A stretch of DNA of 64,000 nt. It comes from Lophium mytilinum (taxonomy: Eukaryota). Position 1 is the first letter of the stretch. Each line of letters begins with the position of its first letter. This document shows, one piece after another, positions 1 through 64,000 of the stretch. Below the pieces are notes generated by a model. That model saw nothing but the letters and a program-made list of their open reading frames with translations, ran no database searches and was not told where the DNA came from. The stretch spans positions 1,550,001 through 1,614,000 of the forward strand of contig MU004183.1 in assembly GCA_010093605.1 (NCBI GenBank). The letters are read 5' to 3'. The position numbers were made by a program, and so were the translations under genes.

Positions 1-378
1 GAGTACAGACGGCCGCTGCAACCGCCCAGCACCAACGGCAAAACATCAAGCTCGTCCGCTTCTCCACTCACTCCCCAAGAGATAGCATCGCAGCCATTGT
101 CGCGTTTCATAACCGGCCACGAGCCCACCCAGCAACTCTTGCAGAGGCCCAATATCCATGCCTATCCAGCCTCAACCTCAGATTCAGACCCGACCTCAGA
201 TCCTAAGGATGCCAACATCACGCCAGATGGTGGGCCGCTGCCGCCGACTATATACGAGGAGGAGCAGGCGGTTACAGCGTTGGCGTGGAATCCGAATGTT
301 AGAGTGGGCGGGTGGGCGGCGGCGGGTTTGGGGAGTGGATTGGTGAGGGTGGAGGATTTGTGTGTGCAGACTGTCTAA
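1..378 (+). CDS. TFC6: 3' end of TFIIIC subunit Tfc6-like WD40 protein (5'-partial)
   Basis: Frame open from base 1 to TAA at 378. The C-terminus ALAWNPNVRVGGWAAAGLGSGLVRVEDL resembles the final WD40 blade of fungal Tfc6 as I recall it. Confidence 0.7.
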   Translation, partial: EYRRPLQPPSTNGKTSSSSASPLTPQEIASQPLSRFITGHEPTQQLLQRPNIHAYPASTSDSDPTSDPKDANITPDGGPLPPTIYEEEQAVTALAWNPNVRVGGWAAAGLGSGLVRVEDLCVQTV

Positions 379-1172
379 ATCAGAGAAGAAAGTATATTGC
401 TTTGATAGGCAGGATGCCGTGTTAGGGCACCCCTGGCGCTGGTGGATGGGAACATAGAGATAGAAGTTGGCGCTATCCGTCTGAATCGTGAGCTATAGTA
501 TGGAACAGAAGGCTTGACTGGAAGAGAAGATAGCAATGGAGGATTGGGCTCCACTAAGCTCGGATTCATCAAAACAGATAGAGGCTGATGTCTCCTTCTC
601 CGCCTGCATTTGGGCCTCTTTCCTGACAAGCACGTGACAGGCTCGTGACGAGGCCGGAACACCGAGTACATTCAGGTTCACGGCTTGCGACAAATAATCG
701 AATTAATGACATACATACTCTATGGCCTGGGACGGGGTGGATGTTTGTCACCCTATGGAGGTTCGTCATCCATGGTGTGCAGCAATGGAAGTGGAAGCAT
801 CAATGGAAGAGGGCCGGGAGCCGCATTGAAAACAGATCAGTTCGGTAGTGAGCATCAACGTGCTGAAACTGTTGAACACCGCCATTCGTAGAACATTCTC
901 ACTGAGTATCTTTTCTCCGTAGTGCTCCCTTTCATCATGACCTCCAGCCCAGTGAGTAAAAAGATGAATAAAAAGAAATCAACTTCCTCTGGCGTATCGC
1001 ACTCACTCACAGCGGCAAAAAACTCGGGCCGAAGCCCTACTAAAAACCCCTTGCTACGAACAAGGAGTTTTTTGGTGGGACGGCGGCATACCGCCAGTCA
1101 CCACTGCAGCACTTCTGTTGTGCATGCAGGCCCGAAGGGCGGTGGAAGTGGATGTTGGGAGGTATATAACTA

Positions 1173-1822
1173 GGACGAGCTTAATTACCACCCCCCCATT
1201 CTCTCCGTAGCACCCCCCTTTTCTCTTCCTAGCACCCCCCCTATATTAAGCCTAGCTCCGGCCCGGATTAATGTTGTTTTACTAATTAAACACACTCGCT
1301 TGCCTCCGCATAGGCTGCATTATCTTGGCTAATAAGAATCTATTTACTCTATTAACTCTTGCAACTATTAGACTACTCTGCCAGCGGAAGCGCCTAGATG
1401 GCTACCGTCTAATTGCTAGCTACTGTCTAATTACTGCCTGAAAGGAACGCTAAATAGAGTATGCCTATATACTAAAACCTTATGCTAAATATCCTCCTAC
1501 TGCACCGGTTTCTTTACACGGAATAGCCTTGCGCCTAGAGGCTAATAAACTCTATACTATTCTCTATAGATGTGTGGCCGCTTTAAGGGACTTAGAGTAG
1601 CATAGTGTTAAGGTTATTATGTAGAGGAAGTAGTGTTAATATATTAAGAGTAAGTACGCTAGTAACGTAAATTCTAATTAAGCATAAGTAGGCAAGCGTG
1701 TAAGTTTAATTGGTGAGACAATATTAATCCGGGCCGGAGCTAGGCCTATTGTAGGGGGGGTGCTAGGAAGAGAAAAGGGGGGTGCTACGGAGAGAATAGG
1801 GGGGTGGTAATTAAGCTCGTCC
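1173..1822. mobile_element. Non-autonomous TIR DNA transposon (MITE-like; Mutator- or hAT-related), RIP-mutated
   Basis: ~133-bp imperfect terminal inverted repeats (GGACGAGCTTAATTACCACCCCCC... at 1173-~1305 and ~1690-1822). Exact 8-bp direct flanks TATAACTA at 1165-1172 and 1823-1830. AT/TpA-rich interior with no ORF. Confidence 0.93.
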
Positions 1823-3040
1823 TATAACTATTGAGCCGTCGATAAAACTTGGAGTAATGATTAAGAACAGGTAGTGTAGATTGGAGCAAGATTGACAGCG
1901 ATTTGGGGGGGTTGCCACGTCATGAAGACCCCCCTGGCAGCATCGCAAGAGATGAGTACATGATGTAATTTCTAGAGACTGTGAATCAGACTCGGACTTT
2001 TTATATAGCTGATAAGAAGCTCGAGGACCCCCTCGCGGCGGCACGACAGTGTCACATGAGACAGGTGGCTACTCTCAATTCCGATGTTCGGACCATTGAT
2101 AAGAGAATTATGAACTTGATTAATGAATACCTTTTTCACCTACATAGCGCCGTCAGGAGGACCCCAGGGTTGCTCTACAAAATATTGTTGGATGTCATTT
2201 CCAGCGGCTATGATGCATGAGCTTCGTGCCCACATGTAGCATCACAGCAATGCTGACTGTGCAGACTCATAAAGGCCAGGAAACGCGCTGTATGAAATAC
2301 ATGGAGAGGATTCCAATCCAGACATGTGAGTGGTCGAGCAATCAGCCGAAACGACACCCCAGGCGTTTCATCAGGTGAAGTACTACGTGGCCCCTGATCA
2401 CAGGCGCCACAGAACCGCCATCGCGGTCCTGCGCCGCTCGCGGGATTCGAGTACCGATGGCCTGTTCTATGGAGATATTCTCGGTGGTGTCGTGATGGTA
2501 CCACGGCGCGCTTCGATCGAGGGTCGTGAGGGTTGGGCAAGCGGTAAATTTGGGTACGAAGGTCGCCACGGCGTCTGCGCTGTCTGCAAACTAGGGAGAG
2601 TTTTCAGAGCGGGTTGGTCCCTTGCAGCTAAAAATACGCTCTAGACCCCCAGCAGAAGCTCCCCGTGCGGCGCCAACTGCTCGGTGACGCGCGCGCCCGG
2701 CAGCCAGTGAAGATCCGCCAGACCGCCCAGCAATTCGAGCTGCATTGTCTCAACACCACTGAATACCGTGACCCTTTCACTCTTTGTGCTTGCCCAACAT
2801 CTTCCTCCTGGGCCTTCTTTGTACACGTTGTTTTTCTCTTTGTTCCCTTCTCTCTCGTTTACTCTCTCCCGATTTTAATACGTCTGGCGCGCCGAGATCT
2901 ATTGATTAGACCGGCCTCAGATCTTTTCCATCGCCGTTAGCTGTTCGGGAATCCTGCCAAAGCGGCCACATACACACCCAATCGACCGCTTGCCTGTCTT
3001 CTGCCACTCGGCGCACCATATACACATAACAGTCGCTACT

Positions 3041-6000
3041 ATGACGTCCAGCTTAGCTGGCATGCTCCTCCGGCGGGACGATGACCCAAAGGACGAGTTC
3101 CTGCGGCTCATGTCCAATCCCTTTGCTAGCCAGGTACGCTACCGTCTGTATCTTTGCTGATTATCTGGCTGACTTATGAATGAACATAGCTTACCTCTAC
3201 GTCCGTCCTCATCGCCCTCGGAACCTCCTTAGGAGTTTCGGCCCTCATTGCCATAGCCTTCTGCTTCCTCCGGCCCTTCAATTCAGTCGTCTACGCGCCC
3301 CGTCTTCGCTTTGCCGATGAAAAACACAGGCCTCCAGAGCTCGGCCCTTCCCCATGGGCATGGATTGGGCCTCTCGGCATGAAAGAGGATGTCTTGGTGG
3401 AGAAGATCGGGCTTGATGCGACCATTTTCCTGCGCTTTACAAAGATGTGCCGGAACATCTTTCTCATCCTGTCGCTCGTTGGTTGCGGTATCCTCATCCC
3501 TGTCAATGTGGTTGGCGGCAAGCAGATGTACAACACCAGTGGCTGGAGTGTCGAAGGCCTGATGAAGATGACGCCGCAGTACATGTACGGAGGCATCTTC
3601 TGGGCCTTTGTCGGATGTGCTTATGCGTTCAACATCGTGATCATGTATTTTCTGTGGAGGAACTACAAGGCGGTAACCAGGCTAAGGAGGCGGTACCTTG
3701 ACAGCCCAGAATACCAGGCTAGCTTGTCTTCGCGGACACTGATGGTACGTTCCCCAAAAGCTATCACAGTTTTGCTGTCCTGTCTATCGGCTAGCAGTTT
3801 GCTTTCGAGAAATATTCACGCTAACTTTTCGTAGGTCACCGACATTCCAAAGAGCCTACGAACCGACGAAGGAATCGTCAGGATCACAGATGACCTCAAA
3901 ACAACGCCCGAGGTCCCTCGAGCAGCTATCGGACGCAATGTCAAGGATCTGCCTGATATGATCGAGGAACACGAAGAAAACGTCATGAAGCTAGAGAAGG
4001 TTTTAGCCAAATACCTGAAGAATCCCAACAAGCTCCCAGCGACACGACCCACTTGCAAGCCATCTAAGAAGGACGAGGCATACGTGGACAAAAACACTAA
4101 AGTAGATGCGATTGAGTATCTCACGAAGCGCATCGAGAGGCTAGAGAGAGAAATACGGACAGTGCGCGAGTCTGTGGATAGGCGCGATGCCATGCCCTAT
4201 GGTTTCGCAAGTTATGAAAGCATCGAGTCTGCCCATAGCCTTGCCTACCTAGCTAAGAGAAAGCACCCACAAGGAACCACAATCAAACTCGCTCCTAGGC
4301 CGAACGATATCATATGGAAGAATCTACCCCTGGACCCCAAAACTCGAAGATGGCGACGAGTTATCAACAACTTTTGGATTACACTGCTCACCCTTGCTTG
4401 GATGGCCCCCAACGCTCTAATAGCGGTCTTCTTAACGAATTTGTCAAATTTAGGGAACGTTTGGCACGGCTTTAGGACGCAGCTACAGACAAATCCTAAC
4501 TTCTGGGCTGTTGTGCAGGGTGTGGCCTCTCCAGCAATTACGTCCTTGTTTTACTATCTCTTGCCGTCCATTTTTCGGCGACTATCCATCCAGGCAGGAG
4601 ATGTAACCAAGACATCCCGAGAACGTCACGTCATCAACAAATTGTACTCATTCTTCGTCTTCAACAATTTGCTCGTCTTCTCTCTCTTCTCTGCTTTGTG
4701 GGCCCTCATCGGAGGCGTCATAGAGAAGACCAGTAAGGAAAACAAGTCGGTCATGGACGCTTTCCAGGAACTGCACCCACTCGTCAACACGTTGGTTGCA
4801 CTCTGCAGTGTTTCACCCTTCTGGATCACATGGCTCCTCCAACGCAATCTCGGTGCCGCCATCGACTTGGCCCAAGTTGCCAATCTCGCGTGGGGCTCTT
4901 TCAGGAGGAAGTTTGGAAGCCCGACTCCTCGTGACTTCATTACGCAGACAGCGCCTCCTCCCTTCGACTACGCCAGCTACTACAACTATTTCCTTTTTTA
5001 CTCAACTGTCACACTAGCCTTTGCACCCATCCAGCCAGTTGTTCTCCTTGTCACCGCCCTCTACTTCTGCATAGACGCCTACTGGAAGAAGTACCTCCTC
5101 ATGTACGTCTTTGTCACCAAAACCGAATCCGGCGGCCTTTTCTGGCGCGTCCTTTTCAACCGGATGCTCTTCACCGCCTTCTTCTCCAACCTTGTCGTTG
5201 TGCTCATGGTCATCTCCCATGGCGATCCTTACCGCTGGCAGATGCTCGCAGCCATGATTCCGCTCCCGCTCATGTTGCTCGCCTTCAAGATCTACTGCAA
5301 ACGCACTTTTGACGACCAGCTCGCTTTCTATACTAAGGGCGACTCGGCAAAGGGTACCGAGGCCGCCCTACCCGTGGACAAGGAATCCCGCCGACGAGAC
5401 CGAGTCGGCGTTCGCTTCGGCAACCCGGCGCTATACAAGAAACTCATTGTCCCCATGGTCCACGAGAAGAGCCAGCACCTGCTCGCCGAGCTCTACAAGG
5501 GCCGTTTGCACGACGATGGCCAGGATGTCAGCGGCTACAGCGACGTCTACGCCATGAAGCGCATGTCGCACGAGCGACCTGGGAAGGCTGCACCAGCGGC
5601 GGCGGCGCCATTCGAGATCGTGAAGGAAAACGAGCTCGACTTTGAAAACTTCAAGGACCGCCCGGAGTTTAGCGAGGAGCACGGCGGTGGCGGGGAGGCG
5701 TATGGCCGCTCGGCCGATCTCATTAGGCCGGGGACGCCAGGCACAATGTCGACTTTCGGCGGCAGCGACCGCGGCCGCAGCTCAAGCCGTGACTCGGAAA
5801 GAACGTATGCGGAGGATGTGGGCGTGCAGTATCCCAAGGGCTATCATTCTACCCCGTCCGCGTTGAGGGAGTATAGTCCGAGCCCTGATCGTGGACATAA
5901 GGGTTTCGAGAACGTGCCGGTCGCGGGAGGTGGGCAGTACAACCAGTATCAGATGAGGGACGAGACGGCATTGCTAGGAGACGCGGCGCCGATGGGGAGG

Positions 6001-6075
6001 GGGACGCCGTATGATAGGCAGACACCGACGGAGGGGGAGGAGGGGGGAGAGTATTTCCGGGGAAGGCAGTTTTGA
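3041..6075 (+). CDS. CSC1/OSCA/TMEM63 (DUF221, RSN1-like) calcium-permeable stress-gated cation channel
   Basis: Exons 3041-3133, 3190-3744 and 3835-6075 join in frame across GT-AG introns. Motifs VYAPRLR, GLDATIFLRF, APRPNDIIWKNL and ESGGLFW, with many TM helices. Confidence 0.93.
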
Positions 6076-6725
6076 GAGGTAGAGGGTTTACGAAGTCGAT
6101 GACAACTAGAAATTTTCTTTTGTTCACTCATCTGGCTAGCTCATGCGCAAAGCAGAGCGGAGCGGAGAAGGGGTTGGCATTGCATTTTGGCGTTTTCTAG
6201 ATGGACTCGACACCGAGCGGCGGGTTGCGTTGGTAATTATTTGGCGTGGTAGGCGAGCGTTTGCATCTACCCGGCGACACGCTTGCCTGTGAGGTAGATC
6301 TGGAGGTAGTTTTGATCAATCTGAATAAGCTCAAGAGGGCTTTGATCACGTAATTAGCGTGTTTTTTTAGTCAGAGTGTTTGTGAGGCTGATAGGTTTTG
6401 GTGTCTTAGTGCGAGATGCAGATTTGGCGTCAAAAGCTAGGGTTCAACGCAGGTAGTATGATAACCACCGTCTAGGGTGGCCCGACTCTGTATTCGACCT
6501 GTCAAAGCAATCACTCGTACGTCCTGATACAGACTAGGTAATTCGAACGGTTTACTCTAAGCCTGAATTAGACCCTCGTACTACTGGTATAAAAAGCAAT
6601 CACGATAGATAGAAGTCGCGCACTCTCTACGTCTTATTAAATTTCTACACAGTTGATTCTATAGATATTGTTCATATAAGCGGGGAATACTCTACACTAC
6701 GTAAGTAAGTTAACTCATCTATTTG

Positions 6726-7856
6726 CTACCACCCTTCAACCTGGAATTCAAACACCCGATCCACCTTCCCACCTTCCACCGGCTTCCCAATCCCATCAAA
6801 CAACGTCCTCTCCACAAATGTCAACATTCCCTTCTTATCCACCAAAATCAACGACTGCTTCTGCGTGCCATACACCCCCGACGTCGCGTCCACAGCCTCA
6901 TGATCCACCGCCGCCGCGATCCTATCCGATGGCACCCCCTCCAACTCCACGCCCCCAATCGGCGGAACAAAGATGCTATGCCTCAGCTGATTCAGATAAA
7001 CATCCCACTCCTCCCCATTTCGCTGCCGCGGAAGCGTGTCAACGCTCAGCAGCCCAAACAACCGCTCCAACAACTCCTCCTTGCTCTCCCCTCTCTTCGC
7101 ACTAGCCTTAACCGCCAGCCGCACCGCCTCCTCCCCCTTGACAACCTTCGGCCACGACGCATCCCCATAAAACGAGTTACTCAACGCCGTCGTCTCATGC
7201 GCGCCCCCCGCCACCCAAATCAACCCCTCCACATCCGGCGTCCGATTCGAGATAATCGCTAGTCCCCCCTTGCCCTTTTCCCCCCGTCCCTCAACCACCC
7301 CTTTCACCACGTCCCGCACATCCCCGAACAACAGGCTAAACCCGCCCACGCCCCGCACGCCGTCTTCTGCCACCAGCCGGCGCGCGAACGCCTCGGTGGA
7401 TTCGTGCGAGGAAGGGTCTTGCCGGAGGAAGAGGTTGACGATGGCACCGCGCGACCGTACGCCTTGGACTAGTGCGGCGGGGTCCTCCTCGCGGTAGTTG
7501 GTTAGGCAGGCGATGCGGCCTTGGCGTGTTACGCCGAGCCAGGTGCCGTGCTCGGCGCGGTGGAGGTCGTAGCCGCCGAGGACGTGGGCGTGGGGCGCGG
7601 GCCAGAAGGTTGAGGGGGCCGTGGGGCGGTGGAGGTATTCCTGCGGGTTGGGAGTGAGTAAGAGAGACGTGGTGCGAGAAAAGGATTGAAAGGTTTGAAG
7701 GTCGCTGGGGGAGAAGGAAAGTGTGGCGAGGGGGAGAAAAGAGATATGCGAGGGAGACAAAGGTGTATTTTTGATAATGGGGGTACCTACGTCGCGGTTG
7801 TTTAGGAGAATGAAGGGGTAGTCGGGGTGCTCCGTGGTTATGATAGCGATGCACAT
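6726..7856 (-). CDS. NRDE/TANGO2 (DUF833) family protein
   Basis: MCI start. NRD|E motif is restored by removing intron 7641-7790. GTWLGVT, LTNYRE, SRG, LSN and YGT motifs present. Confidence 0.92.
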   Translation of the reverse strand: MCIAIITTEHPDYPFILLNNRDVGTPIIKNTPLSPSHISFLPLATLSFSPSDLQTFQSFSRTTSLLLTPNPQEYLHRPTAPSTFWPAPHAHVLGGYDLHRAEHGTWLGVTRQGRIACLTNYREEDPAALVQGVRSRGAIVNLFLRQDPSSHESTEAFARRLVAEDGVRGVGGFSLLFGDVRDVVKGVVEGRGEKGKGGLAIISNRTPDVEGLIWVAGGAHETTALSNSFYGDASWPKVVKGEEAVRLAVKASAKRGESKEELLERLFGLLSVDTLPRQRNGEEWDVYLNQLRHSIFVPPIGGVELEGVPSDRIAAAVDHEAVDATSGVYGTQKQSLILVDKKGMLTFVERTLFDGIGKPVEGGKVDRVFEFQVEGW

Positions 7857-9504
7857 GTTTGCGGAGTTCTCGCCAAAGCGGCTTTTGAAATAAGATTAAG
7901 TGATGATAGTATAGCTCTTATTGTGCGATAGAAATTGTATATTTGCTCGAAGGCGAGAAAATTGAAAGTGTGGGAAAGTAACTTTGTAGATGTAGAGAAC
8001 GGCGTTGTGGTCTAGAATAAAGCCAGCGACGTCGGCGAGCTGCAGCAGTGTGCAGATAGCGGCGGTGAGCACAAACAGCACAGCTTTATACGTGGTTCCT
8101 CTACGGTGGCCAGACACTGGATCTATGAGTTGTCATGATGGGGTGAGTAGGGTGTAGTCGACGACATCGTATCTAATTGCCACTGAACTTCACTGGACCT
8201 CGGGAACGGAGATGTAGTTGAGGGAAGGTTAGGGTGTGGAGGCCTTGGTAGGGCCTGATTCCTCGCCACCTGGGCATATTGCGACGACCAACTGAACACA
8301 AACCGAAACAAACAACTTCGATAACCCTTCTCTTTTGATATCCGCGAGCTACAGAAAGGAACTTGGGAGACAACTTGAGGTAGATCGTGAAAGTCACGTG
8401 TCAGTTTCGCCTCTTCCCTGTGTAACCCCGCCCTTGACCAGGACAACATTCTCCAAATCTCGATCATTCTCGTGACCTAAGTCAAATAACAACATCGGGT
8501 GAGTTCAAGTGTGGTGACAGGCTGTCTGATATAGAGGCGCTATACCAGTGTCCAAACTTCTTCGCCATTAGACAGTAGACCTACTTATCCAGCATATTAC
8601 GCATGGAACTCGAGGCTATCGGAACCGATCCTTCGTTCTCGTCAGCATCCAAGGATGCGATGCCAAACGATAAAGGTTGCAGGCGTCCCTGGTCGAAACT
8701 GGGAGGCTTCCTCAGCGCAGAATCTCCTCAACTTCAGCCAGAGGTCGCACCTTATTTGTCTTGCAAGCGGCAGGTTTCAGATTTTTTGCAGTGTCGCTAA
8801 TGTCATGGTACGAGGCAGCCATTATCCTATTTCGTTTCCCTTTAATTATAAGGATCTTCGTGGCGTCCTAAAACGGGCCTGTCATCGTCGTCTTACATTA
8901 TCAATTTCCGCGTGCCCGAGTTCCCTTGCGACCCGACTTTGGTGCTGGAGGCTTGAGAACAAATCCTCTTCCGTGTTTTGCCTGAACGACAGAGGACTGC
9001 TTTGCTTCGCGCACGTTATGCCTTGTTGAAAGCTTGTATGGACCGTTCGGCAGGGGTACCTTTGCATCAGCCTTATTGGTGCTAGGCGTAACAATACAAC
9101 ATTCGCCCATGCCTCTTCGCGCTCAAGGCACAAGCCCGCGTTCACACCGGACGAACAATGGCCATGCTTACGGTGGAGTCCGTCAGAGGATAGCCCTGTA
9201 CCCGCCCTGAATATAGCCCTAAGCACAGACCTCGTGCCACATAGCCACCACATCTCGGGCCATACAGACGCCAAGATCGTCAACAAAGCTTCTCTTTTCC
9301 GACTCGACTAGTCCTCTACCATGCTAGTAGCGATTAAGGCCCCCAAAATCCGCCAAGCCAAGGGGGCTCGGCTTGGATAAACCCGGTATCAGCGGCTACC
9401 GTTTGTAAGTGCTCACTTTCCTTATATACGATGGCCTGGAGCAGGCTCCGTCGCGGTTTGGCTTCCATCATCCTCATTCTGCGTCTCGGTGCCATTCCTT
9501 CAAC

Positions 9505-10669
9505 ATGCGGTCCACTCTATTTCAATCGTTGCTTGCCATTGGATCTTTGCGTACAGTGGTCGCGCAGTATGCTTTTACCGTGCCAGAGCCCGATGTTGTA
9601 GATTTCGACCCTGTCAACGATGTGGTCCAAGGCACCGTTGTGAACATTGTTTGGCTTGCGAATTGTAGGTTGCAAATGCCACAAGCCAAGGTCTTCCGCT
9701 AACTTCTTACCCTGCTAGCCACCTACCAGCCCACATTGACAGGCGATAAACTGCTTGATAGCAACGGAGATATTTCGGTGTGGATAACATCGTACCAGAA
9801 TAACGATTACACCCACTGCTTGACTCGTAAGTTTAGTCTTTTTCCGGAGTAGAGTCAATTTCAACGACTGCGCCCCTCCAAAGTTGTGCTAACCACCTTT
9901 CATCACAGCAAGCGCGAATTCGGAAACAGGAGGATCATGGGCCTGGAACATTACACTATCGGACGACGAAATCGATGCCAATGGCGGGAAATTTGTCTAC
10001 CGCCTAAAGCCTACCGTCGCAAGTCAAAGCTCCCCTTTCAACATCACAGAGGATGAGTGTCCATCGCGGGGTTTCTCCATAAAGAAGGCGGCCGATGTCG
10101 CAGCTTCATCGTCGGCGTCAGTGGCATCGGCAGCATCAGCAGCTCGGGCTTCGGCTTCGAAAACTGCTTCAGCCGCAGTTGTCACCATTACCAAGTCTGG
10201 TAAGCTTACGTTCTGAATCATTGGTGACTTCAGACCTGTGACAGTTACTGACTCCGAATCTGCTGCGATAGGCCAAGCTACCGCATCTGCAACCGGAAGC
10301 GCAGCCTCAACCGGCGCCTCTACTGGAGCTGCAAAGACCGGTGCTCCTACCAACACTAGCACTGGAACTGCTAGCCCCTCAGACGGTGGCGGGCTTTCTG
10401 GAGGCGCAAAGGCAGGCATCGCTATCGGTGTTATAGCTCTTGTAGGCATCGCTGCCATCGCCGCATTCTTCCTTTGGAGACGTCACCACAATAAAACAGC
10501 TGGCACAAGGGCAGCAGAGCTATCCGGCACCACCCAGTACGCTCCGGCTCCCGCGATGAACGATAAACACGTATACGGATACATGGATCATCCCCATAAT
10601 GCGGCCCCCGTAGAGCTGGCAGACTCGCAGCACCATGCTGCTGTTGAACTACCCGCCTCCAACAAATGA
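9505..10669 (+). CDS. Single-pass cell-surface protein, Mid2/SKG6-like architecture
   Basis: Signal peptide, then three introns (9665-9718, ~9827-9908, 10200-10244) that give a continuous frame. Ser/Thr/Ala-rich stalk, TM AGIAIGVIALVGIAAIAAFFLW followed by RRHH, and a short cytoplasmic tail. Confidence 0.8.
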
Positions 10670-11251
10670 AGTCGGCATCTGAAGGTTGGATTGAGCTTGT
10701 AACTGAAAGAGAACGGTGGAGTGTCGGATAAGGATCGCGCACTCGACAATGAAATGGACAATGCCAAGAAGCCAATGGCAGGAGATTGTTCCAAAGTCTT
10801 ACGACATTTAACTATATTTATTTACGTTCATATTAGACTTCTACTGCAAAAGTTCATTAAGCAGTTAGAGAAGAGTATTTTTTACCTTTGGAATTGAAGA
10901 AAGTCCGAAGCACCGTCTCGTCTCCACTATTGTGGGATGGTATTGCAGCGCACCGGCACCTGCAGAAGGACACAAACTCGTTCAAACCTCGCGATTACGG
11001 TACCAAAGTTTGCACACTCGAAGGCGTGATAATAAGGATTACCAATTGCGGCAGGTCCAATCCAATTCCGATCCCCGCCGAAGGCATTGCCGATCTCCGC
11101 TGTTGAAACGCGGCATGAGTCACGACCCCATTGGACAGCTCTAAATCCTATTGAAGCTCTTAGATATAGTTCCTGAGCCCGCTGTATACCCTTCTTCTAT
11201 TGCTCTTCTCCAAAAACAATCCAATCCGTCCGCTCGCAACCCCAATTCACC

Positions 11252-12364
11252 ATGGCTCCCTCAGCCTATTCTGCTGATCAGATCACCCAATACCTTGACT
11301 ACATTGGTCTGCCTTCTCACTATCATCCTTCGTCTCCATCTAGACTCCCCCTCGACTTTGATTTTCTTACCACTCTTCATGCCCACCAGATTGCTACCAT
11401 TCCATACGAGAATCTTTCGTTGCATTACTCAGCAACAAAAGAGATATCCATAGATCCGCAGGTTACGTTCAAGAAGATAGTATCCGACAAGCGCGGACGC
11501 GGGGGTTACTGTATGGAAGCGGCGATCTTCTTCAATCATATCCTGAGAGCACTGGGGTTTGATGCGTACACAGCGGGCGTGAGGATACGGTACCGAGAGA
11601 ACGGAGTACCGACGGGTGATTACATAGGTTGGTGAGTAATTCCTAATCAATTAGCGATATCAATACTGCATGCCAGATTTCTTCTGCAGTTCAATTTCTG
11701 TCCTCAACATCTTCCATATCTATCACGTTTCTTTAACCCACCATTAACACCTCCTAGGACCCACATCGTCAACATCGTCACCCTCCCCGACTCCACCAAA
11801 TATGTCTCTGACGTGGCTTTCGGCGGCGACGGCCCTACAAAGCCCATGCCCTTGCTCCCCGATATCGTTACGCCCAACATTGGCACCCAGGAGCTCCGCT
11901 TCGTCCACGAGTCCCTGACCCAGCAAACCCACGATTCGGCGGCTACCAAATACTGGATTTACCAGTACCGCAACGCGCCCACCGCGCCCTGGAACTCCTT
12001 CTACGCGTTTACGGAGTTAGAGTTCTTGCATGGCGATTTCGAGGTTATGAACCACTTTACTAGTACGAGTAAGAAGAGTTTTCAGACATATACTGCGTTG
12101 GTGGTCAAGTTCCTGATGGCACGAGAGGATGACGAGGAGATGAGGGCGGAATCGAGGGCGGAGGGGAAGGGAAAGGGGGGCGTGTATGGGAAGGTTATGT
12201 TGGTAGGTGGGGATGTGAAGGTCAATACGGACGGGAAGACAAGGGTTGTGAAGAGGTGTGAGACGGAGGCTGAGAGGGTGGAGGCGTTGAAGGACTGGTT
12301 TGGGATGACCTTTACGGAGGAGGAAAAGGAGGGCATTAGGGGGCATGTTACTGAGTTGAAGTGA
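11252..12364 (+). CDS. NAT: Arylamine N-acetyltransferase
   Basis: Exons 11252-11631 and 11758-12364. IPYENL, RGGYC (catalytic Cys), WTHIVNIV (His) and DVAFGG (Asp) give the NAT catalytic triad. Confidence 0.95.
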
Positions 12365-13199
12365 TAGCAATGGGTCTTCTAGCTTTGCGGATGGGTTGTG
12401 GTAGATCGGAGAGGGTATGGTGCTTCTTGGCATATTTAACACTTAGATATGCTTCCATTTCGCACTGGGTTATAATCGACGTCGACCCTGACAAGGTGCT
12501 TACCTGCATAGGATCTGATCTATATGGACACAGTTCGGTTTCTGGTCCCTTTGCACAATTCCAGAACCCCTGATCCAGTGATTTATGACATGTTTCACTG
12601 GATGTTAATAAGAAAAGTATGTTATTAGACGTCCGGTCCCAGTCTCATCAACTTGATAACTCGGTCAGGGTTTCAATCTGGTGTGTTATAGTCGGATATT
12701 ACAACTCAGGGCTGTGTCGATAGCGAGGAAACGAGCCGCAAGTTCGATACTTGGCGCCAGATTTTCTATTTCGATCCCTTTTTGCCAATCAAGTGAGGCT
12801 ATAGCACTATGTAGAGTGTAGTGTTGATAAAGTAAAACTGCTCGTGGTGACGACAGGGGTTAGTGTCGATCTCCCGGAAATGTGGCGGCTCCCCACGCGG
12901 CCGAGGCTTGGCGGTGGCTGGGACCCGACGTGCCGACCCATCTCCAGCCTCATGTTTTCATCTCAACTTTGTCGCCAGCCATCGCATTTCGCGCCCCGCC
13001 ATCATGGAATTTCGTATATCAGACCCTCCAGGGAAGGCCCTCCTTCTCTGTCTCACAACATTACATCCACTCCCCGGCATCCTCAACGCCTCTCTCCAGC
13101 ATCAAGCCCCCACGCCTCTACCTCTATCCATTCTTACCGCGCATCCTACTTCTCCAGATCCTAATCAATCTTCGTGGCCTCCTTGACGATCCCGTCAAC

Positions 13200-14150
13200 A
13201 TGCGCTTCACTTCGCAAGCTGCTCTCGCCCTCCTATCCCTACTCCACCTCACATCCGCCCTTCCCCTCGACACCGCGCCGCGACAGAATGCGCCCCGACG
13301 CGCGAAGAACTACTCGATTGTGAACGTCGACGGCGGATCTGCGACTCCGATTGTGACTGTTGTTCAGACAGTCGTGGAATCGGAACCAGCCCAAACCCCA
13401 ACAACTGTCGCTTCGACCTCCTGCACATCCACCGAGTCTAGCTCGACGTCGACATGGGGAAAGCCCTTCACCCTCTCTCCATACTCCGCACCCACGCCAT
13501 CCACCACCTCCACCAAGAGCTCTTCGTCCACATGGGGAAAGCCCTTTACCCTCCCGCCCTATTCAGAAGCCACCCCATCTACCACCTCCACAAAGCCGAA
13601 GAGCTCTTCATCCACATGGGGAAAGCCTTTCACGCTCCCTCCATACTCAGAATCCACACCATCCTCGACCTCCAAAAAATCGAAGAGCTCTTCAACATCC
13701 ACATGGGGTAAGCCCTTCACGCTACCACCCTACTCAGAAGCCACCCCGACCGCCTCGTCGACGTCTTGGGTTCTCCTCAATACCTCATCCACCTCGACAC
13801 CATGCGAATCGATGTCCTCAACCACAACTGCCGGGCCTTCAGTAGTAACCGTCATCGTCACGGCCGCCGACAGCGCTACCTCATACTACGATGACGGAAT
13901 GTGGCATACTAGATATCCCATTCGAACCTCCCTGAGCGTCATCACGCAGGCTGCGAGCTCTGCCTCGCCCACCTCGACGGAAGACAGCCAGAGACTAGAG
14001 CACTACGTTGGCAAAGGGGAATGGGAAACCCTCTACCCTGCCCCGGCTTCGACACCAACGGAGACGCCCACGAAGTTCGTCACGACTGGCGCGTTCCCGA
14101 CGCTGAATCCGACGGCGCCGGCGTACAACCATACGCAGATTCCGGCCTAA
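13200..14150 (+). CDS. Secreted Ser/Thr-rich protein with internal repeats (316 aa), function unknown
   Basis: ATG at 13200 opens a signal peptide (MRFTSQAALALLSLLHLTSA). Intronless, with four TWGKPFTLxPYS repeats. Confidence 0.85.
   Translation: MRFTSQAALALLSLLHLTSALPLDTAPRQNAPRRAKNYSIVNVDGGSATPIVTVVQTVVESEPAQTPTTVASTSCTSTESSSTSTWGKPFTLSPYSAPTPSTTSTKSSSSTWGKPFTLPPYSEATPSTTSTKPKSSSSTWGKPFTLPPYSESTPSSTSKKSKSSSTSTWGKPFTLPPYSEATPTASSTSWVLLNTSSTSTPCESMSSTTTAGPSVVTVIVTAADSATSYYDDGMWHTRYPIRTSLSVITQAASSASPTSTEDSQRLEHYVGKGEWETLYPAPASTPTETPTKFVTTGAFPTLNPTAPAYNHTQIPA
13452..13750 (+). repeat. Coding tandem repeat, 4 units of 78-87 bp
   Basis: ACATGGGGAAAGCCCTT-like units start at 13452, 13530, 13614 and 13701. 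Confidence 0.95.
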
Positions 14151-15288
14151 ACAATGACCCATGATTATTAATACGATTGGCAATTTGAACTTGACTAGCA
14201 CATTAGCGAGCGAGCACTTTGACGACACGACTTTTGATTCCTATACCAATTTCAGATTGGGCTTTGTTATAAACGGATGCTTTCATGGGATAGATGCACG
14301 GGAAAATGGTCACGGTCTGGTTGGGTTGGGATACGGCACTGGGATGGAGTTCTTACACATACACTTTTGATGCATAGCAACACGGTACGGGACCACGGTA
14401 TGGGACCAATGCTCTAATTATTAGCGAAATTGTAGAATAGAAGAGATCCAATATGAGAATAGGTTATAACACACGGCTTGATATCTGCGTTCTACTAGAG
14501 AATGTGACATGTGCGCAACATGCGCGAACAAACCCTTGAATCGAAGTGTAGCACGTAAAGTAGCAGAAGCAGTAGATAAGCGGCAGCGCTATACCCACAG
14601 CCGAAATTCCACACTCTAGAACTTAAGATCCTACCTCGCGTTTCTGTTGTGAGGCCAGAGTTGCTTTAGACGATTTACCATATGTGCAGCCTACCTTCTA
14701 GGAACCCATGACTCAGAATAACATGAATCGAACATCGAAAACATCTACTCGTGGGCACACTTATCTCCCAACAGTCTAAAACCCACGCTGCAAAGCTTCA
14801 AATCCTAGGTAGTCGTCCTCTCATCCTCGGATAGGGGCAGGGGTACGTGAAGGACACCAACACGTGTGCAGTCAATCTCCTCAGATCCTCCGATCTGAAA
14901 TTGTAGTGAATAGGACATCAATGCGGCCAATACTAATAGGTCAGAGGTGCTTCAAGACCGCCATCTATATCCTCAACCCCTCGTCTCGGAATCCACCCTG
15001 CAGAACTTGACATGCTCCCAAATACTCCTCTTATACGACCGGGGGTGCCCCAAACCCTCCACCACACCCACAGCCCTTTCACCCACCAGCCCCGATTCGG
15101 CACGTCCAAAAAGTCACGAATATCACTCACCACACGTAGTCAAAGCAACTAACAAAAACACTTTTCATTCCCTGTCCAGCCCGCGAGGGCCCTTTAGTCC
15201 AAAGAACTCCCAAAATGCAAATCATCCCGTCATAAAAGGGCTAAAGGCCCCATAAGCCACCCCACCCATCGCCCGCTTCTTCTCCCAC

Positions 15289-17262
15289 TTACGACTTCAC
15301 GATCGCAGACACTTTAGTCGCAAGATCGTCTGCTTCAGCACGCGTCGCAGCCTCCGCGTACACTCTGACCACATCTTCGGTGCCCGAAGGGCGCGCAAAG
15401 GACCGGCCCTGGCGCGTTTTGAGCACCGCGTCGTCGATCTTGGCCTGCATGCCGCTCGGCGTGACGAGCTTACGCTCAGCGTCCGTGGTCGTGTAGTCGC
15501 CTCGCTTAGCGACTTGTACCTTCAAGAGGCGGTTGGGAAGGTCGTTGTATGTTGCGAGCCACTCCGTGGGGGTCCACTCTTTGTGCGCAAGAATGACCTC
15601 GACGAGCAAGGCGTCAGATAGTGCGTCGCCGACGGCCTGATTGATCAGGTCGATGACGGCGCGGAGGGTCTCCAGGTGGAACTGCTGGCCGGGGGATTTG
15701 ACCTCGTGGTTGGCGATGGTTTGAAGGGCGTGTTCCGAGAAGATGACCGTGCCGTGACCGTTGGCTTCGAAGTAGACGCCGACGTCGTATGATTCGGCGG
15801 CGTGGTGGAGGTGCTTCACGCCGGTGGCGGTACAGGTGATGTTGAGCTTCAGGTCGTTCTTGATGTAGTGGGTGCTGGCTCCGTTGGCGTATGCGGTCTG
15901 GACGACACCGATCTTGAGGGGTTCTGAGATGGCTGCGAGGCCGCTCTGGCGAACGAGATCGCCGATGAACGAGGCGGCGAGAGTGGCGATACGGTCGCCG
16001 TCCAGAAGAGCAAAGGCACTGTTGGCTTGCTTGAAGTAGTAGACGACGCGGTCGGCATCACCATCAAGGGAGCAGCACCTGTCGCCAGGTCCGACCTTCG
16101 AAGATGGAGGAGCACGCTGGCTGGTCTTGACATAGTCCGCTCCGCACTATGAAAAATGCGAATTAGTAAAAGCATTCTGAAGGTAGGGGTAATTTCTTTG
16201 CCGTCAATCTCATACCTCAACGTTTAGACTGTCCGGCTGGTGCACGTTGTCATTCACGACCGTGATATCCAACACTCCCTGTGGGAGGTACTTGATCAAT
16301 TCCTTTAGCTTCGGACCTCCGACGCCATTGGCGCAGTCCACTGTCAATCCTCCAATTGGTTTCTTGCTTCCAAGAGCACGCTTGAATGCATCCGAGAACT
16401 TCTTGTAGTATCCTTGCTCTGAGGGCTCGCCGTAGGCTTCCGCGGTCCCTTCAGTGTTGATGCTGCGGACCATATAGTGCAGCTGGGGGGTCGTCAAGAT
16501 CTTGTAGTCGGTGTACTCAGCTCCAATGGCCTTGAGAGCGGCAACGAGGCATCCGACGAGGCGGGAGCCAGAGGCACGAGTATCGCGGGCAAACACTACG
16601 CGAGCAGGAACGGCCGAGTCGACCTTCAGCTTCGTCTGGAGCTTTTTGTATTCCTCCAACATAGCTTTGTCGCTCTCTGCGTTGGCAAGAGTTGTGCAGT
16701 AGGCTTCCCACTCATTCTGTCGGATGTTAGCGGGGCGCTGGTAACATTCATTGTACGTCTACTTCGAATTGGATAGGAGCAAACAGCGGCGGGACAGGTG
16801 GAGGAGTCTATGAGGGCTGTTCTTACTTTGAGCATAGCGCCCTATAGTTCTGGTCAGCATGTGTGCACTGGTTGTGCATGGCATGACTTACAGATGGCTC
16901 GACGAGCTTCACTCCATTGTCTGCGGGGGGGTTGTGAGACGCAGTGATCATGAGTCCGATTGTCTGTCCGCCCAGGGATTGCGAACGTAGAGCGGCAATA
17001 AGGCCACATCTGAAGACGACAGAGTCGAGGAGTTCGCTGGAAGCATAAGTCTTGCTGTTGCGCGATTTGAGGCTGACGCGGGTCTGTCACGGTACGGGAA
17101 CCTACGATTTCATGCGGAACTATGCAGGCCATATGTCAGTACCCCTCCAATGAACACGATACGATTGGAACTTACTCCTGCCGTGCCATACTCGTACTTG
17201 GTGCCCGCAGCTGGCGGGAACTGGGCGGAAGTTTCCAGGATAGCTTGATCGGCGGCAGACAT
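15289..17262 (-). CDS. AGM1: Phosphoacetylglucosamine mutase
   Basis: YGTAG|FR, ITASHNP (catalytic Ser), [22 protein letters not shown] and [15 protein letters not shown]. Multi-exon, including 14-nt and 15-nt microexons (17106-17119, 16827-16841). Confidence 0.96.
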
Positions 17263-18802
17263 GGTGAAGGGATCTCAAGGGGATCTGGAAGGGAACAGAA
17301 CGCTGGAAGATGTAATTGAGAAATAGAAGAGCAGCTTTAAGTGAGCGGAACTGCGGCTGAGGGGCGTAGTCAGCTCTGGTGAGGAGGATGTTATGATGAG
17401 GAGCTCTTACAGAGCCGCAGATTTCTAGGGCTGACCCTCCTCAGCTCCCCCGCTAACCCCTCCTGCACACCTCCGAAGCATCACACCGCCACCGCAAGGA
17501 TCGAAATAGACCCGATTTTTGTGCCAGTGGAGCATTCATAGGTGGCATGACTTGGGGAGCCTTTTGACGTAACATTGTAGGTGGCAAGGAGGACGAAAAG
17601 TGTGTGGAAGGCGCCTCTATCCACCCTCAACAACGACTCCGACGCGCATACCTAAGCTTCCACGTTCCCTATCCTGATGCGAAGCAAATAGCTTCAGCTG
17701 TAGCATCTGCCTAGCAGGCTACGGAGGAAAAATGTACGGTGTGGGAGGCGAGTTTGGAGATCTAGTTTCAATGGGTCGCTGCGATCAGCTTTCCTGGGCG
17801 CAAGTACATTAAATAAACTCACTATCATTGACTCTAGGCACAGCCAAAACCCCCGATATTCTTCACGAACCTACGGCCTACAAGTGACGGACGAGAGACA
17901 GAGCCCGCTGCTAGACAGGACCAGCTCCTACCAGTGCTCTTCGAAAGGATCCTCATCCACAATACTTATCGCACATCACACACACTCAGGCCATATTCAA
18001 GACCCGCGCATACAAATCTGTACCTAGATGACTCCTACAAACAGCATATGGATGGACGGGGCTAGATCGACTAAGCAGTGCTCAAGGGTCACAAGTCGAA
18101 GACAGTCAGTAGGGCAAGACAGCTGCTTTTCAAGACGCAGGACACAGAGGGTAATTGTGGGAAGGAGAACAGCTTAAAGCAATCAGAAGTTGACTGTCTT
18201 CGTTTGACGAGATTCGCAAGTATCTAGATGTAAGGGGGCGCAATCGTAGCAGACAACGTCTTCTTTACCATTTCCCAGTATTTCAGCGACATATCTCACA
18301 TGGGAATGCAGCTCGACTACCCAGAAAGGCCCCTCTCTGGGCCAAACAGCATTTACCGACTCTAGAAGTATCCAAAGTAGACTTGCATCAAGCCCTTCAG
18401 CCTCACTCGACGGCAGCAGACAGCAATTGGTCTTTCCTGGTGTTCCGACTGCTGCGTACCCTGTCGTGCAGCTACCCCTCGATGATCGCAGTCCTATAAT
18501 CATGCTCGCAGAACAACTAAGAGGACTTCCGAGCGAATCGATAGCTCGCGGCAAAGACCGATCGGTACATGCGGGGAGCGGATCCCCAAACCCCAGACTT
18601 CCCCACAGTACCTGACTTCCCCACAGTCATCGGCCTACGCCGACGACATTCATCCTTACGGCGTGACCGGAGAATTGTGGCCATGACTCTCACCCCATAG
18701 GGTTGGGATCACGAGTCATTCTAACTAGCCCTACGAAGATTTGTTCGGGTTCAGACTGGGTAAGAGTGCTTTGCTATTCTGATCGTATCTAGATAGTAGC
18801 AC

Positions 18803-20624
18803 CTACAGGGAGTATCTGAACAGAGGGCTCGCGTCTCCCATATCCATAAGCTCTGCCTCACTATACTTCTCCCTTATGGCATCTAGATCCATTCCATCCC
18901 TCTGCTTGTTGATTCTTGCGCAAAGGAACCGGAGGACGAGCGCTGACAGTATCGCAAGGAGTATGACCCCAAGAGAGAGCCCGTATCCCAGCTGATACCG
19001 CGGAGCTTGCCTCTGAAGATAAATGTTAGAGCCGATTCCACCTGACATGTTAGCGAACGTAAGCTGGATCGCCATCCCAATAGCACGTTTCCAGGATCCT
19101 GCCAGGTTGTTTGCTTTACCACTGATTAGCGATGCTGTGCGGGTTTCTTGTGGGGTTTGTCAACCTACCATTCCACGTTAGGGAGCCACAGACCGGTGCG
19201 TAGATCCCGGCAATGGCTGGGAACAGCATTCCATAAGTCGCTCCTGGATACTTCGGATGAGGCAGAGCAATCAGGGCGATGTAGCCTAGTGCTGCTACAC
19301 AATATGGACCTATCACGAACGGAGCTCGAGCGCGATACCTGTCCGACAGAATGGCACACACGACTGTGCACAAGAGGGCGAAGACGTAAACAGGAATCGT
19401 GAGTAATTGCTATAGCAAGTGTGAGAATTAAGGGAATTCATGTCTGGTTGCGTAGACTTACAGCATTAGATGCTGAATACCCCAACTCATGGATCACCGT
19501 AGGTAGAGTGAATATAAGCCTTGCGAACAGTTAGTACTGACTTGTCAGTAGGTTTTAGAACTTCGAACATACCCATAGCCAGCGATGGGATTTGCCCAAA
19601 GAATGAAAGTCGTCAGATACACCTTCACATCTGTCGCAGCCGCCCACACGTATTTCCACTGGAACGCCTCGTTCGTGTTGACTCGTCCCGTACTTCCACT
19701 GTCTCTACTCAATCTCTGGACTAGAAACCGGCGATTCTCTTCGGTAAGGAAGCGCGCTGTTTCTGGGCTATCTGGGAGGCAGAAGGGGAGTACGCAGGCT
19801 ACAATGACGGTTACTATGCCTTCAAGGATGAAGATCCTAACAAAATTAGCCCATTTTGACCTGCAAAAGTTTAAGGATATTCATGGCATACCATCTCCAC
19901 CCCGCAAGACCGCCTACTCCATCCATCTTGATAATTGCATAGGCGAGTAGTCCGGAGAAGGCACCCGCCAAAGTGGCAGCGGAATAGAAAAACGCCATAC
20001 GACTTTGCAGTTCCCGGCGACAGTACCAGTTAGTCAGAAGATAAGTTGCTCCTGGAAACAGTCCAGCCTCTGTGAACCCGAGGAATATTCGAACAATGAG
20101 CAGGCCATGATATCCTTTGACGATGCCCGATAACCTACTACCGTTAGCCAAAGGCTGATTGAATTAGCCGCCATAACTCACGTCATGACGGTTCCCCAAG
20201 CGACCATCAAAATCGGGATATAAATCGATGGCCGTAGGATCTTAAGTATAATGTTGCTCGGCACCTCGAATACTGCGTACGGAATAAAAAACATTGTTAG
20301 ACACAGGTTGAATTGCGCGGGCGTAAGGTTCAGGTCTTTTTCTAGGCCGGCCACCCTGGCATTCCCGACTGTGATAGACGTTAGAAGAGAACTCCTTCTT
20401 TGAGCGGAGCTGGTTCGTAACTCACTATTTCCACGATCCAAAAACGAGAGAAGATAGATAATACTCAGAAGCGGAAGAAGACGCCAGTCCACCTGGCGCA
20501 AGATCCTTTTCACTTCAGCGTCGTCGTATTGAATATCTTGACTCAAGTCCGCTTCTTCTTTTACTCCTTCTATCATTACGACATCTTCCTTCACATCTCC
20601 AGGATATTCCGTTTTGGAAGCCAT
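18803..20624 (-). CDS. MFS transporter, anion:cation symporter (Dal5/Tna1-like) family
   Basis: VDWRLLP, FLDRGN, FEVPSN, RIFLGFTEAGLFPG, AGAFSGLLAYAI, GWRW and terminal FRY motifs across several exons. Confidence 0.92.
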
Positions 20625-22790
20625 AGCTTGATGGTAGAAGTTGAGAGATGCTGACTAGTCAATTGAGAATTCAGTCAAAGTACACACAAGCACATTTTAT
20701 GCGGAGACTGCTAAGGTTAAATGCAAAATGCACTTCAAAGCGGATCGGCAAATCCTTGATCGGTTAAGGGTTTCCCTCGCAGTTCTTCCCTGATGCTGCA
20801 CCTGGGCACACATCACTTGCTCGGCGAAGGCCGATGGCATGGCATTTACCGAGCTTTGACCGCTACCTGCGCCTGTATGCCCCACGATCGCTCGTGGTGT
20901 AAAAAGGTTGTTCTATCTTCGCTTATAATGTTGGAACTACTGAATTATGGCTGTGCTATGATGGTTGGCCATCGAACGCCATGGCTCAAATCTCAGGTGC
21001 ACTTTGGGATGATTTCAAAGTAATTCTGTGACCACGCGTCACTTCTTCGGGTTTCTTGCATGTTGTTCTCGCTTGATGATCGTCACTTTTCATCGCGGGT
21101 TAGCGAGCTTAGTTCTCCCGCTAGATCTCATAGTTTCCCCATACTTCTCCTTCACCACCTGTCACTCTCCCCACCACTTCCACTGCCGCCGCAATTCCTA
21201 CTACCAAGACTCCCTCCCATCAATCTCATAAACATGTTTCCAAAGATTACTAAGATGATGGCGGCTCCAAGATTTGCGCCGTCGGAGACAGATGTTGTCG
21301 CTGCAGTGGATTTCGATCAAGATGTGGCAGTCGCTGGAATTGGATGCAGACTCATGGACTCGAAATAGTTCGCGCTAACGACCGAGATACTTCTCGGGGG
21401 GGCCCCGACGCCTTTAGCGATGCAGTGGTCAGTGTAGTCCAAGACTTGTGTGCTGCTCTGGTACAGTACCAGGTGTAGTGTCGGCGTTAGCATAGGGTCT
21501 GGCTGACCTTGGGGACACTGCCGCCGCCTCCCCCGCATTCCTTAGCCGCGTACTGTACGAGTGGCAGGTTCTGGGTGCGAGTGATCAGTTCATTGCTCTG
21601 GAGAAGTAGCTAGGGAGGTACAGGTGATGGTAGGTGTTGTAAGGTTATGTAATGTCTAGGATTTCAGTCCTGTCAGTCAATGACGGGGCGCTCTTTTTCA
21701 ACATTAGCAATATTTGGTAAAACTTACTCTCCTTCTTCTGGACAGCAGTACACTTGGTTTACATCCGGATCGTTAAGAGGCTGTGGCGGGCGCTGCGTCA
21801 AGATGAACAGTCCCTTCGCTTGAGGCCTGGTCGATCAAGCTCGCGTGAGGCGTTGGCGGACGCTGCGCAAGAGACTTGTGATGTTGGATACGATGATAAA
21901 GTCTGTCTCGACCACCACCATGTCAGCACTCAGCACTCAGCACTCATCATTCAGCAGCCAGCACTCAAAAGAGTGTATACGAGTATTTATCCAGTGAGCG
22001 GGGACTGGGCTCCTCATTGTAGACTTCATCCTCGATACACCAGCTAAGCTTGAGCTATATCCGTACCTTGTCCAGGAAGAAGGGATTTCATTCACGGCCC
22101 TACGAATTGCATTTGCACAAGCTTTAAAAAGTCCCACCGAGACACGAATATTATGTCAGTAACCACAACGCGTTGCTTGATTTTGATATCTTGTCGATAT
22201 AGGGTTCAGTCAGAACGTGCAGGTGGTACATATTCGAGAGCGATGACGCCAATATGTAGCACATCTTAATATATAACAGCCTAAGCTGCTGTTTGGTCCA
22301 GAAACTTCACCATTAAACTGCGGCCTCAAATCTAAAGATCTGGAATACTGTAGTTGTAGGTATAGAACTGAAGAGTTTGAGGCCATTTCTTTGTGGGAGT
22401 AATGCGATAGACTCCTTCTCGAAGACGTTCAAATGCCAGATTTCATCCGTAGTTGAAATCAGAAACAAGATAAAACATGCAGGCCATAAACATCCATCTC
22501 AAATTATCTTGGGAATGGTGACCCGGGATACCGGTTTCGGGATGCCGGTCATCGAAGGATCTCCGTCGGGTGCAACTTCGCTCCACCACTGCTACCACAC
22601 CTCACCCCGCAATCCAAGACGAGTCATGCAGCGAATGCAGCCTCTTTTAAGATCAAAATTCCTAGTAAGTCAGTACACGAGGTGCGATTTCCAAAGCACC
22701 TCTTGCCCTATTCTCCACTATCCACCGACCATTCTTCGAGCTCGTTTCCCCCACTTCCACTTCCGCTCCCTATCATCAACTCCCATCAAA

Positions 22791-23897
22791 ATGTACAGTC
22801 CCAAAGTTGGCGACAGGCTAGAAAGCCTCGACACCCCTTCAATGGTTGTCGACCTCGATATAATGGAAGAAAACATCCGCAAACTCATGAATCTCCTAAA
22901 GCCGCACGGCGTCAACATCCGCCCCCATCTCAAGACGACCAAAAGCCCCATCCTCGCCAAAAAGCTCATCGCCGCCGGCGCAAAAGGCGGATGCGTGGCT
23001 AAGCTTAGCGAAGCAGAGGTCATCGCCGCAGAGGGCGTCGACGACCTACTGATCACGTGCGAGATCATTGGGCCGGCCAAGGTCGCGCGGCTGGTGGAGC
23101 TGTTTCGGAAGTATCCTAAGATTCGGACGGTGGTTGATAGCGAGGTGGGGGGTACTGCTATCAACGAGGCTTTGGCTGCGTCTGGGATCGAGGAGCCGAT
23201 TCAGACTCTCATCGATCTAGATGTTGGGTTAGAACGCACTGGTATCGCGCCAGAGTCGGCTCTGGCTCTCGCGCAGCATATCTCGACTCTCAAGCACTTA
23301 AAGCTTATCGGTGTGCAAGGCTACGAAGGGCACCTGCAACACGTCCACGGCCGTGAGGAGCGAGAAAAGGAGTGCCGTGCCTCGATGGCGATCCTCACGG
23401 GCACAGCCAACATGTTACGGGAGAAGGGGTTTAACATCCAAGTCGTCACCACCGGCGGGACCGGCACAGCGGAGTTCTGCGCGACCACGCCCGGCATCAC
23501 CGAAGTGCAGCCTGGCTCTTTCATATTCATGGACTCGGATTACCGCAACGCCGTGGGCACTTTCTTCTCGCACAGCCTCACGATCCTATCGACAGCCATC
23601 AGCAAGTCCGGCTCGGAACGACGAGTGACGATAGACGCAGGCCTCAAATCACTGACCACGGACAGCGGGTTTGCGGAGCCGCTGGATATGCCCGGTGTCA
23701 CTTACGAGCCCATGGGCGACGAGCATGGCTGGCTGAGCTGGGAAGAAGGCGGCACTGACCTACCCATTGGAGCGCGCGTGCACATGATCCCAAGCCACAT
23801 CGATCCAACCGTCAACCTGCACGACTTCTACTACGCTTACCGGAAAGGAGTCATTGAGGAGATATGGCCGGTTGCAACTCGGGGTAAAGTTCAATAG
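22791..23897 (+). CDS. Fold-type III PLP enzyme, D-threonine aldolase / 3-hydroxy-D-aspartate aldolase / DSD1 family
   Basis: Intronless. LDTP, RPHLK (PLP Lys), QGYEGH, GGTGT, EVQPGSFIFMD, DAGLKS, DEHG and PSHIDPTVNLH. In-frame upstream ATG at 22626. Confidence 0.9.
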   Translation: MYSPKVGDRLESLDTPSMVVDLDIMEENIRKLMNLLKPHGVNIRPHLKTTKSPILAKKLIAAGAKGGCVAKLSEAEVIAAEGVDDLLITCEIIGPAKVARLVELFRKYPKIRTVVDSEVGGTAINEALAASGIEEPIQTLIDLDVGLERTGIAPESALALAQHISTLKHLKLIGVQGYEGHLQHVHGREEREKECRASMAILTGTANMLREKGFNIQVVTTGGTGTAEFCATTPGITEVQPGSFIFMDSDYRNAVGTFFSHSLTILSTAISKSGSERRVTIDAGLKSLTTDSGFAEPLDMPGVTYEPMGDEHGWLSWEEGGTDLPIGARVHMIPSHIDPTVNLHDFYYAYRKGVIEEIWPVATRGKVQ

Positions 23898-24070
23898 GGG
23901 GGGGCTCCATACTGCAATTAAAATACTGGAGCTCTACGAGCTCTATCATTCCAATCTAACCACTGTATGCGTCTAGGAAGAATAATTAACCCATATCTAC
24001 CCCTCTTTGAGAATTCTATAAAGAGAAGAGTGTAGATTCCGCACATGAAATGCCTCCTTTTGTACATCAC

Positions 24071-26062
24071 CTAACCACCTGGAACAACCACCTCCCTTCC
24101 AGGGCCCTTCTTAACGCTTCTCCATTCGATGAAGCACGTGCACAAGAACGCCACCGCGCACACCGCTACTACCACTCTGTAGGTATCCTTCAATCCTGCC
24201 GTGTACGCCACCAGGACGTTGTGCAATTGGCCCTCCTGTCCAATATCCTTCAACACTCCTCGGATAGCCGTCGCGCCGGTATTGATCATCAGCTTCGGCG
24301 GGAGAGTGGATGCGTGTTCCGCGAGCCCTTTGATAAATCCGTTCTGGAAGACAGATTGGCCGACCGCGATGAAAAGGGCGCCACCGAGCGACTGGAAGAA
24401 CATGACTGTCACAGTTCCGATCGGGATGTCCTCCATGGGCAAAACGGTCTTTGTTCAGGTCAGTGCGTGCTGTGAAAAATGTCCTCATAGAGTACTTACC
24501 TGGACTGCGACGAGCGGGACGTTGAAGCCGACACCTGCGCCTAGGCCCGTGACGATCTGGTAGCCGAACCACTTGCCAAACACAGTATCAACCTCGAATG
24601 TCGAGATCAGCCCAGCACCGACGGTCATCAGTGCCGCGCTGAAGATGATGACGGGTGCGTAGGCACCCACGACTTGGCAGTACACGCCGGCGAGAATAGA
24701 GGTCAAGACGGAGGCCAGCATGAGCGGGAGGATCTGGATGCCGGATTTGGTGGGCGAAGAGCCCTTGACTGCTTGGAGGTAGAGCGGGAGATAATACATC
24801 AACACAAAAATTCCGCCACCGAAGAAGAAGACGAAGCCGGCGGCAGAGGCGACGGTGCGCTGCTTCAGGATACGTGGTGGGATAGTGGCTTTGTCGCCAA
24901 GGTAGATTTGCGACGCGACGAAAAGGATGAGCATGAGGCCTGCGCCGACAAAGAGCCCGATGATGTGCCCGCTGTTCCAGGGGTAGGTGTTACCGCCCCA
25001 CTGGACTGCGAGGAGGAGCATGATGATGCCTGGGACGAGGATGGAGGCGCCGATGAGGTCGAGTTCCTTGATGCGGTCGATGTACTTCTTGTTCGAGTCT
25101 TCGGGATTGCGAGGGAGATGAAGCACAAAGATTACGACGGCCGCGGAAAATGCGCCGATAGGCAAGCTAAATTAAGTCAGTGAGAAGCTACCCTCGGGAA
25201 ATCAATTGACGAACTTGATGTAGAAACACCATCTCCAGGAGACCTCTTGAGTAAACACGCCTCCCAAAAGAGGGCCAGCTATCGAAGCCAACCCCCACAT
25301 GGCGCCGAAAGCGCCGAAGACCATGGGCCTCTGATGTAGAGGTACTATTTCATAAGGGTTAGACGACGCCTCCGAAAGTCCAATCAGCAGATTGGCTACT
25401 TACGAGAATGCGCGATGATGACTAGACCTCCCGAGAAGATACCGCCAACTCCCATACCAGCAATGGCCCGTCCGACAATAAGCGCAGTGCTCGATGGCGC
25501 GACAGCACAGATGAGAGACCCAAGTTCAAAGACGCCAATAGCTATCAAGAAGACGGTTTTGATCTGAAGTGTTTGAATGGCATCAGCACGGTTCATTGAC
25601 ATAAAAGATCGAACTCATCGGAGGGGTACAAACATCAAAAACTTTGTATATCCGACCAAAACTGGGCTGCAGCGACGTGCTCGTCAAAAAGTACGCACTC
25701 CCATACCATCCAATATCCGAAATGGATTTGAAGTGGTCGGTGATTTTCGGGATGGCGGTTGCGATGATGGTTTGATCCAGAGCAACTAGAAACACGGCCA
25801 GACAGAGCGCAATGATCAACGTGACGAGTTTGATGCCAGTAACATGCCCCGCGGTCTCATCCACAGGTTCAGCTTTCTCCTCATCGGCCAAGTCAGATCC
25901 ATTTTCAACGTGTGCGGCGGTTTCCTTGCTGATATCGTTGTCGTTGTCGTGTAGCGAGGATACTGCGGCACTCTTTGACTCGCCAAGGACGGATGGTTCC
26001 AATTCGCTCTTCTCGTAGTCCGGGACTTGTGCCTCCACCTTGGGCGATGGAGCTTCTCCCAT
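24071..26062 (-). CDS. MFS drug:H+ antiporter, DHA2 (AflT/GliA-like) efflux pump
   Basis: [42 protein letters not shown] and [12 protein letters not shown] across several exons. Confidence 0.93.
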
Positions 26063-28187
26063 GATGGGCTTTCAAAAGGTTGTAGATGGGAAGTGTAACC
26101 GAGCAACTTCAATGACGATGGGAGCGTGAGACAGGGTGTGCTTTCCCAACGCGACGAAAAATAATTCCCAAAAGCAAACAACACAACGGAGGCAAGAAGA
26201 AAGAATAAAGATGATGACTGTGGCAGGCTAGCAGATATATAATAAACGAAGTGTCAGCAGCTAACCGCCCCCTGACGATGCGATTGTGCAATGAAAATCC
26301 CGTCGAGAAAAAAGACGGACGCATGTAGCGCCTGGTAGCCTGGCCGGGCACTCGGGCTCTGGGGCTCGTGGGCTGTATAACCCCATTAGCCAAGGCCGGC
26401 TGCCAGCCATCCAACGCCTGCATTCTGCTTAGCTCGTAAATAAGAGACATGGTGGCCGTATTGAAACGCGTTAGAGGCGTTTCGACGGGCAGCCCAGGTG
26501 CCTGCGGGGGGTTGAGTTACCCCGACTCAGCAAATGGGGGCGGCTCATTGGTCCAGGACTCCTTGATCCTGCCTCAGATCTTTGTTAGAGCAGCCACCAT
26601 TTGTCAGCGCACAAATGCTAACGGAGGGCTTGTCGGTGTTCTTTGAGTGCGAGTTGCGAATTCGTGGCTTGCACGTGTGAGATCTGGCAGGTGGGTGGTA
26701 CCGATGGGCCCTCGGGTAACCGCGTCGAACTCTAAACAGCCGGTTGGCCTGATAGGGCTGACAGCGGGGGCCGAGACATCTTATATGTTACATTCAACAT
26801 AAATACTAAGACGCTCTCGAATGCCGCCTTACTCTTGGGTTGCTGCTGCGAGTCTTGGTGATAGGTGCAGTGGTAGTGCTCACTCGCTCGGCTCTCCATT
26901 CCTCACCGACTACATCGTACGATAACCCGAGTGCCCAGGTCTTGCAGAATAAGGCAAGGGTACTCCGTAGGAGTCATCAATCAGAAGATCTACATAGTAA
27001 GGCGCCAAGCGGTAAGAAAGCCTTCAATACGGAGACAAGGACACCAAGACAGGTCAATCAATGAGACTGGAAATAAGCAGAAGAATCAGAAGCGCCACAA
27101 TCACAAGAAGTCACAGTCATGAGGATTTAACGGACTTAAAGCTCGAGGGCGTAGGCCTTAAAACCAGTGCCAAATCCCCCAGGCCACTCGATGGTAGTCA
27201 GTTTTAGCGTCAGGCTAACCTAATTAGGATAAACTCAGCGATGCTAATGGGGTACCATTCCCTCTATCGTATTCGCACGATGCGCTAATCCCGATGTCGT
27301 ATTGACAAACAGTGCGCTATTCCCCTTCTCGTACTTTTGCCGCTGTACTACGCCCTACGTCCTACTTCCAAGGATGCGCTAGTCCGTCCTTCGTATTTCG
27401 TATTCGTTGCTCTATATAGCAGACCACCGGGCAACCATTCAAAGATCTAAGAAGTGATCCGATCCAGCCATTCAACCAAAAGCTCAGTAATTGCCGAGAC
27501 ACTTCGCCTTTTGGTCAGCAGAGCGGAGTTCTTCATGTGATAGCGTTCATCTTTTAACCTCCACGACGTTCAAGCTTACCGCACCCATAGTCAAGAAGGA
27601 TACCGCATTACCCAAGTAAAAGCCTACTGCTCTAGCATGTATCATATACCTATCATGTGATCTACGATGTAATCGCGTGACGTGTATTCTGAAGTCTTAA
27701 AGATCCTATTCCAGATGTGTGGAACCAAGCACGACAGCCCGTTTCAGGGCCCGATCCAATCCAATCCAAGCCATGATAGCACCACAGAGGATTCCAGCAT
27801 CCACGAGTGTTTGATGTTTCCCGCGCTCTGATATTTTCATGACTGTGCATCTACATCATCTCTCAGTGCCCGAATCGAGTTATGCGTGTTCGGCCAATTT
27901 CGCCAGGAAATCCAAGGAAGCACCCCGACAGCACCCCCGACCACCCCAAGCGATCCCTCCTCCAACGTTCTAGTATCGCTTGTCTGGCTTTGAAATCACC
28001 CACAAGACTTGAAGCGATATGCAAGAGTCGGGCTAACTCGTGCACCGAAACCCAATCGGCCCACCTCCAACAAACCAAGGTAGATCTTTCCCCAAGGCTC
28101 TGATTTCGCGTGATAGGATGTGAAATCCGTTGCGAGTGGCTCTCTCAAGACATTCATTCGAAGTGACAAGAGCATTACGCAGCAGCG

Positions 28188-30779
28188 TCAGTCTGCCCCC
28201 GACCCCTTCCATCTCTTCCTCATCGTAATCCCAAAACTCTCCCCATCCTTCAACAGCCCAACGCCAACCTCCATATCCCTCGTCCCTCTCATCTCCAACT
28301 CGCTCTTGATCTCCTTATCCATCGCACGCGAGCTCCCACGCACCAACTCCTCCGTTTCCGGTCCAAGCACCTGCGCGACGTTCGCCCAGTCGTTGCCGAG
28401 CATCGAGAACTGCGTCTTCCAGACAAACAGCGTCGCGATGACTGTGAAGATTAAGGTTTGGAGGAGTATAAGAATGACGACGGCCGTGAAGCCGCGTGTG
28501 TCTTGGGGGTATAGTACATTTGAGAAGAAGACGAATGTTGCGTTGCCCTTTTTCGTGTATGCAGGAAACTGGTCGTAGTATGCCATACTGCTGAGGATTG
28601 TGAGTAGAGAGGACATGGTTGATGCAATGGAGCCGTTTTGAGCCATGGCCTCGAGGAAGAAGGAGGAAAGAGCTGGGTCTGGGAGGGTACAGTTCGTGAT
28701 GCCGGGGGGAAAGGCGAGACCGATAGACGGGTCGAATACAAGGGCCGACCAGTTGCCGTTTAAACGGCTGCTCTCGAACCTTGTGGGGTCTGGGTCATGT
28801 AGGACTGTTTGGTTTGAAGTCTCGTTGGTGAAGGTGTGGGCGGAAATTAGCTCTGTGCGTTCTCTGTTTCGCAGTCCATATCCAGACATATCCGCGAAGG
28901 CCTGGACGGGAGGCTGCTGCTGTATAGGAGCAGCATCGTCATTTGTAGGTATCCATGTCGTTTCTGACAGATTCAGGACGTTGCGAGCTTCTAGAGAAGT
29001 GACGTTAGGGTGCTGGCCCATTTGGATTCGTAATTCCGAGAAATCGTAGCGGGAAGAGCCGTGGTTTATGCGAGCGATAGGTTCCTGCCGGCTGGAGTCC
29101 GAAGACATGTGAATACTCAAGTCGGCGGTCTGCCACGATGTGTAGCAAAGAGATACGCTAATAGTCTGGTTGAACAGGACGATATTGTCCGAAGCAGAAT
29201 CAGCTACCTCCATCCTCGTGGTGATGTTGAGCCATTCCGACTCAGAAGGTTCGAGGTGTGTGCGCGTGTTGTTTTGCTGATCGGTGGAATAGTCTTGTAT
29301 ACTTTTAATGGCAGCGAGGCCCTGTTCATCAAAGGATCGAAAGATAAGATAGGTAGGTCCCCATGACGGAAGGGTGTCGAATGGTGTCGGTGCCATCTGA
29401 TCGACAGTGACGTTTGTGAGCCTGCTTTTCAGACTTCCAGCAGTCTCCCCTGGTACTGCCGCAAGCATGTCATGGAGGCCCTCTTTCTCGAAATCCTGAC
29501 TCCAGATCAAATACTGAAGCCCCTGAATCTGACATATGGAGTACGATGCAACCCCAACTAGATATTTACACTCGAAAGATATTGGGTCTGGTGGTGTCCA
29601 GAGGTCCGGAACCTCCGTCGAATTGGTAAATATCCCAGAGACGGTCCATATCAGGCTCCCCGTCTGGTCCATGGTCTTCTCAACCCCAATAGTCACGTTT
29701 ACAGTTTCGAAATCAGGCTGCTGACATGAGACTCGAGAATCTACAACAAAAGCCGACCCGGTGTATTTTCGAACGGTTTGTCGAGACTGAGCATCTGTGA
29801 AGGGCATGAATGCACGGAGGGTATACCCGGTGTCATCTACTTTTTCTTTCTTCGGCACTGCTTCGGTATATTCCCCGAAAGCGGGATAGAACGGAGGATT
29901 CCTAGCCCATGATATGCCACGGTGGATAAGGGGAGCATTTGTTAGTTGGTATAGATCCCAGCCTTGAACATCCCCAACACGTGCTATTGTGTTATATTCG
30001 AAGTCATAGAAGAAGGTTCTGTTCTTCGAATAGCCTTCAAGAAGACCAAGTTTCAGATCGGAGAGTAGGGCCGTAGAGCTAAATTGAAGCAGTATGGTGG
30101 TAGTCGTCAAAAGGATTATTAATGGCAGAAAAAGGTAGTGCGTGATTCCGCCTTTCTCCCGGGAACCAAAGAACATGGGCAGGAGGAGTCGCCAGGGTGA
30201 AGCCATTCCGGATCTCATGACAGAAACAGCTGCCGAGTCGCAAAGGCGCACAGCATAGGATTCTAACGCCAGAGCTGCCAGCATGGATGCCCCAATTCCA
30301 GCGATGAAGTCGATGATAGTGCGAATGATCATAGCAGAGATGGATACTGCCCGAGTGGCCCATTGGTTGACCATGAGATAGTGCCAGTTGCCATTGGAAG
30401 AGTCGGAGAACCATAAGAAGACTAGAACTTCAATAAGAGTCAAAGCAACGACGGGAGTAGCGACCAGAAGTGTGATTGCAAGCCAACCAAGCTTGTGCCG
30501 CAACTTAATATTGGCCTTACGCTTTTGAGGCTGCTTTAGGTCATTCGGAGACAACGGGCTTTGAGGAGTATTTGGAGAATATCGAGACGATCTAGTATTG
30601 AAACGTCCATGTTCAGATTCGGGAGAAAGCAGAAGTCGATCGGTAAGAGCGTCGGCGTCTGAGTCCGTCCTGCGATGGTTGGGCAAGCGGAGCGTCGACG
30701 CGATATCTGATATGCTCTCAAATGATCGCCGGTGCTGCGGTGAGATCAACCCTAGATCATCCAGCTCATGATCCGCCAT
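28188..30779 (-). CDS. Uncharacterised 863-aa membrane glycoprotein
   Basis: Single 2.6-kb ORF. About three N-terminal hydrophobic helices, a large sequon-rich domain and a C-terminal TM helix. Confidence 0.85.
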   Translation of the reverse strand: MADHELDDLGLISPQHRRSFESISDIASTLRLPNHRRTDSDADALTDRLLLSPESEHGRFNTRSSRYSPNTPQSPLSPNDLKQPQKRKANIKLRHKLGWLAITLLVATPVVALTLIEVLVFLWFSDSSNGNWHYLMVNQWATRAVSISAMIIRTIIDFIAGIGASMLAALALESYAVRLCDSAAVSVMRSGMASPWRLLLPMFFGSREKGGITHYLFLPLIILLTTTTILLQFSSTALLSDLKLGLLEGYSKNRTFFYDFEYNTIARVGDVQGWDLYQLTNAPLIHRGISWARNPPFYPAFGEYTEAVPKKEKVDDTGYTLRAFMPFTDAQSRQTVRKYTGSAFVVDSRVSCQQPDFETVNVTIGVEKTMDQTGSLIWTVSGIFTNSTEVPDLWTPPDPISFECKYLVGVASYSICQIQGLQYLIWSQDFEKEGLHDMLAAVPGETAGSLKSRLTNVTVDQMAPTPFDTLPSWGPTYLIFRSFDEQGLAAIKSIQDYSTDQQNNTRTHLEPSESEWLNITTRMEVADSASDNIVLFNQTISVSLCYTSWQTADLSIHMSSDSSRQEPIARINHGSSRYDFSELRIQMGQHPNVTSLEARNVLNLSETTWIPTNDDAAPIQQQPPVQAFADMSGYGLRNRERTELISAHTFTNETSNQTVLHDPDPTRFESSRLNGNWSALVFDPSIGLAFPPGITNCTLPDPALSSFFLEAMAQNGSIASTMSSLLTILSSMAYYDQFPAYTKKGNATFVFFSNVLYPQDTRGFTAVVILILLQTLIFTVIATLFVWKTQFSMLGNDWANVAQVLGPETEELVRGSSRAMDKEIKSELEMRGTRDMEVGVGLLKDGESFGITMRKRWKGSGAD

Positions 30780-32043
30780 ATTTGCTAACTGCGCGAAGTT
30801 GCAGTTTCTCAGATCAATAGTCTAGATTACATCTCTAAGAACCTTCTATACTACGACTTGAAGAGTAGTGGTTAGATGCGGAGTTTGTGGGCCGTACTAC
30901 GTCCCAATATGGAGGCGGTCTCGACGTCAAAGTGTGCTATGCTGGTTAGAATGCGTTAGAGTGTTACAGCTATTTCCATGCTGGGTGTCTTTCGAAGCAC
31001 TTGGCGTAGACATACTTGCTATAAGCCTGCTGGTGTGTAAATGCTATTAACATGTGCTCAACCAGAAGCACACGCGACCACCGAAGACGTGAAAATAGAG
31101 TCCGAAAGGCGGCACGTGAAAAGGGTTCTTGATCTTGAAAACCTCGTAGAGACCCGCCGAATTGATGGAGGGAAAACGCTGCATCAAAATTACAAGAGAA
31201 GAGGCCGCGGCAGAGTCAAGGATAAAGAAGAAGGCGGGAGGAATCAAATAGATCCAGGCTTTGGAGAAGACAAGGCTGGGCTGAAGTGTGCCAACTTTCG
31301 CGAGGATGCATACTATCACAGCAGATAAGTACGAAAAAGGAAAGGCTGCGGCTGATGACAAGGCTAGATCCTGTTGGATGCCAGGTGGTGGAGAGGCGAG
31401 AAGACTCCTACGATGCGTGATTGCTCCGTCTCAATCTCAGCCTCCTGTCTTGTGGAACATAGCCCGCAGTGACAGGGATGCATCAGGGCAGGTAATCATG
31501 TTGCAGAAGGTACGAGGTAGCGCGGTCCAAAAGGAACCCTCAGTATTCGCTCCGGTGGGGGCTAAAATGAGGCATGGCATGAAGGTCGGGGGGCACACAT
31601 GTGCCCCGGAGGATTGGAAGACGCTAGTCTCATATAGTACTAGCCAATCGTAGCTCCAGATAATAATAAACCCCTCAGCCTTCTTGGGTCGGCAAGAATA
31701 TTTCTCCCTGTGTGCTTGGAGTACGATGTAATGACGAGTAATTGGTGGCTCACTGCTATTCAGTCATCGCCAACAGATCTAAGACTTCCCGCTATTTGTT
31801 TTGTCAATATATTCTTACCGTATGAAGTCCTTTCTAATAGCACACTGTAGATAATAAGGGGACGATGCAAAGATTCCGAGCACGTATATCAGACCCGGTA
31901 TGTGACACTCTTAATATGACCTTGAAAACGCGTCGAGGGAATGCCGGTCATAAGTCTAACTCTCCGCCGCCTCGAGTGCAAATACATCGAGCAAATTTGA
32001 TGAGATATCATCGTTGAACTTAAAGTCATACTGAGCATCCATC

Positions 32044-33584
32044 CTAAGATCTACTCCCCATTAATCGCCGTAGCATCAACACCTCATGCTTGGTCACGAA
32101 GACTCCGTTGCCCGTAGGACCACTCGAACCACCACCGCTATCACTTGATGACCCCTCCAGCGCATCCACAAGGTCCCGGACCTTCGCACCCTCCCATTGC
32201 CCACCCCCATTCGTCCAATATACCCGCTTGATCCCAACCGAGTCCATGTAGCAGATGCATCGATAGCAAGGCCTCGACGCGAGGACAGTACGTCGATCGA
32301 ACTTCTCCCCATGTTCAGCCTCTATGATATCTTTTGGTGCTCGAGCAGGATTGACCAACTCTTCATGAAGAGATCCAGTTCGAGGCTGAGAGTTGGGACT
32401 GTTGCGTCCATCGGGAATAATGTCATCTGAGCTGCATTCACTACATTCGGCCATGAAATCGGAGTTTGGCGGCAAAGTCGGCGACAACGTTGACTCCGGA
32501 GCTTTGCGATCGATCCTCCAGCCGAGCCGAGCAACGTACAAATCAGCTCCGTTCAGTCGTGAGTGCTTCATGCGATCTGTCACGCTGCGAGATGTCTGTC
32601 CCGTGCGGCCCTTTGGAAGTAAGGATGTCTGGGTCGTCGCGGGATTCTTATCTGGAGTCTTTTTCTTATGCAACTTCACTGATCAACATTTGCCCCAAAA
32701 TAGAGTAGTAAAGATCTAAGGAACTTACAATATGGATGCCAGTATTATGTCTCGTCGAGGTAGCGGAAGCATGAGAGCCGGAGCGAGTCACATTGGAAGC
32801 CAAGGACGACGGCTCAAGTTTATGTGCATGCTGCTGTCGGTGTTGTTTCTGTTGTCCAGAACGGTCGTACTGATACTGATTCCCCTGGTGACCATTCTTC
32901 AGATTCTTCAGGCGGTGTTTCTCCGCACTTTTCTTGTTGGGCAAGGCCACGTCCATCTCTTCCTCCTTGTGGTCTGAACCCGCGTTGTCCGTTTTGGCCT
33001 GGTTGAGATGCAGTGGCTTCAAACCAGTACTCTTGAACCTGCGCCTCGCCACGGCGTGGCTCCGTGACCGACTGATTGAGTGCGTCGAGGCACACGCGCT
33101 CGACGTACGCTTTAAGCCCGTCCCTGCGTAGTCGGGCTTTTCGTTTAGAACCACCCGATAGTTTAAAGCACGGTTTTTGAGACGACAGAGCGCTGGAAGC
33201 CATGGTGCTGGAAGACGAAAGGGCAGAGTGAATCGCCATCATCTCGGAATGCATAGACAGCGGCGTGTTCGCGTGACTGCCCCCTCCCATACCTTCGAAC
33301 GGCGTGAAAGGCTTCGTCAACTGGCTGTGCTCAGACTCGTTCCCGCTCTTGGCTTTCAGCTTATGCTTCTGCTTTCGCTTCAACTCGGCAATGGCAGCTC
33401 CATCGGCTGTGCCAGATGCCAGACGACCTGTCTTGAGAGCGCCGCCGTTGAATCCGGAGCGATAGTCGTTGTAGCCCTGGCCGATGACCTTCCCTCCCCG
33501 AACGACAATGCAGCCGTGGCGGTAGTGCAGAGGAGAGTTGGAAGCCTGCTCGAGGCAGAGCGTGAGGTAATTATCAGTCTTCAT
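32044..33584 (-). CDS. Zinc-dependent cytidine/dCMP deaminase-fold protein
   Basis: HGCIVVRGGKVIGQGYN and HSE in exon 1; ADLYVAR, RPCYRC and GIKRVYWT in the last exon. Intron 33108-33039 (GTACGT..CAG). A second intron starts at GTAAGT 32728, acceptor uncertain. Confidence 0.85.
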
Positions 33585-34141
33585 TCTGATTGAGTTGTGA
33601 ATTGTCTTGGGTCAGTTTTGGAACTGTGAGTCAAACAGACAACGGCTTTTGGGGAAGGATTATAGGCTTTGAGACTGGTTGTGAGTTGATAGCTGGGTGT
33701 GCTTTCTGATTGTGTGTTTGGATGTCACTGTTAAGAAAGACGGACAGTTGTAGCCGTGGAGTCATCGAAGAAGGCCGCCAAGCCGCTAGCGTTCCCCAAT
33801 GAGGGACTCACGACACATTCACCATTATACCAGAACACTAATTCACACCAAATGTTGAAAGGATGCAAATTGAAGTACGTTCCATTCACTAGTTTCGTAG
33901 TTTGACATCTGCCGGCGACTTTCCATTACTTTTGTGTGGTACTCTGTGCACTTTACCGGGAGCTAGTTCAGAAGGAAGAGAAATGCGCTCCCATTGAATG
34001 AGCTCTACGAAATGACATTCGGCATCACTCCAGAGCAGTGTAAGCAGCCAACTATCTGTCTATTTCGAATCATCACATCTTCTTGTCTATCCCGAACCCT
34101 ACCACCCCATAACGCCTCTCCTTCTAGCTAATCCCACTATT

Positions 34142-34764
34142 TCAATACGGCGGCTTAGCAACCGCTTGGATATAAGTAGCATTACAACTCGCATCCGCGC
34201 TCTTCCACTTAATCTGTAACACCATATCAGCATCCCTCCGTATCTCCCTTTCCCCCTCAAAAAAAAAGAAGAGACGAGACTCACCACACTCTGCCCTAGC
34301 TCCCCAATACAAATCCCCCACCCTTCCACCGCCCCATCCACAGCCAGCAGATACCCTCCTTGTAGCCCTAACTTCCCGCTTCCCTGGGGCGCCGCTAGAA
34401 ACTGCAATTCCTGCCCCTCTAGCACCGTTGTAGAGTTAAACTCGAATGTCCCCGTAGCCGGCGGCCCGAAGTTGTAGATGGTGGTGTGCAGCGTGCCGTC
34501 CGTGAGCGTAAAGTTGGGTAAGCTGCCGTACCCGGGGCCGGCCAGGCGGAGGAGGAAGTTCGGTTGGTGGTAAGGGTCGAACAGGCAGGTTGCGCTGACA
34601 GAGGGGAGGAGGGAGGAGTTTGCTGATGGGGTACGTTGGGGGGTTGTGACGAGGAAGAAGGGCTTGAGGGGGTACGTGGGGTAGGGTGTTGCGGTGGTTC
34701 GCATGATGAGGGCGGAAAGGGAGAGGATAACGAGGATGGGGAAGCTGAGCATTTTGAAGGTCAT
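34142..34764 (-). CDS. Small secreted protein, function unknown
   Basis: Signal peptide. Removing intron 34284-34214 gives the C-terminus IKWKSADASCNATYIQAVAKPPY*. Confidence 0.8.
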
Positions 34765-35459
34765 TTGGAGCTTGAAATGATACTGGTTGATTGGAGGATG
34801 AGATACAGAGGGAGGAAATGAAGAGGGGTAAGTAGTTGTAATAGAATCAATTGATGGGGGGAGCTGAAGTCTTTGTAGCAGAGTGGAGCTTCTTGTGTCT
34901 AGGTGCGGGTAAGTGCCATTCTACCGTCATTATTGGTAGCACCTGCAGAAAAACAGGGTCAGTCAATCTAGTACCCCGTTCCACGAGCGCCCGTTGGGAC
35001 CAACGAACATCGCCATCAGAACGGTAGAACTTTAGTGGAGATGAGGTTCCACAGGTGATCGGCGACTTCGTTTGGAGGGACTGCGCTATCTATACCTTCC
35101 AGCTCGTGTGAATTGAAAAAGACAAAACTTTCAATCTGCGCACTACTCCGGCTTAACAGTGTGCTTTACTGTGTAGAGATAGCGCACAGTAAGGGCCTAG
35201 TTTGGCAGTGTCCTGAGCGTGATAATTATTCGGACTTACGCCGTCAGGAGCTCCCTAGGAGACTGAAAATTTCGCGAATGAATGACATTTCCAGACCGTG
35301 TGAATCAGACCATGTTCCACGGATAAACACTCAAAGACTCCGAAGCGCACATTCACAGCACCACCCCCTCCAATTCATTTGAAAAGAAACCGGGATGAAT
35401 ACAAAGACGATGATGTGAATATCCCTGGTTCTTCCCTATATGTTTACTTACAAAAATAA

Positions 35460-35776
35460 GGACTGAGGGCAATTTATGACCGAATCGAGACGCCTAAATC
35501 CCGCATCGAGATCCTTGAGAAGCAGCTGGTATGCCCTACTGATATGGGAGGTATGGTGTTGATGCTAATAGGTCATAACCCACCCGACTCCTGCCAGACT
35601 ACCGCAACCTGATGAAGACACTGCCTGCGCAAGTGGGATAGATTAAGGCGCATATATTCAGGGTAGTATAGGCTTTGAAATGGCCATAGATTCAAAAGGC
35701 AGTGGACATGAAACTGTCTGAAGAGTCCATGAGTCTTTGGGGCAAGGCTGAACGAGGTATATTGGCGGAGTTCTGA
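35460..35776 (+). pseudogene. Degraded gene relic
   Basis: Intact-looking intron 35529-35571 (GTATGC..GCTAATAG). Protein-like frames on both sides, with three in-frame TAG stops downstream. Confidence 0.4.
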
Positions 35777-36750
35777 GCTAGCTTTCGTGATAGCTTACTT
35801 TGTGCTAGGCCAAAGAAAGCGCAGTTGTGCTGTCGACGAGCTCAGTTTCAGGAGGCATGGTGGCGCGCTCTCTCTCATATGTACACCCTTCTGTCACTGA
35901 TTGAGCGGCTTGAAGATGTTTCCCCACAGCCCAAACTGAAGGTATTCTATCTTGTTCGGATTTTCGAAAATGCTTTGAGACAGTCCAAGCAGTGGCATAC
36001 ACGTGTAAACACCCACCAAAGCGGGTTGTTCTAGAATGACTCTCGCCTATTTCATTCCTCGCGTGGAAGCTCGCCATTGATATGGGTAGGCGAATGGTGA
36101 AGATACTGTTCCGTGGTTGCATGTTGGCGAATGGTGCTCTTATTATAGAAGGGTTGAAAGTTTTGCGTTGTCCTGAATTACCAGTAGTTGCTATAAGTCC
36201 TTTAGAGACAGCCTTCGGACGAGGTCTATCGGGATCGACTCCGTAAGACTAGCGGGGGGGCCGTGCCGCGCTTTGCTCTGAACGTTGATAAGGAAGATGT
36301 TGAAGTTTTACTTGCGACGTGTGTTGAGATGCTTCAAAAGATGCCAGCCAGCCTGCCTCCAGAGTAGAGGAGTGGGAGAATGTCCTTGAACTGCTGATCA
36401 ACTCCATAACGCAGCAATGTTTGCTCATACCCATACATGTAAAACGCTAGTGTAGGAGAGTTAGAGTGTCTTAAGACGGGAAGTCCTTTTGACTTTCTCG
36501 TCTAGGATCTTCCTGCCTAGCCTGTGATGAAATGAAAGATGTGCAGGATCGCTGCTGAAAAGTGGTCAACGCTCGACGGCGGAACTCCTATTGGGCTCAT
36601 CTTTTCAGGCCTTCCTTGGTTGTAGGGGAGAAGCTGGGCGGATGGGCAATGACGGCTGAAGTCTTCAGTTCAAGCCACCCGCTCAACTCTTATCCGTACC
36701 AAATACCTTCAGAGGCCTGTTACTCATGCTCTTTTGTATCTCTCTCAACG

Positions 36751-37087
36751 ATGAAGCTATCCACTTCTCTCAGTATTGTCTTTGCTGGCTTTCTTGGTGC
36801 CGCCTCCGCCCAGGCCAATTACCAAGATTGTGTGAACGGATGTTGGGCTTGCAGAGGAGGCAGTGGATAGTAAGTCTCCGACCCGTCACCAAAAATGGAA
36901 TGCTAACAAGATCGTTGACAGTACGAAAAGCATGGACGACAATTAGTAAGTCTATACATCCTTAGAAGCCTTTCGCGGGGTTGGCAATACTAAGACGCTG
37001 GACAATAGCCTGGACTACTGCAAGAATCAATACTGCAACCCGGAACATGGCCCTATACCCAGTAACATAGGCTGTTATACACCATAA
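36751..37087 (+). CDS. Small secreted cysteine-rich protein (73 aa, 6 Cys)
   Basis: Exons 36751-36869, 36922-36945 and 37009-37087, with two GTAAGT..YAG introns carrying branch sites. Product MKLSTSLSIVFAGFLGAASAQANYQDCVNGCWACRGGSGYTKSMDDNYLDYCKNQYCNPEHGPIPSNIGCYTP. Confidence 0.85.
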
Positions 37088-37177
37088 GCAACCGGTTGCA
37101 AAAGCCGAGATGCCAGAAAGCGTGAATGTTCGCCGTAGACCGTAAACCACATACGTTGATCCACCACCTGCTCTTAC

Positions 37178-37816
37178 TCACTCATCGTTCTTCTTCGCCT
37201 CGGGCCGCTTCTCCCAATCTTCCTTCAACAACCCCAGTATTATTTGGTCGAAAAACTCCCCTGCCTTGAGAATCTGCTTCTTCTGAACACCCTCAACGAC
37301 AAACCCACACTTTTTCAAACACCGCTCGCTACCCGTATTACCAACAGCTACCTCCGCTGCGAGCTTTAGATAGCCCTTCTCTCGGAACCCATACCCCGTT
37401 ATCGCCTCTAGGGCCTCCGTCATGATGCCCTTTCCCCAAGATGCTTCCCCCAGCCAATAGCCCACCTTTGCGGTATGCGCCTCGATATCCCGGCCAGGCA
37501 TGAAGCCAATGAGGCCGAGGACAGTGGTTGGGTCGGTCAGGAGGGTGATGGCGAAATGGTTGTACGGCGGTTCGAGGTTTTGGGCGATCCATTTGGTGGC
37601 GTGCATGAGGGTGTAGGGAATCGCGAAGTAGGAGCTCATGTAGCGTGCAACGGCTGGGGAGTTCTGGGCGAAGGCAACGGAGGGTATGTCTTGGGGGTGC
37701 ATGGGACGAATGCTAAGGCGGGCGGTGGTGAGGATAGGCTCCGGGAGGGGTGAGGATTCGGATACGGGAATCGTTTGTAGCGGCAGATGAGCCGTAGGAG
37801 GTGGTGTAGTAGACAT
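37178..37816 (-). CDS. GNAT acetyltransferase, RimJ/RimL type
   Basis: TARLSIRP, VGYWLGEASWGKGIMTEAL and NTGSERCLKKCGFVVEG. ATG at 37816. Confidence 0.92.
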   Translation of the reverse strand: MSTTPPPTAHLPLQTIPVSESSPLPEPILTTARLSIRPMHPQDIPSVAFAQNSPAVARYMSSYFAIPYTLMHATKWIAQNLEPPYNHFAITLLTDPTTVLGLIGFMPGRDIEAHTAKVGYWLGEASWGKGIMTEALEAITGYGFREKGYLKLAAEVAVGNTGSERCLKKCGFVVEGVQKKQILKAGEFFDQIILGLLKEDWEKRPEAKKNDE

Positions 37817-37985
37817 TGGAATTCTTGTTCTTGTATTTGTCGATTGAGTTTTGATAGGCACTTTTCAGTGTCAAGTTAAGTAAGATGCTTCCAAGTAGTG
37901 AGTTGTGTCGAGCTTTTGAGAAAGCGTGAGTGCTAGCAGGTCAGTTGAAGCGAAGATGATGTGTTTGCTCTAAGTGCTCCATCCG

Positions 37986-38021
37986 TGACTCATGAGAATA
38001 GTCCTCGGTTGTTTTGAGTCA
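37986..38021. promoter_or_regulatory. Two Gcn4/CpcA (AP-1)-type sites
   Basis: TGACTCA at 37986-37992 and TGAGTCA at 38015-38021, 170-205 bp upstream of the GNAT ATG. Confidence 0.45.
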
Positions 38022-38420
38022 AACGCGAATCAAAACGCGATATACGAAGAAAACTCAGGTGTCTGTAGTTAGCTAGGATGGTAGACGACCTGCCTTTTTA
38101 GGAGGATCTTTGTGTACGAACGTTACTCTGGGCTGAGGAGTGAGACGGGAGTCGTACTCGGAAGACGTGCTAGACAGGGCTTCTACCATGGGATGAGTAT
38201 ACTTACTAGAGGACATGCAGACCACAGTGTCCTGAAGATCAGGATATTGCTGAGCCCAGATACGGACGATGGAATTGGAGTGGGTTCAGACGGGAGCCAT
38301 CGTGAGGTTTGAGGTTGGGCGCTTGGACCAAGCGTGTGAATCAGGTAACGCCAGTGCCCGCATCGCGAAGTTCCCAACGCGTGAAACATCGTCTCTTGTT
38401 TATTTCCCTACATCCCCACC

Positions 38421-39679
38421 ATGGCTTCCCCCACCAAGATGCGGTATGTGGACGCGTTCGATTGTCTGGACCATTCTAACTATGCGATAGGAAAACTATG
38501 AAAACCTATTCACGAAGCCGAAAACACGCTGTACACGATGAGGAACCCGCGCCGAAGCGCAGGCGCGTTGAGTCCACCACTGCGCCAGCACCAGCAAAAC
38601 CAGCACCTCCAAAGCACTCGATAGAGAACTACTTCTTCAAGGTCCAGAGACCTCCGCCCGCTCGATCTTCCAGCCCCAAGTCTTCACCGGGTATCTTCTC
38701 AGACGAGGTCGCAACCCCATCTACACCACCCTCCTCTCCCCCTCCCCAAACAACGTCGCCAGCTCTCCCAGCGCGGAAGCCACTGTTCGCTTTCCTCGGC
38801 AAGAAAACAGCGCACACCAAACAACCACTTGGGGAGACAAGTCACAATGTCCAGACAGCAGCCCCACAAGCGGAAGTTCCAGCAACAAAGAAGAAGCGCC
38901 TCGCTCAGATGCAGATTGACCTGGGGGGCGAGACGAGCAAAAGCTGCAATGTTTGCGGCATGGACTACATCCCCTCGAATGCAGAGGACGCGGCCTTGCA
39001 CAGGAAATACCACGCTATGAAGACTGGAGGCGTAGATCTAGGAAAATCATCTATGGAAACCATGAAGAAGAGAAAGGTGTGGGATGGAGATGACGGCAGC
39101 TTCATTGCTGTGATACACAGAAAGGATACACTGGCTTTCCGGAATAAAGCGACACAGGTACTAGAGGTCGTTAACACGGAGCTGGGGGCAGTGACAATCG
39201 AAGATGAGAAGCTATGGAGCCAGATTATCGACACCGGCCAATCGTCGAAGGAATCGGACGACGAATTGACCGAAGTTGAGAAACGGGCGCGCTCCAGCAG
39301 TGATCGCTTCAAGGTTTACCTCTATATCCGGGGCCAGAAGTGTATTGGCGCATGTTTGGCCGAGAGGATTCAGAAGGCTTACGCGGTTCTGCCTCCGGAT
39401 GATCCGATCGAAGAACTTCTATCAGACTCGCCCTCTCCTATTTCGATCAGTCAAACGGCCGACAATGCAATGCTGGGCATCTCTCGCATATGGACGTCCA
39501 ACAAGCACCGCAAAGCCGGCATTGCGACAGCTCTGTTGGATTCGGCGACGTCGGACTTCCTCTACGGGATGTGGGTGCCCAAGGATCTGGTGGCCTTTAG
39601 CCAGCCAACGGATAGCGGTGGTCAATTGGCGCGAAAGTGGTTCGGGGTGCAGTCTGGATGGCATGTGTATGTCGAATGA
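38421..39679 (+). CDS. ECO1: Cohesin (Smc3) acetyltransferase Eco1
   Basis: Exon 38421-38443, intron 38444-38490. PIP-like QMQIDLG, C2H2 finger CNVCGMDY..ED..LH..YH, GISRIWT and AFSQPTDSG. Confidence 0.95.
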
Positions 39680-40050
39680 TGTTCTGGCTGGAGTGGTGTA
39701 GTACTAGCAGCTATCAGATGTCAGTGTCGCGTGGGACTACCTGTGGACCCTGAGGGACGAACTGTCCAACGTCGCTGTTAGCATATAGCTTCCGATATCC
39801 AGACAACGATGCCATGACATGAAACTCTGGCCCGCTGGCGCTCCCTTTGATGTGACTGTATTGTTTTCAGCGTGGGGGTCCAGCTCAAAGGCGGTGAAAG
39901 GCCCTCTGGCGGGGGGCCAAGCTGGGAGCGGATCGCGAGCGCCAACGAACGCCCATGCGGCGACGATCTGACGACGCCCACCAGTCTCTGCCAGACTTCT
40001 AGAGGGCCTCTGCATGTACATAGCACAATGAATTGTCCCTAGTCCTCGCC

Positions 40051-42139
40051 ATGTCTGGGAACCCCTTCCGTCTCTCTCTGCACCAGAAACAGCCCGTCGT
40101 CCACCATGAGGCTACCCTCAGCTTTCCCGATGCTCCCACTGGTAGGGCTGACGCCTCAGGGCAGCAGAAAGATACTGGTACACACCGCTGCAGATGCCTC
40201 ACCTGTCGAGCGGAGCACCCTGAGTAACTCTGTCGCAGTGATCCCTGCCTCAACGCCGGCCAAGACGACAAAGAAAGTCCGCATTGAATCTCCCTCGTCC
40301 TTCCCTCCGCATCCGGGCTTTCCTACGCCCAGTGACTCGATTGCCCACCGCTCGAGCATCTCAAACAATATAGGCCCGCTGCCTCCCGCCTCGCCTACAA
40401 GCTCGTCAGACTCGCTAGAAGACTATGAGGAATATCCGTTGAATGCCGATGTGGGAAAACATGGAGAGGAGGACCAGACGCTGATGCGGAATACCAAGGG
40501 GATGGCCAGCGCGGGAGGAGGCACTTCTGGGCCAATAGCGGGTGGAATTCCTGCAAATCCATTTCAAAAGACCCTGGCCACTATCGAGCCTTCAGTGAAG
40601 TCCCCACTACATCGCGAAGGGCCGTTGGAGCGGCGCACTCCGGACAAGACTGGCGCGGGCAACGCTCGAGCTTCCATGGACGTTGATGCTTTCACGAGGC
40701 TCCTCATGACTGGGAATGCGAGTCCTTCGGCGTCCGGAGCGTCGGCGGTGCCCCAGAACCCGAATGTGGCAGGTATCAAGGTCGAGAGCAGCAGTAGCAC
40801 AGACACATCTTCGATATCACGACAGTCGATATTCGAGCCAATACAAGAGGCCCACAGCGAAACACCGCGGACGTCGTACGAGATGGCAGCGTCGGACGAC
40901 GAGGACCAGACCAGTCTGGTGGGAGAGCCTGTGAAGGCTGAGAAGAAGAAACCGAAACCTCCACCACCGAAGCACAGACATGGCAAGCTTGTTGCATCAC
41001 GAACTCCGCAGACTGTCTCTTTCTCAGACTTCTCCCCGTCCTTTGTCGAGCCTACAACACCCCCCTCATCGTCATCAAGATCAGCAATAAGCCCATCGTC
41101 CATTAGGAGCAGAAACAACTCCGACCTCAACAAACCCCTCCCTCCGCCGCCGGAGCCATCATACTTCCCCCAAGAGACCCAACACACCTCACCAGCCGTA
41201 TCCATAACCCCAGAGCCCCAAATCCATCCACAATCCCCGAGTCCGGAACCCGCGTCCTCCTCCTCAATCCCACAAAAACGTGTCCCTCCAGCACCCCCGC
41301 TCGCCCGCCGCCACAGCACCCTCCGCTCCAACACTCAAAACCGCTCCCGCAGCAACTCCTCTCTCACAATCTCCTCCCAACTCTCCGACACCCCGAGCCC
41401 CAACGACGCCGGTCCTCACCCCCTCTCCACCACCTCGACCTACAAACCCCCGCCTCCGCCGCCTCCCTCCCGCCGTCACCATGGCACCAACCTCGCCAAC
41501 AGCCTCGCCAACTCCGCAAACACCTCCGCCGCCGACTTCCCCTCCACCACCGCCCGCTCCCCATCCGCCTCCACCTCAACCACCACAGTCACCTCCCCAC
41601 CCCCCGTCCCTGCCTCCCGCCGCTCCACCTTCTCCTCCCCGCCACCCTCCCCATCCCTCGGTCTCGCCCGCACTAGCTCCGTGAACTCAGCCCGCCACAC
41701 CAGCGCGCCAGACCCGCCGACTGCGCCGATGGCGCCCCCACCTCCGCCACCGCGGCGGCGCGGCAGGGGCAGCGGCGACAGCGACGGCCGCGCGAGCCTA
41801 GACGGCCAGCGGCCGAGTGCGAGCGCGCTGGCGTTGAGTTCGCCGGAGGGGAGTCGGCGGACGAGTGGCGAGGGGCGGCGGAGCGCGGAGTTCCATTCGT
41901 ATAAGCCAGAGCGGGAGCGGGAGGGGGTGAATCGGCGGGCGAGTCAGGCGAGCGAGAGTAGCTTGCGGTATGAGTACGTAGGGGGGCCTGCTGAGAAGCC
42001 TGCTGAGGTGGGGAAGGAAGGGGGAGCGGGGACAGAGGAGGAGATCCAGACAACGGGGGATTCGGCGGCGATATTGGATGATATGGAGAGGTTGCAGCGG
42101 GAGGTGGATGCGTTGAGGGAGAGGTATGGGGGAGTTTAG
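40051..42139 (+). CDS. Uncharacterised Pro/Ser-rich disordered protein with C-terminal coiled coil
   Basis: Exon 40051-40177 (MSGNPFR..) joins in frame over intron 40178-40238. Repeated PPPPPxRR motifs and terminal ILDDMERLQREVDALRERY. Confidence 0.85.
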
Positions 42140-42922
42140 TAGATTTGAGGGGGGTTTATGTGTGTGAGATTTGTTGGGTGTTATCATAGCGGGGATTTTT
42201 GATTCATGTTATATTGTTTTGAGATCGGGGGTTGGGAGGGGTGGTGGCGTTTTGGGTTTCTTCGCACGCATTTTTGGTTGTTCATGATGGATGGGTTGGG
42301 ATTGCATTAGTCGATGAAAGCAGAGTGCATATTCTTCGCGTGTGGAAAGGCATGCGGTGGAGAATACAGTACTAGGATTCAAGTTCGTGCACGACGTTTC
42401 CTTCCATCTCGTCCCGAATGATATGGGTGCTGATTTCAGCTTCAGAGACCTGACACCCTGGAACAGAGTTCATGCTGCGCTGAAGCACCTTTAGCGGTGG
42501 TAAGCAACTGTAAAGACATAATTCCGGCGAGGCATGGTTTGCATGGTCAAGCTAAAATGATCATATATTGTATTGTAAATGCGATGCTCTATGGAACGCT
42601 ATGCGGAAGACATTTGTATCGTAAATAGTGCTCGCAAACAATCGAAGAAGAGAAAAGAAGTGTCTAATGCAAGGAGAGCGAGAATAGATCCTACGAAAAT
42701 GCCGATGCATGACGACCAGGTTGCGCCAATGTATGCTCATAACGCATTAGAGAGCTTGCATGTCTAACATGCTAAACGAGAAAGTTCCTCAACGTCGACG
42801 TCCAGGTACTGACGGAAGAAAATGAAAACGGAAAGAATTGATCAACAGGCACTGCACTGCACGCCCCAACAATCCCAGACCTTGTTACTTGCAGAGATCG
42901 CCTACGCCTGCGTCTGTTACCC

Positions 42923-44863
42923 CTACATCGCGCCACTCACCACACTCTTTTTCCGACTTTTACTAGCCGTACTCCCTTCGATCATGCTCGCGGTGATGCC
43001 TCTGATGGGCAACTCCCCCACGCCCGATACCCCCGAGTCCTTGCGGTGGCTCTTACTCGGCTTCACCGTGCTCGCATCACTGGGCTCTGAGATAGCAGAG
43101 GGGTGCACAACATCCACCTCCTCATCCTCATCATCCCGATGCGAGCGCGACCGCCTCGAATGCTTCGACGAACTCGAATGTTTCGAGTGCTTCGACGTAC
43201 TGGAGTGGCTCGAGCCAGAATGGCTTCTCCCAGCCGACGAGTGCTTCGAGTGATGGCTGCGCCGCGAGCTCGACCCCGCGTTCGAGATGCTATCGCTCGG
43301 CGCGACGGTGTCGGTATCGCAGAGCTCGAGGTCGAGGTGCTTGTTCCTGCGCCGCTCGCTCTCGCTGTCCGTCGTGCTACCTACGCTCTCGCGCTCCCAC
43401 GTCTGCTCTGAGATCAGGCCCGGGATGGCGAGGTCGCGGCCGAGGATGCTGCCGACGAGGGAGGGCGCTTTGCTGCCCTCCTTCGTCTTGGAGGCGGAGC
43501 TGTGCTTGCTCGCGCTGCTGTGCCGCGAGACGTGCGACTTGGCCTTCGACTTGCTGGAGTGGTGCGAGTGCGTGCTGCCGGTGCTGCTGCGGCGGTCAGC
43601 GGGCGCGGGGCGCGAGGTCGATGCTTCCGAGGGGACGAAGGAGGAGATGAGGGTGCTGGGCGGCGCGGTTCGGGACGCCTGGACGGCGCTGGGGCTCGAG
43701 ACGGAGCGGCTCATGGCGTAAGTGTAGTGGTGGTTGGCCGGGGAGCCGCCTTGGATGTACTGAATCTGCGGGTTTTGCTGGCGCTCTGGGATCTGAGTTG
43801 GTGCCCGCGTCGGGGCAGCAGACACGTACGTAGGAGCGTGGTAGCTCCTTGCAGGTGCCGCCTCGATGGCGCGAGGTGCGTCGTGGTGGGGGGTGCTGTA
43901 GTAGGAGTCGGTCTCGCTGTAGTTGCGGTGAACAGTGCGTGGGGGGGATTCGTAGATGGATTGTGGCTCTTGGAGCGATAGCCTGGGTTGCGGCTCTGGC
44001 ATCTGCGGGGCAGCAGACGGGGCGCGCGGTGCTTGCGGTGCTTGCGGTGCCTGGGCGGCGTTGAATTCGGCCTCTGCTTTTGCGCTGCTTTCTTCGCTCT
44101 TGACCATAGCGTAGGCGACGGCTGCTCCGGCTGCGGCGCCTAGGAGGGTTCCGATCAACTTCTTCGCGGCTCCGTCGCTGATTGAGGACGAGGTCTTGGT
44201 GGTTTGGACAGTGACAGGAGCAGAGAAACTCCTGGCGAGGGTGGATGCTCTGGAAACGACTGATGGGGCTTTACTTGAGGGGGCTACAGAGGGTGCTGGT
44301 GCGGGTGTCGGCATGAGAGCTTTCGATCTCGAACTGCGAACGGTGCTGGCGCTGGCTACGCTGACATCGTCGCGGATACTTTCGGAGACGCTCTTCTGCC
44401 AGGTAATGACTCTACTGTGCTCAATGACAGTGCCGTCGTCGTAGGTGTCAGGCTGATTTCGGAAGACTACTTCAATGCTGTTGCCATCGAAATCGAGGAT
44501 CGCTGCATTGAAGTAGCCGCTCTCTTGGTCGCGGGTGGCAGGTGACCCATGGGGCCGTCCGCCGGCGGTGAGGGCAGCAGTATAGAAGTCCCGGACAGCA
44601 GTGCGACTAAGAGCAGTAAAGGCGATATGAGCTGCTCCAGCTTTTATACTGTTGAAGTGTTAGCTGGTGTGAAGTGTGACACTCGGGACGACTTACCCAG
44701 GCGTCTCTTGGCAGAGGAAGAAATCAGCGTCGTCAATCCCGAGACCGATTTGATTGCCTTGCTGGCCAATAAAGCGATAGCCCAGCGGCTGTAGAGCAGC
44801 GAGAAAAAACGAACAGGAAGTTGGGAGGTGTGAGACAGTAAGGCCAATGTGGGAGACGGGCAT
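42923..44863 (-). CDS. Glyoxalase/VOC-domain protein with long low-complexity C-terminus (630 aa)
   Basis: MPVSHIGLTV..FFLAALQPLGY, HIAF and LDFDGNSIEVV. Removing intron 44696-44649 puts exon 1 in frame with the 463-aa ORF. Confidence 0.88.
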
Positions 44864-44894
44864 GGTACGTGAGTGGGGAAATGGCGGTGTCGAC

Positions 44895-44920
44895 GAGAGA
44901 GAGAGAGAGAGCGAGAGAGA
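44895..44920. repeat. (GA)n microsatellite in 5' leader
   Basis: Near-perfect GA run just upstream of the ATG at 44863. Confidence 0.8.
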
Positions 44921-46296
44921 AAGACGAATTAAGAATAGAGATAGTGTCTAATGAGAAAGAATAGAAGATTGTTTGTGGAGAAGGACACAAACAATTGAGA
45001 ATAGTGGTAGAGTAGTAGCAATAGCGCACAGTTTGACAGCAACTCACTCTGGGGATGTCACGGCTCCTTATGAAGGGGCCCCTTCGAGCAGCCGCTTAGA
45101 GATGAATCTACGATGGGAAGGACAAGGCGGCCATCCCGGGCCAGACATGCCGCCCTGTCCATGGCGGTTGGCGGCCAGGGAGTCCGTTGCGAGGGTCGTT
45201 GACAGAATGCCACATGTCCATCCTGCAGCTAGCAGATGGGGACTGAGGAGAGGAAGCAATTGGATAACTAGCACCGGCCCGAGCGGCCTGTTCCGCGACT
45301 CGCCAGCAGATCGCCTCACCGCGCTGCAGAATAATCACTCGCGCCTCACTACTCCTGCACCGCTTTGAGATGGAAGGGATTATGACTGCCCTGCTCCGCC
45401 CGAGGAATGCAGAAAGCCCGTTTCGGTATACTGAGCTACTCCCCATTCGACTACGAGCCGACCATAATCTTCACCACACGCACAAGACATCTCGGCCACA
45501 TGGCATCGCGAGATCTGCTCGTCTCTGCTATGCATCACTTATGCACTCTGCAATGTCTCGTGACATATCTCCATATGCCTCCCTGTACAGCTTGTGGCAT
45601 CTCAGAGTACTTTCAGGTGTCTACACCAGACAGGAGTTGAGCACTTCGAACGACGAGTATCTCATGATGCCACCTCAGACAGTGGCAGATACGTGTACAC
45701 CAATCGAGCGTGTGACCATCGGAACAATCGAGCATGTTCTCATGCAAACTTTTGTCTGCCAGCCACATCTGTCATTATAATAATCTCTCCGCACCTATGG
45801 CAATCGCCTAGATGCGTCACTACCTAAATCACCCAACAATCCACCCGTGGTCTCGTATCAGGTCGTCTGCACATGATCGCCATGCCACAGGTCCATACCG
45901 TGAGACAGCCCGTCCCGCGAAGCAGACCCAGCCACCTCGGTGAGCGGGGGCGCCTGCGGACAATCCAGCGCGCCAAAGAGGAAAACAAAGAAGGGAAGTA
46001 CAGGAGACTGCAGAGCAAGTTGATTGCTCCGCAAAGAAAAGACATTTTTGAGCTTGTTGAAGGCTGGTGTTTTGGTTGTAAAAACAGAGACCATCGAACA
46101 GTGAAACTCAAAAACAACGCAAGAGACGCACCCGGCTATGGATGTTGTGATCGCAAGCCCGATGCGCCCCGCGCTCTACTATATCGTTCCTCCGGTATTC
46201 CATCCTCTCCCCAATGGGCTGGAGGACTGCCGTGTTAGTATCGTCCAGGCTGGAAGCGGGAGCGTGTCGTAAGAGGATAGGGCGTCGGCCCTCCAC

Positions 46297-47303
46297 TTAT
46301 ATAATGTTCCACACATCCTCGGCTGCATGGCAGAACTTGCTGCATGCAACGCTGGCGCTGAGATTGAAGTTGCTGATCCCGATCGCGTCGTCCTTGATGT
46401 GATCTGCGAAGTCGTCGTTGCCCTTGGCCATGGCACCAATGAAGACGCAGATGCTCTCGTCCTTGTTGAGGCCCTGGATGTAGTCCGTCACCCGTACTAC
46501 AGGCGCCTCGAAACTCAATGTAACCTTTCGACAGTTTGACGGGAGATGGTCGGTGATGGGATTCTTGATCACGTGGATGAGCTTCTCTTGCGAGGTGGTG
46601 GAGCGAATTTGGTGTCGGTGTAGCAGTTGGACCATCAAACCAGCGAAGCGCTTGAATGTCCGGGGAATGCGCACAGTCGGGCTGACCTCTATGAGAACAT
46701 TCTTTGCCGTCTGGATGTAGATTTGAAGCTTCCCAGCTTTATTGATCGGCGAGTCGAGCAGGGTGAGCAGACACTGCACGACTTGTCAGATGTGTCCCTC
46801 AGCTTTGTCCGCTAGACGTACCTGATGTGTAATGTCTGGGCGAGCCTCGCTGATGTCTCGGCCCATCTTCCTCATGACTCCGATGTGGTCGTCGCTGTTG
46901 AGGAGAGTGTACTTGTCGTCCCGTCCCGCCATGGGGCCTCGGCCGCCATGCGACGATACCTTGTAGCTTTCGAGTGTGGCATTGCAGAGGACGACGATCA
47001 GTCGCTGGGTGCTCTTGTCGCTCGATGGGATGGGGACGTGTTGTTCAGCGACGAGCTTGGGGAGGTCTGGCGGTGGTAGAGATTGCGTTCCTGCATAGCG
47101 GGGGGAAGCATTAGTGGGCGACATCTCGCTGGGCATCTCTGAGGCGCGATGGAAGAATGAATGGTAGGAATATAGAGGGAGGATGGGGCAGGGCTGAACA
47201 GGGCAGTGTTGAACTGACTGATGCGTTTTGTGCCTCGTTCCTGCATCACGGAGTCTCTCGAGCCTCGTCGCGACTCGGATTTTGGGTTTTGAACTCCGAC
47301 CAT
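46297..47303 (-). CDS. EMG1: 18S rRNA pseudouridine N1-methyltransferase Nep1/Emg1
   Basis: [43 protein letters not shown] and IGAMAKG. Introns 47218-47091 and 46821-46774. Confidence 0.96.
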
Positions 47304-48027
47304 GGTGGTTGTCAGTGCGAAACGGCGCCGGTGAATAATGCAATGCGGTAAGCAGAGTCAGAGGCGACTGGCAGAGGTTAGGTAACTAGTAGAGCAGTGT
47401 AGTGGAACCTATGAGCACGTCAGTAGTAGGCAGCGGGCTTTGTTCTTTATGGTGCTGATGGGTGGTTTGCAACGGAGACTTTGTGGTGCGGAGAAGTTTG
47501 GCGGTAAGACTCAACCCTCCGAAAACTGCACCACGGCGAAAACGCCCCTGCACCAATTAACAGGCCGGCCCGAGATAACTCTGACGACGAGCACCAGCCA
47601 TTCCCTCTGCGGGGAGGTCTGCTGCACAGCGTGATAAACCGCCGAACGGGCACGATAATTGGGGCAGTACCGTTTGTTCTCGTAGCTATTCTTTGAAGTG
47701 CGAATCAATGTTAGTGCATGCTATGGAGTCACCAAACTTGTCGGTTTTTCAGACTCCAATCCGATGCTTGACACGCTTTCAACGGAGTCTTGGGGTGGAT
47801 CAGACGGAGATACGCACTAAATCCAGAAGTAGCTCTATCCTAAGTGTGCACTTTGTGCTCTATGACGCACTCGTCTATAGGATAAGCAGCTTTCTTTCAT
47901 ATGGGCGCAGTTCAATTGATCCTTTCTTAATATCTACTATAAATTTATAAGAAACTTTGTAGCACTGCCAACACTCCGCAGAAATTGACACCCTGTTTGT
48001 CACCGATCTACGGACTACAGTTCCAGC

Positions 48028-48866
48028 ATGACGGACACAATCAACAAGAGGCTTACCCTCCAAGGCAAGGTGGCCATCGTCACCGGTGCTTCGCGAGGCA
48101 TCGGAGCTGGTGTGGCCTTGGATCTAGCCAAACGGGGCGCAAAGGTCAGCATCGGACTTCACCCTGCAGGCTCACCCGCACATGGACTGATAGTGCTCAG
48201 GTCACCATAGCGTATACATCACCGAGAAGCTCGCAGCCGGCAGATGACCTTATCTCACAAATCAAAGCGCTTGAGAACGGTGCAGAAGCAATCAAAGTTC
48301 AAGCGGACCTTAGTCAGGTGGAATCCGCAGACAAAATCGTTGCAGCAACCCGGGACGCCTTTGGACCATCTATCGACATCTTGGTGAATAATGCCGGAGT
48401 AGAGATGGCAAAGCCTATTCTTGAATCTACTGCCGAAGACTACGCATTCATCTTCGATGTCAATGTGCGAGGAGCCTGGCTGATGGTGAAAGCCGTCGTG
48501 CCACATCTGCGAGCACCTGGGCGCATCATCAATCTATCCTCAGTGGGAGGACGTTGCGGCTTCGAAAACTTCTCGCTCTACTCGGCATCCAAAGCCGCGA
48601 TTGAGGGAATGACTAGAGGGTTCGCAGCAGAATTGGGCCCCGCAGGGCATACGGTCAACGCAGTAGGCCCGGGGCCTATACAGTCTGAGATGCTGGACCA
48701 GATTCCCAAAGACCTCGTCGACATGCAGAAGAAACAGACGCCAATGGGCCACCGAGTAGGCACTGTAGAGGACGTCGCGTTGATAATCGGGATGCTCGCG
48801 GAAGAGCAATCGCAATGGGTTACTGGCCAGACTATTTCCGCAAGTGGCGGTTTCCTCATGCTCTGA
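48028..48866 (+). CDS. Short-chain dehydrogenase/reductase (classical SDR)
   Basis: TGASRGIG, DILVNNAG and YSASK. Intron 48145-48200. Confidence 0.94.
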
Positions 48867-50143
48867 ACACTATCTGAGGTTACCCGGAGAGCTATTGAGA
48901 CTTACCAACTTAATACTCTATTAGGACCTTAGGCAGCAAGGCAGATTACACTTAGAAGTCTAGAGAACATGTACCTTAGAAGGGGCTTATAGAATAAAAT
49001 CCGTAGGGATTCTTAAACTTCTTCCTTATTCAATAGACTAACTTATCGTTAATTTCATTAGTGTGACCTGTACCGCTGTCATGAAAGTGGCAGGTGCTTT
49101 GAAAGCCTGTCAATCGTCTGTGATGATATGACCCTGCTTCTTTCCGCGTCCTAAGTCGTTCGATAGTACTTCGTAACATAAATGGTATGAACCAAACATA
49201 CTAAGCTGACTTATAAGATTGATCGCCCATCGGAGTTCCAGCGCACTTCATGATCTATTTCTTGCCAGGTTCGGGCCATCAGCGCTGGTCCGGAAGAGCA
49301 GCCGATGGCACTGCACAAAGATGATGAAATGACAGTCGGCCAGCGAGGAGCGACGAATTATCTGGAGCGGGCGAGGTGTGAGAAAATAGTGGAGAAAGGG
49401 TTCGCGGCGCGAGGCGAGGCCGCCAACGTCCCCCTGAAACCATCTTGACACAGCACCCAAAACGTGCCTGGAGATTCCCGCGGGCTTCCTGCCGTTCAAT
49501 CAGCCTCTTTCCCAAGGCAAAAAAAGAATGTTGCAAGCCATTGCGGTTTCAGACGCTGTTCTTCGCGTGCCGCCATGCCCTTCTCAGGCCTGCTGTTCTC
49601 CCCATTCGTCCCCAGGCCCGATGCTTCCAGACCATCACACCGCAGTGCGATACGCCTCCTCGCCCGCTCATCCCCTCCTGTCGCAGCTTGTGCTGCTTGC
49701 GCAGGGAGAGCGTGGCCTGATCTTAGAAACCACATCGCTACCCGTCGAGCTTTTGCTCTAGCCCACGCGTCAACCATGTTGCCGCCGCACCAGCTCGAGC
49801 CTCCCTTTCATGCACATTGCTTATAGTCGTGTGTTTCCCCCCGTAAGCCTCCCGTTTTATCGCCGAGCACTCTTTTAGCCGGCTACAATTAGAATCTTTC
49901 GCGTGTCCTTCTCTTCTTCGGTGCAGGTACCACTGTTAGTAAGTCTCCCTGCAAGCCTTGCTGCTTGTTCAAGATGCTGATGCTGCAGCTGCAGATATTT
50001 GATCATTCCTTGAACCCGTCAATACTTTTACTCGGCCATTTCAGCAGGCTCTGAACATCGGCGAGAGTCTGATCCCGAGGACCCCTCCCTGGAACGTCTT
50101 GTCTTTCCGTGCCGTCTTACGAACAACCGATTCCATTTCGACC

Positions 50144-52094
50144 ATGTCCTATTCGAGCAGTCTCACAGGGAAGGAGAGGTCGAGATGGCCGCCCCTGACC
50201 CGCATGCTGCAGTCCGGGGAGATGACTGACGAAGCGCCACGAGAGTTGTTCCTCAAGGAGAAGATTGATCGATGGTGCGCCTAAGAAGGAAGCTATTTAG
50301 AATCTTAGCTAATCAGTTCTTAGGATGGTGAACGAGGGATATCGAAGACTGTGAGTGCTAGCCGTGGACGAGCACAACGAACTTTTGCTAACCCTTAAAA
50401 GATTCGTCTTCGTGTTTCTAATTCTACATCTGATGGTCTTCATCTTCGGCATGATGAATTACGGCCTGACGGTAACTTGCCCCATATCTCACAAGGCGGA
50501 ATCTTGCTAATTCGGAGTATTAGGATCGATCCGTTAACGCTCGCGCCATGTTGGGATTAACATTCCCAATTGCTCGATCTGCAGCTCTCGTGCTTCATGT
50601 CGATATTGCGCTGCTCCTGTTTCCAGTCTGCCGCAATTTCATCTCGATGCTCCGGCGAACGCCTCTAAATGGCATCATTCCATTTGACAAGAATATCACT
50701 TTCCACAAACTAACTGCCTGGTCTATCGTTTTTTTCTCCTGGGTTCACACCATTGCCCATTTGAACAATGTTGCCCGATTGGCGGCCTTCAACAAGATTG
50801 GATTCAAGGGATTCATCAAGCTCAACTTTCTGACTGGTCCCGGATGGTCTGGATACGTTCTGATAATCACTCTCATGCTCATCGCTTGGACGGCCATGGA
50901 GAAACAGAAGAAAGCAAACTTCGAGCGCTTCTGGTACACACACCATCTCTTCGTTGTCTTCTTTATCTTCTGGTCCATTCATGGCGCATTCTGCATGATC
51001 AAGCCTGATTTTGCGCCCTTTTGCTCTGGTATTGGTGTTTTCTGGGAATACTGGATGTTTGGCGCATTTCTTTACTTGGCAGAGCGAATCTCAAGAGAGA
51101 TTCGAGGGCGACACAAGACCTTTGTCTCCAAGGTTATCCAGCATCCGAGCAATGTTGTTGAGATTCAGATCAAGAAAGAGCACACCAAGACCCGGGCCGG
51201 ACAGGTATGAGCAAAATCCTCAAACATCCTGCTGAAGCTAACGTCATCCTAGTACATCTTTTTGTGCTGCCCTGAAGTCTCTGTCTGGCAATACCACCCC
51301 TTCACTCTGACCAGCGCACCAGAGGAAGACTACATTTCAGTTCACGTTAGAATGGTAGGAAACTTCACCAAGGCTTTGGGCAAAGCCCTCGGTTGCGAAG
51401 AATCTAAGAGGGGCGATTCAAAGGGAGAAAAGGGAGCCATAGTGAAGAACATCGATGATGAAGGACAAGCAACACTACGCAAAGTCCTTCCTCGCGTATA
51501 CATCGACGGACCTTTCGGAAGTGCATCAGAGGATGTGTTCAAGTTTGAGATCGCCGTCCTCGTCGGTGCTGGTATTGGAGTAACCCCCTTTGCCTCCATC
51601 CTCAAGAGCATCTGGTACCGCATGAACTACCCCCAGGGCCGCACACGCCTACGCAAAGTCTACTTCTTCTGGATCTGCAGAGACTTTGGGTCCTTCGAAT
51701 GGTTCCGCTCCCTGCTCCTAGCTATCGAGGCACAGGATCTTGAGGACCACATTGAGATCCACACTGTAAGTGCTTTCTCCTCCATGGAGTCCGGCCACTT
51801 GGACTAACTCTGCTATAGTACCTCACTGCCAAGATCAAGGTAGACGACGCAACGAACATCATGATCAACGACGCCAACGCCGAGCAAGACGCCATCACCG
51901 GCCTGCGCGCACCCACAAACTTCGGCCGCCCCAACTGGGACATGATCTTCAAGTCTATCCGCAAGATCCACGCGCCTGCCGAAGCCGGCGTGTTCTTCTG
52001 CGGGCCCAAGCCGCTCGGCAGCGTGCTGCACCAGAAGTGCAACATGTACTCCGAGCCTGGCTTTAATTTTGTGTGGGGCAAGGAAAACTTTTAG
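50144..52094 (+). CDS. noxB: NADPH oxidase B (Nox2)
   Basis: N-terminal RWPPLTRML extension typical of NoxB. Heme His pairs, HPFTLTSAP, DGPFG, GAGIGVTPF, CGP and KENF*. Five coding introns, plus a probable 5'UTR intron starting at 49939. Confidence 0.93.
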
Positions 52095-53889
52095 ATGTTT
52101 GCGGTCCGCTGTGGGGTTTCGGGCTGCTTTATCTGGTTTGCGTATTGGGTGCTTTGGTTAGCCGGTCTGTTACTATACCTGTTATATATTTACACTTGCC
52201 AAATATGGAAAGTGTTTCTGATTGCTAGATCTTTGGTTGGCTTTCGCTGCGTGCGGCGTGGTCGGCTGGGATTGTGGCCTATAGATGGAATATAAGATCA
52301 TGGAAAGAGTTTGGGCGCATTCGATGGTATTGATGTGTTCCTGTTAAGAAATGCGGGGCGTCTCAACGGATGAGGGCATGGACAAACACGAACATAGGGA
52401 GAAAGGAGACAACCGATATTTGCTATTCCACGGTAACGTGCATCACGTCTCGTCTTCATCCGCATTCGTTCTTTCCCCATTAGAGACCATTTCTTTTTCT
52501 TATATACAGCACCTTCATGCACCTCCTCCGTCCCGTCTTCCATCTCACTTTCTCCTCCTTCGTATATACCCAGTCATACCACTCCATAGATCTATTCTTC
52601 AATGACCATCGCGAGTATATATACACCATCAACTACCGTCCCTCCTTCAACGCCCAGCTCACAGTCAGCACACCAAAGCCTGCCATGAAAGCTCAAGTGA
52701 CAGTTCGACATACCCGTACGAGACCTGTCAAAGCTTCTCAGCCCATCCACCTCCGCACTCAAATTTGACCGCACGAAAGAGCATAGCCATTGTGTCCTTA
52801 AGGTCAAATACCTCATCACTACGACCTCAAAGTACCGATATTCTACCTATAATCGCACTATTTGCAGTTGAAGAGGAATATCTTCTCAATGCAATTTCTA
52901 GCATTGCAGAGTCCGCAAAGAAAGACGTTCGTGCGACGGGGTTTCCTCCTCCTCCTCAAATATACCCACACACACCTGCACGTCCAATCCCTCAACCAAA
53001 AGAACATGATTCAAAACACTCCGCCTTCGAGCTATGTCTCTCGGCATTGCGGAACGGAGGGAAGAGAGGACGATGCTCGTCTCGGAAACCTATTATAAGG
53101 TAGAGACGACACGAGATGTGGCGGAGGCCGGTAGGCGCCAGCGAAGAAATGGCAGACGCACAGGAGAAGAGCGTCATCAGGATCTTGAAACGGTGAATGG
53201 GCTCTTAGATGAGCGGATTAACCTACTCATCGGTGAGCACGGCCCGTGCCTTTGGAGTATACGCATGCTGACGATCGCAGCTGTGTCGGAAAATCTTCCT
53301 GTGTATTGGCTGGGTCTCGCACTGTTCGCCTGCACTGCAGACTGCAGTCCTAGCTTCTTTCCGCTCTCAACGCCTCTCGCCGCCCACGATGTTCGACAGA
53401 GCCAGCCGTGTCTAGTCAAACTTTTCCTAGCCGAAGTGATTATCCATGACGATGACCACCCTATATGTTTTGGCAGACCTCTTTGAGAGCGTCGATATCA
53501 GGGGAGGAAACATCGTGGTCATCATGGCACAAATGTCCCGCTTACGGATATCAGGATGGCCATTGGTAAAGACTCGCACATGTTTGTTTACGGATGATAA
53601 CTTTGTAACGGGACAGAGGTCCGATTCATGTTGTCTTCGAAGTCCGATGGGTTAGGATCCATCTATGAAGTCTTGTGCCCAGCTACTATGGATTGATATC
53701 TTTAGTGAATTGGACAGAGCAAATGTGGCGTCTGGGCTTCGGAGACGGACGAGATGGCCAACACCATGCTTTTTCTTTCAAGGGAGCACTATACAACGAA
53801 TCGAGCAAGATGGAGGGCGCGAGGAAGTTACTCACTAGGATTCTTTCATGCCGAAGTGGCGGGATCTTGCGCAGGTCGGTGAACGACGT

Positions 53890-54000
53890 CAGCACAGTGG
53901 CATGAGAGGCACCCCGGGCAGTCTGAAACCGTGGAGTTCCTAGTAACATGCTGGGCGAACGCTGTGCTAGAGGACTGCCATGCTGAAGTTGACCGTACTT
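53890..54000 (+). pseudogene. Possible ankyrin-repeat relic
   Basis: One frame reads HERHPGQSETVEFLVTCWANAVLEDCHAE, spaced like the ankyrin consensus. No intact ORF around it. Confidence 0.25.
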
Positions 54001-54068
54001 TCGGTACCATAGCACGTGAAGCAGGCTCTCGGAATTGGTTTGGTTGTGACGTTGCGAAAGGTACGAGT

Positions 54069-54471
54069 GAATTCGTTCCGTGCGATTTGGAGTCGATTTT
54101 AGCATGTTATTGCCCTACATCATACATTAGTCCTTGTGTTCAATGATTTTGATACTGTGAGAAGTATGAAGTGGAGCCAGTCCGTGCGACTTGGAGTCGG
54201 TTTTGGCATACTATTGGTACAACTCGTAGATCAGGTCGGTAAGAGCAGTCAATTGCAACACACCCGAAATCGGATCTTGGGTTTTAGCTGATTTTTAGTG
54301 CTGTGAGAAGTATAATGGGGAGCCAGTCCGTGCGATTTGAACCCGATTTTGGCATGTTATTGGCGCGGCCCGTAAAGCAGGTCGTCATAGTTTGGCGATG
54401 GTAATACACCCAGAATCGGACCTCAGTTTCTAGGTCGATTTTGATGTCATGAGAAGCATAAAATGGAGCCA
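54069..54471. repeat. Diverged tandem repeat, ~146-147-bp unit (2 full + 2 partial copies)
   Basis: GATTTT..GAGAAG(T/C)AT..GGAGCCA recurs at 54145, 54290 and 54437. CCGTGCGA(T/C)TTG..TTTT(A/G)GCAT recurs at ~54078, 54182 and 54328. Confidence 0.85.
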
Positions 54472-54912
54472 CTACCGAAACAGGACCAACAACCAGATCG
54501 ATGATGAAGCCGTTCTCAAGCTAGTCGGCGACGATGGCAATCTGCAAGGGATTCTATACGTTGACCGGGAGAGGACAAGGAACGGGCATCCAGAGAAGTG
54601 CAGTTACTCGGATTGAAAACTTTGAATGAAGATATACATAAGACGACTATATCCTTGACGATCACATTGAATGATCACTAAGATTCTCTAGATCGGGCAT
54701 CAACCTGGGAATCTAGGATTAGACTCCTCCCGCGAGCCGCTTACTCACGAACCTGCCGTTACGTGGACTACACTTACATTCACCAACTTGCCAATTTCGT
54801 CGGGTTTATATACAACCCCGAATTTTTCTGTCTAAGGCAAGCTCTCTCTCCCCCCACTCATACACCAACGCCTCCAGAAACTAAACACCAATACGTGAAC
54901 AACTTCAAAAGA

Positions 54913-56046
54913 ATGCCCACGAATCTTTGCAATAACAAGATGACACGTAGAAAGCGCAAGTGGGCCAATGGTCATCATGAGCCAAAGAAGAGGGTAAGGA
55001 AGTGGAAGCCGGCTGGGCCCTTCAGACTCCTCGACCTGCCTAGGGAGCTACGGGACATGGTATATGGCCGTATCCTAGTACCAGTCAAACCAGACTCCCA
55101 GGTCTCGGAAACACCCATTGCATACGCCGACCCTCCAGGTCTTAAATTCGGAGAGAATGGTATAACTCACAACTTTCTCAACAAGCCGAATTTGCTGCCG
55201 CAAGTTCGTCCACTCACAACCACGAGGACTGCAATACTCCAGACGTCAAAGCAGGTAAGCAACTCTAACACTTCCGCTACATGCATCAATGAGTTCATAC
55301 TAATACCAAAGTGCGTAGGTGAATGAAGAAGCGCGAGAGATTCTTTACGAGTCTCACATCTTCCAAGTGGATATGGACGAGGGCCTCTGGCGCTTCGACA
55401 CACCTGCTCCAGCCGACGAAGACGAGAATACCGAAGAAGCACGATTGAAGGTACAATACGAGCAGCACTACCACCACGACACCGAGTATGCCGAATCAGC
55501 TCTACTCCGGGAGGCTGCGGCAGCATCGATCGGATGGGAACTATCTTCGATCCGGCGGATGCATTTGCACATCGACTTGCGTGGGGGTTGGAGCAGTTGG
55601 TGCCCTCACCGTAACTCTAAGGGCTTGGCTCCTCCGCACGACATACTCCATATCTTCAACTACTCGGGCTCTACAAGATGACGAAGCTGCGAGAATTGCG
55701 CGTTTCCTTCGTGCATGACAGTTTGGAATTCGAGCCTAAGTTGCTAGCCTTCTTTCAAGGAACGGGTCGGGCGCCACTTTCGATGCGGGACTCAATGCGA
55801 AGACTAATCTTTTCGATCTCAAAGAGCGTTGAAAAGGTACGTTGGGGTTTAAGCGCGGAAGAGAGGCTAGAGGGTGCATTCATTACCCCCATGATGACGT
55901 CGAAGGAGATCAAAGCGATCAAGAAATGCCTCAGGCTAGGGCAAGACTGGTACAACCATGTCGACGCGGAGGTCATGGAGCCATTGGCCAGAGAATTCGA
56001 GGCCTTCCGAGGTGGAGATGCCGAGTATTACTCGAATACTGTATGA
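54913..56046 (+). pseudogene. F-box-like (FxxLPxELRxxIY) protein, paralog 1, one frameshift
   Basis: FRLLDLPRELRDMVY. Intron 55255-55318. Frame breaks near 55666, where a 1-nt loss is implied by alignment to paralog 2. Confidence 0.75.
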
Positions 56047-56579
56047 GGCAGGGTGCAAGGAGTAGCAGTCTGTAGCCGAAGAGCATCAGCAAGCGGAGCT
56101 CGGGATTCCCTGATTTACTAGATGGGCTATTATAACTGTGACGTTTGAGTAGATAGGCTACGTCTCAAATGGTAAACATCAGACTTCTGACTGTACCTAT
56201 CTTTTCAAGTTTTGGCTGGCCCTAAAATACTGATACCGGCATTCGCGTGACTAATATACTTACGGATGCTTGGGCTCGCGGTTTTCACTGATACCTACGA
56301 CCTCAACACGAGAATTGATTCGGCCCTAACACCACTACTCTTCAAAGTTTCTGATAGGGGATCTGCTAGACAGTATGAGAGATACTCCTGCCTCCGGTTC
56401 CGATGCTTTGAATGCTCTTCAACAGGATGCTTCGCTCCTAGCTCTTACGTGAGTACTCACGCTCTTAATGTTGTGCACTCTCCTTTGCTACTGCCTCCAA
56501 TGGTTCGATACAATTCTAGGGGTGTGTTGCAGTAAGATTAGCTCACATATAAGAACTCCCCATACGAACGTTAGCTAAC

Positions 56580-57616
56580 ATGCGCAACTACAGCAGGACA
56601 CGTGAACAAGATGACGGCAGTACAGACCTACCAGATTTCAAGAAGCCTGCTGCTTGGACCACCAAGCATGGTCAGACGCAGAAATTCCGCTTCTTAGACC
56701 TCCCCGGTGAGCTCCGAGACATGGTGTACGGCCATCTGCTGTTGCCGGTGAGGGAAGTCTTCTATGCTGAGACCACCACGATCGTCCACACCATTCCACC
56801 ATCAGCTTCGTTTTCGTGGCATTATTCGTGGGATGATCCTCCCTCGGAAGCTGGTGTAGAGCGTCAGACATCCGGGGACTCGGACTGAGAGTCAGCCATC
56901 GAATGCGCTACTCCGTACATGCAAACAGGTACGCATACCCAAACAGTTCCATGCAAAAGGGAAATCGACGCTTACGGCTCAATCCCAATAGGTCTACGAA
57001 GAGGGAAAGGAAGTACTATACAAATCCCACATCTTCGAAGTAGACATGCGTTCGTTCCGGGCCCGCTTCGACTCACCAACGGATTCTATTCTGCCCACCC
57101 ACTGCGCGCAGCCAGACCGTATGGGACTTTCCCATGACTCGGCGACTACACATGCAGTTCAATCTCCGGGGATACGAGTTCGAGTCCGTATGGCAACGTC
57201 TCCTCTTCCCCGACCCTGCTTATTTCGCCCTCCAGGAATTCAGTTTCAAGGCCCTCCACGAGATGGCGGAGCTGCGAGAACTGCGAGTATCTTTCGTTTA
57301 TGAAGGTAACCTTCCATCGGAATTGCTGGACTTCTTGAATGAAAAAGGGCCTGCTACCCTGGTGATGCGAGATATGGTGCGAACATTGGTTGCTTCTACA
57401 CCCAAGAGTGTGATGGGGGTGCGTTGGGGTTTGAGCGCTGAAGAGGCGCTGGCAGCCGTGCTCAAGCCTGGCTATGTTCGAGTCGAGGCCGCCGTGCTGA
57501 AGGCGTTGGTGCGGGAGTTCGATGATATTCGAGCGTCGAATATAGAGTATTATGCGGATTCTGTCGTTGCAGAGAATGAAAGTTTGGGCGAAGGATTAGC
57601 TGAAGTGGCAAACTAG
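56580..57616 (+). pseudogene. F-box-like protein, paralog 2, two frameshifts
   Basis: FRFLDLPGELRDMVY. Intron 56929-56991 at the same KQ|V position as paralog 1. Frame breaks at ~56857-56888 and ~57080-57120. Confidence 0.75.
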
Positions 57617-58074
57617 GAGACACTATATTAGGAACGAGCAGCAGGTCATAATCTCTATGATCGTTTCTCATCTGCGTAGCTAGCCAAGGCAGATGACGGG
57701 GCCATCCCATAAAGCCGTAAAGGGACGCATAGGGAACCAAACTTGAAGTCAGGAGAGATGTGTGAATAGAACTGAATTGCTTGACTGACTTAAGATATTA
57801 TGAGAAATAAGAATTTAGAGTTAAGATGATTGACAAAACTAGATTCTCGCAAGCTGCGGAGAGAGGAGTATGGAATCGAGACATAACAGCAAGATCAAAA
57901 ATCGCACCTCGTTCGGAGCCAAAAACCTGCCCACAATGCGCCCTGCCCATATTATACAATGCTGACCCCAGAAAGCTCCTTACAGAGCTTTTCAAACGCC
58001 CGCTGAACCCACACACCATCATCCATCTGACTAGTCCATATATGTTCTTCCTTGCTGATTGATCACTTTCCCCA

Positions 58075-59180
58075 CTACATTCTTCGTCTTTGAGTCTGCT
58101 CCTCCACAATTTTCAGTGCCGACTGAGCCTCCTCTTGTTGTCTCTCTGCCTCTCTCGCACTCCCTCCACTAGCCCTATACCACACATCTCCACCCCACCG
58201 CAAAGCCCTCTCCGCCGCCTGCACCGGCCCATCTACCGCGGGCCTCACATCCAGATAGAACACCGGCTCTCCCGTCGGTTCCGGCGGGCCCTCATAATAA
58301 TCAATCACATATCTCAACTCCTTACACGCCCCCTCCTTATCACACCTCCTCACAAACCAATCATGGCGATCAAACGGCGGCTCCGACGCATACTTCGCCG
58401 GCCACGCCTTCGCTAGTATCTGCATCATCTGCGCCTTGGGCGTCAGCTCCCCCGGCCTCCCCGTGAACCGCACAAGCTTGGGCTCCGCAACCTCTTTATC
58501 CGCCCACTGCACGCCCGTCATGGCGGAGAACACCGTCCCCTCCTCCCCACGCTTGCAGTTCTGCCACCCCGTCGCCAGCCCCCGCGAAAACCGCCGCTCC
58601 CACTCCACGATCTCGGCCCACGCGCCCTCGTTGAGGTAGTTGTGCACGGAGACCATGCTCTCGACCGCGCTGACGTCCGTGTCGGTGTAGCCCTTGCGCA
58701 GCATCGCGTTGTACATCTGCTGCGGGGAGGGGTATTCCCAGAGGGAGCCGTCCGACTTGGGGATGGTCGAGGTCTCGCGGTCGAGGGGGAGCGCCTGGGT
58801 TTGGTGGGCCGAGTCCCGGGTGTTGGCGAGGAAGGGCATGTTGTTGAGAAGGTTGAAGAGGCCGCCGGAGGAGGGGGCGGCAGTTTGCGGAGACGCGGTC
58901 GAGGTGCTGGGTGGTTGCGAGGCGGGTGTTGGTGTGTCTGGGGGAACGTATGGACATGCGCCGGCGGGTATGGATGCGGCGTCTGGGAGGCGCGCTTTTG
59001 GTGGTGGGGATGCGGAGATGGAGTTGTGCATTGGGCAGCCGGGCTGGGGTTGTTTTAGATCAGATTGAAAGATGAGGATATGGTTGTTCAACGACTTACG
59101 GGTGGTGATGCGGCGCCTTTGGGAATGGGATGGGGGGCTATTGCCACGGTGGGCTTCGTGTCTGCCCAAAACCAACCCAT
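58075..59180 (-). CDS. CYC3: Cytochrome c heme lyase (holocytochrome c synthase)
   Basis: MGWFWAD start in exon 59180-59100, intron 59099-59044. CPM/CPY heme motifs, WEYPSPQQMYNAMLRKG, HNYLNE, FDRHDW and YVIDYY. Confidence 0.95.
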
Positions 59181-59326
59181 GGTGAGAGTTAGGAGTATAG
59201 GTCGATGGTAAAGAAGATGCGGGTGGTAAGTCCTGGGCTTTGTGGTTTTATTTGAGCGGCAAAGGGTGGCGCGGAGGTTTTCGGGGGAGAAGAAAGTTGT
59301 TAGGCCAAGCCAGCAAGGACGTCAGG

Positions 59327-59368
59327 ATTGGTAGCGCGTTCATCCTTTTATCAGCGACACGTGATTGG
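59327..59368 (-). promoter_or_regulatory. CCAAT boxes with adjacent E-box and GATA in CYC3 promoter
   Basis: CCAAT (minus strand) at 59368-59364 and 59331-59327, CACGTG at 59358-59363, TGATAA at 59353-59348. Confidence 0.5.
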
Positions 59369-60334
59369 CTGAGGTAGTCTTAGCATTGCATCCGTTCCGC
59401 TATAGAAGGCTGCATATTCTCTAATCAGGTCTATGAGTTCATTTGCTCCAAGACTCTATTCAAAGTCAAACTTTAATTCGCTACAGGAACGGTTCTGTCA
59501 CTCTGTCACCCACTTACCAAACTCCCTCGCTTGTCATGGCCATTCTCACAACTACCTTATTGCTGCTTAAATACACTTGACACTGAGAGCGGCAGGACGT
59601 GAAAATAAAGTCCAATTAGATAATTGAATGCTGCAGTTCCTCGTTGCGTTATGATGTCCTTTGAGAACGTACACTATATTGCCACTGCGACTCTAATGGC
59701 CATTCCGAATTGACATGCAAACCGCGCATCCTCGAGTATAAGTCACATGAGACCGGGATTGTCGGAGCTGATATTCAACCGTCATTGCTATCTTAGAGTT
59801 TCGATATCTCCTGGCGGAAAGACCATGCAACCTAACCTGTTGCATCATTCGAGCCGCGGGTATACAAATACACAAGTTGAAGAACAGGATGCCAGATAGA
59901 CCCGTCGCCTCGAAGCTGAGGGTATCATAAGGCAGGGTGCATGAAATGAAAAGAAATGAAAAAAGTTGTCGCAAAACACCGTCCGTCCTAACCCGCCCGT
60001 ACCAATGCCAGAGCCATAGTCACTTCCAGACCCGAACCCTTGATCCTTATTCCGTAAACGCCTCGCAGTTGTAAATCAATTAAGCAGCAGTGTCGGATGG
60101 GTGTGAGGCGTGACTTCGTGGATCATGAAGTCCGATAAGTGAAACTGTGGTGATCCGGATGGCGGCTGAGTTCTTTGCTCTACCGTTGAGGCCATCAAGG
60201 ATGTTGTACAGCATCATGACCAGCTGCGTGCTATTCGTCAAAGAGTCCTTGAAATGCGTCCTCTTTATGGAGTTAGTACACCATCAGAAAAAAGAAAACA
60301 CCGAATGCCACTGATAGGACCCCCTAGGGAGGCA

Positions 60335-61378
60335 TCATAGGCTATTTTCGGGGTCCCCAACGGATGGAGCGGAGCCTGAATGGGCAATTATAAGCCATTG
60401 TAGTCACTGAAGACATCAATGAGAAGAAACTCACCTGAAGAGGTCGGCCTATCGTCCAACTTCTGCCTCTTGTCCGGGTAGTTCGAAGACGCGGGAAGGT
60501 ACGCGGCTTCTTCGTGATGGTGCTTACCGCCATTGTTCATCTCCGGACGCGCTGCAGCAGCCTGAGCAGCCATGCGTAGCTCGCCGATCTCCCGCTCTGA
60601 GAGACCTCCAGCGATCCCGGCGGGGAGGTCTGAGTTGGTCGCATGAGCAGTCGGTGCTTCTCCGTGCGGTCTCGTCAAGTCAATGTTTGCGGGCGCAGGA
60701 GGAATCTCGCCCTGTGTTTCGAGCAGGCGGGATTGGAGGTTGATGATGTAGTCGCGGAGGGAGTAGTTCTCCGTCTGGAGGGCCTTGTACATTTCGCATA
60801 GCTGTTCGAACTCTTTGACCTGGTCCTTGAGTTGCTTGATGTACTCCTCTTTGCGCTGGCGGAATGCGCGCTGCGATGACACGTTAGTCAGCTCTTATGA
60901 AGCTGTGAGGTCTCTTGGTGAACGGGTGGTGGACGCGCGAAGCGCGAAGCTCCACGACCACCACCCCACTTGGGACCCCACGGCAAGTGTATAGGGCGAC
61001 GTGCCTGTGCTGCACGATTCTGCGCTGCTCTCTTCGAGGTGGAGAGCTCCCTCCGACCCTTGCGCCCTTCACTCATGTGGCCGTCGCCGCCGCTGTCGCC
61101 GGCGCTCATGCTGTAGCCGGTGCCGGCAATGGCTGGATCGATTGCGTGTGGACTGGACGGGTGGTTGGAATGCGCCTGAGCTGGAGAGATGGGTTGCGGT
61201 GCTGTAGGCTGGCCAGCTCCAGCAGCGAGTAAGTGTTCTCTTAAACCTGTGGGCGCATAGCTAGTTAGTGATTTGTCGAGCTGCTATGAACAGGGTAAGA
61301 GCTTACTCATCTCAATTGTTTCCTATAAAAATAGGTTAGTGTACACATACCCAACGAGCTTGGAGGATGACATACCAT
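60335..61378 (-). CDS. kapC: bZIP transcription factor, KapC-like
   Basis: LSTSKRAAQNRAAQ|RAFRQRKE..ENYSLRDYIINLQSRLLETQGE. Exons 61378-61376, 61322-61307, 61246-61005 and 60870-60435. The last exon, ending ~60335, is less certain. Confidence 0.85.
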
Positions 61379-63179
61379 CAAGATCGTAGATGCGGCAACG
61401 GAGGGGCGTGTGAGAGAGAGGTCGGCCGATCGGTTCAGGTGGGCTTTGCTTGGGGCGATCAAAGCGCGGTGTGGCGGACGATTATGTAGCAGCGAGAGGC
61501 AATCGGTGAATGACTGGATGCAGGCGCGGGCTGCAAGTGGAAGCTCGTCCTGGCAGCAGTGGATGGTTAGTCTGGAGTCGCAGCAATACAGCGAGGGATG
61601 CGACGGGGCGGTCGCAACTGCGCCGGCGGCCTTTGCGCGGCGTGCGATGCTCACAATTGTCGATGCGCATCGTGGGTAGACAGGCCAGTGGGAAGCTTAC
61701 CTGCTGCTGTGGGAGAGTCGATCGGGCTGGTGAGTACAGTAAGGGCTGAGTCAACGTCCTTTATAATGCTAAAAGGCGAGCGTCCGTGGCGCTGCTCCCG
61801 GGCCGAGCAGTGGAGCCATGACAAGGTGAATATGCGAATTAATTACAGCGGCACCGGGAGCAACACCAACCCCATTTCCTCCATTCGGCAATCGTCCCAG
61901 CGCCCGCGGCATACCAATCCACGGCGTATAGCAAAGCCTTTGCGCCAGCTCGCAGTGAGGTCGGTAGTTTTGCTTACCAATTGTCCATGTCTTGGCAGTG
62001 AATACGCTTCCGAGCGTCCCGTGGAGCACTACTGCTCCGCAGGCTAGCACTCAAGGGGCGCATGAGGCAAGTGTTGCGGACGTCAGCCGCGGAGCATCAG
62101 CAATACCGTCAAATAGACGACTAATCATCGTATGTAATCCTCACTCTGGGCATTAGCTTTGGGCAATATAGAGGTAGTCTGCAAGACCGTCTCGCTGTAA
62201 ATCTATGTACACTGGTCCACCGCTGTCTGAGATACCTCGATATATTTTGGTAATATGAACCAGACGTATATCGGTCAGTTCAAACCGTCCGTAGCCTTGC
62301 CAGGCCGCCTCTATCCTGTGTTATGGATGTGACTTGGCGTCATACCAAGCGTAGTCGGTTCCGAGCTCCCAGATTAGTTAGCACATTGAAGCTCCCTAGG
62401 AGTTCGGCGTGTTTAGAATCGCGAATGCGAGGTCCAGGAGTGCGGAATCTGAAGTGCGGTAGTATTTAGGAGTCTCTGCCTGCGTAGAGCATCAAGTTCA
62501 TGTTGTCTGAAGTGCTCCAATGTATCATGCGAAGCCTACGTAGGATCCAATGTTTGAAACGCTGTAAGTCATGCTTGCTATCTAGGCCCAATTTCTCATT
62601 GCTTGACACTGGTTGAAGCGCTCCAAGACATCATGTCATGTAGGATGAGGAATGGATATGAAGGTTACAATGCCGTGATTTAGACTACGCCCTATTCGTG
62701 AGCTTTCCTAACAGTGCTTGCCAGTTGTTACACTGGAAACTCATGAGTGACCTTTTGCAGGCCGAAGAGTCAGCAATACCCCACACTGATCAAATCAACG
62801 ACTAATCACGTATCGAACGATATTATTTCCTTCCTAGGGCATTGAATCGGTGGTCGGCCGAGAGTCGTCTTGCCCCCACCTGTGGTACGACGACTGGACG
62901 CGTTAATCGACACCCCAGTCGTGTCAGGCATCTCGCGCCATCTTCTCCTTCTGTCGGCTGCATGTTGAGCGGCACGGTGGAGGACTGTGCATTCCCACAC
63001 CGTGCATTCCCGCTGGACCAGGAACCCCGAGGTCCCACGGTGCACACCCTGACCCGTGTCGTCACTGAACAACCTCGCGTGGAGCAATCCCCTCCAACCT
63101 CTATCACCAAGGATGAGTGACCGGTGAAGATGATATGTATGAACGAATAGTCGCATAGACCGCGTCTCAAGTCCTCGCA

Positions 63180-63876
63180 ATGGCCATGCAGTATTTGCGG
63201 CCGTCCCTGGTAGTTAGGTAGGACTATTCCACAGAGATATTAGAACAGTTTCGCTTCTTTCCCCAGTCATACACAATACACAAGATTCCCTTGGTGATCT
63301 TGTCAGAACTCTGTCTAACTCTCTTATCACCCCAGCAGATGTCAGATCCTCTGCCGCGCTGGCACTTCGCTCGCAGTGTCTCGCGCCATCAACCTGCATC
63401 TACGGCGTCCAGTCTCCACCTGCGGCACCTCACTCCGCCCTATTACTCGCTCTAATATTCACTCTAATCCTCGAAGTACTACCGCCATGACAAGCGCCGA
63501 TCCTACCTTATCCCCGAGCGCCTCCATAACCCCGATCTTCTCCCCTTCCCAGCCCGCGGACCTCCCCGCGCGCGCAACCTCGCTCTTGCGAACCTCGTCC
63601 TGGACGCTGACGCCTTCGCGCATCGCCATCACGCGCGTCTACCGCTTCAAGACGTTCAAGGCCGCGTGGGCGTTCATGAACAAGGTCGCTGACGAGTGTA
63701 AGCGGCAGCGGCATCACCCGTCGTGGCATAATCTGTACAACGAAGTTACGATTGAGTGGACGACGCATCGGCCGGAGGGGTTGAGTATCAAGGATGTGGA
63801 GATGGCCGAGTTTTGCGATAGGGTTGCGGAGGAGGGTGGGGCTGTGGAGGGGGAGGAGGGAAAGAAGTGCTGTTAG
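63180..63876 (+). CDS. Pterin-4-alpha-carbinolamine dehydratase
   Basis: FKTFKAAWAFMNKVA..HHPSWHNLYNEVTIEWTTH..GLSIKDVEMA. Core ATG at 63487. The upstream exon 63180-63217 with intron 63218-63335 is inferred and less certain. Confidence 0.88.
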
Positions 63877-64000
63877 GGATGTCACTCGTTCTGAGTGTAT
63901 GCCACGACCGCTTTGGGGTTGAAGACGGGGATGATGAGTTTTGAGTCTGTAGCGCGCATAGGTGCAACAGCTGGGTATGTTACGATCATCACAAGGATAG

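What the first reader, a model, noticed from the sequence alone, without database searches (positions are those of the whole stretch)
22791..23897. Bacterial-type D-threonine-aldolase-like enzyme in a fungus: horizontal transfer candidate
Seen: intronless between intron-rich neighbours, with motifs QGYEGH, GGTGT, EVQPGSFIFMD, DEHG and PSHIDPTVNLH. Known: bacterial D-threonine aldolase binds its metal through H-x-D, while yeast Dsd1 D-serine dehydratase uses H-x-C. This protein has H-I-D. Inference: an aldolase for beta-hydroxy-D-amino acids, acquired from bacteria and distinct from fungal Dsd1.
Basis: partly seen in the sequence, partly recalled or inferred. Interest (0 to 1): 0.7.

Follow-up and report, generated by a model that had tools for sequence, protein, structure and literature searches.

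The report
Bacteria-derived D-threonine aldolase-like fungal enzyme
This fungal gene encodes a vitamin-B6 enzyme that probably splits D-threonine-type amino acids and came long ago from soil bacteria; the transfer was already listed in print, and what is added here is the likely donor group.

Summary
The ORF (22791-23897, 368 aa, intronless) and all five motifs are real. It is a fold-type III PLP enzyme closest to D-threonine aldolase (DTA; PDB 4v15, TM 0.94). It keeps 12 of 13 named DTA active-site residues, including the His-x-Asp metal pair and the His193 base that dehydratases lack. The genome has a separate, intron-bearing His-x-Cys Dsd1-like gene.

Bacterial origin holds. Fungal copies form one clade (99/97) inside Chloroflexota sequences, and a non-nested tree is rejected (AU p=0.003). 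The nearest bacteria are Ca. Chloroheliales (70-75% identity), where the gene is syntenic and largely tracks the species tree.

It is not a private or recent acquisition. Homologues occur in five Pezizomycotina classes. Naranjo-Ortiz et al. 2016 (Supplementary Table 2) already list this bacteria-to-fungi event and label part of it 'threonine aldolase'; one accession matches exactly. New here are the donor, the Leotiomycete and Lecanoromycete members, and three invariant substitutions (A70, E179, H181) that separate this subfamily from solved DTAs. The substrate is untested. It is not BhcC. A new member of a known kind, of modest interest.

The parts
22791..23897 (+). Intronless CDS, 368 aa, fold-type III PLP enzyme (alanine-racemase-like barrel plus D-ser_dehydrat beta domain), DTA-like
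   Evidence: start confirmed against homologues
22920..22934 (+). RPHLK, with Lys48 = AxDTA Lys59, the PLP Schiff-base lysine
   Evidence: alignment, role; K in 248 of 248 close homologues
22998..23000 (+). Ala70, in place of AxDTA Gln81 (PLP O3' contact); subfamily-specific
   Evidence: A in 248 of 248 close homologues, Q in 20 of 20 classical-DTA-clade proxies
23316..23342 (+). QGYEGHLQH: Tyr178 = Tyr187 (stacks PLP), His184 = His193 (proposed base); Glu179 and His181 replace His188 and Ser190
23454..23468 (+). GGTGT phosphate loop, Thr224 = Thr233
23502..23543 (+). EVQPGSFIFMD..Y: Gln240, Gly242, Ser243, Tyr251 = Gln249, Gly251, Ser252, Tyr260
23718..23729 (+). DEHG, Asp310 = Asp321 (backbone contact to the substrate carboxylate)
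23790..23822 (+). PSHIDPTVNLH: His336 and Asp338 = the Mn ligands His347 and Asp349
   Evidence: H and D in 247 of 248 close homologues, one gap
18803..20624 (-). Divergent neighbour: MFS transporter (Dal5/ACS-like by recalled motif); not a conserved neighbour
   Evidence: no match to it in 35 fungal-type loci
24071..26062 (-). Convergent neighbour: MFS_1/TRI12-like efflux transporter with 4 spliced introns; not a conserved neighbour

Best explanation
A cytosolic, PLP- and divalent-metal-dependent aldolase for small beta-hydroxy-D-amino acids (D-Thr or D-allo-Thr most likely), working like AxDTA. The substrate displaces Lys48 from PLP and its carboxylate is held by Arg149 and the Asp310 backbone. 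[quoted passage not shown] Its likely role is scavenging or detoxifying D-amino acids. The gene entered Pezizomycotina once from a branch of Ca. Chloroheliales (Chloroflexota), took on fungal base composition, stayed intronless in the loci seen, and was then reshuffled among fungi by loss, duplication or fungus-to-fungus transfer. Shown: fold, residue conservation, separation from Dsd1, nesting in bacteria. Inferred: reaction, substrate, metal, role, and the exact donor branch.
For: Fold and residues: best PDB sequence hits are DTA 262/218/189 bits and BhcC 189, against dehydratases at 119 or less. The model (pLDDT 96.7) matches 4v15 at TM 0.94 and rmsd 1.6, against 0.87-0.89 for dehydratases. 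12 of 13 AxDTA residues named in PMC4401734 are kept; that paper says the dehydratase has His/Cys and lacks His193. Origin: the 80 best prokaryotic loci are led by four Chloroflexota at 69-75%, on bacterial contigs that share a downstream beta-lactamase-like gene, 4 of 4. The gene is found in 9 of 9 genomes of that genus and 12 of 16 of the order; NCBI files 54-19 under Ca. Chloroheliales. The gene tree recovers three RpoB groups fully and one partly. Fungal clade 99/97 inside a fungi-plus-Chloroheliales clade 100/99; near bacteria held together as one clade rejected, AU p=0.0031. The window carries eukaryote-specific genes, so this is not contamination.
Against: No activity data, and no assay of this subfamily was found in the papers searched. 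Ala70, Glu179 and His181 differ from all four solved aldolases and are nearly invariant (248, 247 and 248 of 248), so specificity may differ. His184 is replaced in 15 of 76 more distant bacterial members that keep His-x-Asp. The clade lies apart from the classical DTA/BhcC proxies at about 40% identity. The order within the donor group is not fixed: AU p=0.104 for Chloroheliales joined with the Rhizodiscina group and p=0.098 for a monophyletic Chloroheliales group. One FastTree run put the bacteria among fungal rows. With 7 fungal rows, fungal monophyly fell to 86/63. G009 is misplaced in the gene tree. No conserved catabolic neighbourhood points to a substrate.
Confidence: 0.6

Rival explanations
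1. Same bacterial origin but a different reaction or substrate. The A70/E179/H181 subfamily is mainly a beta-eliminating dehydratase, a racemase/epimerase, or an aldolase for another substrate such as a polar or hydroxy-acid side chain read by His181/Glu179.
For: The three substitutions are nearly invariant in 248 close homologues and 80 bacterial loci and absent from the solved DTAs and BhcC. His at the Ser190 position is also seen in the genome's Dsd1-like protein (YSHLGHSY; my by-eye register). His184 is variable in distant members.
Against: His-x-Asp, His184 and Tyr178 stacking are all aldolase-type in the fungal and Chloroheliales rows. Fold and sequence rank aldolases above dehydratases and racemases. 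The fungus already has a Dsd1-type gene.
Confidence: 0.28
2. Two or more independent transfers from related Chloroheliales into different fungi (for example the Rhizodiscina/Podospora didyma group separately from the rest).
For: AU does not reject Chloroheliales plus the Rhizodiscina group (p=0.104). Rhizodiscina is 77% identical to L001 but 74% to the window protein. The three fungal subclades each mix classes. Most rows of the basal group are unnamed.
Against: Fungal rows form one clade at 99/97 and 98/96; 98-100% of bootstrap trees need one change.
Confidence: 0.12
3. Back-transfer: the gene reached fungi from Chloroflexota, and a fungal copy later replaced the native gene in the G001-G004 branch of Chloroheliales.
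For: FastTree nested those bacteria among fungal rows (86-88); AU p=0.104; a long stem leads to fungi plus G001-G004.
Against: Under the mixture model the long fungal rows move inside the fungal clade and the bacteria stay outside. G001/G003/G004 are a true species clade with a long RpoB stem too, and the gene tree largely follows RpoB. The flanking gene is shared, 4 of 4. It needs two transfers instead of one.
Confidence: 0.04
4. A vertically inherited fungal paralogue of Dsd1, or bacterial contamination of the assembly.
For: It shares both Pfam domains with Dsd1 and is intronless.
Against: 25% identity over 105 aa to the genome's own Dsd1-like gene against 75% full-length to Chloroheliales. 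The Dsd1-like row lies outside the 99/98 clade (its branch is saturated). Flanks are spliced fungal genes, and orthologues occur in dozens of named fungi.
Confidence: 0.02

Closest known systems
D-threonine aldolase AxDTA (PDB 4v15; also 7dib Filomicrobium, 7yqa Chlamydomonas), EC 4.1.2.42
   Same: Fold (TM 0.94); Lys59, Arg157, Tyr187, His193, Thr233, Gln249, Gly251, Ser252, Tyr260, Asp321, His347, Asp349 all kept.
   Different: About 39% identity; Gln81 to Ala, His188 to Glu, Ser190 to His, Gln155 to Leu; separate clade from classical-DTA proxies; activity untested.
BhcC, 3-hydroxy-D-aspartate aldolase (PDB 6qkb; NCBIfam NF045642)
   Same: Fold (TM 0.93), His-x-Asp, His193 equivalent.
   Different: 256.9 bits against a cut-off of 690; 31% identity; no bhc-like cluster among conserved neighbours.
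Dsd1-type D-serine dehydratase (chicken 3anu; the genome's own gene at G000:C2 about 1327200-1328800) and Delftia DTHADH (3wqc)
   Same: Same two Pfam domains and metal-site position.
   Different: These use His-x-Cys and lack His193; 24-28% identity; the genome's own copy has two introns read from the sequence. The yeast Dsd1 motif itself is recalled, not checked.
HGT event 'Q0ULH9_PHANO' (with nested 'A2QG89_ASPNC', called 'Threonine aldolase') in Naranjo-Ortiz et al. 2016, PMC5169069 Supplementary Table 2
   Same: Same gene family: its member Q0CFM0_ASPTN is P0065, 73% identical to the window protein. Same direction, bacteria to fungi, with secondary fungus-to-fungus movement proposed.
   Different: Donor given there only as 'Bacteria'; acceptors Dothideomycetes, Eurotiomycetes and Sordariomycetes. 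No Leotiomycete, Lecanoromycete or Chloroflexota appears in the text I could see (two cells were cut at 400 characters).

Membership tests
D-threonine aldolase (fold-type III) | Alanine-racemase-like barrel plus beta domain with PLP lysine | tested here: met
   Lys48
D-threonine aldolase (fold-type III) | Metal ligands His-x-Asp | tested here: met
   His336/Asp338 = His347/Asp349
D-threonine aldolase (fold-type III) | His193 base | tested here: met
   His184; 248 of 248 close homologues
D-threonine aldolase (fold-type III) | All PLP-contact residues conserved, including Gln81 (stated for annotated DTAs in PMC4401734) | tested here: not met
   Gln81 is Ala70; the other 12 named residues are kept
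D-threonine aldolase (fold-type III) | Falls in the clade of characterised DTAs | tested here: inconclusive
   It lies apart from a 20-row proxy clade; no characterised DTA sequence was available to put in a tree
D-threonine aldolase (fold-type III) | Metal-dependent cleavage of D-Thr to glycine and acetaldehyde | not testable with these tools
   needs an assay
BhcC equivalog NF045642 | Score at or above 690 bits | tested here: not met
   256.9 bits
BhcC equivalog NF045642 | bhcABCD cluster context (recalled) | tested here: not met
   window flanks are MFS genes; no such cluster among the 22 largest shared-neighbour groups printed for L001-L080
Dsd1 D-serine dehydratase | His-x-Cys metal site, no His193 | tested here: not met
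   His-Ile-Asp and His184 present; the genome's other gene has His-Ala-Cys
Bacteria-to-fungus horizontal transfer | Nesting inside a bacterial clade with a distant outgroup | tested here: met
   99/98 and 100/99 branches; AU p=0.0031 against non-nesting (group named after the tree was seen)
Bacteria-to-fungus horizontal transfer | Real linkage to host genes (not contamination) | tested here: met
   named fungal orthologues
Bacteria-to-fungus horizontal transfer | Gene native to the donor lineage | tested here: met
   9 of 9 genus, 12 of 16 order, shared flank 4 of 4, gene tree largely follows RpoB
Bacteria-to-fungus horizontal transfer | Absence from fungi outside Pezizomycotina and from other eukaryotes | tested here: inconclusive
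   every named eukaryote in three lists of 120 rows is Pezizomycotina, but only the top 120 of 1826-4198 hits were shown and most rows are unnamed

The most novel reading that the evidence does not exclude
The Ala70/Glu179/His181 clade is an uncharacterised branch of fold-type III enzymes with its own substrate or stereopreference, different from D-threonine aldolase and BhcC. It entered the ancestor of the five sampled Pezizomycotina classes once from inside one genus-level branch of Ca. Chloroheliales, which would tie the age of that bacterial branch to early filamentous ascomycetes and point to an unrecognised D-amino-acid route shared by soil Chloroflexota and fungi.
Probability: 0.2. Interest if true: 0.6.

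Novelty: new member of a known kind. Interest (0 to 1): 0.33.

Why it matters
It gives a named donor for a published but donor-less bacteria-to-fungi transfer, with unusually high cross-domain identity (75%), usable as a relative-time link between Ca. Chloroheliales and Pezizomycotina. It shows that these fungi can carry two fold-type III D-amino-acid enzymes of different origin. It also marks an apparently unassayed, intronless subfamily as a source of D-aldolase biocatalysts; the Fesko review (PMC4761611) says fungal sequence space had not been exploited as of 2016. It is not a new kind of system, and the transfer itself would not surprise a specialist.

Tried and rejected
Mitochondrial presequence from the upstream ATG 22515: rejected, not conserved. 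Composition as evidence of transfer: none, GC3 in range. Functional linkage to the flanking MFS genes: no match in 35 fungal-type loci; that set is biased to the best 80 matches, so their single uninterrupted hits do not show that all fungal copies lack introns. Conserved bacterial operon: none; shared neighbours are lineage-local. Bacteria nested among fungi: read as a long-branch effect, though not rejected by AU. AU test of fungi plus own Dsd1: not run, because the Dsd1 branch is saturated (length 10). EF-G tree: the G006 row was a wrong-frame ORF, so only pairwise identities were used. Expression: no RNA holder listed; run X1 is RNA by guess only, its contig joins two convergent genes, and it does not cover 22255-22859, so no start site or level can be read. 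ESM Atlas returned only the same two Pfam families. Earlier scan findings: none. Paper searches for a fungal DTA transfer or a Chloroflexota donor found only PMC5169069. In PMC11708051 the main text and supplements gave 0 hits for DSD1, D-serine and D-threonine, but file 3 was cut when stored and I saw 10 of 141 'ktedono' and 10 of 23 'aldolase' places, so its listing there is not excluded. The BhcC structure paper was not found, so its specificity residues were not used. Subscription-only papers (for example the 2010 fungal HGT survey, recalled) were not searched.

Full report
OBSERVATION. The frame is open further upstream to an ATG at 22515. The 11 closest metagenome loci all have a stop 3-27 codons before the conserved start and no Met, and 4 of 35 fungal-type loci have an upstream Met, so 22791 is the start and no targeting peptide is supported. 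The neighbours are MFS transporters. One run, RNA by guess, gives a contig with four CT..AC joints in the downstream gene and no gap across 22860-24448; a pattern scan predicts five introns in the upstream gene. The window also carries AGM1, an Eco1-type acetyltransferase, cytochrome c heme lyase and TANGO2, so the context is fungal. GC3 of 0.70 is unremarkable here.

WHAT IT IS. Pfam gives Ala_racemase_N and D-ser_dehydrat. Of 10 PDB sequences matched, the best are D-threonine aldolases (262, 218, 189 bits) and BhcC (189), ahead of the dehydratases (119 or less). An AlphaFold2 model from a 91-row alignment (pLDDT 96.7) matches 4v15 at TM 0.94 and the dehydratases at 0.87-0.89. Passages of PMC4401734 name 13 active-site residues of AxDTA. 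Counted by hand on the alignment, 12 are kept: K48, R149, Y178, H184, T224, Q240, G242, S243, Y251, D310, H336, D338. Gln81 is Ala70. The same paper says the chicken dehydratase uses His and Cys and lacks His193, so both aldolase marks are present. BhcC membership fails (256.9 against 690 bits).

A SEPARATE DSD1. A PF14031 search of G000 finds two genes. The second, on C2, has two introns read from the sequence, a His-Ala-Cys motif, and best PDB matches to 3llx, chicken D-serine dehydratase and DTHADH. It is 25% identical to the window protein over 105 residues (E 0.06). The window gene is therefore not this fungus's Dsd1.

DISTRIBUTION. Three searches, each listing the best 120 of 1826-4198 hits, show named homologues in Leotiomycetes (81-85%), Eurotiomycetes, Dothideomycetes, Sordariomycetes and Lecanoromycetes; two Lachnellula records are already named 'D-threonine aldolase'. 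All named eukaryotes in those lists are Pezizomycotina, but most rows are unnamed, so absence elsewhere is not shown. The best 80 of 157 prokaryotic loci are mostly Chloroflexota (47), Melainabacteria (18) and Deinococcota (7). The top four are 69-75% identical, begin and end with the fungal protein, and share a downstream beta-lactamase-like gene, 4 of 4; the two read in full lie among bacterial genes. NCBI places Chloroflexi bacterium 54-19 in Ca. Chloroheliales. The gene is found in 9 of 9 genomes of its genus and 12 of 16 of its order, at 56-75%. The gene tree of these 12 recovers the RpoB groups G001/G003/G004 (G002 joins by 96% EF-G identity to G001), G005/G008 and G015/G016, and partly G006/G007, with G009 displaced. 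The gene looks native there.

PHYLOGENY. A first FastTree of 344 rows put the four closest bacteria among fungal rows, with two long rows at the base; a tighter FastTree of 298 rows made fungi monophyletic. IQ-TREE under LG+C20 on hand-picked subsets gave fungi as one clade: 99/97 (57 rows), 98/96 (33 rows) and 86/63 (30 rows with distant outgroups). Those three left out the long rows P0121 and P0129. With them included (37 rows) both fell inside a Dothideomycete subclade and the fungal clade stayed at 99/97; P0129 is Pseudovirgaria. Fungi plus the closest Chloroheliales form a 99-100 clade in all four trees. AU tests: near bacteria held as one clade rejected, p=0.0031; Chloroheliales plus the Rhizodiscina group not rejected, p=0.104; Chloroheliales group monophyletic not rejected, p=0.098. 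All three groups were named after seeing trees. So nesting in bacteria is firm, the donor group is likely, and sister versus nested within that group is open. Inside fungi, three subclades each mix classes, which needs duplication and loss or fungus-to-fungus transfer. No characterised DTA, BhcC or yeast Dsd1 sequence could be put in the trees; a 20-row clade scoring 329-531 bits on the BhcC model served as proxy, and the window's clade lies apart from it.

MECHANISM. By homology with the scheme in PMC4401734: transaldimination from Lys48, carboxylate on Arg149 and the Asp310 backbone, beta-OH on the His336/Asp338 metal, deprotonation through His184, and retro-aldol cleavage to glycine plus aldehyde. 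This is inferred. Against a plain DTA label, Ala70, Glu179 and His181 occur in 248, 247 and 248 of 248 proteins at 58% identity or more, while the proxy clade has Gln81 in 20 of 20; His184 is replaced in 15 of 76 more distant bacterial loci. No neighbourhood suggests a pathway. I put aldolase chemistry at about 0.7, bacterial origin at about 0.95, a Chloroheliales donor at about 0.8, and the whole best explanation at 0.6.

PRIOR WORK. In PMC5169069 I read passages and part 1 of 2 of Supplementary Table 2 (long cells cut). That table lists an Ala_racemase_N event from 'Bacteria' to Dothideomycetes, Eurotiomycetes and Sordariomycetes, and a nested Aspergillus event labelled 'Threonine aldolase'. 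Its member Q0CFM0_ASPTN is P0065, 73% identical to the window protein. 'Chloroflex' does not occur in that paper's main text. For PMC11708051 I saw passages and supplement searches with no sign of this family, but the main table was cut when stored. For PMC4401734 and PMC4761611 I saw passages. Other papers were seen as search listings only. Searches returned nothing, so I found no report of the donor within this library; subscription papers were not searched.

VERDICT. The transfer is old, broad and already catalogued; the additions are the Chloroheliales donor, the wider host range and a distinct active-site signature whose substrate is unknown. New member of a known kind; interest 0.33.

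Noticed in passing
window 17500-20538: An RNA-type contig has + strand GT..AG joints (18758-18958, 19498-19552) and runs antisense across the minus-strand MFS gene without removing that gene's predicted introns; possibly a spliced antisense transcript from the divergent AGM1 promoter. One run, strand inferred from splice sites.
   Followed up: partly
G000:C2 about 1327200-1328800 (L082:981-2577): Two-intron Dsd1-like D-serine dehydratase gene with His-Ala-Cys.
   Followed up: yes
G000:C3:796275-796955 (L086): A third Ala_racemase_N match in the genome, without the D-ser_dehydrat domain; perhaps the YggS/PROSC-type protein (recalled guess).
   Followed up: no
Aspergillus flavus records in the cluster of P0095: The homologue has a locus tag next to an 'alginate lyase 2' gene (G4B84_008972 and 008973), and both fall in one sequence cluster, probably through a fused gene model.
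   Followed up: no
L040 / P0122, P0273: In a Polyangiaceae record the enzyme is fused behind an N-terminal GNAT acetyltransferase, 519 aa, hinting at coupled handling of D-amino acids.
   Followed up: no
L001-L004, just downstream of the gene: Conserved class A beta-lactamase-like / D-Ala-D-Ala carboxypeptidase-like serine hydrolase beside the Chloroheliales gene.
   Followed up: partly
L009, L010, L011, L014, L046, upstream of the gene: In five Chloroflexota (mostly Ktedonobacteria) loci the gene lies next to a two-subunit ThDP-decarboxylase-like pair and a cyclase-like ORF (names read from motifs, recalled, not scanned).
   Followed up: no
fungal gene tree: Tothia (Dothideomycetes) falls among Leotiomycetes, Podospora didyma joins Rhizodiscina, Fusarium joins Aspergillus flavus; candidates for fungus-to-fungus transfer or hidden paralogy.
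   Followed up: partly
window 21060-21368 and 21919-22143: A 102-aa ORF without a Pfam match and two low-depth contigs lie in the 2.1 kb gap upstream of the gene.
   Followed up: partly
window 28188-30779 (-): An uninterrupted 863-aa ORF with predicted-looking membrane segments and no Pfam match.
   Followed up: no

Follow-up and report, generated by a model that had tools for sequence, protein, structure and literature searches.

The gene analysed here lies on the reverse strand of a 64,000-nt stretch of Lophium mytilinum DNA (the window). Judged by its motifs and a Pfam match, it encodes a divergent zinc deaminase of the CMP/dCMP type, with its coding sequence divided between two reading frames, and comparison with related loci confirms the two-frame arrangement and shows that many related fungi have kept it. 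We tentatively propose that a conserved +1 translational frameshift near a conserved sequence block yields the full enzyme, and that unshifted ribosomes yield an HxE-only protein; we regard this reading as a serious candidate that falls a little short of probable.

Two overlapping frames of a deaminase gene

Frame F1 (32820..33584, (-)) runs from an ATG at 33584, a start that the earlier note had not given and that we located here, to a TAA at 32822-32820, and encodes 254 aa comprising the N-terminal deaminase half and an open tail. Its product is identical to the annotated protein P0001 over the first 158+ residues and matches PF00383 at residues 4-139 (E=6e-6), a marginal pass at 26.5 bits against a gathering cut-off of 25. 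It contains the catalytic HxE motif as HSE (33243..33251, (-)), with H112, S113 and E114 invariant in 21/21 aligned sequences, and lacks PCxxC. Frame F2, +1 relative to F1, opens directly behind a TGA that lies within the E-M-M codons and extends (32729..33238, (-)) up to the intron 2 donor. It carries on in phase into exon 3 (32044..32673, (-)), where ORF reading and the annotated protein place the strand GADLYVARLG, the PCYRC motif (32271-32257) and the stop codon (32046-32044). P394, C395 and C398 of PCxxC are invariant in 51 models, and the C-terminal half is strongly conserved. Both the H(A/S)E and the PCxxC motif of CMP/dCMP-type zinc deaminases are present, in different frames, and they would come to stand on one polypeptide only through a frame switch. 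All sequence features that the earlier note had placed in this region are found in the window sequence, at the coordinates given there.

The gene resembles CMP/dCMP-type (CDA-fold) deaminases of PF00383 in HxE, in PCxxC and in the Pfam match on its N-terminal half, and differs from them by a predicted disordered insertion of ~250 residues between helix 2 and strand 3, by a further predicted insert before PCxxC and by having no PDB or NCBIfam sequence match. Exon 3 alone gave no Pfam match, and nothing significant was returned by a PDB sequence search, by NCBIfam or by Foldseek against the PDB. In the AF2 model of the relative P0016, the core folds with its blocks at pLDDT 78-92; its best Foldseek match is weak (dCMP deaminase 4p9c, E 0.12), and dCMP deaminases, RibD and CDA make up the weak best structural matches. 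The model includes the conserved block described below in its F2 reading, predicted there as a low-confidence helix (pLDDT about 49-56). The 254-aa F1 product, modelled with 21 sequences, reaches a pLDDT of 53.5, with the tail below 50. The F2 linker is basic; the F1 tail is acidic and ends in Cys.

These models bear on a reading in which the halves are never fused, so that two separate polypeptides are made, F2 being started internally or after termination, or F1 protein is made alone. That F1 is the first long ORF of the assembled mRNA would suit this reading, as would the split between helix 2 and strand 3 falling in a long linker predicted to be disordered. We nevertheless consider it very improbable: taken singly, neither half makes up a whole CDA fold, the F1 product gives a poor model, the C-terminal half is conserved as noted above, F2 has no conserved ATG (by eye) and the first F2 Met of the window comes after the block. 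Internal initiation of F2 was dropped on account of the ATG finding, and termination-reinitiation at the F1 stop because the nearby ATG lies in the third frame.

Both frames are open over 416 nt in the window, starting where F2 opens at 33238. The earlier note had described a dual-open region, which exists; its size of ~220 nt was too low, covering only the part downstream of the acceptor proposed there. When the F2 protein of the window was recoded with family codon usage, F1 was open that far by chance in 1.25% of trials, so the overlap in the window exceeds chance; the reverse case, an open F2 once the F1 protein is fixed, comes cheaply (median 0.75).

We fetched 80 metagenomic loci, of which one had no motif and nine ran off their contig, leaving 70 plus the window. 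F2 is open across the F1 stop in all 70 loci and the window (F1 stop on contig), the third frame carries 1-11 stops, and the overlap of F1 and F2 measures 263-593 nt, except in L057 (134 nt), which has a canonical extra intron ahead of the same +1 layout, and L067 (56 nt). An assembly error was rejected, the RNA contig and 80 independent loci being in agreement. In the window, F1 ends in a Cys codon, one further codon and TAA (32820..32828, (-)). The position of this stop is kept in a large Dothideomycete-type group, with its identity varying among TAA, TAG and TGA. Among the loci, the preceding codon varies (GTC, GCG, ACA, ATC, GCA and others), and F1 ends much earlier in several lineages (L041, L066, L071).

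The earlier note had looked to orthologs for an alternative frame free of stops, and this is what we find: F1 has 0 stops in the overlap versus 185.8 expected (3142 codons), and just downstream 190 are observed versus 184.4 expected (3189 codons). Combined by Fisher's method over 23 sequence clusters, the openness of F1 has p 5e-24. In the overlap, 57% of 0-frame codons end in A. These counts, together with the substitution ratios below, indicate that F1 is kept open by selection and that selection acts on both frames.

A conserved block and the change of coding frame

Constraint passes from F1 to F2 at an ungapped conserved 40-nt block (32997..33050, (-)), aligned in 45 unique anchored loci and also present in further loci of a second, more distant group. 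The block reads G-x-x-Q-V-Q-E-x-x-F-E..A-S-Q-P-G in F1 and (R)FKSxxLKxxHLNQ in F2. In the family alignment, its 21-nt core (33018..33038, (-)) has the consensus GTT CAA GAG TGc gGt TTT GAA, with most positions 84-100% conserved; the three exceptions, at 58-69%, are those written in lower case (one in TGc, two in gGt). CAA is found in 44/45 anchored loci and CAG in none, and TTT and GAA are 93-100% conserved; the block anchors required Gln/Arg and Phe-Glu-like codons, so that codon choice is informative in these figures and codon presence is not. CAA is absent in L071 and L080. The family otherwise prefers CAG (80%), TTC (71%) and GAG (84%), opposite to the CAA, TTT and GAA of the block. By these comparisons, conservation in the block extends to the synonymous positions of either frame. 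A second doubly constrained block, GGA GAA ACA CCG (32913..32924, (-); 31 unique loci), reads G-E-T-P in F1 and (A)-E-K-H-R in F2, with GAA at 100% and ACA at 94-100% per position.

We calculated pN/pS pooled over 17 close pairs. F1 gives 0.19 in the N-terminus and 0.38 from HSE to the block, where F2 gives 1.00. Within the block, the order is reversed (F2 0.51 versus F1 0.83), and it stays so after the block (F2 0.73 versus F1 0.90); the F2-only region past the F1 stop, at 0.70 versus 0.86, resembles the values after the block. Downstream of the block, F2 has a CAI of 0.66 and F1 one of 0.43, with F2 the higher of the two in 30/30 loci. These measures point to F2 as the better coding frame from the conserved block onward.

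The position of this change bears on where a ribosome would leave F1. In an antizyme-like reading, the +1 shift would occur at the F1 stop itself (…TGC ACA TAA A, 32828-32819) and the full-length protein would contain the whole F1 tail. Such a shift would account for F1 having to stay open, the stop position is conserved though its identity and the neighbouring F2 residues vary, and, according to PMC5009743, no known +1 stimulator is stronger than a stop codon in the A site. However, codon usage and pN/pS favour F2 upstream of the stop just as they do downstream, FKSxxLKxxHLNQ and EKHR, both read in F2, are conserved throughout the family, the codon preceding the stop varies, and F1 is much shorter in L041, L066 and L071. 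We therefore judge a shift at the stop to be improbable.

Transcript evidence and splicing

An assembled transcript contig of 1783 nt (31802..33639, (-); 0 mismatches, 0 gaps) comprises a 5' leader, both frames and a 3' UTR. It aligns as 31802-32673 plus 32729-33639, and the only junction in the contigs is a 55-nt GT..AG skip that joins 32673 to 32729 (run X1). From 32729 to 33639, the contig is colinear with the window with 0 differences. The RNA evidence is this one contig from one run, whose RNA nature is only guessed, and contigs drop rare variants; we treated run X1 as cDNA because what the contig lacks is exactly the 55-nt GT..AG intron and because its ends fall close to the borders of the gene. 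Judged by this contig, the mature mRNA appears to retain both frames.

The skipped segment is intron 2 (32674..32728, (-); 55 nt, GTAAGT...AAG, with ends reading CT..AC on the + strand), and its junction agrees with P0001. The earlier note was correct that the CAG at 32679, used as acceptor, would put TGA first. The second control point that it saw there falls away, since contig junction and annotated protein both place the true acceptor at the AAG at 32674, in phase.

The same note had ascribed the choice between the full enzyme and the 254-aa form to regulated removal or retention of a 70-nt intron (33039..33108, (-)), a switch that we consider unlikely, even if restricted to Lophium. Its reading of the letters is accurate: GTACGT starts at 33108, CAG ends at 33039, the 70 nt contain no stop in F1, and their removal would lead into F2 (FKSTGLKPLHLNQAK...) and reach the GTAAGT at 32728. 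The donor is of consensus type, 70 is 3n+1 and the frames join correctly; L005, the closest metagenomic relative, has GTATGT in the same place, and a minor spliced isoform could exist, given that contigs drop rare variants. Against this, (i) the contig is unspliced across the 70 nt while the 55-nt intron is removed, (ii) only 2/43 unique relatives have a consensus donor (GT[AG]NGT) from which a frame-switching intron of 3n+1 nt would result, and (iii) the family-wide layout would be left unexplained. The G that creates GTACGT is present in only 2 of the 30 loci whose codon context here was compared, and the AG before GTT-CAA gives way to CAC, CAA, TAC, GGT or TCT in many relatives. Substitutions in the stretch fall 30/17/42 by codon phase, the periodicity of F1 coding, in line with the F1 pN/pS of 0.38 up to the block; all gaps between close pairs have lengths divisible by 3, and F1 here encodes YVERVC..., conserved as YVE.VC. 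By these alignments, the splice signals of the 70-nt stretch are not conserved in relatives and its interior appears to be under coding constraint; we see no conserved intron here. What survives of the earlier proposal is the choice between a complete and an incomplete deaminase, which appears to be built into a two-frame gene under selection; the 70-nt intron as its switch does not.

Some other rare, weak or unconventional splicing event could remove 3n+1 nt around the block, be it the 40-nt GTTCAA..CCAG segment, lineage-specific cryptic introns or endonuclease-type splicing of the HAC1/XBP1 kind. In the annotated models P0001 and P0002, the frames are bridged by a 40-nt gap lying on the conserved block, and weak GT..AG pairs of the right length class exist in 43/43 loci. 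These pairs are, however, not enriched for length class 1 (loose pairs: 345 versus 383 and 204). The 40-nt segment ends in an AG with a conservation of only 56-58%, its GTTCAA departs widely from a consensus donor, and a fungal intron of 40 nt would be very short. The F2 codons within the segment are, moreover, conserved in a protein-like manner (His followed by Leu/Val/Ile and Asn/Asp).

Systems of the HAC1/XBP1 type keep most of their mRNA unspliced in the absence of stress, which an unspliced contig would fit, and their frame-switching unconventional intron needs twin stem-loops with CNGNNGN loops. The present gene is like XBP1/HAC1 in its apparently dominant unspliced mRNA and in two long overlapping frames that would give different C-termini, and differs in that RNAalifold (37 sequences, -30 to +90 around the block) found 0 conserved pairs and that the CTGCAG of some relatives is not conserved. 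Ire1-type CNG|CNG sites, searched by eye, were rejected as candidates, CTGCAG being present in some loci only. With no conserved stem-loops and the contig unspliced, we hold splicing of any of these kinds to be no likelier than that of the 70-nt stretch, and just as doubtful.

A putative +1 frameshift and its relation to known systems

We return to the translational frameshift, in which the mRNA would keep both frames after removal of the 55-nt intron and a fraction of ribosomes would shift +1 at or just upstream of the unstructured conserved 40-nt block (33050-32997). Shifted ribosomes would produce the complete enzyme, joining the F1 N-terminal half with HxE to the F2 linker, strand and PCxxC half. 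Unshifted ribosomes would produce the HxE-only protein of 254 aa, whose frame would be held open by selection and which may itself be functional. The candidate shift site is GUU_CAA_G (33038-33032, (-)), followed by 14 mostly conserved nt in a Ty3-like layout. In the N-termini of the family, CAA is a minority codon (20% of Gln) and AAG the major one (84% of Lys). GUU_CAA_G is no established shift-prone heptamer and is proposed by analogy only. Some changes in the block keep the F1 residue while altering F2 radically (CGT/CGA gives Val/Asp there), others do the reverse, and the exact shift site can therefore not be read from conservation. Since RNAalifold found no pairs, we propose no stem-loop or pseudoknot stimulator.

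Several other mechanisms were considered by eye and dropped. A ribosome hop from GTT (-3) to GTT (+10) lacks its second GTT where the codon is CGA, the T being only 69% conserved; transcriptional slippage lacks a long homopolymer; and -1 or -2 slippage on GGT TTT gives poor re-pairing or the wrong frame.

At known +1 sites, a 0-frame stop follows closely; here, F1 runs 25-120 codons beyond the candidate site. The closest parallels are the +1 sites of S. cerevisiae, where, according to PMC5009743, Ty3 shifts at GCG_AGU_U with an unstructured 14-nt 3' stimulator, and EST3 and ABP140 are further cases. The lack of a predicted conserved helix at our block fits the unstructured stimulator described for Ty3 in that text (PMC5009743). 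The deaminase gene is like Ty3, EST3 and ABP140 in having (i) a pair of conserved ORFs, 0 and +1, that meet without an intron between them, (ii) a 7-nt site, here a candidate, with a minority A-site codon and a major +1 codon and (iii) mostly conserved, predictedly unpaired sequence after the site; it differs in the candidate heptamer, in the long open 0 frame and in that both frames appear to be under selection through the overlap.

A second parallel comes from the same subphylum. PMC3777964 describes a frameshift in PaYIP3 that is conserved in Pezizomycotina, with RNA editing and splicing excluded by cDNA, and a mainly -1 shift of YIP3 at U_UUU_UCC with a pseudoknot. Beyond the subphylum, our gene shares with PaYIP3, as described there (PMC3777964), short and long products from one mRNA, here proposed, and a long-conserved ORF arrangement. 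It differs from that description in that the shift would be +1, no structure is predicted and the shift would join the halves of one catalytic domain.

Antizyme (OAZ1) is likewise a conserved gene of the cell whose functional protein depends on a +1 shift, as proposed here, and a metabolite-sensing regulatory logic is conceivable here too. The antizyme shift occurs at the ORF1 stop with minimal overlap; our gene differs, its coding signal having passed to F2 some 200 nt upstream of the F1 stop.

Within the set of papers that we could search, none describes frameshifting or dual coding in this deaminase family. To our knowledge, very few fungal cellular genes need programmed frameshifting, namely antizyme, EST3, ABP140 and YIP3, and if the frameshift is true, a whole gene family would be added to them. 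The proposed shift would join two halves of a catalytic domain, and an overlap of 260-590 nt is maintained across ascomycete classes. For annotation, the consequences are practical. Among the 78 full-length NCBI models listed, the F2 block is kept in 13, the F1 block in 9 and neither in 56, and the models join the frames at differing places between species; many of these public models appear to invent short gaps, and a large part of the linker sequence on deposit may be in error. This gene also offers a clean, testable eukaryotic case of selection on two overlapping frames.

CAA and GAA, both invariant in the block, belong to a class of codons whose decoding relies on modified wobble uridines in the tRNA. 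In a broader speculation, to which we attach low probability, a deaminase family widespread in Pezizomycotina may build its active site only through a regulated +1 shift at an unstructured signal, with both outputs functional. The HxE-only product, with its selected acidic, Cys-ended tail, could be a regulator or decoy, and the shift rate, given these codons and the many 0-frame codons of the overlap that end in A, could report tRNA-modification or nucleotide status. If this were true, the dosage of the enzyme would be a translational read-out of the state of the cell.

Gene layout and transcript

The deaminase gene lies on the minus strand and is divided between two reading frames. F1, the 0 frame, runs stop-free from ATG 33584 to TAA 32822–32820 and encodes 254 aa with the N-terminal deaminase half, including the HSE motif (33251–33243). 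F2, the +1 frame, is open from 33238, just past a TGA within the Glu-Met-Met codons, to GTAAGT at 32728, and a 55-nt intron (intron 2, 32728–32674) separates it from exon 3 (32673–32044), which contains GADLYVARLG and PCYRC (32271–32257). Protein search returned the Lophium mytilinum model P0001 (481 aa) with 100% identity across the query, and PF00383 matches the F1 N-terminal half (E 6e-6, 26.5 bits; Pfam cut-off 25). The enzyme, which has HxE and PCxxC motifs, is a probable divergent CDA-fold deaminase. No sequence matches were found in PDB or NCBIfam; the AF2 model of the relative P0016 has a folded core and ~115 disordered linker residues, and the best structural matches (dCMP deaminases, RibD, cytidine deaminases) are non-significant. 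Neighbouring ORFs encode a GNAT acetyltransferase (37181–37864, minus strand), an ESCO1/2-type acetyltransferase with zinc finger (38480–39676, plus strand) and an 877-aa product with no Pfam match (28191–30821, minus strand), none with an evident link to the deaminase.

The sole public sequencing run with this stretch, X1, carries the guessed label "RNA?" and is available as contigs, which lose rare variants. One contig of 1783 nt matches 31802–32673 and 32729–33639 with 0 mismatches and 0 gaps, omitting exactly 55 nt with GT..AG ends on the gene strand; we take it as cDNA because its ends lie near the gene borders. Its junction sets intron 2 with an AAG acceptor at 32674, after which exon 3 begins in phase (…GIHI/LHKKK…, as in P0001). 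The second control point that the earlier note tentatively suggested here, from CAG 32679, is therefore absent; this CAG may lie too near a TTGAT branch-like site to serve as acceptor. A further X1 contig (146 nt), located in the gene's 5′ leader, comprises 33610–33719 and a repeat of 33610–33639 with 6 other letters between.

Splicing across the frame switch

We collected relatives from metagenome contigs using search patterns from the N-terminal domain only; of the 212 matching stretches, 122 could be confirmed, and the 80 best of these were retained. The earlier note had proposed a 70-nt intron (33108–33039) as a switch between full and HxE-only deaminase. Its GTACGT (33108) and CAG (33039) are both present, the 70 nt contain no F1 stop, and excision would join F1 to F2. 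Across relatives, GTACGT depends on a G ahead of the Tyr codon that the window shares with L005 alone, the other loci having C, T or A there; in many loci the AG preceding GTT-CAA gives way to CAC, CAA, TAC, GGT or TCT. A consensus-type donor (GT[AG]NGT) able to yield a 3n+1 intron before the F2 block occurs in 2 of 43 unique loci; among loose GT..AG pairs in these loci, the right length class is not in excess (345 versus 383 and 204 in the other two). The stretch codes for the conserved YVE.VC, with substitutions by F1 codon phase of 30/17/42 in 11 of 16 close pairs (the other 5 had no anchor) and 80/52/259 in the undisputed N-terminus, and every gap in pairs of at least 86% identity is a multiple of three. 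The 1783-nt contig is colinear through both the 70-nt stretch and the 40-nt gap (33038–32999) of the annotated model P0001; mRNA unspliced across the frame-switch region exists, which speaks to its presence and not to the absence of a spliced form. With donor and acceptor unconserved, an F1 coding pattern inside and the contig unspliced, the proposed switch is not upheld: the stretch is not a conserved intron, and its use in Lophium for a minor isoform is unlikely.

Other weak or unconventional splicing near the block is an equally doubtful explanation. Among 120 listed matches, 78 full-length public models keep the F2 block in 13 cases, the F1 block in 9 and neither in 56, and the frame join varies even among close species. 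The marine-metagenome relative L057 (L057:3440–3620) has an extra canonical intron (GTGCGT...TTAG) right after KLSGD, followed by the same F1/F2 (+1) overlap, which indicates that real introns of the family carry ordinary signals. Six Pleosporales models of 840–880 aa (P0025, P0033, P0041, P0056, P0066, P0089) carry a PF10282 lactonase-type domain fused to the deaminase, probably because the gene predictor merged adjacent genes.

Coding and selection in two frames

One of the 80 loci lacked the motif and 9 ran past the contig end. In the remaining 70 and the window, F1 is open for 93–232 codons beyond HSE (except in L057, with its extra intron), F2 is open through the F1 stop, and the third frame has 1–11 stops. 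The region open in both frames that the earlier note described is borne out but extends over 416 nt, its ~220 nt being the portion past its acceptor. The near-identical, GC-rich loci L067 and L068 differ in frame within the overlap, the L067 F2 stop lying 56 nt ahead of the F1 stop; L067 seems to contain an indel or assembly error.

We determined pN/pS (Nei–Gojobori) pooled over 17 close pairs. F1 scores 0.19 in the N-terminus (false frames 1.65 and 2.16) and 0.38 from HSE to the block (F2 1.00). Within the block, F2 scores 0.51 and F1 0.83; from there to the F1 stop the values are 0.73 (F2), 0.90 (F1) and 1.08 (F3), and past the stop, where F2 alone can code, 0.70, 0.86 and 1.02, respectively. 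Codon usage past the block is better in F2 (CAI 0.66, GC3 0.66) than in F1 (CAI 0.43, GC3 0.32, 57% A-ending codons), in 30 of 30 loci. Both measures place the change of main coding frame from F1 to F2 at the block or immediately ahead of it. A single F2 ORF extends from HSE to the gene end, PCxxC included, in several loci. That the halves are not fused at all is very improbable.

The block (33050–32997) is ungapped and conserved in 45 unique anchored loci, with the consensus GGC aaG nnn cag GTT CAA GAG TGc gGt TTT GAA nnn nnT gCA tcT caA cca; a second, more distant group has ATT/ACT CAA AAG nnG GGT TTT GAA. Anchors demanded Gln/Arg and Phe-Glu-like codons, hence codon choice alone is informative: 44 of 45 loci use CAA and none uses CAG, and TTT and GAA are 93–100% conserved, whereas family N-termini favour CAG (80%), TTC (71%) and GAG (84%). 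F2 reads (R)FKSxxLKxxHLNQ, and from the His codon onward conservation is of F2 type, with second positions fixed and third positions variable; Leu/Val/Ile interchange in F2 where F1 would have Ser/Pro/Arg/Tyr. Both frames seem to count within the block, since changes silent in F2 (CAG/CCG/TCG in the distant group, F1 Gln/Pro/Ser, F2 Ser-Arg) and changes silent in F1 (CGT/CGA, Val to Asp in F2) are both seen. RNAalifold on 37 sequences found no conserved base pairs around the block.

When the F2 protein was recoded with family codon usage, the probability of F1 being open as observed had a per-locus median of 0.008 and was 0.0125 in the window; the converse recoding gave 0.75. The overlap contains 0 F1 stops versus 185.8 expected (3142 codons), and the region downstream of the F1 stop 190 versus 184.4 (3189 codons), so the simulation is calibrated. 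With one locus per cluster (23 clusters), Fisher p is 5e-24, a value that is not exact because clusters share ancestry. Overlap substitutions are flat by codon phase (113/101/106) and reduced (0.125 per site versus 0.21 past the stop). F2-synonymous sites are fixed where F1 residues depend on them, at TCT-GCG (F1 Cys before the stop) and in a second block (32924–32913), where F2 GAG-AAA overlies F1 GAA-ACA (Glu-Thr). In the large Dothideomycete-type group the F1 stop stays at one position, with varying identity and varying adjacent F2 residues. The F1 tail is dispensable in places, ending just past the second block in L041, L044 and L071. In L066 (L066:3318–3700), one change relative to L064 (F1 AAG to TAG, F2 Lys to Asn) ends F1 ahead of the second block, showing that at least one genome can lose the long tail.

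A candidate frameshift

No conserved intron, an unspliced mRNA and a frame change that is always +1 at the same conserved, unstructured element point, tentatively, to programmed +1 translational frameshifting as the best explanation. Frameshifting at the F1 stop, in the manner of antizyme, is quite improbable. Programmed shifting near the block would fall between ~33050 (last F1-type constraint) and 33034 (first F2-type constraint). At the candidate site GUU_CAA_G (33038–33032), the A-site codon would be a minority one and the +1 frame would offer the major codon for Lys; the next 14 nt are mostly conserved and unpaired. The CAA of this site is missing in L071 and L080. The arrangement resembles, by analogy only, that of Ty3, for which a review describes a 7-nt site and a 14-nt stimulator working without mRNA pairing (PMC5009743). 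A Pezizomycotina precedent is PaYIP3, which has a conserved frameshift (PMC3777964). Shifted ribosomes would yield the complete enzyme and unshifted ribosomes the 254-aa HxE-only protein, which probably has its own role, since its frame and end are maintained by selection.

The main texts of openly accessible papers yielded none on frameshifting or dual coding in this deaminase family. If the translational reading is true, this would be a new family of cellular genes with +1 frameshifting, whose overlap is unusually long and under selection in both frames; if false, the gene would still be conserved and dual-frame, with inconsistent treatment in current annotations.
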